NCBI GenBank assembly: GCA_000004985.1
Contig: GG738865.1
DNA length: 64,000 nt
Source: Naegleria gruberi
Taxonomy: Eukaryota
Reading direction: 5' to 3' (one strand)
Shown: positions 1 to 64,000 of the stretch, one piece after another
How positions within the stretch are numbered: position 1 is the stretch's first letter
How the letters are laid out: each line of letters starts with the position of its first letter
Position numbers and translations under genes: made by a program
The notes under the pieces: generated by a model
What the model saw: the letters and a program-made list of their open reading frames with translations, nothing else
What the model was told of the DNA's origin: nothing
Database searches by the model: none

Positions 1-567
1 GAAAAGATTCAAATCTTGTTTGCTGAAGATTCTAAGAAATTCACACCAGAATCTTTCTTTGCTGGTATCAATACTTTCATTACCGACTTTAAATTGGCTC
101 ATGCTGAAATTTTGAGAAAGAGAGATATCGAAAAGAAGAAACTCGAAAAGGAACAAAAAGACAAGGAAAGACAACAAAAGGTTATGGACTCGAGAAAGAA
201 GAAAGAAGAAACCAAAAAGATCGAAAGAGAATCAATCTCTGCCCAAACACCAAACGAAGAGGATGGACAACCAGAAGAAAAGGGTGTCCTCGATAAGACA
301 CTCGATTCACTCATGGATGGTTCTGGTTTCAGAAAAGGAGTTTCTGCCAACAAGAAGAAGAAGGCAGCTCAATTAAATGCAGTCAACCTTATCCAAGAAT
401 TGGAAACCAAAAAGCTAGGCTCTCCATCTAACGAAGAAAATTCAACAACAACCCCTCAATCACTGGCCTCACCAAAAGCTCAAGATGAACAAATAACAAC
501 ACCAAGAGGACTTGCAAAAGCTCCAAGTAAGAGAAGACTTAAGAATGGTGGCGATGATGAATTGTAA
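1..567 (+). CDS. 3'-truncated formin gene: C-terminal end of the FH2 domain plus a DAD-like autoinhibitory motif. The gene begins upstream of the window.
   Basis: The frame is open from base 1 (track ORF 16..567). The translation ...FFAGINTFITDFKLAHAEILRK..KKKLEKEQKDKERQQK... resembles the C-terminal helix of FH2 followed by a basic coiled region. GVLDKTLDSLMDGSGFRKG matches the mDia-type DAD consensus G(A/V)MDxLLEAL..G.AF. It resembles the C-terminus of the complete formin at 56367..60365. Confidence 0.6.
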   Translation, partial: EKIQILFAEDSKKFTPESFFAGINTFITDFKLAHAEILRKRDIEKKKLEKEQKDKERQQKVMDSRKKKEETKKIERESISAQTPNEEDGQPEEKGVLDKTLDSLMDGSGFRKGVSANKKKKAAQLNAVNLIQELETKKLGSPSNEENSTTTPQSLASPKAQDEQITTPRGLAKAPSKRRLKNGGDDEL

Positions 568-796
568 ATAAAAAAACTCCCTTAATTAGTTCAATTATAC
601 AAATAATGAAAATTTCCTTAATAATATCTTATACTTTCCAAAGATATTCATAAAATAGATGCATTGAATATTATCTTTGTTTGGTAGTTGAACAATTATA
701 TGAGTTTCTTATTAATTTCATAAACCAATCATTAAAAAATGAAAAGACAACGTTCTTTGTCGGATTCATCAGCTTCCTCATCATCAGCATTATCCG

Positions 797-1129
797 ATGC
801 AGAAGGCCCCTCCTACAAAATATGTTTTTGTAGAACAACCAAATGAACAACAGTTGGAATTATTATTGTCTTCTGATGAAGAAGATTATCAAACTTCGGA
901 GGAGGATTATGAAGATTATTATGATGATCCGTTGACTGATGATGAATTTGATGATGTAGAATATGATTCTGATGGTTCTGGCAATGATTCCGATCCATCA
1001 GACGATTTTTTGGCACAATTGGGTTTACCAATGGGTTTACCAGCTGGATTAGGGTTACCAATCTTTACTGGTGGTACAATTGGCTCAAACTATCCTCAAA
1101 TCTTCCATTTGGTCCATTTGCATCAATGA
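797..1129 (+). CDS. Acidic D/E/Y-rich ORF, probably the 5' part of the downstream gene (1126..3327) or an upstream coding segment interrupted by a frameshift.
   Basis: ATG at 797. The protein is DEEDYQTSEEDYEDYYDDPLTDDEFDDVEYDSDGSGNDSD... Its stop overlaps the next ORF's ATG as caATGAgag. The adjacent frame is open from 988, so a single indel in the GGGTTTACCA repeat (1021-1060) would fuse the two. A further in-frame-1 ATG at 739 (MKRQRSLSDSSASSSS...) is also open across this region. Confidence 0.3.
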   Translation: MQKAPPTKYVFVEQPNEQQLELLLSSDEEDYQTSEEDYEDYYDDPLTDDEFDDVEYDSDGSGNDSDPSDDFLAQLGLPMGLPAGLGLPIFTGGTIGSNYPQIFHLVHLHQ

Positions 1130-3327
1130 GAGAATTTCAAATGCGTGATTTCTTCTTGTTTACTGATGGATTTTTAAAAAGTTATAAAGGAAACTTAGAA
1201 GAACTCAAACAACAGATTGATAGTAGAAATGGAAGAGTTGTAAATAATGCAGAAGCATTCTTTAGAGTAATATTGCTGTCAAGTATGAGTAGACGATATT
1301 GTGAACAATATGAAAAGTACAAATATCTTATGAGTTTGGGAGAGCAAAAAACTGAAGAAGAATGGAAGAGTTTATGCACTACAGATGAGCTTCAACTGTT
1401 CAAAACAGATTCAAAATCCCCAATGTCACCTTCAAAATTTCAGATGTTGAACGCAACTATATACTTGATTTGCACTGAAGATGAGGCAAGAGCGGCCACT
1501 CCACTGTTTACTATGGTAAATTCGTTTACTGATTTTAGTGACCTACCTCATGCAAATATCTTCGCTGAGAAGGGACTTGAGGCCTATTTGAATAATCCAA
1601 GGTCATTGATGATTCCTAGAATGTTTAAGCTTACCAACCCTATTCCTCTTACAAAACACTATGCCATTATGGCAGAATCTGCTGAAAAGAAAGAAGAAAT
1701 ACGTAAATTTTTACTTCAAAACGGTGCACCACATGTAATTGATAATGTGATGGGACCAGAAATTATACTAGACTATAATTCTTTCTGTGTAGTGTATAGT
1801 GATGCTATACCTGACATTATAGCTCATAATGCAGAAACATTGAATTATGAAGCAATTAGCATTGGTATTACGAGTTCTTTTAATGAATTCTACTCATACT
1901 CCTCTGTTGTTCATGCAGTCAATAGTTTGACCAATATTCCACACTCTCCTTTCGTAGAAAAGTACAGACCTTTGCTATTGAAAAACATACCAATTAAGAG
2001 TTTAGTATTATACTACAGAACCCACAGTAGAAAAATGATACCTGAAGATCAATTCCAACAATTTCCAACAATTTCTCCATCTGAAAGAATATCTACCATC
2101 CTTCCTAATGAAGTATTCTTTGTAATCCTAAAATTTTTACCAGTCAATGATATCATGAATAATTTTTCGATTACCTGTAAAAAAGCAAGGAAAATGAGCT
2201 TTGCAGACTACTTGTGGAAGGATATTTGTCTTGCCTATGCTTCCAATTATCCATTCCTGAAACCATTTACAAAAGAGGAAAATCTGACGAGAACCAAGCT
2301 TCCTCACTATTACATATTCAGAAATATCATTAACCCAATTTTAATTGATTACAAATTGGTCACAAACTATATCAATTCTGTATGTAAGGAAGAGCCAGAT
2401 ATTTTCAAACTCGATGTATTCAATAATACTGTAACAACGGCTCTGTACATGGACAGGTATGGCATAGAAGACTCTGAAATCAGTGTTGGTGCAACTAAAA
2501 TGTTTGGAAGTGCTGATCTGCCGCCATGTCTTTACAACACTAAATATGCCACAACTCCTTTATTGTTACAATTGAATATTACCGATTTGAGATCAAAGGG
2601 TATTGGAATACTTTCATTGGAAAATTCTCCATTCAAACACCTGTTCCCACAATCTGGTATCTTGTACTTCTTTAAAGACATGAGCACAGGAAAATCAGAT
2701 GATGGACTTTTATTGCATTATGATGGTGATTTGAGTGAGTTGAAGAGAACAAACGGACAAGAGTTGGCATCAGCTGTTAATTTCTATGAAGCTTTATGTG
2801 TTCCGAAGAGATCTGAAATGGGTTGGAGTAAATCTATTTCCTTAGCTTCTCTAATCACTCCACGTAATAGAGATTTTATGGATGAGTTTGGTGTCGATGA
2901 TTTTGTTTCACAATTGATTCATGCCAAGTTTATTCGTGAAGATGTAACAAAATTGTTTGGAGAATTGGGCTGTTTTACTGAGGGCGAATGGTATGGTGGT
3001 TTTCATGGTGGTTTTAATGATGATCCAGATGATGAAATTTCTCATTCAAGATGCTTAGATAAGTATGTCGATTTGAGACATATGCTTGCTCCAATCTTCC
3101 AGTTGAGTGGAAAATTTAGTATGGGTAGACGAATGGAAGCAATAGGTTTTGCTGCCCTAGTGAATACGAATGATAGACATGCAATGTGGAAGCCATTGAA
3201 TCCAAATATGCCAAATGTCTACACTTTAGATGAATGTTATTGCTCAGATTTTTTCAATCAGGTACCAGCGAAATTCAGAAAAGCCTTCAAAACACTTATT
3301 AAAGAATTTAAACGTGCAGAGTTTTAA
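1126..3327 (+). CDS. Hypothetical 733-aa protein with a central F-box-like motif.
   Basis: Long uninterrupted ORF with the codon bias of its neighbours. ISTILPNEVFFVILKFLPVNDIMNNFSITCKKARKMSFADYLWKDIC fits the F-box pattern LP.E....IL..L......C..W.......LW. I recognise no other domain. Confidence 0.5.
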   Translation: MREFQMRDFFLFTDGFLKSYKGNLEELKQQIDSRNGRVVNNAEAFFRVILLSSMSRRYCEQYEKYKYLMSLGEQKTEEEWKSLCTTDELQLFKTDSKSPMSPSKFQMLNATIYLICTEDEARAATPLFTMVNSFTDFSDLPHANIFAEKGLEAYLNNPRSLMIPRMFKLTNPIPLTKHYAIMAESAEKKEEIRKFLLQNGAPHVIDNVMGPEIILDYNSFCVVYSDAIPDIIAHNAETLNYEAISIGITSSFNEFYSYSSVVHAVNSLTNIPHSPFVEKYRPLLLKNIPIKSLVLYYRTHSRKMIPEDQFQQFPTISPSERISTILPNEVFFVILKFLPVNDIMNNFSITCKKARKMSFADYLWKDICLAYASNYPFLKPFTKEENLTRTKLPHYYIFRNIINPILIDYKLVTNYINSVCKEEPDIFKLDVFNNTVTTALYMDRYGIEDSEISVGATKMFGSADLPPCLYNTKYATTPLLLQLNITDLRSKGIGILSLENSPFKHLFPQSGILYFFKDMSTGKSDDGLLLHYDGDLSELKRTNGQELASAVNFYEALCVPKRSEMGWSKSISLASLITPRNRDFMDEFGVDDFVSQLIHAKFIREDVTKLFGELGCFTEGEWYGGFHGGFNDDPDDEISHSRCLDKYVDLRHMLAPIFQLSGKFSMGRRMEAIGFAALVNTNDRHAMWKPLNPNMPNVYTLDECYCSDFFNQVPAKFRKAFKTLIKEFKRAEF

Positions 3328-3383
3328 TAATAAATTTTAAAGCCTTTACACATTCTTGTATTAACTGAATCAAAAAAAACAAC

Positions 3384-4016
<633 letters not shown>

Positions 4017-4020
<4 letters not shown>

Positions 4021-5586
4021 ATAGTTGCAAAATTATTGAAACATGTACTAATAAATAACATGATTAATGTTGAAATAATGTAATGGAAATAAGGTGAGGC
4101 AATGTTTGATCCGTTTGGACCCAGAAAGGTTGTAGTTGAATTTTTCGTAGAATTACTACTGGTACTATTGAACCAGTGTGAGCTATTTGATGTTGAATTA
4201 CTGAGACTTGGTGTTGATGGACTTGGTATTGGTGTTGGGATGGGAAGAGGTATTGAACTGTTTGAGTTAATAGTCGTGTTACTATTTGTTAAAGTACAAT
4301 TCGAAGCAGTACAATTGCTTGTTGAGTTGTTTACAGAAATACTTGAATTGCTATTGGTGGTCGAATTACTTGCACCATTATTACTGCTGGTTGTATTAGT
4401 GGTGTTATTCACTGTTGGTGTGTTAGTATTGTTGGAAATGGTGGTTGTATTTGTCGTGTTATTCACTGTTGGTGTGGATAGTGAGCTAGGTGTAACAACA
4501 GAGTAAGATTTTACTCCAACAGAAGGTACAACAGACTTGATGAATGATAGGTAATGAGTGGTGTTTGTATAGACACCCTTATTATTATAGGTTTGAGCCT
4601 CTCCACATCCATCATCTCCATAGCTTGACGAATATTAAGCTTAATGAATCAGTCTTACTTACCTTACAATTCCCAAGACAATAAAATCATTTGAGGAATC
4701 CACTCTGAATAATGGGCCACCACTATCTCCAGCACCTATAAAGGTCAGTAATTATAAGAAATAGAAATAACTTACAAGAGTCATGACCGTTTCCTCCTGC
4801 ACAAATTTGATTTGGAGTAATCATATCAAGCAAAAGACAAACACTGACTGGGTTGACAACAACGTTTGTCTTCATCAACATTGTAGGAAGACTTGTACCA
4901 GTTGTATATCCCCAACCAGATACTGTCAATGATTTAGAACCATCAATTGGATAAGTACCTCCTTCAACCTTAGCCAACTTGACCAATGTTCCATCTACTG
5001 GAATAGATGATTGTAATTCGAGAATAGCAATATCATTTCTTGTAGTTTGCTCATCATAATTTGGATGAACTGTGATAGCCTTTCCTCTATATCTGGTACA
5101 AGTACTACATGTTCTGTCATTGGATCCTGGCAAGATGTAGACAGTCGTTGGATTATCAACAGTTGTTCCACTAACAAAACAGTGAGCTGCACTCAGGACA
5201 AAATTTGGAGCAATCAAAGAACCTCCACAATAGTGTTGCCTTGAAGATGATTGAATTGAGACGAGGAAGGGAAATTCATGGGATGAAGCTTGAGTTCCTC
5301 CAGCAATCTTTGAATCCTTGATTCCTCTCAAAATAATAGAGGCAATAGTCAAGCTTGATGGTCTATAACTTTGCTTGTAGGATTGGAAAGCAGGGGTGAA
5401 GTATCTAGTCAATTCCTTGCTGATTTGTTCCTTCTTATTAATATTGAACAAGGATGAAGCTTGCACACTCCCGATAGGATGATTCATCATTAAAAAAACA
5501 CTCATCACTACAACAACCAAACAAAAGATCCTCATTGGATGGTAGTACCCTTGTGCACTGCACTTTTCAATCCTCAATTTATCCAT
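4017..5586 (-). CDS. Secreted trypsin-like (S1 family) serine protease with a S/T/N-rich mucin-like stalk and a C-terminal GPI-anchor-type signal, in 3 exons.
   Basis: Model complement(join(4017..4623, 4663..4735, 4776..5586)), introns 39 and 40 nt, about 496 aa. There is an N-terminal signal peptide (MRIFCLVVVVMSVFLMM...). The catalytic triad motifs are LSAAHC (His), TRNDIAILEL (Asp) and, across an intron, DSC|AGDSGGPLF (Ser). The domain ends GIVSYGDDGCGEAQTYNNKGVYTNTTHYLSFIK. About 150 aa of NxT/NxS-rich low complexity follow, then GSNIASPYFHYIISTLIMLFISTCFNNFATI, a small-residue site followed by a hydrophobic tail. Confidence 0.8.
4100..4500. repeat. Coding low-complexity/microsatellite-like region (AAT/ACA/ACC-rich) encoding the N/T/S mucin-like stalk of the protease gene.
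   Basis: Reiterated gtgaataacac / aacaccactaatacaacc units produce an open antisense frame (track ORF 4102..4506 on the plus strand), which is an artefact of the repeat. Confidence 0.6.
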
Positions 5587-5823
5587 TTTTTATGTTATTA
5601 ATTGTATAATGATATTTGTTTGCTTCAGTACAGTGTACTTTTAGGCGCGGGTTTATTGGAAATGATGGAGATTGAGGTCTTTTTTCTTTGAGAATGTTGT
5701 TAAGGCAACCAACACAAACAATGCATAGAGAACTCAGTTTGCAATCTTATCATCAAATAGAATTTAGTTTGAAAGCCGATCTGTACAGTTAAAGTTCCAA
5801 TTAGAATAACAAACACACAAAAA

Positions 5824-7311
5824 ATGATGATACGAGACTTGTTGAGATTTATAATGATTATTGGAGGATTTACCATCCTCTTCTCAATATTTATGCCATT
5901 ATTATTGTTAAAACCTCCTTCAATTTCGGATGGTGGAAAGGGAATCGGAACGAACAGAATTGCTACAAATATTGATATGAATAATCCAGCTTCTGTGAAG
6001 GCAATTTTAAAAGAATACAGAAAGGAACATACTCTTCCCTATTATTTTGATAGATATTTAAAAACTTTAAAAATTGATGATTTATTGGAGGATTATGCCG
6101 AGTTTCATCAAAAGCATAGGAATACCTATTGTTCATCATCGGATCAAAAAAAGGATTTTCCTTCTGTTGGAGTATTAGTATTTAGACCATGGCAAAGCAG
6201 TGGATTGGCCAATGTTATGATTGGTCTTACTTCAAGTTTTTTACTTTCCATACTTTCGGGAAGGTTGTTCTTTATTAATTGGTATGGCCACTATTATTGC
6301 AACATTCATGCCAAATCACTATTCACCAAACCACATGATAAATTTGATTGGTGGTATGAAGACTTTATGAATCCTGATAATGTCAACCAATGTTCAGTCA
6401 ATTATCCTAAATTGAAAATTCCAGGTATTTATGATGATAGCTTGAAAAACTATTATGGAAATATAGAATTAACACACAGAGGAAGAGAATCAGATTACAT
6501 GTTTGAACTTTTAAAATGTTTAAATATTACTGAGGAGTTTGATAATATGGGACCAATAATTGAAGTGACAAGTAATCAATACTATTTACCTCTACTCATT
6601 CAATATAATCCATTCTATCATACATTGTTAAATACCATGTTTCCTGATGCTGACATGTTTGGTCCACTCTCCAGATTTTTATATCATCCTCTTCCTTCTA
6701 TTCAACACAGAGTTGATAAATACCTTACAGACCACAATATTTACATATCCAACACCTTGCTAGGAAACAAGAAACAAGGTAACACTGTCATGTACGGAAT
6801 TCAAATTAGAAGAAACGAAAATGAAAAGCAAATAGACTGGTTTAGAGAAAAACACGAGAAATTCTTTTGGAAAGCTTGTAGAGATGAGCTAATTTCAAAA
6901 CACAACAAAAGATTCCCAAATATGGATTATAAGATTATGGTCATTTCAGATAATGTTACAGTTGTTGAACATGCTAAAAATGAATTCGGACAAAATAGAA
7001 TACTTCATTATGAAGAACAAAAACTAACCTTCTCTCGAGATGGTGAAAGTGTTGTTGGAGCCCTCATTGATTCCTGGCTCTTCAGTCATAGTCATGGATT
7101 TGTTGTGAGTAAGCATTCAACTTTTGGTAATTTGGGACACGGCAGAGCGTCCATAAAACCTTTTATTGTGTACCATTACAATAATGGCGAATCATGCACA
7201 TGGTTCGCTCCTCAAACCAGTGAACCAGAATTCCATTGGTATGGAAGGCATAGGGAAATTACATCATGTAGAGCTGTGGCATTGAAGAGGAAGCGAAAGA
7301 GACAAGATTAG
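5824..7311 (+). CDS. Type II membrane protein, a putative Golgi glycosyltransferase with a GT37/GT11-like fucosyltransferase C-terminal motif.
   Basis: ATG at 5824. An N-terminal signal anchor (IMIIGGFTILFSIFMPLLLL) precedes a large lumenal domain. The C-terminal segment ALIDSWLFSHSHGFVVSKHSTFGNLGHGRASIKPFIV resembles the AL.E.YLLS..D.LVTS.WSTFGYVAQGL..LKPWIL motif of plant-type xyloglucan/alpha-1,2-fucosyltransferases. The family assignment is from memory and tentative. Confidence 0.5.
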   Translation: MMIRDLLRFIMIIGGFTILFSIFMPLLLLKPPSISDGGKGIGTNRIATNIDMNNPASVKAILKEYRKEHTLPYYFDRYLKTLKIDDLLEDYAEFHQKHRNTYCSSSDQKKDFPSVGVLVFRPWQSSGLANVMIGLTSSFLLSILSGRLFFINWYGHYYCNIHAKSLFTKPHDKFDWWYEDFMNPDNVNQCSVNYPKLKIPGIYDDSLKNYYGNIELTHRGRESDYMFELLKCLNITEEFDNMGPIIEVTSNQYYLPLLIQYNPFYHTLLNTMFPDADMFGPLSRFLYHPLPSIQHRVDKYLTDHNIYISNTLLGNKKQGNTVMYGIQIRRNENEKQIDWFREKHEKFFWKACRDELISKHNKRFPNMDYKIMVISDNVTVVEHAKNEFGQNRILHYEEQKLTFSRDGESVVGALIDSWLFSHSHGFVVSKHSTFGNLGHGRASIKPFIVYHYNNGESCTWFAPQTSEPEFHWYGRHREITSCRAVALKRKRKRQD

Positions 7312-8744
7312 AAAGTTGGTGCATCAGATACAGGATATTTGGATAACCAAATTCTAATTATCTGAACGGTTAGACCAACCAATTGTACTAGCTTATTCTG
7401 TACCTTGTGCTTGATTGAATCAATACGCAATACTTGCTCTAGAAATATTAAAGCTAGCTCAGCATGTTGGATGGTTGGAAATGGTAATAGCCCATCCTCT
7501 TTAAAATAGGTATTCTCTTTTAGTATTGCAATGCAGTATAAATATATGAATTTTTGTGATGATGTCAAAATGCAAGTGTTACTGTTAGCATTTTGAGACA
7601 ATCCAACATGAATACCATGGACATAGGATACATTATCTTGTGAATGAACTTGTGTAACACGTGTTTCCTTCTCAAAATCTACATATTCACTGTTGGAGAA
7701 GAATCTAACAACTGATCCTTTGCAACATGGAGCTGTTGAGCATAAATATTCTTGTCTTTCTGTGTATTGCTCTTTCCACTCGGTACATGTAGCTCCAAAG
7801 GATACCAAAACATCTCCATGATTAGAGTAGGCTTTGTTCAATTGGTGTTCCAACTCATCAATAATCTCATATTTTATGTCATCGTTCACCTCATGATTAG
7901 GTCCCCTAAAGTCCTTAATTAATTGATTCTTATAATTCAATGCTGTATAATTAAGCGATTCATCTTCATTGGAAACCTTTGATATTACAGCACAGTTATA
8001 TTTCCATTGGTGTGCCCCAAATATTTGAGGAGGAACTTGAGGAACGACAACACTCTTGTGATGAAAGAAAGGAGTTTCAAGGAGAATCAAGTCTTCACCA
8101 CAATGCAATAGCTCATCTACAGAAAGCTTATCATTATAAAAGCTGACACTCCCAGTCTTGGGAATGGTTCCATTCAGCAAGAGAAGAGGAGAGTATCTCC
8201 AGGACCAACCCTTTTTATCATCAAAGAGGCTTTTACACGATATTGCAAATCTGTTTGTGAGGAAGAAGGCATTCCCTTTAGGATTACACTTAATACAAGG
8301 ACCAATGTATGACGAAAAGTCGATATTGGTCTCAAAATCGTTTAGTTGTGAATCTGAAACTCTTGTTTCTCCTACCAACAAGATGTTTCCTGAAGCATAT
8401 CCAATCATTGGAATAAGTATTCTGTACTCCTCATCATTACTTTCGTCCATTTCATCTCCTCTTGTTGATGAATCATTGCTAGAGGTTGTGAAGCAAATAA
8501 GCATTCCTTCCTTTTTCGTCTTTCTCATTTTTAAGGCTTTTTTTGAGTTGTTATTTGATGATGATCGTAAGGCGTAATAATTCAACACGATGAAAAAATG
8601 ATTAAAATTGGCTGTGTGATGGATAGTACTAAGCAATTTATTCTCTGTTTGACAATATGATGGATATATTGTGAGCAATGAGAATTCCTTCAAATTGCCA
8701 ATACAATGTATCAAGAGTTGGACATTGTAAAAATCATTTACCAT
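7308..8744 (-). CDS. Hypothetical Cys-rich protein; an alternative start at the internal Met (about 8528) is possible.
   Basis: ATG at 8744 and a second in-frame ATG (MRKTKKEG...) 72 codons downstream. A 478-codon ORF with no in-frame stops in an otherwise stop-dense AT-rich context. I recognise no domain. Its stop codon overlaps the stop of the convergent gene ending at 7311. Confidence 0.45.
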   Translation of the reverse strand: MVNDFYNVQLLIHCIGNLKEFSLLTIYPSYCQTENKLLSTIHHTANFNHFFIVLNYYALRSSSNNNSKKALKMRKTKKEGMLICFTTSSNDSSTRGDEMDESNDEEYRILIPMIGYASGNILLVGETRVSDSQLNDFETNIDFSSYIGPCIKCNPKGNAFFLTNRFAISCKSLFDDKKGWSWRYSPLLLLNGTIPKTGSVSFYNDKLSVDELLHCGEDLILLETPFFHHKSVVVPQVPPQIFGAHQWKYNCAVISKVSNEDESLNYTALNYKNQLIKDFRGPNHEVNDDIKYEIIDELEHQLNKAYSNHGDVLVSFGATCTEWKEQYTERQEYLCSTAPCCKGSVVRFFSNSEYVDFEKETRVTQVHSQDNVSYVHGIHVGLSQNANSNTCILTSSQKFIYLYCIAILKENTYFKEDGLLPFPTIQHAELALIFLEQVLRIDSIKHKVQNKLVQLVGLTVQIIRIWLSKYPVSDAPTF

Positions 8745-8902
8745 CCGACTGTCGTTGATGAATTACCACTATTAGAACTCAATCACAAACCAATTCTCTT
8801 TTGGATTCAAATGGTTTTTAAGACAAATGGTATTGTTACAAAAGTGAACATCTCAACTTTACAACTTGATGTTCTAATAATAACAATCATCACAAACAAA
8901 AA

Positions 8903-10046
8903 ATGTCAAAGCTTAACATTAACTCTAGAATTACACTCAATGATGGTACCCAAATGCCAATGTAAGTTATTTTGTGATGCTATATGAATATTCATGATTT
9001 CCATCTCTTGATTAATATTAAATTTTCATGATGATCAATAATAATTGTATTTAGTATTGGATTGGGAACATGGAGATCCGAACCACAAAAAGTGAAGGAA
9101 GCTGTCATTGTTGCTATTGAATCTGGTTATAGACACATTGATTGTGCTGCTTTGTATGGCAACGAAAAGGAAATTGGAGAAGCCCTCGAAGAAGTCATCA
9201 AGAGAGGAGTTGTTAAGAGAGAAGAATTGTGGATCACCAGTAAAATTTGGAATACTCACAAGAGAGCTGCTAATGTTAGAGCTGCTTTTGAAAAGACTCT
9301 TTCCGATTTGAAACTGTATGTTTATGAATTATTATTCATAATTATTTTAATTATTATTTGATTATTATTTATTTAATTTATATTTAAATAATAACAATAG
9401 TGAATATTTGGATCAATATCTTATTCACTGGCCTATTGCTTTCGAATTTGCTGGAATTGAATTGAAGGATTATGCTTGTATTGTACCAAGAGAAGAAAGT
9501 GGAAAAATTGCCAAGGTTGACTTTGTTCCATTCAAAGAAACATGGGGTGAATTGGAAAAATTAGTTGAAGAAGGAAAAATCAAATCAATCGGAATCAGTA
9601 ACTTTAGTGTCACTGATACTTGTAACTTGTATGCTGAAAATATCAAAATCAAACCAGCTGTCAACCAAATTGAAGCTCACCCATATTTCACAAACACTAG
9701 ATTGATGCAAACAATGAAATCATCTCAATTCAAGGAAATCAACACTGTTGCTTATTGTCCACTAGGTAGAGGTGGTGAAAATGCTCCAATTTCTGATCCA
9801 GTTGTCATTGAAATTGCTCAAAAGTATTCCAAATCACCTGCTCAAGTTGTCATTAGATGGGCTCTCCAAAGAGGAAGCATTATCGTTCCAAAATCCGTCA
9901 CACCAGAAAGAATTAAGGAAAATATCAATGTCTTTGACTTTGAATTGAACGAAGAAGATATGAATAAGATTTCAGAATTAGGAAAGAAGAGAAAGAGAGC
10001 TGTTGATCCAATCGGATCCTGGGGCATTTCAGTATTTGAAGATTAA
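8903..10046 (+). CDS. Aldo-keto reductase (aldose reductase family), in 3 exons.
   Basis: Model join(8903..8961, 9055..9315, 9401..10046), introns 93 and 85 nt (GTAAGT..TAG, GTATGT..TAG), 321 aa. The protein reads [64 protein letters not shown]...DLKLEYLDQYLIHWP...NQIEAHPYF...CPLGRG... These are the canonical AKR motifs (GLGTW, [15 protein letters not shown]). Confidence 0.85.
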
Positions 10047-10165
10047 CTGTATTATTATAATAGTAGACAAATAAATGTCTACATAATATTTTCACACAAC
10101 ATGTTAAAGTAAAAAGTCTTTGATTCAAATAATTCGTTTAATTTTGAAATTTTGATTGAAAAAAA

Positions 10166-11164
10166 ATGATGATGCACATTTCACGGGCAACAAATACCCA
10201 TGCACCTCAACAAATTCATCAAACTCTGATGAGGACTTGTTCCTACAGAATGTTTTCGCTTCGGGTGAAAAATTGTGCTAAAAATTATAATAGACACATT
10301 ATTCATTGGATAAATTGTTCGGAATATGAAAAAGTAACAATTTTAAATAACAAGAATCAACAATGCTCTTATAGGACATGCGGAATGATGAGAGATGCCA
10401 GTAGACAATCCCTTGTTGAAAAGGAAGAATCTAATGTGCTTGAAACTTTTGCAAATATTCATAATCACATTAATACTCTCGAACAAAAATTAACTTTTGA
10501 AAGTGTGGAAGAAAGAGATTTATACTTTGAAACACTTTTTAGTCTCTTGGAAAATGTTGCTAAAGGAATTGAAAAGTTGACATGGTTGCAAGGAACAAAG
10601 ACTTTCAGCTCTGATGAAGAGGTTGAATTTGTTTCTCCTTTTGATGATCCATTTTCAGGAGCTGATGAATATGCACCAAAAGAAGAAAAGAGAAGTAAAT
10701 TGGACAAATTGATTGAGAGAGTATTGGATGTTTTGCATAAATATGGAACTAAACCTGAATCTATTGAAAATCAAAGTAATTATGCAATGACTTTACCAAC
10801 TATTGGCTTAGAAATTTATTCAATGATGAAAAGATATGCTATGGAATTTGAAAGATGTTCTGCCAACGAAATTACACCATTTTTAGAAAACGATTGTTTC
10901 TTTGCTTTTAATCAAAATGTTATGAACTACTTGTTACGTTACTTTGCAGATACTAAGGATAAAACAAATACCCTTATCATTCTGAAAGATATGCAACAAA
11001 TGCAACTTGGAGCCAATGTAGTTACCTATAATATTCTTATTAGATATGCACTTCTTGGAGAAGATAAGGGTCAAGCAGTCAAACTTGCCAAATATATGAA
11101 ACAACAAGGACTTGAAATTGATCAACAAACCAAAGATTTGCTCCGACAACACAGATTAATGTAA
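10166..11164 (+). CDS. Pentatricopeptide-repeat (PPR) protein, probably organellar.
   Basis: ATG at 10166. The C-terminal half has PPR-like 35-aa helical repeats (e.g. ANVVTYNILIRYALLGEDKGQAVKLAKYMKQQGLEIDQQT and NYAMTLPTIGLEIYSMMKRYAMEFERC). The N-terminus is basic with few acidic residues and is consistent with a presequence. Confidence 0.5.
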   Translation: MMMHISRATNTHAPQQIHQTLMRTCSYRMFSLRVKNCAKNYNRHIIHWINCSEYEKVTILNNKNQQCSYRTCGMMRDASRQSLVEKEESNVLETFANIHNHINTLEQKLTFESVEERDLYFETLFSLLENVAKGIEKLTWLQGTKTFSSDEEVEFVSPFDDPFSGADEYAPKEEKRSKLDKLIERVLDVLHKYGTKPESIENQSNYAMTLPTIGLEIYSMMKRYAMEFERCSANEITPFLENDCFFAFNQNVMNYLLRYFADTKDKTNTLIILKDMQQMQLGANVVTYNILIRYALLGEDKGQAVKLAKYMKQQGLEIDQQTKDLLRQHRLM

Positions 11165-11187
11165 AAAAAAGTAAAAACTCTTTTTAT

Positions 11188-12786
11188 CTAGCTAGACTCT
11201 TCATCATCACTTTCCTCTGTAGATGCTTTATCAACCAAGTCACCAAAGACCTTCTTTATCTTTGGTTCAGTGGACTGAGAAACGATTTCTTTAACTTTTT
11301 CAGAGGAGAGTAATTCCTTCAAAATGTGGAACGTATTATCCAAAAATTTGTAACATCCCTCAAATGCCAAAATTCCCATTATGACAACATTGGATTTTTC
11401 TGAGGACAATAATTTTTCAATAAAAATGAAATCAAACCAAGGTAAACCATGTTCAATACAAGTATCAAAAGTGGCGTAATTATCCAAGACCATTTGTAGA
11501 AGAATTTTCTCTTCCTTTTCATTTTCTAGCTCAATATAAGAAAGCATGTATAAGGCTGATAGTACAGAGTTTGAAACTAGAACTAGATCATCAATTTTAG
11601 TTTCAATATATGATAAAATAGAGGCTGGTGTCACTGTTTCTGAAACAATTGGTAAAGAAGTAGGATCTCTAGAGAGAATGGCACAAGCTTCAATCAGTAC
11701 AGAATAGCATTCACCTTGCCTTTCCGTCTCTTTTGCAACTCTATCAAAAAGAGAAGCAATTAAAGTAGACATGGTTTGTCTATTCTTCTTCTTATTGAAC
11801 CATTCATTGATTTTCTTTCCTGTATCGGAGAGAATAATATTTCTCAAAAGGTAAAGGAAATCAGGGAGTGAAACTTGTTCATTTTCAATAGCAGACATGA
11901 GGTCAATATTTTGAATAACAATACTCTTTTTGCTTCTACTTGTAATATTTGTAAAAACTGAAATAATAAGAGCATAATTCATAGTATAATTGTTTGCTAC
12001 AGCAGAGTTATAGGCTGTCAGTAAGTTCTTAATGACCTTTTCAGAGGCATCACACAAGTGTGACAGGTATTCTTCATCTTCATAAGTTACATGGTACATG
12101 ATTGGTATGAGGAATTCATTGATGTATTCAACAGTTTCTTCGGATTGTGGTTTGGTAAGGTTGAATAGTTTTTCAATCATAATTTCCTTCGGAAATCTGT
12201 CATGAAGTTGAGCCAAGAATTTTGGTTTTTGAATCTTTCCTTGGGACCTCTTCACAACAAGAGCCAAAATCTCTTCTTCCAATTGTTTTCCTCCAATTTC
12301 TTCTTGTTCCTTATAGTTGGATTTTCTCTTGTTGGTAGAAATACGTGATGAGGTTCTGAGTGATTCTGGTGGTTCTTTTCTTTTCCTTGTACGTGATGGG
12401 GTTCCTTCATCAAATACTTGGCTACTATTTGATGGTTTTGTTGGTGTTAATGATAAAGCCTACAAAATTATTAAATTGTATATGGTGATGATGATGATGA
12501 ATTGATTATTAATAGAGGTGGCATCATATAATATTATAACATTGTGGATTCATGTTCATTGTTGTTGTTGTTGGTGTATACTTACAATGGTTTGCTTTAA
12601 GCCTAGAGTTTCCAACAATTGTTGATTTCTATTAATTTTTTCTTGTCTCAATCTTTCATATTCGAGAGCTTGTTTTTTGGTTTCCTCATCATCCGATTCA
12701 CTACCTTCATCATATGATGATGCATCATCAGCCTCATCCTCTTGTTGTTGTGGATTTTTGCTTGGCTGTTCTTCTTTTTCGCTCAT
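11188..12786 (-). CDS. Hypothetical helical protein with an acidic N-terminus and a basic NLS-like stretch, in 2 exons.
   Basis: Model complement(join(11188..12459, 12586..12786)) with a 126-nt intron (GTAAGT..TAG). Exon 1 MSEKEEQPSKNPQQQEDEADDASSYDEGSESDDEETKKQALEYERLRQEKINRNQQLLETLGLKQTI joins in phase 0 to ALSLTPTKPSNSS...RTRKRKEPPE...MEEEILALVVKRSQGK... The track splits it into 12556..12786 and 11188..12282. Confidence 0.55.
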
Positions 12787-13304
12787 TTTTATTGGTTCCT
12801 AACCGTTAACAATATATTTGATTTTAAAAAAATATTTTAAAAAATTATTAAAAACAGAACAAATACAAAGGTGAAGGGAGTAATAATTTTGTTGGTTTAA
12901 AATTGATGTGGATTTCCGATCTGAAAGGATGATATTGAGTACTTTATCATGCCTTCCTTTTCATGAAAATCTAATTAATATCTTCCCATGATTGAATTTG
13001 TTGAATGTTCATACTAGACCCTAACAAGTGTCAAATGGGAACGAGCAATGTTCTATTGATTGCTTGCTATTCGTAAAGCAGTAGAATTTTTATTCACCAA
13101 TTACAATTCAGCTCTTCCTTAAATTAGTCTTCCAATTATGGGTAAAGAAAATAAGTGTTTCCTTTGATATTAATTATTTTCTAGAAGAATTGAATTAATT
13201 TCTATTAGACATTACAAAATTGTGTAATTGATAACATTGGATTAAACCTTTCCTCTCAAAAATTGTAACAATTCCAAACTCTTCAAGAAACCAAGATTGA
13301 AAAA

Positions 13305-15976
13305 ATGTCTCTACAATTTGGCAGCACCTTGCTGTTTGCTGTTCTGATCATCTTTCTCACCTACTACAATCAATCTCGTTTGCCATCAAATTTACCAGTG
13401 CCAAACAGTATTGGTGCACCTGTTGATTATTTATTTAGAGAGGATCGAGCATTGAAAACTCTCGGCATTCTCTCCACTACTATCGGACCAAAAGTTGTTG
13501 GTACTCTGCAAGAGAAACAAGCTTTTGAATTTGTTAGAGATGAATTGAGTACGATTGTACATAGTGAATGGAAAATGAAATTGGAAAATTGTGATGAGAT
13601 GAATGTGAATGTTAATGGTCAGGATGAAGAGTTTGGATTAAAGAGGTTTATTAGAAAGGAGGGAAATATTAATAGTATGAAAATCAAGAGATGTCAACTT
13701 GTTGGGAATAATCATAAGATTACCCTTGATCAACAATTTATTTCTGGTATGTGTATTTATTTGGTTTGTGGTCAATTATAATTAATTGATCAGGTGATGG
13801 ATACATTGATATTTTGAAGAGAAAACTGTTTACTTCCTACCAAAATTTGACTAATTTAATTGTTAGAATTGATCCAAATCAAGATAGATCGGATAATCAT
13901 GGTTTATTGGTGTCAAGCCACTTTGACAGTGGTGTGTCTTCACCTGGATTCTATGATGATGGTATTCCTGTTGTTTGTATGATTGAATCATTTAGAAATA
14001 TTGTGAAAATGATTAGAGATGGAAAGTTAGAATTGAAAAGAAGTGTTATTTTCTTGTTTAATGGTGCTGAAGAAACTGGACTATTGGGAGCTGAATCATT
14101 CATGTATCATCCATATTCTAGGGATGTAAAATACTTTTTAAATTTAGAGGCTGCAGGATCTGGTGGAAAAGAGGTTGCTTTCCAAATAGCTACAGAATTC
14201 TTGGCTAGACATTTCGCCAAGTCAACAGTGAGGGCTAGTGGAAATGTCATAGCTCAAGATATTTTCCAATCAAATATTATTCCATCAGCAACTGATTATC
14301 ATGTATATTCTTCATTTGGAATGCAAGGAATTGATGTTTCATTCTACAAGAATGGTTATGTTTATCATACATCAAAGGATTCTTCATCTTCTTATGAAAA
14401 GGGATCTATTCAGCATATGGGTGATAATGTCCAATCATTTGTAACCCACTTCTCAAATATCACTGAAAATGACTCTGATCCAAAGACAAACTTTGTCTAT
14501 TTTGATCTTTTTGGATTCAATATGAATGTTTTTGACATCAATACTCTCAGACTGATTAACGTTTCAGTCATTGTAATATCTATTACTCTGTTAATTATTC
14601 CATTGATCAAAGGAGGTGCCGTAGCCTTGTACCATAGAGTGTTGGCCTTATTTTTAATATTCCTCTTTTTACTATTTGCTATTGGAATTAATATTACTTT
14701 AACAATTGGATTAATGAGATTGGGATACGATATGCTCTATTTTGCCTATCACCCAATGTTCTCTTTGGTTCTTTATGGATCAGTAGTAGTGACAACCTTC
14801 ACTCTTGGTTTTTGGACAACCAACAAGTTTATCATTGCCTTATCCACTGAAATCATGGCAGAATCAATTCTAATTCTCTACACTTGTATTTTGACACTTT
14901 TCACAATTTTCAACATTGCTTCTGGATATCTTTTCTTGGCTGTCACAATATTCTTATTATTGGGCACTTATTTCAACAAGGTTTACCTTGATTTTTCCTT
15001 GATAGGATTGGCATTTTTGAGTCCTATTTTGAACCAAGTTATTGACATGTTTATTCCAATTACTGGAAGACTTGGAAAGGCCGTTCAAGTTGATTATATT
15101 GCCCTTATGTTGTGTAGCATTGCTGTATTCTTAATATTGACAACATTGTTACCAGTTCTTGTTAGACAAATCTCTGGAAAAACTGTTTTACTATTAATTT
15201 TGGGAACTATCATCACCTATGCATATCTTATTTTGGGTAATAATGGCAAAGCATTTACCGAGGCACATCCAAAGAGAACTTCTATACAACATACCTTCTT
15301 AATGGCAAGTAATAATTTGAATGATTGGGAGCAGCTCTCTCAATATATTATGATTGCAGGAGCAGATTCATCTAAGGAGGAGGAAATAACTGATGTGTTG
15401 GGCAAGAGATTTAATTTTGAAAGAAGTCATGACACTTTAGAACCACAAGTTGTCAGAAGTGTAATTAATCCAAGAACTCACAAGAAGCCATATCTTATTA
15501 CCGAAACTACAGATAGTTTACCACGTTATATTACCCCTAAAATTTTCATTACAAACAAGGTCCATGAAAAAGGAAGAATTGAGTTTAGTATCCTCTTCCA
15601 TGAAAAGATTTATCATAGTGGAATATTCCTCTATTCAGATCATGAGATTGTAGAGTCATCATTCGATACCAATACATCATTCGGAAGAGTTGTTCAAACA
15701 AATACTGATTCTCAATATGAGTTTGAATATAACTTTTGGGCATTATTTGGATACAATAGAGATAGCTCTTTAATGAACCAAAATCAAAAATCTTTCAAGT
15801 TTTGGATTGAGTTCAAGCAAAATCCACAAAAAGATTTCAAATTGCGAGTTACACTCAAGAATACCTTCCTCGCAAATACATATTCTCTTGCAGAGTTGGA
15901 GACAGAGTTAGAGTCACTCCCTTGGTCTGAACATATTTCTACAACCCATTCTGTCATGGATTTCCAAATTAATTAG
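13305..15976 (+). CDS. ERMP1/FXNA-like endoplasmic-reticulum M28 metallopeptidase with a multi-pass membrane domain, in 2 exons.
   Basis: Model join(13305..13746, 13794..15976), 47-nt intron (GTATGT..CAG, phase 1). The protein reads ...TLDQQFISG|GDGYIDILKRKLFTSYQNLTNLIVRIDPNQDRSDNHGLLVSSHFDSGVSSPGFYDDGIPVVCMIESFRNIVKMI...VIFLFNGAEETGLLGAESFMYHPY..., the M28 zinc-ligand context (HFDS, DDG, NGAEE). At least 8 hydrophobic segments follow, as in ERMP1. Confidence 0.85.
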
Positions 15977-16164
15977 ACACAGAATAACGTGAATAAACTC
16001 ACTAAATGGGTTGAAGAACAATTATCTAAAAGCGAATTCTAATGGCACCACTCTAATTTTACAACGTGTTTTATTTGTATTAATAACTGACAAAACGTGC
16101 TGTGGCAAAGTAGTTTTTTAAACAACCTAACACAAATTTACGTTAAAGAAGAATTACAAAAGAA

Positions 16165-17424
16165 ATGGACAACAAGAACCATCTTGAATTCCTGGAAAAG
16201 CACCAATTGCTAGACAAAATCCGTAATGAAATGGGCTCAGAAAAAGCCTTCACTGCATTTCTGGAGAGTGTACGGAAATCGTATGGTCTTGGGAAGGAAC
16301 TATTCGATGAATTCATCTCCACTCCTGATACCAAGTATGCTCATGCAAGATTTATTCTCTGCAAACATTTATTCAATCCCCATATTAAGGCCACTAATTA
16401 TATTGGGTACTTGAGAGAGAATAATCTTGTTAGTAATATGCGAGATGTATTGGATAGAATTGAAAGATCTTTTAAAGGACCCTCACTAGCAAATGAAAAG
16501 AAATTTGTTCTCTTCCTTGATGGAGACAATCTTTCCAACTTGTTAACATTCAAGAAATTGAAAGAATTGTCATTTAAAGTACAGTTTCATGTCTGTCTCT
16601 TCCTCACTAAGGACATTATCAATGACTCCATGATGGGATATGAACATGAAGAGTGGCTTTCCATCATTTACTCTGAAACAAGGGAGAGGGATGCTGCTGA
16701 TAATTGTATAACCTTTTTGATGGGCAGAGTAGATTCTAAACTTGACAGGATGGATTGTGACTTTATTCTAGTCACTCGTGATCACTTTTACAGAGAAATG
16801 ATATCACAATTCGAAAAGTATTTCGATCGTCAATGCCATCATTCCAACACCATGGATGGATTGGAAGAGTTGCTCGAGAACAATGAAACATGTTTGAGAA
16901 AAAGACCAAGATCTCTCTCCTCATCAACAGTGACAGAAGCAATTCCTCTCCATTCTGTTGAGATTATGAAACTAGATCAGAAAGACCTTTCTCCCGAGTT
17001 TCTGATAGACTTCTTTAAAAAATTCTGGTTAGGAAGTGGTAAATCACAAGCATCCTTACGATTAATGTGTTTGGAGAAGTTGGTTGCATCGAGATTGTTT
17101 GTTTTGCAGAAGAATAATACCCGCTTCGATATGATACTTTTAGATTACTACTCCTCATTTATAGACTGTAGTGCCATTTGCAATTTCGCAATAAGGGTGA
17201 ACCAAAACGTAGCGCCAATCCATATTTTCTCCATTTCCACCAGATTTGGAGAAAATGGAGATTCTCCACTAATTCAACAACACACTAACTACTACCATCA
17301 AAATATCATAGAGATTGATACTGAGAAATCACAGTTACAATCTCAAAAACAATTCTCTCTCTTTGACACTGCATTTATTCTTGAGATGCATGATGGAATC
17401 AATGTTTATGTCACATCTAATTGA
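16165..17424 (+). CDS. Hypothetical protein with a NYN/PIN-like (LabA-like) nuclease-fold domain.
   Basis: ATG at 16165. The acidic-residue pattern KKFVLFLDGDNLSNLL ... HVCLFLTKD ... DAADNCITFLMGR ... DCDFILVTRDHFY matches the NYN arrangement (VFWDxEN ... aaD ... LiSgDsDF). The assignment is by motif only. Confidence 0.45.
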   Translation: MDNKNHLEFLEKHQLLDKIRNEMGSEKAFTAFLESVRKSYGLGKELFDEFISTPDTKYAHARFILCKHLFNPHIKATNYIGYLRENNLVSNMRDVLDRIERSFKGPSLANEKKFVLFLDGDNLSNLLTFKKLKELSFKVQFHVCLFLTKDIINDSMMGYEHEEWLSIIYSETRERDAADNCITFLMGRVDSKLDRMDCDFILVTRDHFYREMISQFEKYFDRQCHHSNTMDGLEELLENNETCLRKRPRSLSSSTVTEAIPLHSVEIMKLDQKDLSPEFLIDFFKKFWLGSGKSQASLRLMCLEKLVASRLFVLQKNNTRFDMILLDYYSSFIDCSAICNFAIRVNQNVAPIHIFSISTRFGENGDSPLIQQHTNYYHQNIIEIDTEKSQLQSQKQFSLFDTAFILEMHDGINVYVTSN

Positions 17425-17984
17425 TGAGAGATTGAAAGTTGTTAATAAAGTGTTTTTCTTTATAAAAACTGTAACTGTTTTTGATACTGAACATTTCAAA
17501 ATGTTTAAAACACTCATTTTTGAATAAAGTCCAAAAAATATTTGATCATGATTTTCATTATCCATTACAATAAATCTGATTGTGAAATTTCTAATTTCAC
17601 ATTGGCAACTATCTTTTTAGATCTTAAAAATTCGCACAGTTTTCTAGAGTTGACTTTATTTGCAGTAGTTTTTCCAAAAAGTCGAAAATTTAAATGGCCG
17701 CAATTCCGTTGGTCAATTGGATAAATTGGGTAAAAAACAAGTCATTCAAAATCTTTGCAAATTATTCATCCATTCTCATAGATTCTATCAAGCTTGCTCA
17801 GAAAATTGTCGTAAAAAAAGTGTCAACAAATACCGCCGGGGCTGTTTTGTGCAAAAACCACAACACATCATTTCCTAATTGTTTCCAATTTTGATATTAG
17901 ACTTTAAAACCTACCACCATCAATAACATCAAAGAACCATCATATAAAGAAAACACTATATTGTTAATCAGATTGCTTATCAAT

Positions 17985-20488
17985 ATGTTGGTCAATTCGT
18001 CGTCTCCATCTTCGGTTCATCCACACAGTAAACTTTTAAATTCATCATCCTCTTCGAGTAATAATAATAACATGACGATTTCTAACAAATCTGCAGTGGC
18101 GAGTCAACCTGTATTCATTAATACTACTTCAACTTCATATTCTGCCTCCTATACGAATCTAAAACAACAACAATCGGCACCAATTTCAATGGCTAACACC
18201 ACAAATAATAATAGCAAACATATTACGAGACAATCCTCCACTCTAACTTCTTATTCATCCTCCAATAATATCAACAACAACAGCAACAATACAAAGATTA
18301 TCAATTCAAAGCCCGTTCTGCAGATCAACTCTACAAATTTTGGCGACAAACTCGCACATAATGTTATTCATCAAACAGAAACATTTAAAACAATACCCAA
18401 CAACACTAATTATTCCCAAATCAATCCAAAAACTCTTTATAGCACCGATTACAATATTCAGTCAACCAGTAACAGTCCACCACTGGCTAACAAGGCAGGC
18501 ACCTCCAAACACAGTAATATTCAAAGCTGTGTGCACCATCAACAACCAAACACTATTTCAAATACAGTGACAAACTCCACCGCACAAAATATCAATAATA
18601 TTAATAGACAAGTCAGGAGTACAAGTAATGGAAGTGATGTCCTTCCATTGAATCTTGGTGTTAACACAATGAGAACAAATAGCAGCAATGGTCAACATAT
18701 TAGGGGGCTTGCAATAAGTACTTCCTCACTAACAACAAACTCCTCAACCAAACTACCTCCTCTTTCCCTTCATCGATTGGAAAAATCTACCTCTGAGTCA
18801 TCATTGGAAAATTTACATAATCACCACCATCAACATGGTGCTGAACCAGCAACACCAAGAGTTGTTAATCTTGACAAGTATTTTAAATTTGCTCAACTAA
18901 TTATGGACGAGGAGGCATGTGAGGTTTTTCTTGAATTTTTGAGAAGGAAACGAAATGAAGAAAACTTGGAGTTTATTCTTCAAGTTTCTGCTCTTAAAAA
19001 GATTCCAACACTAAGTCATGGATATGCTATTGAAATTTTGCAAAGAATTCGTTCTGATTTTCTAACTAACGGCGCCAGTACGAACTGAATGTTAGCAAAC
19101 ATGTCAAATCACTCTCGATTGACAGGATTGATCGCTGTTTACAACAATCAATGCCATCAAGTCATTCTTCACTCAATTTTGCCAGTTCTCCTGTTGATTC
19201 TCTTATCCAATCCTCTTCGCCATCTACTGTTTCGACTCTAACTTATTCAACAACAGCCAATTCTGTGGACAACTCATACGATTCTCCAAGTTTAATATCC
19301 TCTTCCTTTTCCTCATTATCGTTGCTTCACAACTCATCACCAAGAGATCATTCAGAGTGTAGCTCCACATTCACAATGAGTGGAGAAATAATTCCACAAC
19401 AACCTATAACAACGAGTACCATATTGAAAGAGATCGAGTTGGAGGTTAGACTCCAGTTACAGAATGAGTCTTTCAAGGAATTTAAAGCAAGTGACGAGTT
19501 TGAACACTTTTTATTGACAAAAGTGATTGAACAGAGTCAGAATAATAACCCTGTGAATGATCAATCCCCACACAACTCTCCTCATCAATCTGAGACTGTA
19601 AGCTCTTCTAGATCAGACAAGTCTAACTCTTCTATTGGTTCTCCACAGTCCAGTAATTTCTTCTCCAAGATTTTCAAGAAGAAATCTACAACAAGCACTG
19701 CTGTTCAAGAACCAAAATCTGATGAATCAATTACAGATGATGAAACGTCAGTTGGAAGTGGTGAATCAGAATATATTTACAATCCTCAGAATCCTAATGA
19801 TATCACCTTTGTGGAAAATCTTCAGATCAGAAAGTGGAGTAATCAACAAGTGATCAACTTTTTCAAATTCAAGTTGGATCTACCAGAATATACTGATGCT
19901 TTGAAAAAGAATGAAATCAAAGGAATTGATCTTAGCTTATTGAAAAAGGAAGATACTCCAGATCAAGCAGCAGATAAGATTGATACTTCTGATCTTCAAA
20001 AGAAGGTCGATGCACTCTACAAGAAGATAAAGATGGTTAAACTTGGACACAAGAAAAAGCTTCAAAGAGAAGTCAATGAAGCAATAATTGCCTATCAGAA
20101 AAAGCAACAAAAATCCAACAAGATTTCATCTCTTGAACGTCCAAGAAAAGTTTCTGATTCTATTCTTCCAAAATCACAAATCTCCACATCAATGGACGCT
20201 GACTTGACTACGATCATTATCAAGTTGTGGATTCTGCCAATGGATCAGAAACGAGTTTTCACTGTCAAACGTTGTATCAAGCTTGATCGTTTAAAAACAA
20301 TCATTCTCAAGGAAGTTAGTGATATTGTAGAGAAAAAGTTTCCATCTGAAAATCCAACACTTTTAATGAATAATCGAGTCATTAAAACCTCAAAAGGTGA
20401 CTCTCTCACTTCTAATGAAAAACTTTACCAATACCTATGCTCAGAATCTACCAGCAGTCAATTTGTTACTCTAAAGATTGAATTTTAA
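17985..20488 (+). CDS. RGS-domain / SAM-domain signalling protein with a long S/T/N-rich N-terminus. The reading frame is broken by a -1 frameshift at about 19079-19082, so this is either an assembly error or a pseudogene.
   Basis: The track gives 17961..19088 (TTG start; first ATG at 17985) and 19151..20488. The first ORF ends ACEVFLEFLRRKRNEENLEFILQVSALKKIPTLSHGYAIEILQRIRSDFLTNGAST, the RGS N-terminal half (FL.SEFSEENLEFW consensus). The RGS continues in frame 2 directly after it as ELNVSKHVKSLSIDRIDRCLQQ. No GT..AG intron fits. Downstream lie a SAM domain (WSNQQVINFFKFKLDLPEYTDALKKNEIKGIDLSLLKKED) and a ubiquitin/RA-like C-terminus. Confidence 0.6.
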
Positions 20489-20576
20489 ATCATAATAAAT
20501 TAAACAATTTATTTTGAATTTTCCAAATTTAGTGCCAACAATTTAATTAAAATTTTCTAAATCTAATGAATTTCTC

Positions 20577-21824
20577 TTAATTCCCCTTGATGAAATTCCG
20601 AGTGGTAGATTTGGCAGCAATTATTGTCTTTGTTTTTAGGGTGAAATTATCTGGTCGATAGGCAAGGAACGCATGTCTAAGATCTATGAGATTTTCACTA
20701 GGAGAAATAATAGGTTGACCTTCAAGTTTGATATCTGGAAATGTGAATTGACATTCCACATTATATGACTCATCATTATCTTCTTCAGATGGTTTTGATT
20801 TTAATTTTAGGATGCCAGACACAATAATAGATGAAGTGTTGAGCGGAATATTATTCACTTTGCATTCTCCCTTATCTATGGATGTTTGAGATATTTCCTG
20901 ATTGTTTGAATCAAGGAATTTGAATGAAACATTCTTAAACCATGATGAAATTCTATTTCCATTCTTTTCTGATCTGAATTGGCAATCAAACGAAAGCTCT
21001 TCTTGTTGTTTTTGAATAGAGAGCAGATAAGATTTTGAGGCAACATAGGTCGGTATCTGATATCCTAATCCATTCATTAACCTCTCCATAAATTCATCTG
21101 TTTTCATATTGATTTTCACATCTGCATAAATATCCTTTGGTGTGGTTTGTAAATTTACAATTATTAATTTTCCCTTATGTCCGTAAGTGTTGAATTTACA
21201 CAATTGTGGCAAATCGCAAATTGGCAATACCTTCAAGCTAGTTCCAAGAACAATTGCCACATCTGCCAATTTCGAATGTTCCAAAGCCCTTTCGAACCAC
21301 TTCTGATCCAGTGGATCGTTAAAATTGACAATAGTATCAAACAATTCCTTTCCACACTTATTGCAAAATCTTCCAGTTGTATGCTCATGCACTTCCTTAT
21401 TATTTCTAACTGAATAATCTCTAACATATTCAATTTCACATTCTTTACAAATTTCAATATTTGTATTTCCATGAATTTCACTCATACAATCTCTTGAAAT
21501 TCCAGATTCCAAATGAAGTCCATCAACATTTTGTGAAGTGAGATATTTCAACTTTTTTTGTTTGTACAATTCTGATATTGCCATGTGACATTTTGTTGGA
21601 AACTTGATGAAAGGAACAGATTTGACTGGTTCCTTCCCTTGCTTCAACATGGTCCAAATTCCCTTCGGACCTCTATAATCAATTATACCACTCTCCGTAG
21701 AAATACCAGCCCCCGTATAAATAACCAAATGTTTAGAATCCTTCACATAGTCAATGACCCATTTGATCTTTTCTTCAATCTCCTCGGCAGAGTCAAAATA
21801 TTCAGTACAATCTTCTTGTTCCAT
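20577..21824 (-). CDS. NAD-dependent protein deacylase of the Sir2 family, class IV (SIRT6/SIRT7-like), with a C-terminal extension.
   Basis: ATG at 21824. The protein has KHLVIYTGAGISTESGIIDYRGPKGIWT (Rossmann GAGIS..G.PDFR motif), TQNVDGLHLESGI, the zinc ribbon CKECEIEY...CNKCG, and LIIVNLQTTPKD. The GAGISTESGIIDYRGPKGIWTM and LIIVNLQTTPKD motifs point to class IV rather than class I. Confidence 0.85.
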   Translation of the reverse strand: MEQEDCTEYFDSAEEIEEKIKWVIDYVKDSKHLVIYTGAGISTESGIIDYRGPKGIWTMLKQGKEPVKSVPFIKFPTKCHMAISELYKQKKLKYLTSQNVDGLHLESGISRDCMSEIHGNTNIEICKECEIEYVRDYSVRNNKEVHEHTTGRFCNKCGKELFDTIVNFNDPLDQKWFERALEHSKLADVAIVLGTSLKVLPICDLPQLCKFNTYGHKGKLIIVNLQTTPKDIYADVKINMKTDEFMERLMNGLGYQIPTYVASKSYLLSIQKQQEELSFDCQFRSEKNGNRISSWFKNVSFKFLDSNNQEISQTSIDKGECKVNNIPLNTSSIIVSGILKLKSKPSEEDNDESYNVECQFTFPDIKLEGQPIISPSENLIDLRHAFLAYRPDNFTLKTKTIIAAKSTTRNFIKGN

Positions 21825-21956
21825 TTTTTTCTGTTTTGTTTATATTGAATTCTGGAATTGAATATACTCCTTCTCTGATTCTCAACTTTGAAATTGAATT
21901 GGTAAATTGCTAGCGACACTAAGGAAAAATTTTGTATAAAATTGATTTTTATTACT

Positions 21957-23709
21957 TTAATAACAGATGGCAATGAAAGCAAAGATAACAAACAAGATAA
22001 GATTGAGTAAATTGTTAAGGATTGTTGAGGAAGATCCTGAATGGCTTGGATTGCTGTGATATGGAGCTGGAGAAACATAAATAGGTCCACAACTTCTACT
22101 AATGTCTTGAGTTTGATTGTAGGAGGAGAGGAATTTGTATTGTTCTCTAGTCAATGAACGGAATTGAGCACAATCCATCAAAAAAACTCTTCCACAATCA
22201 ATACCATCCTGAAGTTGAGGAATAGTGAGTCCACTAAAGGTTGAAGGTTGAATACAATTGTACAAATAGGATGGATTTTGCAAAGCACAGATGAGGTGAG
22301 AGGTCATTTGAGAAATTTGATCAGCTCTTAAACCTGAGATTGAAGCACAATCCAAAGCTGACACTTGTCCATCAGTGGCATTAGTAAAAATGTTTGAGCT
22401 CATTTGACTAACTTGAATTTCCAAAAATCCAGAGAATGTGTAAGTTGAAATCTTTGGAATATCATAACTTGTTAGCTTTGAAGTGTAAACAGCAGATGAT
22501 GAAGCCAATTGCAACCAATTTAATTGACGAATATCGCTTGGTAAATTGTTTGCTGATTGTAATTGATAGGTGGAGAACATGAGCTTCATTTGAGAAACAA
22601 TCAAAAAATCAATTCTTTGAGCTTGGTCCAATGATAATCCTTCAAATAATTCCTTTCTCTTGTATCTGTATTTTTATAATGATATTCCAATAAAGTTACA
22701 ATACTTACTTGTAAATTTGAGCTAATTGAGATGAAGAAATAAGAGAGAATGCTGCTGGAGGAATATTACTAATAAGGTCAGCTGTTAAACCTCTAAGGCC
22801 AGGATTTGGAATACTCTCCATACAGAGAGCAGACATGCCACGCATGGCACTTGGAGGAATATTGGAAATACACGACTCTGTAAACATACAACTTTCGTAT
22901 GGTAGCAGGGATAACTTGTTAGCACTAAATCCGGCACATACTTCTCCATCAAATAATTGGAAAATTTGAGGTCCAATATATGAAACAAGTCCATCTGATA
23001 ATTTAGAAAATCTTTTAGAATCCATAAAAACAAGAATGCTAGCTGGTATCTTTGCAAAACAAGGATATTCAAATCCAGATAAACTATCCAATGAAATGTT
23101 GAAGAAACAAGCCTTTGAGAAACCAATGCAAGTATCAAACATAACAGTTGAAGTGAGTCTAGAAAGTTGAAGTTTAGAGAAGGCAGCACAAGTTGCAGGA
23201 CTAATAGAGCTCAATTGACTTGCTGTCAACCCAGTAAAAGAATCAGGTTGAATATTCTGTAATTGATTATAAGAAAGCATTCCCATAGCATCAGTTCTAA
23301 TATTCAAAATACAAGGAGAGGTAAATCCTGAAAAGGCCAAAGCAGGAATATTTGCAAAACAAAGTGGTGTGAAACCAACACATCCATCTTCTGTCAATCT
23401 CGTAATTTGTTCTGATCTAAACCCAACACAAGCAGATGAAGGAATAGAAGCAATATCTAATGCCGAAACACTAGTAAAAACAGAAGGATCCAAAGCCTGT
23501 AATTCACTTGCTGTAATATTATTCCAATTAACTTGAGACAAAATCATTGTTTTTGTTGTTGAACATTCTCCAAAAGTTCCAAGTAATATAATTGATGTTA
23601 TTATCAATGAACACAACAATAAAACAAGCCTTGTTTGTTGTTGTGGTTGTGCATGATGACAATTCTTCCCGTTCATCACCAGTACGGAAGAGAAAAGAGA
23701 GATAGGCAT
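21957..23709 (-). CDS. Secreted, probably GPI-anchored cell-surface protein built from degenerate ~25-aa repeats, in 2 exons.
   Basis: Model complement(join(21957..22665, 22709..23709)), 43-nt intron (GTAAGT..CAG, phase 2), about 569 aa. A signal peptide (LVLLLCSLIITSIILLG) is followed by many repeats of the form I(P/S)xxAFSG(L/F)Txx(Q/C)(I/L)xxI. The C-terminal S-rich spacer and hydrophobic tail (GSSSTILNNLLNLILFVIFAFIAICY) are typical of a GPI signal. The track splits it into 22705..23709 and 21957..22631. Confidence 0.6.
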
Positions 23710-24249
23710 TTTTTGAAAAGAAAATTGTGAGGTTCGGGAAATGTCTGTTTATTGGTTCTAATCACAAATATTGCACCCATCAAATAGCCACTTTAGAATC
23801 CTTTTAGATATTTTCTTATTGGTTATGGTGTTTGTTAATCATGATCCTATTGGTACCGATTGTTTTTTTGAGATTTACATCGATTATTCCTGTTCGCTCG
23901 ACGAGAAGGTGAAGAAAAAGAGAGAATCACTTATTCGTTAGATTGATGGAATCGCATTTTTTAAAATTGTTTTAAAATTTTAATTATTTCAAAATTAAAA
24001 AAAATCGAAACAACTTCCTTCGATCATATTTCTATACAACAACAACAAGAATAATTGCCAATCATTTAATTTCTTGATAAATTGTGCTATTTGTTGTTAC
24101 AACTCGATTGACGATTAATTTATCGAGTTATTAGAGAACCGTTTTTTAAGATAAATATTATTACGAGAAGGAAATTTGTAAATTTGCAATAACGAAATAT
24201 TATCATCATCATCTAATATATTTATAATAATAATAATAACAGCATAGAA

Positions 24250-26184
24250 ATGACATTTCGTAATCTTTCAAGTGACGAAGTTAATTTCATGATTTATAGA
24301 TATCTTCAGGAATCTGGCTTTAAACACAGCGCCTTTTCTTTTGCTAGTGAAAGTAATGTACAATCGTGTGGTATTAGAGGAGCAGAAGTTCCACCAGGAG
24401 CCTTGATTTCCTTCCTTCAAAAAGGTATACAATACCTTGAAGTTGAAACTAAACTACGAAACAAGAGTGATCAACAAGTACAATTTGATACTGTATTTGA
24501 AATGCTTTTACCAGATGTACCTAAAGAAAAGTTACTCTTTACCAGAGGTACACCACCAGGTGTAACTACATCAATTGCTATGGCAGGTACTATTTCAGAT
24601 CATCCTTCATCATCCACAAATAATTCTAGATCCACTACTATACAATCCTCTACTACTACTCAACAAGCTTCTACCTCTAAAACAACAAGCGGAAGCTTAA
24701 AGGAAACCAATTCTTCATCAAATTCTTCCAATCCAACAAATCCTAATAACACAACCACTACAGCTTCTACTACTTCTACTACTAATACCACACAACGACG
24801 AAAGAATTCATCCAGCGAAAAAGCCAATGTTAGAACAAGTTCTAATGCTAATGGTAATAGCGGAACCAATTCTTCTGGACGTCCATCAAAGAAACAAAAA
24901 CAAAATACTACAACACCTGCAACTACAAGTAGTACTGCTGTTACTACTAGTGGAACATCATTGGCCAGTAATGGTTCACACAATAGTTTGGCAACTCATG
25001 ATGAAGAGAGTGCTGCCGTTATGGTTATTGATGAAGGACATTTGTATCATTCTGAAGCCAATACTAGTACAATAATACCTGATAGTCTTGTTACTAAACT
25101 GAAAGGACACACTCATGAAGTTTTTATTTGTGCTTGGAATCCTGCTCGTAGCAATGTTTTGGCATCAGGATCTGGTGATTCCACTGCTAGGATTTGGGAA
25201 TTGGTTAAAGATGAAGTTGGTCCTAGGGCAGCTCCTCTTCATCCACTTGTTTTAAATCACGGAGATAATACAGCTACAGGAGAGCTTCAAGCTTCAACTA
25301 AGGATGTCACAACTCTTGATTGGAGTGGAGATGGTAAAAGGCTTGCAACTGGTTCATATGATGGTAAAGCTAGGATTTGGTCTGAAGATGGTAGACTCAG
25401 ATGTATTTTGGATCAACACAAGGGTCCAATCTTTTCACTTAAATGGAATAAGGCAGGAAATTATCTTTTATCTGGTTCAGTTGACAATACTTCAATTGTA
25501 TGGGATGTTGAAAATAATCAAGTTAAACAACAATTTGCTCATCACTCTGCACCAACATTGGATGTTGATTGGAGAACTAACACCTCTTTTGCTACATGCT
25601 CAACTGATAGAATGATTTATGTTTATGAATTGGGTACAAGTAACCCAACCAGAACATTTTCTGGACACGAAGATGAAGTCAATGCTATTCGATGGAGTCC
25701 AAATGGTAAACTTTTGGCTTCATGTTCTGATGACTTTACAGCCAAGATTTGGTCCTATGATAGTCAAAAATGTGTCTGGGACTTTAAGGAACACACAAAG
25801 GAAATTTACACAATCAAATGGAGTCCAACAGGTCCTGGAACTGATTATCCTAATAAGAATACAGTTTTGGCAAGTGCTTCATTTGATGCTTCTATCAAGT
25901 TGTGGGATCCTATTGCCGGAAAATGTTTACATTCACTCACAAAACATACTGATCCTGTATATTCTGTAGCTTTCAGCCCTGATGGTAAATATTTAGCAAG
26001 TGGGTCCTTTGATCGTTATTTGCACATTTGGTCAGTTCATGATGGTAAATTAGTAAGGACATATCATGGAAGTGGTAGTATTTTTGAAGTTTGTTGGAAT
26101 GCAACTGGTGATAAGGTTGCTGCTTGTTTCTCGAACTCTATAACGGAGGAATTTAATGTTTGTGTTCTCGATTTTCGTATGTAA
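24250..26184 (+). CDS. TBL1/TBLR1 (Ebi)-like corepressor subunit with LisH, an S/T/N-rich linker and a WD40 beta-propeller.
   Basis: ATG at 24250. The N-terminus [61 protein letters not shown] is near-identical in pattern to the TBL1 LisH/F-box-like region. The C-terminus has at least 7 WD repeats (e.g. [28 protein letters not shown] ... [31 protein letters not shown]). Confidence 0.85.
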   Translation: [644 protein letters not shown]

Positions 26185-26313
26185 TCGTTTGAATAAATCC
26201 ATGTTTTCTATTAAGGTATTTTGTTTAAAATTGTAAACTTTTCCAATGTGTACTGTTACGAATAAAAGGTATTTGTAAAATGTTATTGATCTAATTGACC
26301 AATAAAATGTTGT

Positions 26314-28783
26314 TTATTCAATGTCATAACAATCAAGTCCGCGTGCCTGACATCTACAACATGGTCTCACATTTGTACACCGCAAATGTGATCTTCTACA
26401 ATGATGGCAAGCTCTTTTAGCATTGCTTCTGCGTTTCTTTTTCAGTTTTCCTTTCTTGGAAATTCCACCACCTACAGGAGGCATGTAATCATCATCTTCC
26501 TGTGAATCACTACTGCTTCTATCACTATCTCGGGAAGATTGTTTTTTCTTTGATTTTTTCACAAGCGATGGAGAGAAGGATGAAGAATCTGTGTTTGAAA
26601 GAGATCCTGATAAATCGTATGGGTTATCATTGGAATTACTGTTGGAATTTGGTGATTCTGAGGTAGGTCTATAGTACACTTCTGGTATGTAGTTTTGATA
26701 ACAGTTATTGTAATATTTCAAATGTGGTTCATATTCATCTTCTTCTTCAGAGAGTAGAAAAACAAAATCACTCTCGCTATCTTCGTCATCACTTTGTTCT
26801 TCTAGTTCTAGTTTTTGTTCTAGAGATTGCATTTTGATACCTAGAGGGCTATAATCTTGTTCTTCTTCAACACCGTACTTATTCAAGAAGATTTCAATCT
26901 TATTCTTTAAAAGTGTTATGGAGTCTTCTGGAGAAAATGATTCTACCAATGAGTAGTCAAATAACATTGTGGAATACTTGTTATCATTGAGAATTAACCC
27001 GTTATTAATCATTGAGGTTAAAACACCATAAGCATCAACTCTTCTTCCACTGAATCAAATTGTTATTCCACCTAATATTGTGTGCTATACTTACACAAAT
27101 AAATATAATAAGAATTGGATTTCATCAAAGTGTACAAGTATTTCTTTCAAATCACCATTTTTCATCTTCATTTCTTCATCTTCCATGATGTCAAAGTGAT
27201 TATTTGTCATTAATGCAGGATCATAGTATGGGAAATGTTGTAATAAATAAATTCTTGCTCTCTTCATTTCATAATCATGAACAAGTTCGTAAAATACACT
27301 TCTCTTGAACCTATTATTTTGTTGTTATTGTGGTCAACACTCTTGCAAGTACTTACTCTGAAATTTTCCATTGATAAGGATTCTCTTTTTCTGGGTTTGT
27401 TTTTTCATCATTTAGATCAACTGTTGATGTACTAGGGCTATCTTTGTGAGTAACTGAATTGGTGGTATTAAAAGTATTATAGGAAAAAGTAGGGGAGGAA
27501 TGTAATGAAATATTTGAAGGATCATTAGAATCAACCTTTGGATTAGGGATATGGTGGTTATTGGTTGAAGGAGCAATGGTTTGTTGTTGATTATATTCGG
27601 AATTGGTCATTATTTGATTGGGCGAACATGATTGATTAATCGGAATAGTATAATTAGAGGAAAGCACTGATCCATTATTGTTTGATGTACAATTAGCAGC
27701 ACTTGTCATGGCATTATTTTGATTCAAATGATGGGAAGTTAAACCAGTATTATTATTGTAGTGGTGATCATTAGCCATCAAACTTTCGTTACTTGTTACA
27801 GATGGTTTGAGTGACAAGGTTGGATGAATTTGGTGATGATACAGATTAAAGTTTGTGGTCTGACTATTGGTATTTGAGCTAACCAAATTACTGCTATTGT
27901 GTAAATGATTATTGTTAACTGAATTATTACCACTATTAGTGTTACTTCCAATATGGGATTGGACAACGGATGAGTTATAAAAAGGTTGTGAAGTTGGCCA
28001 GGATGATTGATTGTAATTATAACTAGGGTTTGGAGCTTCATTCTTTGAAAATCCTTGTTGTTCAGCAGCGGCCATATTACTTGTGGCAGGTGAAGAATTG
28101 ATTGACAGTGTTTGTGTAGTAGAATAGGAGGATAATGATCTATTGATCACAGAGTTCATCGGATCTGAAGTATTTAATGATTGTTGCTGATCAGTATGAG
28201 CAAAATGGTGAGGAGAGGATATTGGTGCAGCTTGCTGTGGAGAGGAGGAGGAAACAATTTGTTGTTGTTGACTTGTTGAACCATTCAATCCCGATGAAGG
28301 ATTCAAGCAATGATAAACATTACTATTGTTCAATTGTTGGTGATTAGATACAGACAACGCGCTACTATTATTTGAAGAATTAGAGTTATTGTTTTTTAAA
28401 GATCCTCCATTAATTAGAGTTGGAATTGTAGCGCTGCTTCTTGTATTATTACCATTATTAACTACTGAATATTGTTGTTGATTAGACTCCGATACAGAAC
28501 TGATTCCGTAGAGTTGTTGTGATTGGTTTATAATATGGTGATGATGATGATGGTTTGTATTGGTAAAAGTTTGATTCATCACCCCGACACCTCCAACAGG
28601 AGTTATATTATTATGGTCAATATTATTACTATGATTACTATGGTTCATCATTGAATTAATGTTATGATAGCTCGGACTTGAATTATCAAGTGGCTGAACA
28701 ACGGTCGTCATCAGAGAATTACCAGGAAGTTGTGGTGAAGATGTTGTTGCTCCGAGAATAGCTCCACTATAGTCGTGAGACAT
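26314..28783 (-). CDS. Zn2Cys6 (GAL4-type binuclear cluster) protein with a 475-aa N/Q/H/S-rich N-terminal region, a conserved central block and the zinc cluster at the extreme C-terminus, in 3 exons.
   Basis: Model complement(join(26314..27049, 27095..27310, 27357..28783)), introns 46 and 45 nt (both GTAAGT..AG, phase 2), about 792 aa. The C-terminal ACHHCRRSHLRCTNVRPCCRCQARGLDC has the exact C-X2-C-X6-C-X5-C-X2-C-X6-C spacing. The central exon reads EFKRSVFYELVHDYEMKRARIYLLQHFPYYDPALMTNNHFDIMEDEEMK... The track splits it into 27353..28783 and 26314..27012. Confidence 0.65.
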
Positions 28784-28957
28784 TTTTTTGTTAAATGGGT
28801 TGTACTTTTTTTCTTTTGTAATGTTTCAACTTTCACCGATGGAAAAATATCAATTCATGATTGGATCATCGCAAGTTGGTTAACCTCGAATAAAAAATAT
28901 TTACAAAAAATTAAAAAACTGTCATCGGAAATGTCACACATAGCTATGATTAATTTA

Positions 28958-31900
28958 TTAATCATACATTTCTTCAATTTCTTTAACAATTTCTTCAAAA
29001 TCAACAATTGTGATTTTTTGAACAGGTCCAATTCTTCTTTTTGTTTTTTGTTGGGTTAATGTACTTGTTCTGTCTCGAGTTAAAATTTCATCTTCTGCGT
29101 GCTCATCAATAGCTACAAGTGTTACCTTATTAGCATTAGACCTGTTGTTGGATCTTCCATTTCCAAGATTTTCAGGAGCTAACTGTAGAATCTTTACACC
29201 AGTTAACCTGGTAACTGAAGATGATGAAGGAGCACTCAATTGTTCCAAAGCAATATCAGCTGCATTCTTCTTCTTGGCATTACCACCCTTCTTCTTCAAT
29301 GATAAATCATCTAGCAAGTCTATTGGTGGTCTCTTATCCAGGGCTTTATCTACAGTAGACTTTACTTGATGGAAATCAAAGAACTTTCCACGTACTTCCT
29401 CTTCATTAACCTTTCTGCCTTCCATAATGTAGGTGCGACTGGTCTTGGCGATTTGTATCAATTCTTTCTCATCCTTATTTTCACAATGCACACATGCCAC
29501 TTGTTTAATACCGATGCAATTTACATGGAATGCATGACCGCAAGGGAATATTCTACACATACTTGATTCTTCCATGGTTTTCTTACCTAGTGGGTTTCCA
29601 CAAAGGAAGCAGTATAAACTGTTAGGCTTTAGGGCACTATTCAAATCTCTGTGTAGTTGATTTCCAATATTGAAAATGTCATAAGAAATTAGTTCATTGG
29701 ATTGCTTTAACAATCCACTTTCGTAGCTATAATTATCTAATAATCTCATAATTGTTACCTTAACATTACCGAATGCATCACTATCGTGCTCAGTAACAAT
29801 ATCATTCAAGATTGATGGAATATCCACATATCTCATCATCTCACTAAGTATTATTCTAATATACAATGAATTACATCTTTGTAACCAAAGATTAGCCAAT
29901 TTTTGAATGTTGTGAGGAGCTGTTGGATCATTATTTCGTTCTTCTTCGAGTTGTTTTTCTAATTTTTCCTTTTCTTCCAAACTCTTCAATTGCATTTGGA
30001 GATTATGAATGTGATCCTTTTTCTTTTTTAATTTAATTTGGAGTCTTTCGATTCTTTCCTCATCTGGGTCATGCAACTCTCTCTCAGCATTCAAGTCTTT
30101 CTCAATCTTGATAATTTCAGTGTTTGTATCGACAATTTCTTCCTTGATGATATCAAATTCATCAAGTTGGGTATCCTCCAAATCGAACTCATCAAAACCT
30201 TCACTGTCAACAATTTTCTTTTGAAAAACTGAAGATTCCTCTCTCTTACTAACACTCAGAGGTTTTCCTTCTAAAAATCCATATCTCAACTTTCTTTGAA
30301 GTAAAACAAAGGTATTCAACAATCTGAACCATAATTGTCTAACTTCACTATCATCCAGAGTTTTTCTTTCACTGTTTTCGCAGCACAAGTTAATAGCAGT
30401 CTTGAGTTCTTTTACCAGATTTCTGGATTCATGACAAGTTAGCACATCAGTAAGTTCTGCTTTTTCTCCAGCATCATAACCTTCCTTCAAAGTTACTTTA
30501 GGGAGTTTGATTTTTGGTTTTTGTTGTAAAACCTTCATTTGTTCGATAATTGGTTCATTTGGACAATAAACAGGTGGGTCATCTGTGATCAAGTTGAAAT
30601 CCTTACTAATCTCATCAAAGTTCTTCTCAAAAGCAGCATTTCTTTTTCTGGAAACTTCATCAATTAACTTTAATTTCAGAAGGTCAACAGTGTGTTCTAA
30701 TTCTCTCAAAATTTCATTCAATGCATGTTTGACTTCTCCAGTTCTTTCGAGAAGGAAAGATTTTGCTTCTGGAACATCCTTACATATTTTCATACATTTA
30801 TCAACATCAAGGCCGGATCCTTGTTGTTGTAAATACTCCTTAACTTTCTTATTGTCTTCAAAGTCGCAAACCATTTGCAAGTATGTGTAGGTTAACTCTT
30901 CCACAGAGATACCCCTTTTAGCAACTTCATTCATATTCAAAGAACCATTCTCAGAAGTTGGATCCAATAATAAGGAAGTAATATAACAATAGAAGAAAAA
31001 TCTTAGAGTTCTATATCGTTCTGGATCCCTTTCTTCGTCAAGTAATTTTTGTATTGTCATGACTACGTGTTGATGGCAAGCATTAGAAAACGACAAGTCA
31101 ACAACCAAAGTTTCGGCAAGCTCTGGAATTTGAGACCAAGTAATCTCGAACAATCTCTTTAAATTGACTTCAAGATACCACTGATATTTTTGGGTGCTAG
31201 ACATGAAAAACTTGGCAAGTTTGTAAAGATCAAATCTTTTTGCAAGTTCCATGAATTTGGTCTTATCATAATAGGTTTTTCTCTTTTCAAGGATTTCAAT
31301 AAATCTTTCTTCTCTATCCTCTCTGAGGGACAAAATTCTTTGTTTTTCTTTATCGTCAGTGCAATTCCTAAGTCTTCTCAAAATATCTTCTGAAAGGAAG
31401 GTAAAGATTACAAGAAGGATATTATAGTCTTCAGCTTTAAGTATACCCTTTGCTAAAAACTTAGCATAGAAAGAGAAGAAAGCAATTCTTCCATCATAGA
31501 AACTTGGATGTTTCATAAATTGATGGGGCAGTTGGAGTCTCAAAATGTATTCAATAAGGTTTTCTTGGGTAAAGTCTTCATCCCATGGATTAGTGGCTGA
31601 ATCATCATTCATTGCTATTTCAAGAACATCAAATAGCTTTTCAGGATAGTGCCTGACAATGGAGTGGAAGGCTGATGTTGGATCTCTGTCACCATCCTCT
31701 TCCTCATCAAATATAAAATCGACAACATCCTTCTTGATATCAGTAACCAAATCCTCATGTTCTGGAACATTACCAACTAGGTATCTCTCAAAGAAGTAGA
31801 GAATTACTTCTGCAACTTCTCTTTCACGGCTTTCTCCATATTCTTCAAGTATTCTTTCAAGAGGTTCTACATATTCTCTTTGGTAAATATTAGTAACATG

Positions 31901-34001
31901 TACATAAGTTTTCAGAAGTGAACATTCTCTGCAAAATTGAATAATCTTATCATACATATTATATTGTTGAAGATCCAATCTCATAATCAATGTATCAAGT
32001 CTTTCTTGTTGAGTCTTGAAATTTGAAATGAAGCCTTGGAAAATTGGCCATGGAATACTCTTTAATGCTCCAGACAGAATAAATGGTTCTAACAATTCCA
32101 AGAAAATCTGTGTCTTTCCACATTCTTCAAATGTAGTATGGACTGCACTAAAAACTACATCTTCTCTTCCAACTTTCATACAATTGTCAATACATGTTGA
32201 TCCAACAAGCTTATAAATATAGTCATCCTTATATTCTGAACCTGTAAGGCTCAATCGTAAATACTCAGTTACAAGTCCAACTGTTTTTGCGGCTAAAATA
32301 TCCAATGCTGCATCGGCAGGAAGTCCAAACACACATTTTCCTTTTCCAGTATAAAATTCGTGAGTGAGTTCCAGAGCTTCTTTCCACAGTCCAGCATCTG
32401 ATAATTGATAAATTCTCTCCTCCCAAGGTTTGATAGAAATCTTTACCAAACCATGTTCTCCGAGAACAACAAATCCTCTTGAATTGATATCATAACTGGA
32501 GTGTTTGGATCCTTGCATAGCATAATGGTCCAATGGGTTTGTAAATGTGATATCTTCCGTTTCAATTACTGATGTATCATCAACCCTTACATCAAATAAT
32601 AAAACTTCTTGGTCAGCAGTCATGACAACAAGACTTTTTTCATCAAACCATCCCAAACCACAAACATCAGATGTTAATTCAGAATTGAAAATAATATCCT
32701 TTTTTCCATCTTTAGATATATCTATTATGTGCACATCTTTCCCATATGCAAATGCCACAATACCAGTCTTTGAGTTTGAACTGGAATTTGCCAAAGCAAG
32801 ATAAGGCAATAACCCTTTTCCATAGAGAGGATATCCAAACGAGACAGGATCTCCATCAGGTACAAGAGTTTTTCCCATCGAATAGAGTAACAACTTTCCA
32901 CTTCTTGTACCTACTGCAAGATAAGATTTGGAAGAATCCTTTGGAATGACTGCAAACGTAATGATTGGGTCATCACCAACAGACATTTGAAACATTAAAC
33001 TGTAACTATATCTGAAAAGAACCTTAGAAAGAGCAAAACATTTAAGAGTACTCTATTAACAATGTAAGAAATAATCATTAACACTAATACATACAGAAAA
33101 CAACTCGGAGGCAATAATTGAATACATATCAGTAAGGAAAGCAACATTTACAACAGGTGAAGTAAAAGCATCGTCTATTCTCTTGATAACGCTTGCCTTA
33201 AGAACATCCCAAACAATAATAACACCCTTTTCGTAACCGGCTACTAACCAATCCTCTTGGAATGAAAAGCTTAGTGATGAAACCTTTCCTGTCGATACAT
33301 TTTCCACTCCTGTTGTGTTTCCGAGAATACATTTCAACTCTTGGTCGTCAGAGCTGAATATTAAAATTAAGCCACGATCTGTTCCAAAGGCTGTGTACTT
33401 CTTTGAAACTCTTATCGATACCACTTTTCCTACCTTAGCGTTAACCGAAGGTTTGTATATTTCTGTGCTCATCGCCTTTAATTTCTCGTTTTTAAGAATA
33501 CTCTTTGTTATGTCCTTCTTACTTTTATCATCCTATTTCAAGTATATTTTGATGGAATTCGGAGAGTTGAAAACTTACTATTGATTTGGAAACGGTACTC
33601 GTTTCATTTGCTGATGAATGGATATCTAATTCCTCAAGAAAATCATCCAACTCTTTTCCTAAACTTAATTCATCTGTAAAAATTGGTTCGGTAAGGATTC
33701 TTTGTAGAGTTTGATTACTTTTATCTTCATCCTTTTGATCCATTTTCATCATGGCTATTTGCTTTTCCAACTCTTCGATTTGATCCAATTGTTCAACTTC
33801 ACCATGTTCCTTATTATTCTGCAAGTTGAAGGTAATTTTAGTACCTGTTCCAAGATGATACTCAGAATCGTTATCAGACAAATCATCGAGGGTGTCATCT
33901 TGCCCTCCCAATTCATCAGAGTCCAAGTCGAGACTCAATTCTTCTTCATCAGAGTCGTTATATTTTGCCCCCTTGAGTTGTTGTTGTCGCTCCTTAGACA
34001 T
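28958..34001 (-). CDS. Vps8-type large HOPS/CORVET-family subunit: N-terminal acidic region and WD40 propeller, alpha-solenoid, and a C-terminal RING-H2 finger, in 3 exons. Vps8 is inferred from size.
   Basis: Model complement(join(28958..33022, 33095..33532, 33579..34001)), introns 72 and 46 nt, both phase 0, about 1641 aa. The track ORFs 33528..34001, 33056..33472 and 28958..32995 are one gene. The C-terminal CFLCGNPLGKK...CRIFPCGHAFHVNCIGIKQVACVHCENKDEK is a RING-H2 finger. Only the roughly 1400-1600 aa length separates Vps8 from the shorter RING-containing paralogues Vps11/18/41. Confidence 0.75.
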
Positions 34002-34045
34002 TTTTTATAAATGGAAGCACAGTATTAATAATTGCCAGCTGCTGT

Positions 34046-35492
34046 TTATTCACCTTCAGGATCGACCACTTCCTCACTTGCAGCAGATTCTTCACCATCC
34101 TGTTCAGTGCCGTTAGAGAGACTTTGTTTTCTCTCTTCCAAATTCTGCTCTTCAATTTGTTTTCTTTTGGCTTCTTCTCTTTTCCTTAATTCACGTCTTC
34201 TCCTCTCCATTTCTTTTGATTCGGCATCGACAATGTCTGTAAACTTTTCTCGATACTCTGTAATTTGCTTAATCTTTAAATTATAAAATGAGAAACATTG
34301 CTTGAATAGTATGGAGTGATCGTACAGTCTTCTAGTACTGTGATTCAAATAGTGCAATACTTCTCCCATGTGTAATCTTTGTTCAAGTGCAGTGTCATGC
34401 AATTTGAGATATGACATTGCTACTCTGAAAAGTATTTTTGTTCCTTCACTGAAAACTAAATCTAAAACTCTCATCGATGTCTCAATAGGGAAAACCTCAA
34501 TAAATAATCTCATGAACCATCCACTGGCAAATGCCGTTGTCTCTACTCCAAATTTATGTAAATGAGCATGAAGTTTTGGTAATCTTTCCTTGATTAGTTC
34601 GTCCAAAACATAAGAATCCACTCTCATACCAGTAAGTTCTGGATTATAATAATTTGCTGGTAAAATGTCTTCGAGTAAGGTTACTAAGAGCCAAAAAGCT
34701 TCTTCCTCTCCACAGTGCAATAATAAACTTCCGACAATATAGTTCAAACTCTGGCAATAGCTTACGTAAGGGTTTCTCCAACTGAATGCTGTCAATACAT
34801 TCTTCATTTGTGATCTTCCTATTGAGTGACTATTACAGAAAAATGGATGTGAAGGGAAAGTTCTACACAAATCCAAGTCTATCTGAGCTTCATTCGGACA
34901 TGTTTGACCCTTGTGAACTGTTTGATTTAAATTAAAAAGAACTTTAAATATTTACCTTCGAGAATCTTCTTGTAATATCCTCTGTTTTCCTTCATTTTCT
35001 TATCCACTCCCGTTATTTGAATCCAAACATGTCTTCTATACCAAGATGGAATTGAATGTTTTCTTACCAGTGCCTTGACTGTTTTCCTTGCAGAGTCCGA
35101 TTTTAACAATTTTCCTTGAATTCCACCACATTCATCAATATAATGTTTCCACGCTTTTGAACTTTCTTCATAGACTTTTTCTCTTTTTGATTTAATCCAT
35201 TGTGTATAGGCTTGATAAACTTCAGGATCATCATTTGATTGAGGTTCAGGAAATCCATAATTTACAATTGAACACCACTGATAATTAATTTGTAATTCAT
35301 CGGTGTCGTTCAACAATTTTAATCCATCCTCATGAATAGTATCATCTAAAAAGTTTCATCAAAAAAAGTAGATTTATCACCCCCGTCATCATTTTAATAT
35401 TTCATCAAACAAATATATAAAAACATACGATCTTCCTCTTCGGTTAGGTTATGATTGATAGGCCCTTTTGATTTGAATGGATTGAGAGGCAT
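34046..35492 (-). CDS. TBC-domain Rab GTPase-activating protein, in 3 exons.
   Basis: Model complement(join(34046..34917, 34956..35345, 35429..35492)), introns 38 and 83 nt, both phase 1, about 441 aa. The Arg-finger region IPSWYRRHVWIQITG (IxxDxxR type), LDLCRTFPSHPFF (RTFP motif) and the Gln-finger YVSYCQSLNYIVGSLLL (YxQ motif) are all present. The track ORF 34927..35316 begins at a TTG, not the true start. Confidence 0.8.
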
Positions 35493-35832
35493 TTTTTTAA
35501 AATGTTTATTTTCGTTGTATCAAGAAGAATCAGACGGGTGAATGGTTTTGTTGAAAGGTAATGAAAAATATCTCCATGAACTCAAACAAGGCCATTGGTT
35601 GTTTGTGAATAAGAGAACAAATCATTAGAACATGTTATCCGAGTGTTGAAGTGGTGGTGTTATTGTGAAAATTGAGTCGTTGTTATTGTTTAGTATCGGA
35701 CAGTCTTGGGCAAGTCAGTATGAGAAACGTTGTAATTCATGGTGGATCCTTAAAAATTATAATCTTCTTATTAGCGAAAGAAATCTCAAAGATTCACTGT
35801 TAATTAATGAGAATCAAGGTTTCCCAAGCATT

Positions 35833-36924
35833 CTAAAAATCCTTAATTCCCTTCTCATTGCTGCCGTCACCATTCCTCAGATACATCATGACTGCAACAA
35901 ACAAAAGAATATTATGAGCATGTTTAACATCCACACAATTAATTTCCAAATACAAACTTCCATTACTTTTAAAAGCAATTAATTGAGCTCTCTTTCTTTG
36001 AATAATTCGTTCATAATCTGGAACTAGATCCGTTTTGTTTCCAATTAGTATACTTTCCACCTTTTCAGTTCCTTTGATATCATTAATATCATTCTCGGCT
36101 CTATCCAATGATTCTAAACGATTCAAATCAAACATTATCAAAGCAGTATTTGCATTCCTCTTGTATAAAGATGTATAAAAATAAGCAGGTTGATCCCATA
36201 ATTGCAAATCTCTAAGGATACCATCCCAAAGTTTGTAAATTTTGAATGTGTGTGCTGATGACACTACTCCAGGAGTGTAATCTCCAATTGATAAACTGTC
36301 AAGAGAGCTTTTCACAAAGCTCGTTTTTCCTACATGATGGTCACCCGTCATGATACATTTGAAAATTTTCTTATTGAACTCTAGGTTGTTTGAGGTGGAT
36401 ACAGAACTAGTGCTGGATGATAATAATCTCGACGAAAAATAAGAAAATAAATTGAATAAACTATTGGGAGATTCCTTTTTTGGTTCATCTTTTGGTTGTT
36501 CAATTTTTTTTGAAAGTATGTCAAAATAATATTCCACCAATTTCATTTCATCAAGAAACCAATTGGTTCTCTTTGGTTCGAATTTTTCCCATTCAAATCT
36601 TTGTCTTTCCCTTTTTTTAAATTCACTTCCTTCAAGAAATTCCACACATAATCCATAAATATGTTCCCTTAGCTTTAATTTTAGAAAATGGGTGAATAAT
36701 TTGTGTTCATTACAACTTTGAATATCTAACGAAGAATAGTTAATATTAGATAAAAATTCTGTAAATTGTTTGTAAATCTCCCGAAACGATAATTCTCTCC
36801 AGGATTCACAAACTCTTCCAATAGTGAAATATTGTTCTGGAATTGAAAAGAAATGATAAATCTCCAACAATAATTCTTCGGGAAGATTATTGATCGTGGC
36901 AACAATTTGTTGATTTTCTTTCAT
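35833..36924 (-). CDS. F-box-like N-terminal domain fused to a divergent Rab/Ras-like small GTPase domain.
   Basis: First ATG at 36924; the track start 36954 is TTG. The N-terminus NLPEELLLEIYHFFSIPEQYFTIGRVCESWRELSF fits the F-box pattern. The C-terminal half has the P-loop KCIMTGDHHVGKTSFV (GxxxxGK[ST]), a switch II-like LWDQPAYF and the guanine-specificity motif LIGNKTDL (NKxD). Confidence 0.65.
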   Translation of the reverse strand: MKENQQIVATINNLPEELLLEIYHFFSIPEQYFTIGRVCESWRELSFREIYKQFTEFLSNINYSSLDIQSCNEHKLFTHFLKLKLREHIYGLCVEFLEGSEFKKRERQRFEWEKFEPKRTNWFLDEMKLVEYYFDILSKKIEQPKDEPKKESPNSLFNLFSYFSSRLLSSSTSSVSTSNNLEFNKKIFKCIMTGDHHVGKTSFVKSSLDSLSIGDYTPGVVSSAHTFKIYKLWDGILRDLQLWDQPAYFYTSLYKRNANTALIMFDLNRLESLDRAENDINDIKGTEKVESILIGNKTDLVPDYERIIQRKRAQLIAFKSNGSLYLEINCVDVKHAHNILLFVAVMMYLRNGDGSNEKGIKDF

Positions 36925-36994
36925 TTTTCTTTCTTCAAAAAAAGCCAATTTCAAATTACAAAATTTGAGAATAATTTTATTGAAATAACAGAGT

Positions 36995-38061
36995 TTAGAA
37001 AATGAATGGAACGAGGACCTTTCTGTTCTTTGGATAGAGTTCTCTACCGTCCTTACCGTCGAACAACTTCTTCAAAGCAACGTGCTTCTTAATAGCCCAT
37101 GGAAGCATTTGACCAGCACCACTGAGAGTGTACAAGAAACATGGGAGAGATTGAATCATGATTGAGAAGAAAATCCATTCCAAAATTTCAAAAGTATAAT
37201 TTGGACAAGTGACGTATTCAAAGAGGAATCCTCTTGGGATCTTTCTACCCTTTTCACCTGGCTTTCTCAAATTCTTCAAGATAATGTGACAAACAAAGTT
37301 ACCAAGCATGGACAAAACAACACCAGCAGCACCAATGTAAACTTGGAGATCAGATGGTGATTGATACTTTGGATGGATAGTAAAGTGAGCAACAAGATAA
37401 GCATAACCCCAATAATAAATACTATTCTTGAAAATGTTGAAAATTGGCATGGTATCAGTACCGAAAACGTGAACAAAGAGAGTTTCAAATTCTCTCTTGA
37501 TAAAGTGAGCCATGAAGAGAACAGTGGCGATCCTATTATTATTGTGTGATGGTGATGATGATCAGTTATTATCAATAAATTTCACATAATTATTAACAAA
37601 ATCAAAATTATTTAACACAATCATGATGTCATCATTAAAAATCACCATTAATTCAATATCATCATCGGATCAAATATAAAAACATACATTTGAGTATTGT
37701 TCAATTGAACAGGTTCTCCGTGAATGTAAGGAGCCAAAAAGTAGGCAAGTGGGAAAGTCAAGATTGGACCAAAATATTCAGTCAAAAAGACGGTTCTCCA
37801 AGCAATTTGAGGACCCAAATCCTTGAACATGACAACAGATCCGTCCTTCAAATCAGCAACAGGTCCATTATTTTCAGCAGCAACGATCATCTTTCCTCTT
37901 TGACCAGTAGTAGCATCCACATAGTAAAAAGCTTGTCTACTTGGATCAACTCTCTTTTGTTGATGATAGGCCTTCTTCAAATCAGTCAAGCTTGGTGCTT
38001 GCAAATCCAACTCGGCCAATTGCTTCTTGCCGGTTCTTGCATCAACGACGGAAATTTTCAT
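36995..38061 (-). CDS. Very-long-chain enoyl-CoA reductase (TECR/Tsc13, steroid 5-alpha-reductase family) with an N-terminal ubiquitin-like domain, in 2 exons.
   Basis: Model complement(join(36995..37532, 37688..38061)) with a 155-nt intron (GTATGT..TAG, phase 2), 303 aa. An N-terminal UBL (MKISVVDARTGKKQLAELDL...) precedes the C-terminal 3-oxo-5-alpha-steroid 4-dehydrogenase domain (...FMAHFIKREFETLFVHVFGTDTMPIFNIFKNSIYYWGY...EYVTCPNYTFEILEWI...). Confidence 0.85.
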
Positions 38062-38271
38062 TTTTTTATTCGTTCGTTGTTTTTTTCTTCCCGCTTTTTT
38101 TGAATTTTCAATAAGTGAAACTTTTATTATGATGAATCATATTTAAATATTGTGTCAAAAGCTACCAATTTAATAATATATTATAATAATCCCATTGTTC
38201 TCAGTAAACTTTATTGAAATGTTGATTGGGTTATATAATAATTTAATTATTTTAAAACATTCAACAAAAAA

Positions 38272-39579
38272 ATGTCAAATACACCAACAAGCACATCATC
38301 AACAGATATCGGAAGAAGAAAACGATTGGGAGAGAGTAATATTGATGAGGAAGGATCGGAGTTGTTAGCTCCTACCATTGAAGAATTTCAAAGGTGGTGC
38401 TCCAAATTAAAAACTGTTGAAGATTTGTCAATCTTTCAAACATTTTGCAATGATTACTTGGATAAATTGATTCAAGAAAAGGAAGGAGAAGCCAAACAAC
38501 TTGATACAGAATTTGAACAAATTGAAGATGAGAAAGTTTCGGAGGAAGGTGCCTCTAATGATAGTGAATCAACTAGTAGTGAAGAGGATGAGAATGGAAA
38601 ACCAAAACAAACTACTCAAGAAATTATCAAATCAAATTTGAAAGTATTGCAAAAGATTAAACAATCCCTTCGTGATAGAATACCGAATAATGATGGTTAT
38701 GCTCCAAATGAAAGATTTTACTTCCCAGGTGAAGTTGCAGAGGAAACCAATCCAAATAGACAATTTGAAGGATATAGCAAGTACAACACAATTAATGTTG
38801 ATGGTTTCTTGTATGACAATGAAGAAATGAATGAAATGTTTAGAGGTGGATTGATTCCTGAATTTTATTGTGAAAAGTGTTGCTCAAGTAATCATGTCAA
38901 ACCTATGAATATCATTTCACATAGTTTTTCACTTGATGAATTGTCATTTATTTTCTCTCGTCAGTGTGTAAATAGAAACGCTTGGATTAGATCAAGATTA
39001 TTGGAAAAGATTAAGGTTTCATTAGGAATGAATCCAGCTATCAAAGACAAACAAGATCACAAATTATTATCAAAGAAGAACATGAGAGAAAATGGTATCG
39101 TTATGATGGATATCGGAAGTAGATTGGGATCTATTCTCTACTATTGTTACTTGTTTGTTGAACCTCTTTCAGTCAAACAATTAATTGGTGTGGAAATTAA
39201 TGAGTTCTTTGCCAATTTGCAAAAGGAAATGGTCAAACAGTACAAAATGGATGATAGAATTAGTATTGTAAATTCAGATATTATGAAAGAAATGGACTTG
39301 ATTCAAACATGTGATCTTTTAATTATGCACAATGTGTTTGAGTGGTTCTTTTCACATAAGGAAAATCAAGCAATTTGGAAAATTTTGAAATCTCAATTTC
39401 TCATTCGTAAGGGTCTTCGTATTGTTACTTGTCCTTCCATTCAACAATCCTTATTAGATGCTGGATTATCCGATATTCTTTCCATTGATGGATGGCTCAA
39501 GGAAATTCCACTTGCTTATCCACTCGATGACAATGACGAGGAAATGCACACTGAAATTCACCTCTATGAAGTTTTATAA
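38272..39579 (+). CDS. Putative class I (Rossmann-fold) SAM-dependent methyltransferase with an acidic N-terminal region.
   Basis: ATG at 38272. Motif I is GIVMMDIGSRLGSIL, post-I is LIGVEIN, motif II is RISIVNSDIM and motif III is DLLIMHNVFEWF. A CxxC...H pair (YCEKCCSSNHV) lies upstream. The specific family is unknown. Confidence 0.5.
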   Translation: MSNTPTSTSSTDIGRRKRLGESNIDEEGSELLAPTIEEFQRWCSKLKTVEDLSIFQTFCNDYLDKLIQEKEGEAKQLDTEFEQIEDEKVSEEGASNDSESTSSEEDENGKPKQTTQEIIKSNLKVLQKIKQSLRDRIPNNDGYAPNERFYFPGEVAEETNPNRQFEGYSKYNTINVDGFLYDNEEMNEMFRGGLIPEFYCEKCCSSNHVKPMNIISHSFSLDELSFIFSRQCVNRNAWIRSRLLEKIKVSLGMNPAIKDKQDHKLLSKKNMRENGIVMMDIGSRLGSILYYCYLFVEPLSVKQLIGVEINEFFANLQKEMVKQYKMDDRISIVNSDIMKEMDLIQTCDLLIMHNVFEWFFSHKENQAIWKILKSQFLIRKGLRIVTCPSIQQSLLDAGLSDILSIDGWLKEIPLAYPLDDNDEEMHTEIHLYEVL

Positions 39580-39631
39580 ATTATTATTTACAATTATTTG
39601 ATGGTTTAATCATTCCTAAAGATTCCGAAAA

Positions 39632-39949
39632 TTAATTTTCTGATTTTTCTTCCGATTTCAAAGTTTCAAGATGAATTGGCTTGACATCATTTTCCTCAAA
39701 GTACTTTTTAATATTTGTCTCGTGTACGTAGTGTCTACATAATTCCTTTCCATTCTCTTTGGCAACCATAACAGGAATGTCAAATTGATACATTTCATAG
39801 AAGGATTCATTTCCCTTTGCCACAATATCAACCTTTTCAATTTCGAATGGGTATTGTTTTTGCAAGGTTTTTAATCTGACCATTGCACGTTCACAAAGGG
39901 AACACCTCGAGTCGGAACGAGTGAAGAATTGAATTATCAATCTTTTCAT
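39632..39949 (-). CDS. Small glutaredoxin-2-like thioredoxin-fold protein with a CxxC motif (DUF836-like).
   Basis: ATG at 39949. The 105-aa protein has RCSLCE (CxxC) near the N-terminus and a thioredoxin-fold-like hydrophobic pattern (VDIVAKGNESFYEMYQFDIPVMV). The gene is compact with a short 3' flank. Confidence 0.5.
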   Translation of the reverse strand: MKRLIIQFFTRSDSRCSLCERAMVRLKTLQKQYPFEIEKVDIVAKGNESFYEMYQFDIPVMVAKENGKELCRHYVHETNIKKYFEENDVKPIHLETLKSEEKSEN

Positions 39950-40030
39950 TTTTTTAATTATTGAATTTTAAATATCTTACAAAAATACAATTAATTATTA
40001 TTTTACATTATTTAATTTACATGATAAAAA

Positions 40031-42205
40031 TTACAAGTTCTTGTTACTCAATTCTAATGTGATTAAACCTCTAGCATAGGATACCCAGTAGATTCTATTC
40101 TTACTTTCAATGTAGAGGAATTCCTTCTTTGATTTGGCTAAGAAATTGTTGGCTATCACTCTCATACGAGTTTCCTTGGTTTGTTCAATGGCTTTAGTTC
40201 CAAGAATTGAGGCAGGTTTAGATTTAACAGTATTTGGATTCAAACTCTTTCTCTTTGATGAAATTGGTTGTGGAACAGAGAATTCATCATCGTCACTACT
40301 AACAACTTCAACATAGAAATCATCCAAAAGACCCTTATTTTCAGTAGTGAGGGTTGAGGTACTATCTCCAACATTGGTTCCATTATTTCTTACAGGAACT
40401 TCGCTAGTAACTCTTCTGTGAGCATTGGATAATCCTCCACCTGGTGAATTGGCAGGAATGTTTGGATTATTTTCAATATTGTTTGGACCAAACTTTTCTG
40501 GAACTTGAGTGAAATGTTCAACAATGGTAACATGTTCTGGATCCTTTTCATCTCTCATAATCTTAATAGAGTGATTGTAATCTGACAAGTTGAAATACTT
40601 CTTGTTGAATTGAATTCTGGTTACAGCTGGTTCTGCAGTTTCAATAAGTCTGAATTCCTTCTTGAAAGAGCTGATATCCTTTACAACGAGGACATTTTCA
40701 ACCAATTGAGGGAATTCCATTGATAATCTTCTAGAAGCACCCAACATTCCATATGTTGAGAACAATGAAGAGACATCATTTGGATTTAATTTTGGTTTCT
40801 CCTCAGCATTTGAAATATCTAAAAGTGATGGATCAACTCCAATGAAATTCATCATGTTTGCTTTTTCATTATTTTTGACATCAACTTGTGGATGAATGAC
40901 AAATTGGAGACGAAGTGGGCCAGTTTTTTGTTGTGGTCTATTGCTTTGAGTATTCATATTAGAAACCATATTCGAAAGTGAACTAAAGAAAGTATTGGAA
41001 TCATAACTCTTTCTCTTGGTCAATGGTTCACTATCAGCATCATCAGCAGAACTTGATCCTTGTCCAGAAACTCCACTAGATTGTTGAGAGGGAACATATT
41101 GATATGGTTTCTTCTTCTTTCCAATATATTCATTATTTGTGGTATTGTTATCATCCATATAAATTTCAATAACACCATTTCTGACAAAGCATTCCTTATC
41201 AACAATGTGACGATCAAACCAAACACCACTCATATACAATGAGCATGGTCTTCTGAGTGGATCCTTATCAAAGAATATCAAACAACGTTGATTAGAACGA
41301 TTGGTACGATCTTGGAAGCAATCTGAAACATATAATTGATCTCCAACAATATTATACAATTGATCAGAAACATCAAGCATAAAGTAATCAGATTCCTTGA
41401 TTATCTTTTGTGCAAACAATTGCAAGTCATGGAATCCATATTCAGGAGCATCTAATTCAGAACTTCTGTACTCTGCAGAGTCAAATAAATTCAACTCTCC
41501 ACTCTTCAAATATTCCAAGATGAGAGCAAAGTACTTTGGATTTCTATCAATAAAGTAGCATCCATTTTCATCCTTGATAAAACCCAAATGCTGATTTTCG
41601 TCCAACAATCTGGTAAAATAGTTTTCAAAGACTGTTGTTGAAGTGGACGAAACATTACTTAGTCTATTATTGTTTTGATTTGATGAAGAAGTAGTTCCTT
41701 CAGAAAAGCTCATTCTACTCTTACGATTGTGCAAATCAACAAAAGTTGAAAGTGAATTATAAGCCAAATTATTAGAATTGGTCAAATCACCACTACTTCC
41801 AGTACCACTATTACCTGCTGTTGTTGTTGTTGTTGGTGTAGAACCTTGAGGAGAGTTATTATTTGTTGTGGTTGTATTAGAAAGTGGTTGTTTTTGATGA
41901 GTTGTCTCCTGATGATTCAAGTAATTCTTCATGGCCAATTGGTAGGCTGTTGGAGAACGAATCTTTTGAGAGAAGGGCAAGCAATTGCCTGGAAAAACCA
42001 ACTCATTAATATTCGACTGATTAGCATTATTCTTATAAATTGCACTATGATGATATGAATTGAGAATAGTCTCACGAGTTGTATAGAGAATTTTACCTCC
42101 CACATTAAATTTGATCAATTGATGATAATGTGGAACTGGTGATGAAGAAGAACCACTACTACCACCACCTGACATTTGTTGTTGCTGTGCTTGCAGAGGA
42201 ATCAT
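40031..42205 (-). CDS. KCTD-like protein whose T1-type BTB/POZ domain is split by a roughly 170-aa low-complexity insertion, with a long C-terminal region.
   Basis: The track start at 42232 is TTG; the first ATG (MIPLQAQQQQ...) is at about 42205. The protein has LIKFNVGGKILYTTRETIL (T1/BTB beta1-beta2), then T/N/S-rich filler, then GCYFIDRNPKYFALILEYLKSGELNL (BTB alpha-helical part). Confidence 0.6.
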   Translation of the reverse strand: MIPLQAQQQQMSGGGSSGSSSSPVPHYHQLIKFNVGGKILYTTRETILNSYHHSAIYKNNANQSNINELVFPGNCLPFSQKIRSPTAYQLAMKNYLNHQETTHQKQPLSNTTTTNNNSPQGSTPTTTTTAGNSGTGSSGDLTNSNNLAYNSLSTFVDLHNRKSRMSFSEGTTSSSNQNNNRLSNVSSTSTTVFENYFTRLLDENQHLGFIKDENGCYFIDRNPKYFALILEYLKSGELNLFDSAEYRSSELDAPEYGFHDLQLFAQKIIKESDYFMLDVSDQLYNIVGDQLYVSDCFQDRTNRSNQRCLIFFDKDPLRRPCSLYMSGVWFDRHIVDKECFVRNGVIEIYMDDNNTTNNEYIGKKKKPYQYVPSQQSSGVSGQGSSSADDADSEPLTKRKSYDSNTFFSSLSNMVSNMNTQSNRPQQKTGPLRLQFVIHPQVDVKNNEKANMMNFIGVDPSLLDISNAEEKPKLNPNDVSSLFSTYGMLGASRRLSMEFPQLVENVLVVKDISSFKKEFRLIETAEPAVTRIQFNKKYFNLSDYNHSIKIMRDEKDPEHVTIVEHFTQVPEKFGPNNIENNPNIPANSPGGGLSNAHRRVTSEVPVRNNGTNVGDSTSTLTTENKGLLDDFYVEVVSSDDDEFSVPQPISSKRKSLNPNTVKSKPASILGTKAIEQTKETRMRVIANNFLAKSKKEFLYIESKNRIYWVSYARGLITLELSNKNL

Positions 42206-42676
42206 AATTTCCCAAAAGTTTAAATGTATCAAAACAACTGTAAATCAAAGAAGGCTTTCAACTTTTTTTAAATTTTTAAGAAAATAAAATTTGGATTGTT
42301 GCTGCTTGGAAAGGAGATGATGGATCACAACTAAAATTGACGAGAGAACCCATCACTGCCTATTGTTCTTTATTGTCACTTGAATGATATCTGGAGAAGG
42401 ATTGCATCCAAGTAAATTTACTGGGAGATGGGAACGCAGATAACAAATTGGTTCACTTAATCTTGGAGAGGAAAGTTGACCTCAATAATTGATATTTTGA
42501 ATCTGGTTTTTTTTTTCAAATGTGTCAACTGAGATGCATTCAAAGTTCATTGACCTGGCTTGAATGAGGAGAATATTCTGATATTCATTTCAATATTACA
42601 ATATTACAAAAATAGTTAATAAAGAATATTCACTTTTCCAAATTCAATCAATTTGATGAAAAATTAATTTAAAAAA

Positions 42677-44109
42677 ATGTTCAAACGTGTTGATAAGCTT
42701 TTATTTGACTTGGGTTATTGTTCCAAAGTCGGAATCAGGGTAAGTATTATTATTGCAAACTATTTAAATATCATATATTTAATAATATTTAGCATTTTCT
42801 TCGTAATAATGAATTAACCATTATGAAACAACAACCAGGAAGTAAAAAAGTAACCTATGAAAAGTTTACAGGAAGTAAGAAACAACTCCGACAAGTCATT
42901 GGTACAAATAATTTATTAATTAATGGACAACCTGTTCATACATCGGATCCTTTAATTATTGCTTTTGATAAACCTGTTGATTGGTTGTCTGATGGATTAG
43001 GTTCTTTATATGATTATCAACATTTTCAATATCATCAGAAATTGAAGAAGGGAATACAATTGGGAAGTGAAACACCTATTGAAATTTTGAATGAGGAAAA
43101 TGAAAATATGGAAGAAGAGGAATATGATGAGGAATATGATTCAGAACAATTGGAAGAAGTTTCACAAAGTTATTCTGTTCTTGATTTATTACCAAAGGAA
43201 TATCCATTGAGAAAACCAGGTTTTGATTCGATATTACCACTTCCAGATTCCATTGGTGGATTGACTGTTGTTACACAATTGTACACTCTTGTGAAAGCTT
43301 TTAGATCAGTAAGAGCTCCATGTAAGAGAGTATATAGAATTCAAACAAGAGATAAATTTACTGGTTTAGAGGACGAGGCCTTGTTGCATTTCAGATCTGA
43401 TATTAAGGATTCTTTGAAGAGGATTATTAATCCACCTGAATTTAATGTAATTGATGAGAGAAATAATATTGCTGAAATTACAATTTATGATTACAAACCT
43501 GATAAAATTCAAGAAATGATGTCCTCAATTAGACATCAACTTGTGGATGTTAAGAGAATTGGGTTGGGAGGTTTGACTTTGGATGATTTAAATCTTGAAC
43601 AACCAATAGTTAACGAGGAAGGACAAGTTGAAAATAAGGAAAAAACCTGGGTAAAACTCGACAATGACTTGTTAGAAAAATTAATGAGCTCAAAGAATGA
43701 AGTTGTTGGAAGATTGAGAGTTGAAAAGGATAAGGCTCAATTGAGAAGAGATGAGGAATTGAAGCAGTTTGCAACCTCTTCCAATATTTCATCACTTGAA
43801 TTTGCCAAACAAGATGACGAAGAGTTTGAAAAAGAAACTGTCATTACAGAAGAAATTTTGGGTGTAGATGAAGAATATGACCTTCCAAAGAGAAAGCCAG
43901 AAAAAATCGAAGGAAAATCAGTTAATATTAACCAAATGTCTAAAAACTTGGAATCTGTGGATATTGAGCTTGACGAAGCAGACTTGGAAGAAATGCAAAA
44001 ATGGGGTGAAGAAGAAGAGGCAGCATTTGAAGCAGAAAAGAGGAGAAAAGAAACAGCCTTCTCAAACAAGAAGGGAAAGGCAACAAAGAAGAATAAACGT
44101 AGAAACTAG
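42677..44109 (+). CDS. S4 RNA-binding-domain protein (RsuA/pseudouridine-synthase-like N-terminus) with an acidic/coiled C-terminal half, in 2 exons.
   Basis: Model join(42677..42739, 42793..44109), 53-nt intron (GTAAGT..TAG, phase 0), about 459 aa. The spliced N-terminus MFKRVDKLLFDLGYCSKVGIRHFLRNNELTI...INGQPVHTSDPLIIAFDKPVDW matches the S4 domain (R.DK.L...G...SR..a..lI..G.V.VNG..V). I could not find the RsuA catalytic GRLD motif. Confidence 0.55.
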
Positions 44110-44122
44110 GTTGTATCAAAAT

Positions 44123-45192
44123 TTAGTGGAATGTTTCAATAATACCAGAAAATGTTTGGAAGGCATCATAGATGAAATAATTATTGAGTGGCTTTCTATC
44201 TCTAGTGATAATTGAGATGATTTCTTGACCAATTTCACCTCCAGCAATAGCACATACTGAATTAATTTCAGTATTAGCAAACTTACACAAGAATGTAGCA
44301 AATTCACTATCTATGAGGTCCAATTGCTTTAATGTAACATGAGGAATAACTTTTTGAACTGCTCCACTATTCTTGAATTCTATTAACTTTTCACCATCAT
44401 TTATCGAAGGAAGGCACTTATTGACTGATTGATAAATAAGTAAAAGCATGACACTCAACCATACTTTTGATAAATGTCTTTGCTTTGATAAATCATGTTG
44501 AAGGGATTTTTCCAATGAAACAAATGATTCAGTCTTTTCCACAATTTGTGGGGTTTTTCTAACACAATTAATAAATCATCTCATTAATAAACACTTACAT
44601 CTTGTAATTGAAATTGTCAAGATAGTCTTGGAATGAAAGAACAAATAATCCAAAACTAGTTGTTGAAATAAATAAAATGTTCTTTTGTCTACAAATATTA
44701 TTAACATTAATCTAAAGATGACAAGTGTTAAATAATTAAATTAAATTTCCACACACATACTTGAAGATCCAATGGTACATTATTAAGAATAACAAAATCA
44801 AATGCATCATAAAATTCACTTGGCTTTTCCGAAAGAGAACCTTCTTCAAAGGTGACTTTCATCAAAGGATTCAATTCTTGTAAATTAGGGAAACAAGCCT
44901 TGGCTCTATTTTCACCAACATCCGATTCTCTCACCAGGAAATTACATCCAAGATCCAAGTGATTTACTTTTTGATCGTCCATAATATGTACATGTCCAAC
45001 ACCAGACAAGACAATATTCTTGCAAATTTCCGTACACAATCCAGTCATTCCGTAAACCAAAACTCTAGTTCTCAACAATCTTCCTTGTGATTCCACTCCC
45101 CACAAACGAATTTGACGATCATAGATTTTAGCTTGCTCATCAGACAAGACTTGTTCCGTTCCACCATTAGCAGTATGTTCCACTCCCTCCAT
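44123..45192 (-). CDS. SUMO-activating enzyme subunit 1 (Aos1/SAE1), in 3 exons.
   Basis: Model complement(join(44123..44558, 44599..44711, 44761..45192)), introns 40 and 49 nt, 326 aa. The protein reads QAKIYDRQIRLWGVESQGRLLRTRVLVYGMTGLCTEICKNIVLSGVGHVHIMDDQKV...FLVRESDVGENRAKA...LNPLMKV...FVILNNVPLDLQ|INVNNICRQKNILFISTTSFGLF...EFATFLCKFANTEINSVCAIAGGEIGQEIISIITRDRKPLNNYFIYD, collinear with Aos1. Confidence 0.85.
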
Positions 45193-45426
45193 TTTCGTTG
45201 TTGTATTTTTTTTAATTAAATTTTAAATATAATTTAAAATAAATTTATAAATGATTTTTCTATCATTATTTATTCTTCTTGTTTTTCATTGGAATGACCA
45301 ATATCCAATCCTTGTAATTCTTTCTTGTTGTTGTTTTAACATTTTGTAATTTCCCGCCAATTTCATCTGTTTTAAATTTTAAAAAAATTCAAACAATTTC
45401 CTTTCATTTTCTCATAAGAAATAACA
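45193..45426. promoter_or_regulatory. Short (234 bp) bidirectional promoter between the divergent Aos1/SAE1 and reductase genes.
   Basis: Two start codons on opposite strands (45192 minus, 45427 plus) are separated by a strongly AT-rich spacer (tttaattaaattttaaatataatttaaaataaatttataaatg...). Similar head-to-head arrangements occur at 5587..5823, 12787..13304, 23710..24249, 42206..42676 and 55608..56366. Confidence 0.4.
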
Positions 45427-46533
45427 ATGGAGACTGTTTGTGTTACAGGAGCTAATGGATTTGTAGGATCACACATTGTCAGGGAATTATTGGCAATGGG
45501 ACAATACAAAGTTTGTGGAACCATCCGATACGATCCGCACAGCTCCGATCCACTGATACAATGTAAATTCATTCATCTGATGAATTTTCCAAATGCAAAG
45601 GAAAATCTGGAATTATTTAGAGCTGATGTGATGGAGGAAGGATCATTCGATAGTATCATTTCGAAATGTAATTATGTGATTCATACAGCATGTCCTTTCT
45701 ATTTGACTCCCACTGTGAATGATACGCACAATGCTGAAATTAAGTTATTGGATCCTGCAGTGAAGGGAACGAGAAATGTGTTAAACTCTGTGGAGAAATA
45801 TAGAGATAGAGTGAAGAGGGTGATTGTTACGAGTAGTACTGGGGCTTTAATTGGATTTGCTGATAGAGTATTTGGAAAGGTTTATTATGAGACGGATTGG
45901 AATGAGAAATCATCTCTGATTAGTAATCCATTTGCATATAGCAAAACTATGGCTGAGAAGGAAGCATGGAAATGGTATCAGGAAATGATTGATAAATATT
46001 CGAATGAAAGAAATGGAAATATACCTGTGGAGGTAGTGAGCTTGAATCCTGTTCTAATTATTGGACCTATTCTTCAAGTGGATAGAGTGAAAATTGGTGG
46101 AATTGGAGAGCTCAATTTCAGTAACAAGTTAATTTTCAATCACATGATGAAATCAAAGATAATTCCAGGAGATGATGGTAAAACAACAAAGGCAGACGGT
46201 TTCAGTATTGTCGATGTTAGAGATGTGGCAAAAGCTCATGTACTGGCTCTCACTTGCCCCAATGTTAGTGGTGAACGATTCGTCCTAGTGAGTGAAAAAT
46301 ATCAATGGATTTCTATGAGCAGAGCCATCTCTAAACAATTTCCTCAAATCACAACCATTCCCCACATTATCAAGGATGAAATGGGAGAAGAGGAGGGCCT
46401 GTACAAAATGTTGAACTTTTCCAACTCGAAATTCCAACAATATTTTGGATATGGAGATTTCATTCCAATTGAAAAGTGCATTCTCGACACTACAGAATGC
46501 TTTATAAGCAATCAATTCGACCAACTGTTGTAA
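45427..46533 (+). CDS. NAD(P)-dependent epimerase/dehydratase-family reductase of the cinnamoyl-CoA reductase / dihydroflavonol reductase type.
   Basis: ATG at 45427. METVCVTGANGFVGSHIVRELLAMGQYKVCGTIR is the GxxGxxG Rossmann motif typical of CCR/DFR-like short-chain reductases. The catalytic YxxxK region is AYSKTMAEKEAW. Confidence 0.8.
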   Translation: METVCVTGANGFVGSHIVRELLAMGQYKVCGTIRYDPHSSDPLIQCKFIHLMNFPNAKENLELFRADVMEEGSFDSIISKCNYVIHTACPFYLTPTVNDTHNAEIKLLDPAVKGTRNVLNSVEKYRDRVKRVIVTSSTGALIGFADRVFGKVYYETDWNEKSSLISNPFAYSKTMAEKEAWKWYQEMIDKYSNERNGNIPVEVVSLNPVLIIGPILQVDRVKIGGIGELNFSNKLIFNHMMKSKIIPGDDGKTTKADGFSIVDVRDVAKAHVLALTCPNVSGERFVLVSEKYQWISMSRAISKQFPQITTIPHIIKDEMGEEEGLYKMLNFSNSKFQQYFGYGDFIPIEKCILDTTECFISNQFDQLL

Positions 46534-46834
46534 TTGGAAATTACATTTAACAGAATAGATGAAACTTAGTAATAGCTGAAAAAGAATGAATTCTTCTTCA
46601 CATTGCACAACATAGCGCGAATTAGTTCAAAAATACTTTTAACATATTGAATTCAGAAAAAGGCAATCCAATCATCTCCAAGATTCAAAGATTCTCCTTC
46701 GTACAAATTCGAATCATCTCACACACGTGTTTTTCATATTATTACTCCTACAACTCCTCTCCAGGTTGAGTAAAATACTTGATTGTAAACAACTGAGGTT
46801 GAAGAATATCTTTCAAAAAAAAGTTGTAACTTGA

Positions 46835-48751
46835 ATGCCCTCATTACCTTCGACTCCATCACTAAATAATGAAGCCTCGGAAGAGGAGGAGGATGTGTTT
46901 CAGCATCACACAAATAATACATCATCAACATTTTCACCTACGACACGAATAATAGCAACAACACCAGTTGGTATCAATGATGCATTTGTGGATCATCCGA
47001 TTGCCACAGAAATTCGGACGCCACTTAAATCACAATATAGCAATAATCCTTTATCATCGACGGCTTCGTTTAGAAGAGCATTATCTACATCATTTTCTAG
47101 TATTGATTTGAAGGAAATGAAGAATAGAAAGAAGGCACAAGTAGTAAATTACTTTGGAAAGGAAGCTTGGAAATTGAGATGGCGAGGATTTGTTAATTTA
47201 TTGAAATCTAGAAAATTATATGAAACTTTATTAATTTGTTATCTTTTCATTCCACTTGGAGTTGGATTAGCAATGCTAGGACCAACAATGCCAATACTCT
47301 CTAAGAAACTTGGAGTGGCAGAGGGAGAGATGGGTATATTATTCACAATGAGTATGTTATATTCTAATGAAATTTCACATGTTTCTAATGATTGATTAGG
47401 AGGTATTGGATACATTCTTTCATCAATGATTGGTGGATGGGTTTTGGATTTATTGAAAGGAAAGGTTAAATCGATAGTTGTACAGACAATTTTGAATCAG
47501 GTATTATTACTTTTAGGACTTGTTCTTTTGAGTGGAGCTTTTATAACTATTCCTTTCTTGAATAGGTTTTTATTCGTGGCCATGACATATTTCTTTTGTG
47601 GACTTGGTTTGGGATTTATCGATTTGACATCTAATGTTTTAGTAATTTGGGTTTGGGGAAATAATAAGCTTGTTTCTGCTTTCTTGCAATTTTTACATGC
47701 ATGCTTTGGTATTGGTTCATTTATGTGTCCAATTATTGTGAGAATTATCAATGATGCATATCCAACAATTGAGGGACAAGAGGAACATCCAATTAAGAAT
47801 GCATTGGCTTTATCATATTTCATTGGTGCTGGTATTGCTATTAGTGGTGTCATTCCAATTGCTATATTTTGTTTCCTTGCTTATAAACGTCCAGCTGATA
47901 AGAAGGCTACAGAACCAACAAAACAAATTGAACAAATTTCAAAGAGTTTTGAGGATGTTGAGGAGAAGGATTTCAGAAATATTGGTGATATTATGCATGA
48001 TATGGAATTAGAAGAAAAGTCTCAGGACTCTATCGAAGTGAAAAATGAAGAGCCAGAAGAGGAACAAGAGGAACAAGATGAAGAAGAAGAAGAGGGTGAT
48101 AAATTGATACAAGCACCTCTTTGGAAGAAACTTGTAGTGTCTGGTTTGACAGCTTTTGCATTATTGAACTATGTTGGAGCTGAAATTGGTTTTGGTTCAC
48201 TCATTGTTACATATATTGACAAGACTAAGGTCACAACTGAGGATGAAGGATTTTTAATTAATTCTGCCTTTTGGTTGAGTTTTACAATTGCAAGATTTGG
48301 ATGTATTATCTTAACCTCAATATTTTCTGATGCTACCTTACTGGTTTTGGATGCTATTGGATGTTTTGCTGGTATGATTCCATTATTGATTTTCCCATCT
48401 AGTCCAACAGTTTTGTGGATTTCTTCAATTATATTAGGAGCAGCCTTTGCTTCTCAGTATCCTTTGACTATCAGTCTCCCAGCAAGTTATATGAGATTTG
48501 AAGTTTCTGGTTGGATGACCTCAATTATGATTTTAGGAGGTTGTATTGGAGAGCTTTTGATTCCTTTAGGAATGACATTGGCTTTTGAACACATTAGTCC
48601 AGTTTCCATCTTTTACTTGATTTTCATTGCTTGTTGCATTGCTTCAGTTTGTTATGCCATACTCTTGATTGCCTTTAGATTTAAAAAACAAAAGAAAGTA
48701 GAGGAAATAGTGGATGAGGTTGATGACAAATCTACAGAACAAATCGAATAA
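46835..48751 (+). CDS. Major facilitator superfamily transporter (MFSD4/NaGLT1-like) with a long N-terminal cytoplasmic extension and an acidic central loop, in 2 exons.
   Basis: Model join(46835..47351, 47400..48751), 48-nt intron (GTATGT..TAG, phase 1), about 622 aa. There are about 12 hydrophobic helices in two groups of six, separated by the loop EEKDF...EEPEEEQEEQDEEEEEGDK. The G-rich helix motifs are typical of MFS. The track splits it into 46835..47395 and 47426..48751. Confidence 0.7.
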
Positions 48752-48913
48752 ACTATTGTGTTTCGTTGAAGCGTGACCCTATTTTTTCCTCTCACTTAAA
48801 AGCCTAATTGCACCCTCAACTATTTCAATCTTAAATCAAAGAAATGAATCATTCTATTGGAATGGTTTTTTATTTTAACATTTGAAATAATTCAAATAAT
48901 ATCTACATTTTTT

Positions 48914-60406: not shown

Positions 60407-61524
60407 TTACATGACATTACACTTTTTAGGTTGCTTTTGGACTCTCTTTTTACATTCGTCAATGAATGCTACATCGTATTCCACACAACCTTGCAACAGA
60501 GCTACATTGTCAACTCCGCCAAGTCTCTGTTTTCTAATAAGTTCTTCGAAAATAAGAGTGACATTCTCTCCAAGTTTAGCACTGCTCATCACTATTGAAT
60601 AGTTCAACAATGAATATTCTGAAATAATTGAATTGAATTCAGATTTATACTTCTCAACAGTTTCTGCTCTATTTTCTTTCAATAAATCCATCTTGTTCAT
60701 TACAAACACAATTGGCATGTCATTAACTACATAATCTTTACAACGAATCAACAGGTCAACTTGATAACGAACATCTCTCAAAGAACTTTCATCATTCACT
60801 GCACAAACAATTACAAAACTTTGACCAACTCTCAGGTATTGATCTCTCATTGCAGAGAACTCCTCTGGACCAGCTATTTTCAAAACATTATTCAAATATT
60901 CTATTAAAAACTCAAAAACATACCAGTATCTAGAATATCCAATAATACAGGCTCTCCATCAACCTCAACATGTTTTCTATAAGAATCCTCAATTGTTGGA
61001 TCGTACTCTGATATAAAGACATTTTGAACGTAGTGAATTGTCAATGCAGATTTTCCTAAAATAGCTTAGTTTTAAATTCAAATAATGAAATACTAACCCA
61101 CTCCTCCTTGCCCAAGCACAACCACTTTAACTTCTTCTGATCCCTTACTCGGATCATATTTTGGTCTTTTCCACACTTTAAACTTGATGAAACTTGCCAA
61201 TAGAATTTTCCTCTTCATATCCCCTTTTTTAATCATTTGTGATTTGAGTTGTTCCAACTCCTTTTCAAATGCAGGCATTACAAAATTCTTTTCCAATACT
61301 GTCCACCAAAATGTATTGAAATAGTTCTGCATTTCATTCATACTCGAAATTCTCTTGCTGATTGATTGAAAAATTGCTGCCATTCTAATGTCAGATTTTC
61401 TACTCGCAGGATTATTCAATTCTTTATCAACTCCGAATGATAAAATATGTTGGAAAATTTCATAGGGAAGTGATGAGAATAGCGTTTGATGGTGGTGAGG
61501 CATTTTTTTTCTTTCTTTTTGCAT
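60407..61524 (-). CDS. Ras-subfamily small GTPase with a C-terminal CAAX box (CNVM) and a roughly 125-aa N-terminal extension carrying an F-box-like motif, in 3 exons.
   Basis: Model complement(join(60407..60873, 60924..61055, 61098..61524)), introns 50 and 42 nt (GTATGT..TAG and GTTAGT..TAG, both phase 1), about 341 aa. The N-terminus has [12 protein letters not shown]. The core reads [12 protein letters not shown]|[43 protein letters not shown]|[20 protein letters not shown]...VFVMNKMDL...SSAK. It is Ras-like throughout, but switch II reads DTAGPE, not DTAGQE. Confidence 0.8.
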
Positions 61525-61696
61525 GTTCTTGATTTGATGTTTGTTGTTGATTGGTAAATTTGTGTTCGGGAGGAACGATGAACTTTGTTCCTGCTTTGTA
61601 ATACTTTATGAAAACATTATTTTGATCTTATTTGCTTAATTATATCATTGGAAAAGAGTTAAGGATAATAAGGATGTTGTGGTGTGTTGTAAAGTT

Positions 61697-62758
61697 ATGT
61701 TCAAATTCTGTGGATTGCTTGATATTTTGGCGCGTAATTTTTCAAGCCTAAAAAAAATGGAACGCATTGATTTGAATCAAACTTCTTGTGCGGAGGCACA
61801 AAGTAGAAATGATGTGCAACAACAAAATAATCATCAACAGACTGCAGCAATGGATAATAATGAGAATACAACAACAATAGAAGAATCCTTTAAAATAATT
61901 TCTAGTTCCAACACTAATGTTATCATTGATAAGGATTTATTGGTTAGGCTTCATCACTTTTATACTAGTCTGGAATCAAGTACTCACATTCAACAGGAGG
62001 ATTTTAACATTCTTTTATTCGGAACAAGAAAACACACATATCAAAATCAAAATATTTATATTGAATCTTTTAAAATTATTTATGATGAAAATATATTAAT
62101 TGATTACATTTCCAAGCACAAGGATGGAAATTTACAATTGTTGGGATTTTCTATGAATTTTGACAATTTTGATTATGATTTACAGGGAAAGATAAAGAAA
62201 CAGTTTCAAAAATTCCACTATATGGTATTAAAGCACTGTATTTTACAAAGATATTCCGGAGGTAAACATAAGAATATTTTGGAAAAGTATATTGGATTGA
62301 ATATCAAGTCGTTTGTACAGAATCAAGTTTATGGAGGAGATAGTGAAGTTTTTGTTCAATTATTAGCATATTATACCAAAGTATTCTCACCATATTTGAA
62401 AAATGAATATATTGATACAATATGTGCAAATGCCTTGTTGGATCAATCAGAAAACTTTGAATGTAAAATAACATATAGACAAGATATTAATTTAACTGTA
62501 ATTGCTGGTCAATCATCACAATTTGGAAATCATTTTCCATCCATTTCAGAATCTAATAATTCTTCTGGAGTAGATGAGTGTATGAATCATGTATTTATAG
62601 AAAATAATAACATTCCTTACCTGGAAGGTTGGATTAATGATCAATTGACCAATGAAAACTCCTCTGAAATATTAAAACTCTTGAAGGAATATGAGGAATT
62701 GGAAAAATTTAACAGCTCTCTAAGGGAAGAGCTTTATTTGGTTGAACAAGAGGAATAA
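61697..62758 (+). CDS. Hypothetical protein. The start is uncertain: in-frame ATGs lie at 61697 and 61757, and the track start 61679 is GTG.
   Basis: About 340-codon ORF with N/Q-rich segments and a C-terminal coiled-coil-like acidic tail (LKLLKEYEELEKFNSSLREELYLVEQEE). I recognise no confident domain. Confidence 0.4.
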   Translation: MFKFCGLLDILARNFSSLKKMERIDLNQTSCAEAQSRNDVQQQNNHQQTAAMDNNENTTTIEESFKIISSSNTNVIIDKDLLVRLHHFYTSLESSTHIQQEDFNILLFGTRKHTYQNQNIYIESFKIIYDENILIDYISKHKDGNLQLLGFSMNFDNFDYDLQGKIKKQFQKFHYMVLKHCILQRYSGGKHKNILEKYIGLNIKSFVQNQVYGGDSEVFVQLLAYYTKVFSPYLKNEYIDTICANALLDQSENFECKITYRQDINLTVIAGQSSQFGNHFPSISESNNSSGVDECMNHVFIENNNIPYLEGWINDQLTNENSSEILKLLKEYEELEKFNSSLREELYLVEQEE

Positions 62759-62844
62759 ACAGTGTTAATTCTTAATCTTTCATGATTGTCTGTCTCAGTA
62801 ATGAGTAAAAACATTTTGAGTCAATATTTTGTTTATTTACAATT

Positions 62845-63873
62845 TTAAACTTGTTCGTAATTTCCCTTCTTCTTTCCAAATTCTTGAGGTTCATCTTCTT
62901 CATCAAAGAATTGATTTTCATCAAAAGTATCCTCAATTTCACCAGTGAAACCAGATTCACGAACCATTGGAGCATTGTTGTTGTATCCAAGATCTTGTGA
63001 AGGTGTGACATAAACTGTGTTTGGAACAGTTTGAGCAGCAAATGAAGGTTGAATAGGTTGTTGAATTGGTTGAGTTGGTTGTTGAATAACAGCTTGTTGA
63101 CCTGATTGATTATTTTGTTGAGCTGCTTGATTAGCCTTTTCAGCTTGCTTATTGAATCTGAAAGTCAAAGCCTTCCAAATAGCAAAGTGAGCCAATAAAA
63201 AGACAGTCCAACCTCCTAAAACAATCAAAAACCATGGGAAATCGTGAACAGTGTAACAGTAAGTGACAAAAACAATAAAGTTAATAACACTGTAGAACAA
63301 GGCGTGGATATAAAAGTGATTGAAGAATTGTCTAACCTTGACAACCATACCATGAAGACAGTAGGCAAGTAATAAAACAGCAACTGGATAAACACTCCAA
63401 GGGAAGCTTGATGGTGTATGTTCATTCATGGCAATGAGTTGGAAACTTGTTGATGCGAAGAAGAGGGTGTGGAAGGAGAAGAGTCTATCGGAATAAGTAG
63501 GTGATCCTTGAATCATCAAACCACCAATAACTAACGATGAAACCCACAAAATATGTATAAACCAAGGATATCCAGTTGGTGTTGTTAAAATCCATATGCA
63601 AAAACAAATAATAGAAAGGAAAGCCATTATAAGTGAAAGTCTAACAAAAAGCTTTGGATGTTTGTGTCCTTGTAAAACATCATACTTTTGAATAACACTA
63701 TCTTCGAGTGCTGTTATTCTCTTTGAAGCTCTATCCACAATTAATCTCTTCTTATCTTCTTTAACTTCAGGAACTCCATTCAGTGAGGCCATTATTGGTG
63801 GCTGCTGTTGTGGAGGTACTTGTTGGGCCATCATTGGTGGAGGATTTGAAAAAGTTTGTTCTGATTGCATCAT
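62845..63873 (-). CDS. Hypothetical multi-pass membrane protein (about 6 predicted TM helices) with Q/P-rich termini.
   Basis: ATG at 63873 (MMQSEQTF...). The protein has a run of hydrophobic helices (LSLIMAFLSIICFCIWILT, FIHILWVSSLVIGGLMI, SVYPVAVLLLAYCLHGMV, ALFYSVINFIVFVTYCY, FLIVLGGWTVFLLAHFAIW) and an acidic C-terminus (EIEDTFDENQFFDEEDEPQEF). Confidence 0.5.
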   Translation of the reverse strand: MMQSEQTFSNPPPMMAQQVPPQQQPPIMASLNGVPEVKEDKKRLIVDRASKRITALEDSVIQKYDVLQGHKHPKLFVRLSLIMAFLSIICFCIWILTTPTGYPWFIHILWVSSLVIGGLMIQGSPTYSDRLFSFHTLFFASTSFQLIAMNEHTPSSFPWSVYPVAVLLLAYCLHGMVVKVRQFFNHFYIHALFYSVINFIVFVTYCYTVHDFPWFLIVLGGWTVFLLAHFAIWKALTFRFNKQAEKANQAAQQNNQSGQQAVIQQPTQPIQQPIQPSFAAQTVPNTVYVTPSQDLGYNNNAPMVRESGFTGEIEDTFDENQFFDEEDEPQEFGKKKGNYEQV

Positions 63874-64000
63874 TTTGAATTGATTATTTTCTCTCCGTTA
63901 TTATAATTTAAATTGTATTGAACAATTTTTGATGAAGGAGATTCTCTAATATTGATCGCCAACGAGTGTCGTCGTTTGTTGTTTGTACTCGTAGTGGGAG

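Follow-up and report, generated by a model that had tools for sequence, protein, structure and literature searches.

Genes that appear as two open reading frames in a genome assembly have several described counterparts. In split gene models of draft assemblies, two neighbouring 'predicted proteins' lie on one strand, one base out of frame with each other; taken together they rebuild a single domain and match a single orthologue, the downstream frame is fully preserved, and signals for recoding are lacking. Consensus indels are an occasional feature of unfinished Sanger drafts at approximately 8x coverage. A recent strain-specific frameshift null allele lacks one base that an intact allele of the species has, and is free of secondary decay. 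Programmed -1 frameshift sites, such as those of viral gag-pol, have a downstream ORF in the -1 frame that overlaps the upstream ORF. All of these properties are shared by the locus of Naegleria gruberi reported here, which encodes a protein with a regulator of G-protein signalling (RGS) domain. In the related N. fowleri, 79 RGS-domain proteins have been reported besides the 7TM-RGS class (PMC9283941); that paper covers the G-alpha and RGS system of the species and does not mention the RGS-SAM protein described below.

The analysis was carried out on a window of 64,000 nucleotides from contig GG738865.1 of the N. gruberi assembly GCA_000004985.1, and all positions refer to this window and to its plus strand unless stated otherwise. 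The region 17985..20488 is one intron-less gene for a protein of approximately 834 amino acids and about 92 kDa, with a one-base deletion in the reference, and the encoded protein carries, in this order, RGS and SAM domains, a helical segment and a beta-grasp domain at the C-terminus (Table 1). The public record for strain NEG-M splits the gene, on a scaffold of 820 kb, into two proteins, EFC44968.1 and EFC44969.1, both titled 'predicted protein'. An exact look-up identified the upstream ORF as NAEGRDRAFT_79571 / EFC44968.1 / D2VDV4 (367 aa; 17985..19085 without the stop), and a protein search with the joined sequence returned, as a 100% identical match, the 370-aa 'predicted protein' of N. 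gruberi.

Table 1. Features of the RGS-SAM gene and of its frame junction (positions in the window)
Feature	Position	Strand	Basis or remark
Upstream ORF, 367 aa + TGA	17985..19088	+	Low-complexity N-terminus and first half of RGS domain
RGS domain, N-terminal half	18879..19076	+	YFKFAQLIMDEEACEVFLEFL...SDFLTNGA, upstream frame; Pfam; aligned to RGS6 structure 2es0_A
Dual-open stretch	19070..19085	+	Between TAA 19067-19069 (downstream frame) and TGA 19086-19088 (upstream frame)
Missing-base site	19077..19078	+	L001 GCC ATG TAC GAA vs window GCC A-G TAC GAA; placement unambiguous
RGS domain, middle part	19082..19147	+	ELNVSKHVKSLSIDRIDRCLQQ, -1 frame; E-L-N invariant in all orthologues
Ser/Thr-rich low-complexity insert in RGS domain, 91 aa	19148..19420	+	Orthologue alignment
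NAEGRDRAFT_67055 / EFC44969.1 / D2VDV5, 370 aa	19376..20488	+	3' part of downstream frame only
RGS domain, putative C-terminal helices	19421..19537	+	ILKEIELEVRLQLQNESFKEFKASDEFEHFLLTKVIEQS; most conserved block of family
SAM domain	19802..19951	+	Pfam SAM_2 and SAM_1; helices in AF2 model
Long conserved helical segment	19994..20116	+	Invariant KMxKLGHKKKLxR motif; orthologue alignment and AF2 model
C-terminal beta-grasp (ubiquitin-like / Ras-binding-domain-like) domain and stop codon	20207..20488	+	AF2, Foldseek

In the window translation, the upstream ORF reads ...ACEVFLEFLRRKRNEENLEFILQVSALKK...SDFLTNGASTN before its stop codon and terminates as ...RIRSDFLTNGASTN-TGA, while the -1 frame, read from the TAA at 19067-19069 onwards, begins with RRQYELNVSKHVKSLSIDRIDRCLQQ... 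and stays open until the TAA at 20486-20488. The latter frame thus runs for 469-472 codons (19070..20485) without a stop in a genome of approximately 34% G+C. Since the two frames are both open only in the short stretch bounded by these TAA and TGA codons, the frame change must fall there, which agrees with an earlier sequence-only reading of the window that had placed the shift within 19060-19100. The same reading had assigned the first half of an RGS domain to the ORF ending at 19088 and the remainder to the other frame, and the Pfam RGS model (PF00615; cut-off 23.9 bits) bears this out, the score rising from 24.1 bits for the upstream ORF alone (model positions 1-62) to 38.9 bits for the joined frames (model positions 2-85 of 117). 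The split is well above what chance would give. The match ends at model position 85 because the 91-aa low-complexity insert interrupts the domain; this insert is of variable length, with Willaertia lacking it and N. fowleri and N. lovaniensis carrying a much longer version. The block beyond it, ...NESFKEFKASDEFEHFLL, is similar to the final helices of an RGS domain, the stretch being below significance against human RGS6 (2es0_A).

An intact allele, designated L001, was available on a 2,873-bp environmental contig of the ENA metagenome assembly ERZ929261 (run ERR1078381, project PRJEB11402; a literature search with the project accession gave no match). The contig aligns end to end with window positions 17718..20604 at 97.8% identity over 2.9 kb. 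Within the coding sequence, the two differ by 17 substitutions, three in-frame indels of 3, 3 and 21 nt that all lie in the low-complexity N-terminus, and one frame-breaking indel, which is an extra T in L001 between A19077 and G19078 of the window. The junction sequence is GCCAGTACG without this T and GCCATGTACG with it, and addition of the T to the N. gruberi sequence yields an 834-aa protein in which ...NGA-MYELNV... takes the place of ...NGASTN-stop. The 829-aa protein encoded by L001, which is the third member of the same 90% cluster, is read in one uninterrupted frame as ...SDFLTNGAMYELNVSKHVKSLSIDRIDRCLQQ.... The sequence-only reading had let the second half of the domain continue without a gap in the -1 frame from about 19082; the gap-free continuation stands, but the position was approximately 4 nt off. 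About 1% of the aligned bases differ between L001 and the window, so that L001 comes from a different allele or strain and gives no information on the NEG-M allele itself.

In the flanks of the same alignment, the 267 nt 5' of the start codon (17718..17984) are identical between the window and L001, which is only weakly unusual given a mean divergence of about 1%. The 3' intergenic region (20489..20604), shared with a convergent Sir2-family gene on the minus strand (20577..21824), has dense indels and substitutions at 20517-20568.

[quoted passage not shown] The corrected 834-aa protein is collinear with these four and gap-free at the junction, where every sequence has exactly three residues (AMY, SNH, AVS, AVS and GAH) between an invariant G363 and an invariant E367-L368-N369, and in L001 and all four orthologues the protein is encoded in a single continuous frame. 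An alignment to orthologues had been proposed by the sequence-only reading as the check on whether one inserted base gives a continuous RGS domain, and this is the outcome; its expectation of dictyostelid orthologues was mistaken, the gene being heterolobosean (Naegleria gruberi) with relatives in Naegleria and Willaertia. When the C-terminal 247 aa (19745..20485) were searched exhaustively with HMMER against 1.84 billion representative proteins, only five proteins came back, namely the N. gruberi fragment and its Naegleria, Willaertia and environmental relatives (the last being L002, ERZ27315067), and we conclude from these five matches that the RGS-SAM-beta-grasp family is single-copy and confined to Heterolobosea.

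The junction stretch also aligns without gaps to human RGS6 (2es0_A), with FLTNGAMYELNVSKH against FLAPGAPSAINLDSH. N369 of the ELN motif, which is invariant in six of six sequences, pairs in this alignment with the Asn of RGS6 'AINLD', and we take its counterpart to be Asn128 of RGS4, in the alpha5-alpha6 loop that contacts switch I of G-alpha. Judged from the sequence, N369 lies four codons past the frameshift, so that neither annotated fragment would hold a complete domain or be expected to work as a GTPase-activating protein (GAP).

One might suppose that the DNA is correct as deposited and that a single protein is nevertheless made from it, by programmed -1 frameshifting, transcriptional slippage or insertional RNA editing at 19070-19085. 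The only point that speaks for such recoding is that the required shift is -1 with both frames open and conserved. Against it, no slippery heptamer of the form X XXY YYZ occurs in frame at 18985-19088 or in any frame at 19040-19088, no homopolymer of four or more bases was found in the overlap, and the 119 nt downstream (19082-19200) fold at -19.6 kcal/mol, no better than shuffled sequence (mean -19.4 kcal/mol, z = -0.06), so that a stimulatory RNA structure was not detected there. The overlap is of 16 nt only, unlike in programmed -1 sites, and the frameshift architecture is not conserved in relatives: the sister allele L001 and four of the four orthologues are single-frame, which argues that recoding is not the ancestral reading mode of the gene. 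We know of no nuclear insertional editing in Heterolobosea. A programmed frameshift was thus rejected for want of both heptamer and structure, as the sequence-only reading had anticipated in calling it very unlikely, and recoding in any of its forms is in our estimation highly improbable.

Equally improbable, in our view, is that the ORFs are joined by splicing or that they are two true separate genes as annotated. As many as 97 GT..AG pairs formally reopen the frame, and GenBank does have two gene models. All frame-restoring pairs were enumerated, and none deletes fewer than 31 conserved codons: the shortest of them, 18984..19078 with 95 nt, cuts 31 codons of the conserved RGS core and the others cut more, which upholds the sequence-only claim that no GT..AG intron can sit at the junction, and an intron was accordingly rejected. 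In L001 as in every orthologue, the stretch 18984..19078 is collinear coding sequence, the junction contains nothing that resembles the intron of the window at 34955..34918, and an RGS half is not known as a fold of its own.

That intron came from a rough search of the window for further neighbouring open segments of some length that lie in different frames, made to gauge the rate of indel errors, in which Pfam was run on all eight other pairs; among these eight, a domain was split across two segments in the RabGAP-TBC pair only. On inspection of the sequence, the RabGAP-TBC gene (34049..35355, minus strand) is divided over two frames by a probable intron at 34918..34955, which is AT-rich, 38 nt long and in phase 1, with GTAAAT..ACAG ends, and across which the protein reads ...KKILE|VHKGQTCPNEAQIDLDLCRTFP. 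The pair formed by a steroid dehydrogenase and an F-box-Ras protein is clearly two separate genes. In the ORF at 35836..37071 (minus strand), an F-box at residues 60-102 is joined to a small GTPase domain of the Ras/Roc type at residues 238-387, an unusual pairing. In 13269..15976 (plus strand), a Peptidase_M28 gene occupies the open segment 13790..15976, and a 170-codon open segment that lies 9 nt upstream in another frame had no Pfam match.

Selection on the gene was assessed by Nei-Gojobori counts between the corrected CDS of the window and L001. Over the whole CDS, there are 14 synonymous and 3 non-synonymous differences (pS 0.026, pN 0.0015, pN/pS 0.059; P under neutrality 2e-7); the part of the CDS that follows the shift has 4 and 1 (pS 0.0134, pN 0.0009, pN/pS 0.067; P under neutrality 0.008). 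No second disabling lesion was found across the 834 codons. A decayed pseudogene would have relaxed constraint or multiple lesions, whereas this gene has one lesion and the low overall ratio given above; the relaxation normally seen in a true pseudogene is not visible here. With a pN/pS of about 0.06 and a single lesion, purifying selection must have acted for essentially the whole separation time of the two alleles, and such selection without decay implies that the deletion is either absent from the organism altogether or extremely recent. The sequence-only reading had offered just these two options, a missing base or a very recent disablement, and both the extra T of L001 and the almost exclusively synonymous substitutions on either side of the shift are in keeping with it.

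The first option, that one base was dropped from the consensus of the Sanger draft of 2010 and that the deletion arose in sequencing or assembly, not in the organism, is the one that we favour, with about even confidence, on account of the unfinished state of the Sanger draft, the conservation of a single-copy gene and the total lack of decay. On this account, the consensus would omit one T between 19077 and 19078, the omission would turn ...NGA-MYELNV... into ...NGASTN-stop, the resulting frame break would lead annotators to call two 'predicted proteins', and the actual NEG-M gene would be intact, with nothing biological at the junction. What stands against a consensus error is the site itself, which lies outside any homopolymer and is not a classic error context; in this, it is unlike typical split gene models of draft assemblies, which it resembles in the consensus sequence. 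A further count against an error is that the corrected NEG-M protein has no entry among 15 billion collected proteins.

The second option is that NEG-M really carries the one-base deletion and with it an RGS-SAM allele that lost its function very recently, which we hold to be a serious possibility, if somewhat short of an even chance. The allele would either be heterozygous, a collapsed assembly having taken the broken haplotype, or have become fixed during decades of clonal axenic culture, and its product would be a fragment of 367 aa with half an RGS domain and, as predicted, without GAP activity. The deletion is, after all, present in the deposited sequence, on which the two gene models rest, and no obvious error context surrounds it. 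An undecayed downstream part is what would be expected of a lesion that is very young, or heterozygous and covered by an intact copy; a statement in PMC9928731, citing Fritz-Laylin 2010, describes N. gruberi as heterozygous and diploid. The gene is, on the other side, single-copy and conserved throughout the genus and in Willaertia, its selective constraint and its otherwise undamaged 834 codons require that any inactivation be extremely recent, and an error in the draft consensus accounts for the same data without the loss of a conserved gene.

Axenic strains of Dictyostelium have lost the RasGAP NF1 (axeB). By analogy, a deletion that is real and fixed in axenic NEG-M and absent from wild N. 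gruberi may be conceived of as a laboratory-acquired knockout of a conserved putative G-alpha GAP that contributed to axenic adaptation or was tolerated through it; we consider this very improbable.

Searches for further copies of the locus were negative within their respective scopes. The corrected 834-aa NEG-M protein had no match in a collection of 15 billion proteins, and exact-protein look-ups in a gene-position index (the 445-, 370- and 367-aa products and two neighbouring genes) returned no contigs. JGI metagenome contigs were scanned for the junction, with and without the extra base, and for a conserved 32-mer 370 nt downstream, and gave no match to either. According to PMC9928731, no N. 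gruberi genome other than that of NEG-M was available by 2023, and public EM-seq, WGBS, Nanopore and RNA-seq data exist for this strain (PMC12344493 and others).

The part of the gene downstream of the junction is intact, as the sequence-only reading had described it, with the -1 frame open to 20488 and its SAM domain detected by both SAM_2 (PF07647; 27.4 bits, cut-off 20.5) and SAM_1 (PF00536; 25.4 bits, cut-off 23), the Pfam match being confined to model positions 4-43 of 66. The AlphaFold2 (AF2) model shows helices in this region, with pLDDT values of 63-78. The tail, which had been called UBL/RA-like, is modelled with a pLDDT of approximately 90 over model residues 155-247, and its predicted elements are the strands E156-164 and E168-175, the helix H180-198, the strand E213-215, the helix H224-234 and the strand E240-246. 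In a Foldseek comparison with the PDB, the best match was a bacterial Ubl (8tyx_A; E = 9e-4, target TM 0.66), followed by the PI3K-alpha Ras-binding domain (RBD), PB1 domains and ubiquitin. The predicted model thus supports a beta-grasp fold for the C-terminal domain at the level of the fold, without a subfamily assignment, and the earlier description of the tail is upheld at that level.

The domain composition loosely parallels that of RGS12 and RGS14, the R12 subfamily of animals, which likewise have an RGS domain with the conserved G-alpha-contact Asn together with beta-grasp domains, the best fold matches of the N. gruberi domain including the Ras-binding domain of PI3K-alpha. Unlike in RGS12/RGS14, a SAM domain and a long helix stand between the RGS and the beta-grasp domain, there is one beta-grasp domain instead of two, and a GoLoco motif is lacking; the architecture is found in Heterolobosea only, sequence homology is not detectable outside the RGS domain, and Ras binding is for the N. 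gruberi protein a prediction by analogy. From this composition, we infer a putative G-alpha GAP that would be scaffolded by the SAM domain, through oligomerisation, and by the beta-grasp domain, the latter being possibly a small-GTPase-binding or ubiquitin-like-binding module.

That a single gene is broken into two database entries by a one-base indel is ordinary and, whichever of the two causes applies, not biologically surprising. The significance is mainly curatorial: GenBank, UniProt and EukProt have two fragments where one protein of approximately 834 aa belongs, and pangenome or orthology studies based on the NEG-M proteome will miscount the RGS-SAM gene. The RGS-SAM-beta-grasp family is itself a small addition to the very large RGS repertoire of Naegleria, which comprises at least 79 members in N. 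fowleri (PMC9283941). If the deletion is true in NEG-M, the standard laboratory strain would be a natural null or a heterozygote for a conserved regulator of G-protein signalling, which would be relevant to work on Naegleria signalling, motility and differentiation that uses NEG-M.

What the first reader, a model, noticed from the sequence alone, without database searches (positions are those of the whole stretch)
26314..28783. Fungal-type Zn2Cys6 binuclear-cluster domain on a poly-N/Q protein in a non-fungal genome
The last 30 residues ACHHCRRSHLRCTNVRPCCRCQARGLDC reproduce exactly the GAL4-type C-X2-C-X6-C-X5-C-X2-C-X6-C spacing. This DNA-binding domain is overwhelmingly fungal, with only scattered occurrences in amoebozoans and other protists. 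Here it sits at the C-terminus (in fungi it is usually N-terminal). It follows a 475-aa N/Q/H/S-rich region and a conserved central block spanning two exons (EFKRSVFYELVHDYEMKRARIYLLQHFPYYDPALMTNNHFDIMEDEEMK...). The three-exon structure is missed by the ORF track. This is a candidate lineage-specific transcription factor.
Basis: partly seen in the sequence, partly recalled or inferred. Interest (0 to 1): 0.55.

Follow-up and report, generated by a model that had tools for sequence, protein, structure and literature searches.

The report
Annotated Naegleria Zn2Cys6 (GAL4-type) protein
This is a real three-exon gene of the amoeboflagellate Naegleria gruberi whose protein ends in a GAL4-type zinc-cluster DNA-binding domain, but the gene is already annotated under that name and dozens of such "fungal" domains have already been reported in Naegleria.

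Summary
On the minus strand, 28783..26314, three exons joined at two GTAAGT...AG introns (46 and 45 nt) encode 792 aa. The protein ends in C-X2-C-X6-C-X5-C-X2-C-X6-C plus YDIE.

The spliced protein is identical, residue for residue, to RefSeq XP_002677808.1 / UniProt D2VDV9, [quoted passage not shown]. The window is therefore N. gruberi reference sequence, and the gene model and domain call have been public since the genome release. Scazzocchio (2014) already reported 71 Zn-cluster proteins in N. gruberi, with non-fungal architectures.

What I add:
- The family is confined to the Naegleria/Willaertia clade. Orthologues are in N. fowleri, W. magna and one metagenome contig, all with both introns at the same positions.
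- The last 50 residues (basic arm plus cluster) are about 85% identical across orthologues, against 39-49% overall.
- The closest solved relative is S. pombe Pho7, a monomeric Zn2Cys6 DNA binder.

Verdict: a genuine but already catalogued lineage-specific putative transcription factor. Interest is low to moderate.

The parts
26314..28783 (-). Whole gene (start codon to stop codon), 3 exons, 792 aa. Equals N. gruberi NEG-M XP_002677808.1 / EFC45064.1 / D2VDV9 'GAL4 domain-containing protein'.
   Evidence: Spliced translation is identical to P0128.
27357..28783 (-). Exon 1. Encodes the N-terminal S/N/T/Q/H-rich low-complexity region (aa 1-466, 27386-28783) and the first residues of the conserved block. 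Only one short island (DSPSTSTVD, 27416-27442) is conserved among the Naegleria-type orthologues.
   Evidence: The region is barely alignable between orthologues.
27311..27356 (-). Intron 1, 46 nt, GTAAGT...AG.
   Evidence: The same position in the protein (…E|FK/NR/K…) is an intron in N. fowleri, L002 and W. magna.
27095..27310 (-). Exon 2, 216 nt. Encodes the first half of the helical central domain.
27050..27094 (-). Intron 2, 45 nt, GTAAGT...AG.
   Evidence: The position (…Y/F-V/T|GRK/R…) is conserved in N. fowleri, L002 and W. magna.
26314..27049 (-). Exon 3. Encodes the second half of the helical domain, the acidic linker, the basic arm, the Zn2Cys6 cluster and the stop codon.
   Evidence: This exon alone was called as a 232-aa ORF (P0001) on a metagenome contig.
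26794..27385 (-). Central conserved all-alpha domain (aa 467-633; the span includes both introns). Its predicted fold resembles LisH-CTLH-CRA modules. Inferred dimerisation or partner-binding module.
26671..26724 (-). Conserved motif HLKYYNNCYQNYIPEVYY (aa 657-674), inside a region predicted to be disordered and preceded by an acidic stretch (26725-26793). Candidate short linear interaction motif.
   Evidence: YYNNCYQN and IP are invariant in 4 orthologues. pLDDT <50.
26479..26538 (-). Conserved Ser/Asp/Glu-rich stretch SSRDSDRSSSDSQEDDDYMP (aa 719-738). Possible phospho-regulated acidic element (inference only).
26410..26457 (-). Basic arm KKGKLKKKRRSNAKRA (aa 746-761), almost invariant. Inferred nuclear localisation signal and DNA minor-groove/phosphate contacts, by alignment with the N-terminal arm of the Pho7 DNA-binding domain.
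26329..26409 (-). Zn2Cys6 binuclear-cluster motif CHHCRRSHLRCTNVRPCCRCQARGLDC (aa 762-788). It is followed only by YDIE and the stop codon (26314-26328).
   Evidence: All six Cys, the Pro before Cys4, and the Arg/Asp pair equivalent to Pho7 R306/D320 are invariant in the orthologues.

Best explanation
The locus is the annotated Naegleria gruberi gene for a 792-aa nuclear, sequence-specific DNA-binding regulator. It belongs to the Zn2Cys6 (GAL4-type) class, which is expanded in this genome.

Proposed working, with shown and inferred steps marked:
1. Shown: the last 27 residues before the YDIE tail carry the six-cysteine signature. They match the Zn_clus profile and the solved Pho7 DNA-binding domain. 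Inferred: they fold around two Zn(II) ions and place the first short helix (CRRSHLRC) in the DNA major groove.
2. Shown: the 16-residue basic arm just upstream is almost invariant among orthologues and aligns with the Pho7 N-terminal arm, including the equivalents of Lys282, Lys283 and Arg284. Inferred: it acts as a nuclear localisation signal and lies along the minor groove and phosphates.
3. Shown: the protein stops 4 residues after Cys6, so it lacks the linker and coiled-coil that dimerise Gal4-type factors, and also the C-terminal arm of Pho7. Inferred: each cluster recognises a single half-site, and any pairing comes from elsewhere in the protein.
4. Shown on a predicted model: the central helical domain (aa 467-633) has a CTLH-CRA/TOPLESS-domain-like fold. 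Inferred: it supplies homo-oligomerisation or partner binding.
5. Inferred: the fast-evolving 466-aa S/N/Q/H-rich N-terminus acts as a disordered activation or condensation region. The conserved YYNNCYQNYIPE and SDSQEDDDY elements are docking or regulatory motifs.

The residues at the base-contacting positions differ from both reference structures (Gal4 Lys18 / Pho7 Asn299 -> His; Pho7 Lys300 -> Leu). The target sequence therefore cannot be read off from Gal4 or Pho7.
Confidence: 0.75

Rival explanations
1. The C-terminal cysteine module is not a DNA-binding domain but a protein-interaction or E3-type zinc module. This follows the analogy with MAEA/Fyv10 and RMND5/Gid2 of the CTLH/GID ubiquitin ligase, which combine LisH-CTLH-CRA with a C-terminal RING-like zinc domain. 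The protein would then be a scaffold or ligase subunit rather than a transcription factor.
Against: The cysteine stretch spans only 27 residues with six Cys. That is too short and has too few ligands for a RING cross-brace. Pfam reports only Zn_clus for this protein at E<=1, with no RING family. Sequence similarity is to Zn2Cys6 DNA-binding domains (Pho7 E 2e-6, Gal4, Put3, Lac9, Cep3). The invariant lysine/arginine arm in front of it fits DNA binding. No sequence similarity to any CTLH-complex subunit was found.
Confidence: 0.06
2. The cysteine pattern is a chance match, or an artefact of joining an unrelated downstream ORF to the N/Q-rich ORF, so that no such protein exists.
For: The full-length Pfam score is marginally below the gathering threshold.
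Against: There were 0 such patterns in 50 shuffles of the window. All six Cys and the flanks are invariant in four orthologues from three named species plus a metagenome contig. Both introns have canonical sites, restore the frame and are positionally conserved. Independent annotations of N. gruberi, N. fowleri and W. magna all join the exons the same way.
Confidence: 0.01
3. This rival concerns origin and is orthogonal to function. The Zn2Cys6 domain reached the heterolobosean lineage by ancient horizontal transfer from a fungus or fungus-like donor and was then shuffled onto local proteins, rather than being inherited from the last eukaryotic common ancestor. A trivial variant is that the sequence is fungal contamination.
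For: Both scenarios are raised and left open in the literature (Scazzocchio 2014; Shelest 2017). The nearest solved relative is fungal (Pho7). The rest of the protein has no relatives outside Naegleria/Willaertia, consistent with a domain grafted onto a lineage-specific protein.
Against: Contamination is excluded. The gene sits on an 820-kb N. gruberi scaffold between Naegleria genes. It has Naegleria-type short introns. Its orthologues in N. fowleri and W. magna share the intron positions, and in W. magna also the neighbouring gene. For ancient transfer versus vertical descent, a ~30-residue domain carries too little signal, and I ran no phylogeny.
Confidence: 0.35

Closest known systems
The ~71 Zn2Cys6 (PF00172) proteins already recorded in Naegleria gruberi (Scazzocchio 2014, PMC5611559). 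This very protein is XP_002677808.1/D2VDV9.
   Same: Same organism, same domain, and non-fungal architectures. The protein here is one of that set.
   Different: Nothing differs in kind. The review gives no per-protein analysis. The orthologue set, the intron conservation and the fold of the central block are additions made here.
Schizosaccharomyces pombe Pho7 DNA-binding domain (PDB 6o19, 6e33)
   Same: It is the best sequence match among solved structures (E 2e-6). The cluster spacing is identical. It shares the KK.R...AKRAC basic arm with equivalents of Lys282, Lys283, Arg284 and Arg290, and it shares the Arg306-Asp320 fold-stabilising pair. Pho7 binds DNA as a monomer without a coiled coil.
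   Different: Pho7's cluster is internal and is followed by a C-terminal arm (aa 323-336) that reads the minor groove; here the protein ends 2 residues after the Asp. The base-contact residues differ (Asn299 -> His, Lys300 -> Leu). There is no similarity outside the DNA-binding domain.
Saccharomyces cerevisiae Gal4 / Put3 / K. lactis Lac9 (classical Zn2Cys6 homodimers; PDB 1d66, 1zme, 1cld)
   Same: The six-Cys signature, the Pro before Cys4 and the basic residues between Cys2 and Cys3.
   Different: Those clusters are N-terminal and are followed by a linker and a coiled-coil dimerisation element. Many such fungal factors carry a Fungal_trans middle-homology region. None of these features is present here. 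Gal4 Lys18 is His here.
Saccharomyces cerevisiae Ume6 (recalled from my own knowledge, not tested here)
   Same: A fungal Zn2Cys6 factor whose cluster lies near the C-terminus of a long, largely disordered protein. A C-terminal position is therefore unusual but not unprecedented.
   Different: No sequence relationship beyond the cluster was tested or found. Ume6 does not end immediately after the cluster.
LisH-CTLH-CRA modules: TOPLESS/TPR2 N-terminal domain, Wdr47 NTD, MAEA, Twa1/GID8, muskelin, SMU1
   Different: Identity is only 7-14% and no LisH/CTLH/CRA profile matches. Foldseek E-values are not significant. None of those proteins carries a Zn2Cys6 domain.

Membership tests
Zn2Cys6 binuclear cluster (Pfam Zn_clus PF00172; GAL4-like) | Six cysteines spaced C-X2-C-X6-C-X5-12-C-X2-C-X6-8-C | tested here: met
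   CHHCRRSHLRCTNVRPCCRCQARGLDC at 26329-26409 (minus strand). It is unique in the window, with 0 in 50 shuffles. It is invariant in 4 orthologues.
Zn2Cys6 binuclear cluster (Pfam Zn_clus PF00172; GAL4-like) | Profile-HMM score at or above the curated gathering threshold (21 bits) | tested here: met
   The isolated C-terminal 47 aa score 25.8 bits, E 1.1e-5. The full-length protein scores 20.0 bits, E 7.5e-4, 1 bit under the cut-off. Orthologues carry precomputed PF00172 hits (weak in N. fowleri). Borderline but consistent.
Zn2Cys6 binuclear cluster (Pfam Zn_clus PF00172; GAL4-like) | Family-typical non-Cys residues: Pro before Cys4, basic residues between Cys2 and Cys3, and the Arg/Asp pair that stabilises the fold in Pho7 | tested here: met
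   Alignment to Pho7 read against the structure description: RP-C4 is present, CRRSHLRC is basic, and R(NVRPC)/D(CYD) correspond to R306/D320. The Gal4 Lys18-equivalent position is His.
Zn2Cys6 binuclear cluster (Pfam Zn_clus PF00172; GAL4-like) | Coordinates two Zn(II) ions through the six cysteines | not testable with these tools
   Needs metal analysis of recombinant protein. The AF2 model has no metal and a pLDDT of only 55-70 there.
Zn2Cys6 binuclear cluster (Pfam Zn_clus PF00172; GAL4-like) | Sequence-specific DNA binding, classically to CGG triplets | not testable with these tools
   No binding data exist for this protein.
Classical Gal4-class fungal zinc-cluster factors (a sub-type, not the whole family) | Linker plus coiled-coil dimerisation element directly C-terminal to the cluster | tested here: not met
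   The protein ends with YDIE, 4 residues after Cys6, in all orthologues (+Q in N. fowleri).
Classical Gal4-class fungal zinc-cluster factors (a sub-type, not the whole family) | Fungal_trans / middle-homology region | tested here: not met
   Zn_clus is the only Pfam family at E<=1 on the full protein. The central block of 4 orthologues gives no relevant Pfam family at E<=10.
LisH-CTLH-CRA domain proteins | Match to LisH, CTLH or CRA sequence profiles | tested here: not met
   No such Pfam hit at E<=10. A profile search against PDB sequences found no CTLH protein. The exhaustive profile search found only the orthologues.
LisH-CTLH-CRA domain proteins | The characteristic helical fold | tested here: met
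LisH-CTLH-CRA domain proteins | Homo- or hetero-oligomerisation through the module | not testable with these tools
   Needs SEC-MALS, two-hybrid assays or a multimer prediction.
RING-type zinc domains of MAEA/RMND5-like CTLH ligase subunits | Eight-ligand cross-brace of about 40-60 residues, and a RING profile match | tested here: not met
   There are only six Cys within 27 residues. No RING family was reported at E<=1 for this protein.

The most novel reading that the evidence does not exclude
In the Naegleria/Willaertia lineage, a Zn2Cys6 DNA-binding cluster was fused to the C-terminal end of a lineage-specific protein. That protein's CTLH-CRA/TOPLESS-domain-like helical module replaces the fungal coiled coil as the oligomerisation (or co-repressor-like peptide-binding) device. 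To my knowledge this architecture has not been described for any zinc-cluster factor. It would show that the 'fungal' domain was redeployed independently in Heterolobosea.
Probability: 0.4. Interest if true: 0.45.

Novelty: already known. Interest (0 to 1): 0.25.

Why it matters
The headline claim, a fungal-type Zn2Cys6 domain in a non-fungal genome, is true. It has been public since the N. gruberi genome annotation and was discussed explicitly in 2014, so it does not change what is known.

The residual value is modest:
- A specific, well-delimited orthologue family (N. gruberi, N. fowleri, W. magna) with an ultra-conserved 50-residue DNA-binding tail. This is a convenient first target for asking what Naegleria zinc-cluster proteins bind.
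- A possible CTLH-CRA-like partner domain.

Because N. fowleri is a lethal pathogen whose transcription factors are essentially unstudied, a tractable DNA-binding domain shared with the harmless N. gruberi has some practical appeal.

Tried and rejected
1. An exact-product look-up of the neighbouring 644-aa ORF and of the N. gruberi proteins P0004 and P0128 found no genomic record. The N. gruberi assembly seems not to be indexed there. Identity was established through the cluster-member table instead.
2. A word-index search with the alignment of the last 50 residues (A6) returned nothing at E<=1, not even the known orthologues. No list of nearest Zn-cluster relatives, and hence no phylogeny, could be made. 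That search was wasted.
3. The AlphaFold-database fold library was unavailable.
4. Sequence-level tests of the central block against Pfam (E<=10) and against PDB sequences gave only noise: Scm3, pRha, ribosomal S15.
5. The fungal middle-homology-region idea was rejected because there is no Pfam hit.
6. The N. fowleri and N. lovaniensis loci around the LisH-WD40 orthologue were scanned for the gene. It is not adjacent there. In N. fowleri it lies about 18 kb away on the same contig (LisH-WD40 gene near record position 805-807 kb; Zn gene near 838-841 kb). The conserved adjacency seen in N. gruberi, W. magna and L002 is therefore not universal, and I attach no functional meaning to it.
7. No tandem DNA repeats underlie the low-complexity N-terminus.
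8. A literature search for the accessions of this protein found no paper.
I replaced it with the deposited fragment P0002.
Full report
1. WHAT IS IN THE SEQUENCE

The window is 32-39% G+C with densely packed ORFs on both strands. On the minus strand between 28783 and 26314 there are three open stretches. They join at two canonical short introns:
- 27311-27356: GTAAGT...AATAG, 46 nt.
- 27050-27094: GTAAGT...TTCAG, 45 nt.

Joined, they form one in-frame CDS of 2379 nt, encoding 792 aa.

The protein ends ...KKGKLKKKRRSNAKRA-CHHCRRSHLRCTNVRPCCRCQARGLDC-YDIE*. The spacing is C-X2-C-X6-C-X5-C-X2-C-X6-C (window 26329-26409). A six-frame regular-expression scan finds this as the only such motif in the 64 kb, and none in 50 shuffles.

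Pfam Zn_clus (PF00172) matches profile positions 1-31 of 39:
- C-terminal 47 residues alone: 25.8 bits, E 1.1e-5 (gathering cut-off 21).
- Full-length protein: 20.0 bits, E 7.5e-4, a shade under the cut-off.

No other Pfam family appears at E<=1. The first 466 residues are S 19%, N 18%, T 9%, Q 7%, H 6%. No DNA tandem repeats underlie them.

2. WHOSE GENOME, AND IS THE GENE KNOWN

The conserved C-terminal 330 residues find only three proteins in the 5.8-billion-sequence collection:
- an identical exon-3 ORF on a metagenome contig,
- a 57%-identical fragment on another metagenome contig (L002),
- a 574-aa hypothetical protein of Willaertia magna (45%).

The neighbouring LisH-WD40 (TBL1/HOS15-like) ORF at 24250-26184 (+) is identical to a Naegleria gruberi predicted protein except for one 55-residue stretch that the annotation removes (reported as 89% identity). 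Identity is 66% to N. fowleri and N. lovaniensis and 62% to W. magna.

The cluster-member table then shows that the 232-aa fragment belongs to the cluster of EFC45064.1 / XP_002677808.1 / UniProt D2VDV9, [quoted passage not shown]. That protein is 792 aa and lies on an 820,293-bp scaffold. My spliced translation is identical to it over all 792 residues.

The window is therefore N. gruberi NEG-M reference sequence. The three-exon model and the GAL4-domain call are the public annotation. The "ORF track" missed the structure only because it lists prokaryote-style ORFs.

The wider phenomenon is also published. [quoted passage not shown] Shelest (2017, PMC5415576) states that the patchy non-fungal distribution of Zn clusters had already been discussed by several authors. 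No paper in the library names this particular protein.

3. THE FAMILY

A profile of the central block without the zinc cluster was run exhaustively with HMMER against 1.84 billion cluster representatives. It returned only four proteins:
- the W. magna protein (E 3e-140),
- a 915-aa N. fowleri protein (E 8e-102; FDP41_010642 / XP_044568290.1, named by UniProt "Zn(2)-C6 fungal-type domain-containing protein"),
- two N. gruberi fragments.

The family is thus confined to the Naegleria/Willaertia clade and has no detectable paralogues or remote relatives. Acrasis kona gave no hit.

Both introns lie at the same places in the protein in N. gruberi, N. fowleri (89 and 88 nt), the metagenome contig L002 and W. 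magna, which has a third intron further upstream.

In a full-length alignment the orthologues are 39-49% identical overall. The N-terminal low-complexity region is barely alignable except for a DSPSTSTVD island. The last 50 residues are 84-86% identical, with 40 of 50 invariant. Other conserved elements are:
- a YYNNCYQN(Y/F)IP(E/D)xYY motif (aa 657-674),
- an acidic F/ILSExE stretch,
- SSxDSQEDxDY(M/F)P (aa 719-738),
- a lysine run.

The strongest constraint is on the basic arm plus cluster. This is what one expects of a DNA-binding surface.

4. THE ZINC CLUSTER COMPARED WITH SOLVED STRUCTURES

phmmer of the last 50 residues against all PDB sequences gives:
- S. pombe Pho7 DNA-binding domain (6o19, 6e33): E 2e-6 and 3e-6.
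- Cep3/CBF3, Gal4, Put3, Lac9: E 0.06-0.7.

Pho7 is unusual among zinc-cluster factors. It binds as a monomer. Its zinc module sits in the major groove over TCG(G), and extended N- and C-terminal arms lie in the minor groove (PMC6265462).

In the HMMER alignment the arm GKLKKKRRSNAKRAC lines up with Pho7 GKVK-KRLPQAKRAC. This conserves the equivalents of Lys282 and Lys283 (phosphate contacts), Arg284 (penetrates the minor groove) and Arg290. The Arg306-Asp320 salt bridge that stabilises the Pho7 fold corresponds to the invariant R of NVRPC and D of CYDIE.

Two differences matter:
- The protein stops two residues after that Asp. It has neither Pho7's C-terminal arm nor the linker and coiled-coil of Gal4-type dimers.
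- The base-reading positions differ (Pho7 Asn299 / Gal4 Lys18 -> His; Pho7 Lys300 -> Leu). The target sequence cannot be inferred.

AF2 confidence in this segment is only 55-70, so I rely on the sequence evidence.

5. THE CENTRAL BLOCK

No Pfam family of that kind, or any other, matches it.

AlphaFold2 on the 337-residue C-terminal part gives three regions:
- a confident all-alpha domain,
- about 120 disordered residues, which include the conserved YYNN motif, suggesting a linear motif,
- the zinc cluster.

The domain alone (aa 467-633) gives pLDDT 81.8 and pTM 0.79 from a four-sequence alignment.

- Wdr47: 10.3.
- MAEA: 9.6.
- Twa1/GID8: 9.5.
- muskelin: 9.0.
- SMU1: 8.7.
- Gid7: 8.1.

Generic helical bundles score <=7.1. 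The TRF2 TRFH domain (8.1) is the one outsider in that range. Foldseek agrees on ranking: the top 20-23 hits are all TOPLESS/TPR2, with probability up to 0.99 and TM about 0.5. Its E-values (0.04-0.9) are not significant. A profile search against PDB sequences finds nothing.

I therefore call the block CTLH-CRA-like in fold and not a member of that family. Such modules are dimerisation/oligomerisation and peptide-binding devices. That offers a plausible substitute for the missing coiled coil. This step is inference.

6. MECHANISM AND RIVALS

Best reading (confidence 0.75): a nuclear Zn2Cys6 transcription regulator. Its C-terminal cluster and basic arm bind DNA. Its central helical domain pairs molecules or recruits partners. 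Its long S/N/Q/H-rich N-terminus acts as a disordered effector region.

Rivals:
- A non-DNA-binding zinc module in a CTLH-ligase-like scaffold. The domain order recalls MAEA/RMND5, but the module is too short for a RING, matches only Zn2Cys6 domains, and is preceded by a DNA-binding-type basic arm. Confidence 0.06.
- Chance or mis-splicing. Excluded by the shuffles, the orthologue conservation and three independent annotations. Confidence 0.01.
- Fungal contamination. Excluded by scaffold context, intron structure and orthologues.
- Ancient horizontal versus vertical origin of the domain. This remains open and untested here.

7. VERDICT

The finding is real and correctly described. The gene is already annotated as a GAL4-domain protein, and the presence of many such domains in N. 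gruberi is in the literature. Novelty: already known.

The additions from this work are:
- the clade-restricted orthologue set,
- the conserved introns,
- the Pho7-like basic arm,
- the absence of any dimerisation element after the cluster,
- the CTLH-CRA-like fold of the central block.

These are incremental and partly speculative. Interest 0.25.

Noticed in passing
window 24250-26184 (+): A LisH-WD40 (TBL1/HOS15/SIF2-like) gene is convergent with the Zn2Cys6 gene; their stop codons are 130 bp apart. The uninterrupted 644-aa ORF differs from the deposited N. gruberi protein (589 aa) only by a 55-residue S/T-rich stretch (after aa 93) that the annotation removes as an intron, although the frame stays open. 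One of the two models may be wrong.
   Followed up: partly
window 24250-28783; L003 10001-13695; L002 8725-12533; L004, L006, L007: The Zn2Cys6 gene and the LisH-WD40 gene are convergent neighbours in N. gruberi and W. magna. In metagenome contig L002 one extra ORF lies between them. They are not adjacent in N. fowleri or N. lovaniensis, where a UAA-transporter gene follows the WD40 gene. In N. fowleri the Zn gene lies about 18 kb away on the same contig. TBL1-type proteins are co-repressor subunits, but I treat the adjacency as synteny, not function.
   Followed up: partly
L001 (ENA ERZ929261, run ERR1078381, PRJEB11402), equals window 24261-28212: An environmental metagenome contig is 98.5% identical in DNA to this stretch of the N. 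gruberi reference. A very close N. gruberi-type amoeba was therefore present in that sample.
   Followed up: no
L002 (ENA ERZ27315067, contig k141_335116, 13.7 kb, 39.7% G+C): An unidentified Naegleria-like organism carries a full orthologue (666 aa after I removed the two introns). It is 41% identical to N. gruberi and 49% to N. fowleri. Prokaryote-style gene calling split it into separate ORFs.
   Followed up: partly
window 28958-32995 (-): A Vps8-like ORF of 1345 aa (Vps8 central TPR, weak RING-like C-terminus) ends only 175 bp upstream of the Zn2Cys6 start codon. The promoter and 5' UTR of the Zn gene and the 3' end of the Vps8-like gene must share that short interval.
   Followed up: no
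window 35833-36954 (-): An ORF combines an N-terminal F-box with a C-terminal Ras/Roc-type small GTPase domain, an uncommon pairing.
   Followed up: no
window 20577-21824 (-), 13814-15976 (+), 34046-34876 (-), 40031-42232 (-): Ordinary eukaryotic neighbours: a SIR2-family deacetylase, an M28 peptidase, a TBC RabGAP and a BTB-domain protein. No tRNA genes occur in the 64 kb.
   Followed up: no
protein aa 657-674 (window 26671-26724, minus strand): The motif YYNNCYQN(Y/F)IP(E/D)xYY is invariant across four orthologues yet lies in a segment predicted to be disordered (pLDDT <50). It has no counterpart that I could find and no assigned role.
   Followed up: no

Follow-up and report, generated by a model that had tools for sequence, protein, structure and literature searches.

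At positions 35833 to 36924, on the minus strand of a 64,000-nucleotide stretch of Naegleria gruberi DNA (hereafter the window), an F-box-like stretch lies upstream of a divergent small-GTPase domain, and the locus raises the question of whether the two belong to one protein and what such a protein might do. A preliminary description had read it as a fusion of the two domains, and as the second of two independent cases in the window. The minus strand from 35833 to 36954 is a single stop-free open reading frame (ORF) whose first ATG, at 36924, opens a protein of 363 amino acids. The public record is shorter. XP_002677810.1 (“predicted protein”, 237 aa) is a 100% match to residues 127-363 of the ORF, and its start in RefSeq and UniProt is the internal Met127 (36546), so the public model is without the N-terminal 126 residues and hence without the F-box (36546-36924, minus strand). 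The features of the longer model are as follows.

35833..36924, minus strand: complete single-exon coding sequence of 363 aa plus stop, the locus of XP_002677810.1 (ORF, RefSeq match and Table S8 of Herman et al. 2021)
36766..36894, minus strand: F-box domain, aa 11-53, with the core LPEELLLEIYHFFSIPEQYFTIGRVCESWREL at aa 14-45 (Pfam, family profile against solved F-box proteins, AF2 helices)
36502..36765, minus strand: family-conserved helical linker, aa 54-141, holding the RefSeq start M127 at 36546 (paralogue colinearity, AF2)
36370..36501, minus strand: Ser-rich low-confidence linker, probably disordered, aa 142-185 (pLDDT below 50 for aa 139-184)
35872..36369, minus strand: divergent Rab-like GTPase domain, aa 186-351, without a C-terminal cysteine (Pfam Ras 48.8 bits, Foldseek)

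If the RefSeq model were correct, the locus would encode a stand-alone 237-aa small GTPase from M127, and the upstream F-box-like stretch would be untranslated or a relic. M127 is the start in the public annotation, the upstream ATG lies just 70 bp from the stop of the preceding gene, and look-ups of transcripts and contigs gave no record for either product (363 or 237 aa), nor did transcript or protein evidence of the full-length form turn up. Against this reading, the 126 codons upstream of the RefSeq start are stop-free, which has a chance probability of about 7e-5 at 34% G+C composition (about 1e-12 for the whole 363-codon ORF). They are also coding-like in one frame only: by codon usage, the remaining frames score -29.5 and -46.7 bits and frame 0 scores +29.3 bits, a value comparable to that of the GTPase part and inside the range of the window’s long ORFs. 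Given the stop-free run and this frame-0-only codon usage, it is very unlikely that the N-terminal stretch is non-coding. Furthermore, the upstream codons encode an F-box above Pfam cut-offs and are colinear with paralogues of the same architecture, in which conserved positions just after M127 (Y133 and F137) sit in a region that begins before it. Specialists have already corrected XP_002677810.1 to 363 aa (Herman et al., PMC8296547). Overall, the statistics of the ORF, its codon usage and its conserved colinearity with the family all disfavor a truncated protein, and we consider the RefSeq start to be very improbable. The matter has a practical side: because the RefSeq/UniProt entry does not carry the F-box, domain-architecture surveys on public proteomes will overlook it, and the one place where the corrected 363-aa model can be found is a supplementary table of Herman et al. 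2021.

The upstream same-strand gene is TECR-like, of the steroid 5-alpha-reductase family (Steroid_dh, 36995-38061, minus strand). The gap between its stop and the ATG of the F-box gene (36925-36994, 70 bp) contains AATAAA. It leaves room for no more than a very short promoter and 5' UTR of the F-box gene, unless these extend into the 3' end of the upstream gene; elsewhere in the window, too, genes are commonly separated by short gaps. Downstream, about 0.5 kb past the Rab-like gene and on the same strand, lies a RabGAP-TBC gene of at least two exons (34046-35316, minus strand; 169.5 bits in Pfam), an adjacency that may be chance in a compact genome. Farther off, the 733-aa ORF at 1126-3327 (plus strand) encodes a third F-box protein of the window; its F-box is internal (aa 326-369, LPNEVFFVILKFLP...; 29.3 bits with F-box-like and 21.3 bits with F-box), and Pfam found in it no GTPase domain and no other domain. 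A 1387-aa ORF at 56202-60365 (plus strand) carries a long proline-rich repeat at about 58250-58880 that looks formin FH1-like by eye and creates spurious long ORFs on the minus strand (58256-58873, 58453-58803).

Both halves of the 363-aa protein are recognized by profile. At the N-terminus, F-box-like (PF12937) scores 28.3 bits over aa 11-53 against a Pfam cut-off of 24.3, and F-box (PF00646) scores 27.2 bits against 20.5; the motif LPEELLLEIY...VCESWREL occupies aa 14-45. A profile of the family’s F-box segment matches solved F-box proteins, led by FBH1 (1.8e-6) and FBXL17 (2.2e-5) and followed by FBXO44, FBXW7 and Skp2. An AF2 model built with 11 family sequences as input (mean pLDDT 66.6, moderate confidence; pTM 0.72) places helices at F-box-like spacing (16-23, 28-37 and 40-60), with pLDDT of only 61-72 there. 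At the C-terminal end, Ras (PF00071) scores 48.8 bits over aa 189-338 against a cut-off of 21.6, Roc scores 30.7 bits on the same domain in Pfam, and NCBIfam returned only a generic, sub-threshold small_GTP match. The model folds residues 186-351 as an alpha/beta GTPase domain, for which Foldseek found 1249 PDB matches at E<=0.001. The top ones are mostly Rabs, among them Rab5, Rab3, Rab35, Sec4 and Rab8 (E about 1e-8, TM on target 0.65-0.80). With both Pfam domains above their cut-offs in one ORF, the fusion of F-box and small GTPase that had been proposed for this locus is borne out.

Between the two domains lies a long extra stretch, aa 54-185, which is an inter-domain linker. Its first part (aa 54-141) matches no Pfam family, is modeled by AF2 with helices at 68-99 and 117-141, and is conserved across paralogues, Y133 being invariant and E126 and F137 nearly so; the Ser-rich part that follows differs in length between paralogues. 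The “long inserts” attributed earlier to the GTPase core are not found in it; relative to canonical Rabs, the core gains 2 residues in switch I and loses 4 in switch II. We describe the locus, with considerable confidence, as a single 363-aa protein of a Naegleria-specific clade, in which a canonical F-box is followed by a helical region particular to the family, then by a disordered, Ser-rich linker, and finally by a divergent Rab-like GTPase domain that is not prenylated.

To find relatives of this protein, 1.84 billion representative sequences were scanned exhaustively with HMMER, which gave 1314 matches at E<=0.001, nearly all to the GTPase domain alone. Near-full-length alignments (aa ~10-350) numbered nine, comprising seven Naegleria proteins and two metagenome sequences. 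The N. gruberi members are XP_002675157 (the best, at 34% identity), XP_002676638, XP_002677004, XP_002674905, XP_002680716 and XP_002672613, and the N. fowleri member is XP_044563075, named “F-box domain-containing protein” in UniRef; all are colinear with the target over nearly its full length. A word-indexed homologue search with the target protein found only the short RefSeq entry, and the paralogues surfaced by HMMER alone. The family alignment is conserved in all three parts, F-box, helical block and GTPase, with a consensus that runs from LPxE...VCxxWR through the block with invariant Y133 to GxxxxGKTS, TIGxDF, QLWDxxGPERF, TKxD and EITNT. The same domain combination thus recurs beyond this locus, and the conclusion drawn earlier that the genome holds a real F-box-GTPase family is upheld both by these full-length colinear paralogues and by the published family (PMC8296547). 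The target belongs to a Naegleria-specific, rapidly expanding F-box-Rab-like clade.

One of the metagenome relatives is a 360-aa protein with an F-box and Ras/Roc matches, 30% identical to the target, encoded at 2130-3212 (plus strand) of contig L001 (JGI metagenome 3300002220, MLSBCLC_10245333). Its neighbors are PH-domain and rhomboid genes in a compact, eukaryote-like arrangement, and the source is presumably an uncultured heterolobosean. A bacterial (Legionella) origin of the metagenome relatives was considered, and these eukaryote-like PH-domain/rhomboid surroundings in L001, the sole contig checked, speak against it.

Neither the gene nor its corrected model nor its family is new. In a re-annotation that covered the entire Ras superfamily of N. 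gruberi, Herman et al. 2021 (BMC Biol 19:142, PMC8296547) list in Table S8 the identical 363-aa sequence as a “Rab”, XP_002677810.1* (the asterisk marking a manually corrected model), with F-box as an additional domain. Their Supplementary Material 4 describes expanded Naegleria-specific Rab-like clades with N-terminal F-boxes, and the authors proposed “GTPase-dependent ubiquitination” for the family (PMC8296547). The gene analyzed here is one and the same as theirs and shares with those clades both architecture and a Naegleria-restricted distribution. The novelty implied by the preliminary description accordingly falls away, the exact model having been published in 2021, and since the functional idea of GTPase-linked ubiquitination appeared in that year as well, the locus has little discovery value. 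What is added here is a motif-level account of the degenerate switch regions and a set of negative F-box tests on the neighboring Ras gene.

The motifs that define a working GTPase are unevenly preserved. Three of them were placed by alignment:

36322..36345, minus strand: G1/P-loop GDHHVGKT, aa 194-201, intact (against GxxxxGK[ST])
36178..36198, minus strand: degenerate G3/switch II WDQPAYF, aa 243-249 (against DTAGQ and the family’s WDxxGPERFxxxT)
36028..36039, minus strand: G4 NKTD, aa 296-299, intact (against NKxD)

The motifs quoted in the preliminary description, LPEELLLEIY...VCESWREL, GDHHVGKT (aa 194-201), WDQPA (aa 243-247) and NKTD, are all present, and it was right to note the loss of the canonical DTAGQ, at whose place WDQPAYF stands. 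Compared with our own family alignment and with N. gruberi Rab11 and Rab18, WDQPAYF has lost both the DxxG glycine and the catalytic Gln, and 4 residues are deleted relative to the family consensus and to Rab11/Rab18. Switch I (RabF1) reads TPGVVSS in place of TIGxDF (TIGVDF), with a 2-residue insertion versus canonical Rabs, and G5 reads EINCV where ETSAK (SAK) is expected. No prenylatable Cys motif (CC, CXC or CAAX) was found at the C-terminus (...NGDGSNEKGIKDF), the last 20 residues of which include zero Cys. Relative to canonical Rabs, then, the fold, the P-loop and NKxD are shared, whereas the DxxG glycine, the catalytic Gln, SAK, the switch I motif and the C-terminal prenyl cysteines are missing; the family consensus retains the Rab-type TIGxDF, QLWD and YYRG.

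GTPases of the Ras superfamily sense the gamma-phosphate through the DxxG glycine and a threonine in switch I. An intact P-loop and NKxD make nucleotide binding plausible, and a normal GTP switch or normal hydrolysis is unlikely in a protein that has neither the DxxG glycine nor the catalytic Gln and from which the switch I motif and part of switch II are gone. Judged from these motifs, the GTPase domain of this paralogue (XP_002677810.1) is probably a nucleotide binder that does not switch, that is, a static, pseudo-GTPase-like module. With no prenylation site, the protein is probably cytosolic.

The same losses could be read as the onset of decay, the locus being a functionless copy in a birth-and-death family whose ORF is intact and whose GTPase is already crippled. 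Besides the 4-residue deletion in switch II, the protein has lost switch I and G5 together with the DxxG glycine and the catalytic residue. The gene also stands without a close orthologue: none was found in the exhaustive HMMER scan, where the best relative is 34% identical, and its gene ID is absent from the one-to-one orthologue column of the N. fowleri sheet of Herman et al. 2021 (PMC8296547), which fits the HMMER finding. Moreover, the F-box-Rab-like family is reported to be under birth-and-death evolution, with members that include pseudogenes and disrupted coding sequences (PMC8296547). Decay is, however, hard to square with 363 intact codons (P about 1e-12 by chance) and with the good preservation of the F-box core, the P-loop and NKxD. 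The shortened switch II recurs in two paralogues, P0017 and P0025, which suggests tolerated divergence, and Herman et al. did not flag the 363-aa gene as a pseudogene (PMC8296547). We therefore regard a decaying copy as improbable and retain the reading of a pseudo-GTPase-like protein with an intact F-box.

The second case claimed for the window, 24 kb from the 363-aa gene, is a Ras-like gene that had been given the same two-part design.

60407..61524, minus strand: Ras-family GTPase, three exons (61524-61098, 61055-60924 and 60873-60407), 341 aa, CAAX CNVM, DTAGPEE (reconstructed splicing)

The reconstructed 341-aa model agrees exactly with the corrected sequence published as XP_002677816.1*, for which Table S8 lists no additional domain (PMC8296547). 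Its core is that of a true Ras (125 bits with Pfam Ras). As had been stated, the two GTPase cores are not close paralogues, one being Rab-like, the other Ras, at 18% identity.

The F-box of this Ras-like gene fared differently. Pfam found none in the spliced 341-aa product at E<=10, and resemblance to an F-box in its 130-aa N-terminal extension is confined to the LPxEIL first-helix motif. The extension itself (61098-61524, minus strand; 110-170 aa) follows the pattern LPxEILxxILSF ... FQSIxK ... FWW ... LKRK, belongs to no Pfam family and, in the Ras clade, is interrupted past the first helix by a loop whose length varies from 0 to about 60 residues. It is conserved in many N. gruberi Ras paralogues and in homologues from N. 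fowleri, N. lovaniensis and Willaertia magna (P0169, P0172, P0183, P0185 and P0188). A profile search of a large protein collection with the N-terminal extension of the Ras-like gene gave two matches only.

Could the extension be a cryptic F-box, expanded by its loop beyond recognition? Pfam F-box-like is the most recurrent weak match to it, found in 5 of 11 published paralogue N-termini and 6 of 7 database homologues (best E 0.0067), and these matches mostly span just the first 15-20 profile positions. A Willaertia protein without the loop insertion aligns with F-box-like positions 2-45 of 47 (E=0.007), and one N. gruberi Ras paralogue reaches 21.7 bits against the PF13013 cut-off of 21.6, the sole exception among scores that are otherwise all sub-threshold. 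In hhalign, the Ras extension and the F-box of the 363-aa protein’s family align over 18-19 columns with a probability of 84-88%. Searched against PDB sequences, profiles of the Ras-extension family recovered no solved F-box protein at a significant E-value; the top matches were apolipoprotein A-I and other helical noise, and cyclin F, FBXO42 and MAX2 appeared at E of about 1-2 over the first helix only. Across the Pfam, PDB-profile and fold tests, no sequence or structure match of the Ras extension to an F-box rose beyond chance.

As far as sequence comparison goes, an F-box in the Ras-like gene is not statistically supported, and we hold a cryptic, loop-expanded F-box in the Ras-clade extension to be doubtful, if less so than decay of the 363-aa gene. 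The profile comparison suggested for both proteins thus divides them, with F-box and Ras above cut-off in the target and Ras but no F-box in its neighbor. The shared two-part design does not hold, and the argument from two occurrences in 64 kb is left with one solid case, because the F-box of the Ras-like gene has no statistical support; its conclusion, a family, stands on the other grounds given above.

A feature that the two clades do share concerns the active site. Pro replaces the catalytic Gln in both, as WDxxGPERF in the Rab-like clade and as DTAGPEE(F/Y) in the Ras clade, where it occurs in the Ras-like gene (60860-60925, minus strand), P0159, P0169, P0183 and P0185. Pro at this position suggests that both GTPase expansions may be hydrolysis-deficient. 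If the cryptic F-box were real, five GTPase families of Heterolobosea would have acquired F-boxes, and Pro in both clades would point to a shared class of hydrolysis-deficient “GTPase-receptor” SCF subunits.

Comparable proteins offer some guide to what the 363-aa protein might do. RhoBTB is an atypical Rho GTPase with BTB domains that acts as a Cul3 adaptor. Like the target, it is an atypical Ras-superfamily GTPase, presumably poor in hydrolysis, fused to an adaptor domain for a cullin-RING ligase, and it is the closest functional analogue. The two differ in adaptor (BTB/Cul3 versus F-box/Skp1-Cul1), in order (the GTPase is N-terminal in RhoBTB) and in GTPase type (Rho versus Rab-like), with no homology beyond the GTPase fold. 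Herman et al. cited RhoBTB in the same context (PMC8296547).

Another is TbFRP, the FYVE-F-box-GTPase of Euglenozoa (PMC3593210), a discoban protein in which the F-box likewise precedes a Rab-related GTPase domain. TbFRP also has an N-terminal PI3P-binding FYVE domain, whereas Pfam found none in the 363-aa protein at E<=1, and we rule out orthology of the two on this ground. The authors of TbFRP did not find an N. gruberi orthologue (PMC3593210), and no full-length relative from Euglenozoa is among the named HMMER matches. TbFRP and the target are likely independent fusions. Similarly, some Legionella effectors with a Rab domain bear an F-box or U-box (Gomez-Valero et al., bioRxiv 10.1101/350777). 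These too combine a Rab-like domain and an F-box in one polypeptide, and Legionella inhabits amoebae including Naegleria; the effectors are secreted bacterial proteins, whereas the named full-length relatives of the target are from Naegleria, and the likeness is one of architecture alone.

In the mechanism that we propose, the F-box would attach the 363-aa protein to an SCF (Skp1-Cul1-Rbx1) ubiquitin ligase by docking with its Skp1 subunit. The GTPase-like domain, which occupies the position usual for the substrate-binding domain of F-box proteins, would recruit or gate targets for ubiquitination, for example Rab effectors or regulators, and in this paralogue (XP_002677810.1) it would do so as a static binder rather than as a switch. 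A role as SCF substrate receptor or adaptor, in which F-box docking is combined with recruitment or gating of targets by the GTPase-like domain, is inferred from this arrangement, and we give it roughly even chances.

F-box proteins are commonly auto-ubiquitinated in SCF ligases, and this counts toward another use of the same domain. The F-box might couple the GTPase itself to SCF for rapid self-turnover, rather than serve substrate reception, as has been proposed for TbFRP. For TbFRP, which is processed rapidly, the F-box has been put forward as the mediator of turnover (PMC3593210). The case is one of analogy alone, and the authors of that study left the function of the TbFRP F-box unclear (PMC3593210). 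In addition, self-turnover is compatible with a receptor role too, and with a crippled switch, tight control of “GTPase signalling” is less obviously needed. We consider turnover of the GTPase itself unlikely as the purpose of the F-box, though somewhat less so than the decay of the gene, and favor the role of receptor or adaptor.

Through the F-box-Rab-like family, dozens of GTPase-like proteins become candidate receptors of ubiquitin ligases. Within it, the XP_002677810.1 paralogue could provide a simple test case for whether F-box-GTPase proteins need a GTP switch to work with SCF.

Follow-up and report, generated by a model that had tools for sequence, protein, structure and literature searches.

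A Ras-like GTPase of Naegleria gruberi with proline at the catalytic position of switch II and a putative divergent F-box at its N-terminus

Rap-type proteins, which carry Thr61 in place of Gln61, still cycle, the catalytic residue being supplied by the GAP (RapGAP), and in Rnd and RhoH positions 12 and 59 are altered as well. For HRAS, replacement of the catalytic glutamine by proline (Q61P) lowers intrinsic GTP hydrolysis ∼8-fold, as do other substitutions of Q61 (Der et al., 1986, reviewed in PMC6813200), yet the mutant is non-transforming and behaves like the wild-type protein in transformation assays (PMC6813200); NRAS Q61P is non-melanomagenic in mice. Small GTPases have also been described in association with ubiquitin ligases. 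Rab40b–Cul5 and RhoBTB–Cul3 are documented GTPase–cullin adaptors (PMC13236570), and the Euglenozoa possess TbFRP, a FYVE–F-box–GTPase whose F-box has been linked to rapid proteolysis and for which its authors found no N. gruberi orthologue (PMC3593210). In Naegleria itself, Rab, Rho, Ran and Galpha GTPase domains carry additional fused domains, of which the F-box is the commonest (PMC8296547, Suppl. Material 4), an abundance of fusions that the authors read as pointing to 'GTPase-dependent ubiquitination'. Their text mentions one Naegleria Ras protein with a BTB domain, whilst a Ras protein with an F-box goes unmentioned; the underlying curation used SMART, Pfam and CDD (PMC8296547). Thus, F-box–GTPase fusions are already published for both Naegleria and the Euglenozoa, and the general design of an F-box joined to a GTPase is not new; an initial annotation of the present locus rightly described an F-box next to a Ras-type domain as not being a textbook architecture.

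The window analysed here is a 64,000-nt stretch of N. gruberi DNA (contig GG738865.1, assembly GCA_000004985.1). At 60407..61524 it contains a three-exon, minus-strand gene with a 1026-nt CDS and a 341-aa product, the features of which, listed from the 5' end of the gene, are as follows:

61098..61524, minus strand: exon 1, residues 1–142 and the first base of codon 143 (from splice sites and reading frame)
61435..61485, minus strand: F-box helix-1 motif, residues 14–30, matching positions 1–15 of the Pfam F-box-like profile (E 0.2)
61282..61485, minus strand: whole putative divergent F-box, residues 14–81, comprising helix 1, an enlarged loop and the segments at the VCKRW and LW positions
61132..61281, minus strand: conserved helical linker from the F-box-like region to the G domain, residues 82–131 (from family alignments)
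60527..61131, minus strand: Ras-type G domain, residues 132–302 (the span includes both introns)
61056..61097, minus strand: intron 1, 42 nt, GT..AG, interrupting P-loop codon G143
60924..61055, minus strand: exon 2, encoding the end of the P-loop and the effector loop, up to DT
60874..60923, minus strand: intron 2, 50 nt, GTATGT..AG, splitting codon A187 in DTAG
60407..60873, minus strand: exon 3, including the TAA stop at 60407..60409
60866..60868, minus strand: CCA codon of Pro189, the equivalent of Ras Gln61 in the HRAS alignment, kept in a second strain
60452..60526, minus strand: C-terminal helical extension, residues 303–327, conserved in the family
60410..60451, minus strand: polybasic stretch and CaaX box CNVM, a C-terminal prenylation signal

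Letter for letter, the product of this spliced model agrees with an entry of Table S8 in Herman et al. (2021; PMC8296547), the manually corrected N. gruberi model 'Ras XP_002677816.1*'; in that table, neither XP_002677816.1 nor its paralogues XP_002668509.1, XP_002673033.1 and XP_002674532.1 have an extra-domain entry or a pseudogene flag. A literature search found XP_002677816 absent from the main text of papers. The gene model and its classification as Ras are therefore already published; what appears to be unrecorded is the cryptic F-box-type head on this Ras subfamily, together with the finding that the catalytic position is occupied by proline more often than by any other residue in this family.

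The same gene is carried by a metagenome contig (L001) from another strain, which is 98.6 % identical to positions 58093..61979 of the window. In this contig a 1-nt indel in the A-run between the ATGs at 61524 and 61503 puts the first of these (MQKERKK...) out of frame, whilst the second (Met8, MPHHHQ...) remains in frame. As the start of the paralogues (MAPHE...) likewise corresponds to Met8, the true start is probably the second ATG, at 61503, giving a protein of 334 aa. Counted from Met8, the two strains differ by eight synonymous and three non-synonymous changes; the CDS is free of indels, and the splice sites and the proline codon are intact. Substitutions affect 3 of 92 intron nucleotides (one in intron 1, two in intron 2) and 11 of 1005 exon nucleotides. 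Since synonymous changes outnumber non-synonymous ones and neither indels nor splice-site losses are seen, this pattern indicates purifying selection between the strains, although on small numbers.

A Diaphanous-type formin on the plus strand (56202..60365; Drf_GBD E 3e-16, a long poly-Pro FH1 region and FH2 E 6e-83) is convergent with the Ras gene; as only 41 nt separate the two stop codons, the 3' UTRs must either overlap or be very short. Approximately 9 kb from the Ras gene, which itself lacks Gln61, lies an IQGAP-like protein with RasGAP (E 8e-45) and RasGAP_C domains (48914..51388, minus strand). Between these, a 966-aa ORF (51994..54894, minus strand) combines a Myosin_TH1 tail (E 5e-31) with a weak, partial protein-kinase match, a combination that would be unusual if the ORF is a single gene. 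On the other side are an ORF of ∼334 aa with no Pfam match (61754..62755, plus strand) and a 342-aa protein with a 2TM domain (E 1e-6; 62845..63873, minus strand). Tandem paralogues of the Ras gene are not found within the window.

The Ras core of the three-exon gene, recognized in the initial annotation, was confirmed by a match to Pfam Ras (PF00071; E 2.4e-36, residues 133–301) above the gathering threshold. All of the nucleotide-binding motifs are intact (G1 GQGGVGKS, G3 DTAGPEE, G4 NKMD and G5 SAK), and the CNVM CaaX box likewise stands in its place. Aligned to HRAS, switch I (YDPTIEDSY, including T163) shows no difference from HRAS residues 32–40, and switch II has two changes only, Q61P and Y64F. 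Hence the catalytic Gln61 is missing, with Pro189 in its place, as had been proposed; as G12 and A59 are retained, position 61 is the only one of the catalytic positions 12, 59 and 61 to be altered. The substitution at position 11 (Ras A11 to Gln), which had also been singled out, is present, but it is not a notable change, as position 11 varies freely across the family (Q, E, A, D, K, P, C or S).

Intron 2 falls within the DTAG motif. The CCA codon lies two codons into exon 3, and being exonic it cannot be converted to a glutamine codon by any choice of acceptor or by re-splicing. The sole alternative in-frame acceptor for exon 3 adds 11 residues, and AGPEE is still read. An alternatively spliced DTAGQE, an outcome that would have undone the original claim, was thus ruled out. 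In paralogue P0018, the unspliced read-through stops at the point equivalent to intron 2. Judging from read-through ORFs, the switch II intron follows DT-G in N. gruberi paralogues and DTAG in the N. fowleri relative P0126; this difference could represent intron sliding or independent introns.

A CaaX box with methionine at the X position predicts farnesylation by an established rule, and the CNVM end of this protein is accordingly of the type predicted to be farnesylated. Preceding the polybasic stretch, the C-terminal extension (residues 303–327) follows the consensus ..LL..hIE.D.., is kept from Naegleria to Willaertia and is without a known counterpart in Ras. In the AlphaFold2 (AF2) model of paralogue P0001 it forms two helices (301–311 and 313–324), and it might pack against the N-terminal helices.

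As to the consequences of Pro61, the protein had been predicted, by analogy with Ras Q61 mutants and Rnd-type proteins, to be GTPase-deficient and constitutively GTP-bound. The first half of this prediction is reasonable, as an impairment of hydrolysis can fairly be expected from the ∼8-fold slowing of HRAS Q61P. A constitutively active or GTP-bound state, by contrast, is not established: given the weak biological effects of Q61P in HRAS and NRAS, a protein with Pro61 is not necessarily 'locked on'. Hydrolysis might also be assisted in trans by a GAP that contributes the catalytic residue, by analogy with Rap.

The N-terminal extension had been described as F-box-like, and here the evidence differs between the single protein and its family. 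On its own, the window protein reaches only 11.9–13.2 bits with the Pfam F-box-like profile, against a cut-off of 24.3, and aligns over helix 1 only, with an LPxEI-type core at residues 19–30; in-silico removal of the loop between helices 1 and 2 left the Pfam F-box score at no more than 15.4 bits, still below 24.3. When nine single N-termini of the family were compared, eight matched Pfam F-box-like (E 0.007–0.2), in five cases as the top-scoring match, whilst that of P0001 gave no Pfam F-box-like match. The best match of P0030 was F-box-like_2 (PF13013), at 21.7 bits against a cut-off of 21.6, making it the sole family member to reach a cut-off; those of PF12937 and PF00646 were passed by no Ras-domain-bearing member in the Pfam scan. 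Conservation within the extension is centred on the helix-1 signature L-P-x-E-[IL]-x3-I-[LF], present at the start of the domain: L19, P20, E22, I27 and L28 are invariant in nine family members, in paralogues that are otherwise only 23–66 % identical in the N-terminal region.

At the level of profiles the resemblance finds support. Comparison of the family profile by hhalign with a set of 14 F-boxes, all Pfam-verified, gave a probability of 95.1 % (E 3e-8), and helix 1 alone gave E 4.7e-11 against verified F-boxes. The helix 2–3 region alone scored 10.3, within the range of its column-shuffled null (6.9 ± 1.5, maximum 11.3), and is not significant, so that the F-box signal lies essentially in helix 1. 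A greedy, and hence permissive, hhalign alignment covers all 49 F-box columns in the expected register, in which FQSISKRIS pairs with VCKRW, and FWW with the terminal LW. Among PDB sequences, the best match of the family profile was Legionella AnkB, a structurally solved F-box protein (E 0.036). Furthermore, searching 1.84 billion representative sequences with an HMM of the extension returned 45 matches, those outside its own family being F-box proteins only. Eight of the 45 have no Ras GTPase domain and all eight are bona fide F-box proteins: six are long multi-F-box proteins of the plant FBD/LRR type (P0146, P0151, P0153, P0155, P0160 and P0162), and the other two, P0157 and P0165, were considered as family members and rejected, as they pass Pfam F-box thresholds but show no GTPase part. 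At E ≤ 0.1, 14 of 39 profile matches were hit by Pfam F-box-like.

For the window protein, structure prediction was uninformative rather than negative. An AF2 model of the N-terminal 131 aa, built on a nine-sequence alignment, had an unusably low pLDDT of 52.9, and a Foldseek comparison of it with the PDB returned no match. The full-length AF2 model of P0001 reached pLDDT 78, with helices at 13–25, 34–47, 49–52 and 55–73, followed by linker helices at 80–92 and 96–111 (pLDDT about 84); the modelled N-terminal helices are compatible with the positions of F-box helices 2–3. Taken together, these comparisons support an F-box at the level of the family and its profile, not for the window protein by itself, and it is in this form that the original proposal stands. 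Homology of the extension to the F-box seems likely to us, and we lean, with less assurance, towards the N-terminus binding Skp1.

N. gruberi has several full-length relatives that share the extension, and others were found in N. lovaniensis, N. fowleri and Willaertia magna. All of the named matches among the 45 returned by the extension HMM come from Naegleria and Willaertia, and a word-indexed search with the N-terminus alone recovered only the exon-1 ORF of the same gene from the other strain. With regard to a lineage-specific Ras paralogue family, a question raised in the initial annotation, the gene belongs to a fast-diversifying, Ras-derived GTPase family so far limited to Naegleria and Willaertia. 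From N- to C-terminus, its members comprise an F-box-type head (consensus LPxEIxxxILxF, a variable loop, then QSIxK...FWW), the helical linker, the Ras G domain, the helical tail and a polybasic CaaX end.

Position 61 is variable within this family. In 18 aligned members it is Pro in eight and Gln in two, with Leu, His, Met, Thr, Glu, Ser or Gly in the remaining eight. The carriers of Pro61 comprise five N. gruberi proteins (the window protein included), one from N. lovaniensis and two from Willaertia, and in a crude NJ tree they are spread over at least four subclades. Additionally, six Naegleria and Willaertia members (P0139, P0148, P0150, P0163, P0164 and P0147) have lost neither the F-box-like head nor the CaaX end, whilst their P-loop or DxxG motif is degenerate, with GCGGAGVS, GDFTLKRT and ETSEHDD as examples; judged by these motifs, they are likely to be pseudo-GTPases that no longer bind or hydrolyse nucleotide. 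Because Gln61 persists in only two of 18 members and the G1 or G3 motifs of several are degenerate, and yet 17 of the 18 have a CaaX-type end, the family as a whole appears to have given up canonical catalysis while keeping its membrane anchoring.

The best explanation of these features is, in our view, that the protein is a membrane-anchored, slowly hydrolysing Ras-like module coupled to Skp1–Cul1, to which we assign a probability of roughly 0.5. What makes this the best-supported reading is the combination of an intact switch I surface, the loss of the off-switch residue and a prenylatable C-terminus; each step of the mechanism beyond the sequence features we infer. The farnesyl group and the basic patch would hold the protein on the membrane, where it would bind GTP, hydrolyse it slowly and resist RasGAP-type stimulation, whilst its G domain would present a Ras-like effector surface. 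The N-terminal F-box would dock onto Skp1–Cul1, with the G domain taking the place of the WD40 or LRR domains of ordinary F-box proteins. Within an SCF ubiquitin ligase, the protein might then be either a substrate receptor whose action depends on its nucleotide state or a subunit that targets itself, in an arrangement that would mirror RhoBTB with Cul3 and Rab40 with Cul5 and would agree with the GTPase-dependent ubiquitination suggested for Naegleria (PMC8296547). A more specific version can be offered only tentatively, and we hold it to be somewhat doubtful: that these farnesylated, hydrolysis-impaired Ras modules are vahlkampfiid-specific, GTP-state-dependent SCF substrate receptors at membranes, the Cul1 counterpart of RhoBTB–Cul3 and Rab40–Cul5, in which RBD/RA-type Ras effectors, or else regulators of Ras, would be brought in for ubiquitination through the intact effector loop and Pro61 would have been selected to uncouple the receptor from RasGAPs.

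An F-box likeness that is significant for helix 1 but not for helices 2–3, in a family no Ras-domain member of which passes the PF12937 or PF00646 cut-off, would also be expected of an ordinary cycling Ras-like switch, in which the LPxEI helix is a relic or convergent and the lineage-specific helical extension, instead of being a working F-box, serves localisation, autoinhibition or partner binding, with a GAP supplying the catalytic residue in trans. Such a switch would agree with the published curation, which gives the gene no extra domain (PMC8296547), with the wild-type-like behaviour of HRAS Q61P in transformation assays and with switches I and II that are otherwise almost identical to those of HRAS, as expected if Ras-type regulators and effectors are still used. 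We nevertheless consider it rather unlikely, as outside the family the profile finds F-box proteins only among 1.84e9 sequences, the profile–profile E-value is 3e-8, and five helix-1 residues stay invariant in otherwise strongly diverged paralogues. Moreover, the order of F-box-type head, linker and binding domain is that of canonical F-box proteins, and dozens of recognized F-box–GTPase fusions exist in Naegleria.

If the F-box does work, the GTPase could be its target: SCF would ubiquitinate the protein itself, and proteolysis would replace GTP hydrolysis as the off-switch, yielding a short-lived signalling pulse from a hydrolysis-defective Ras. Autoubiquitination is, however, common to F-box proteins and does not thereby exclude a receptor role, and the intact effector loop suggests that partners are bound; self-destruction as the main function therefore strikes us as unlikely, even though the loss of Gln61 removes the usual off-switch, the same idea has been proposed for TbFRP (PMC3593210) and an entry in the reference list of PMC13236570 reports RhoBTB2 as a Cul3 substrate. 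Finally, many members of the family have degenerate G1 or G3 motifs, and Herman et al. noted pseudogenes in expanded Naegleria GTPase clades (PMC8296547), so that the gene, as part of a birth-and-death family, might be a paralogue in decay that lacks an independent function. This is very improbable for the present gene, the ORF, splice sites and nucleotide-binding motifs of which are all intact and which has no pseudogene flag in Table S8; pseudogene status was rejected on the comparison with L001, given the excess of synonymous changes and the lack of CDS indels.

The coupling of a slowly hydrolysing Ras module to Skp1–Cul1 would, if the F-box is functional, add the Ras family proper to Rab, Rho, Ran and Galpha as SCF-wired GTPases of Naegleria, and would strengthen the case for wide GTPase-dependent ubiquitination in heterolobosean amoebae. 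Independently of this, the family is a natural experiment on Ras position 61, in which proline is commonest and the switches are otherwise almost those of human HRAS, and it could reveal the effects of Q61P on switch II and on GAP and effector recognition. Our results also point to divergent F-boxes in the N. gruberi genome that are missed by single-sequence Pfam, SMART and CDD domain tables. The value of the locus lies mainly in its being a lead for SCF–GTPase coupling and a natural Q61P Ras.

Set beside the systems introduced at the outset, the protein shares with HRAS and NRAS Q61P, Rap, Rnd and RhoH the replacement of the catalytic glutamine of switch II. It differs from the HRAS and NRAS mutants in that proline is the wild-type state in the Naegleria family, conserved across species, and from Rnd and RhoH in that G12 and A59 are kept. 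RhoBTB (Rho plus BTB, Cul3) and Rab40 (Rab plus SOCS box, Cul5) likewise join an atypical small GTPase to an adaptor module for a cullin-RING ligase and may serve as a model for a GTPase acting as substrate receptor, a resemblance that is functional only. Their BTB or SOCS module is C-terminal, whereas here a putative F-box (Cul1/Skp1) is N-terminal and the GTPase family is a different one; neither a BTB domain nor a SOCS box was matched in the window protein by Pfam at E ≤ 10. TbFRP combines a FYVE domain with a Rab18-like G domain and is not built around a CaaX end, whereas the window protein, in which Pfam matched no FYVE domain, is Ras-like and prenylatable. Closest are the F-box–GTPase fusions of Naegleria itself (PMC8296547), which come from the same organism, have the same order of F-box, linker and Ras-superfamily G domain and share a lineage-specific expansion, rapid divergence and often a CaaX end. 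In contrast to these, the G domain of the present family belongs to the Ras family proper, which is unlisted among the F-box partners (PMC8296547), its putative F-box has diverged beyond recognition by SMART, Pfam or CDD, and its catalytic glutamine has been replaced, mostly by proline.
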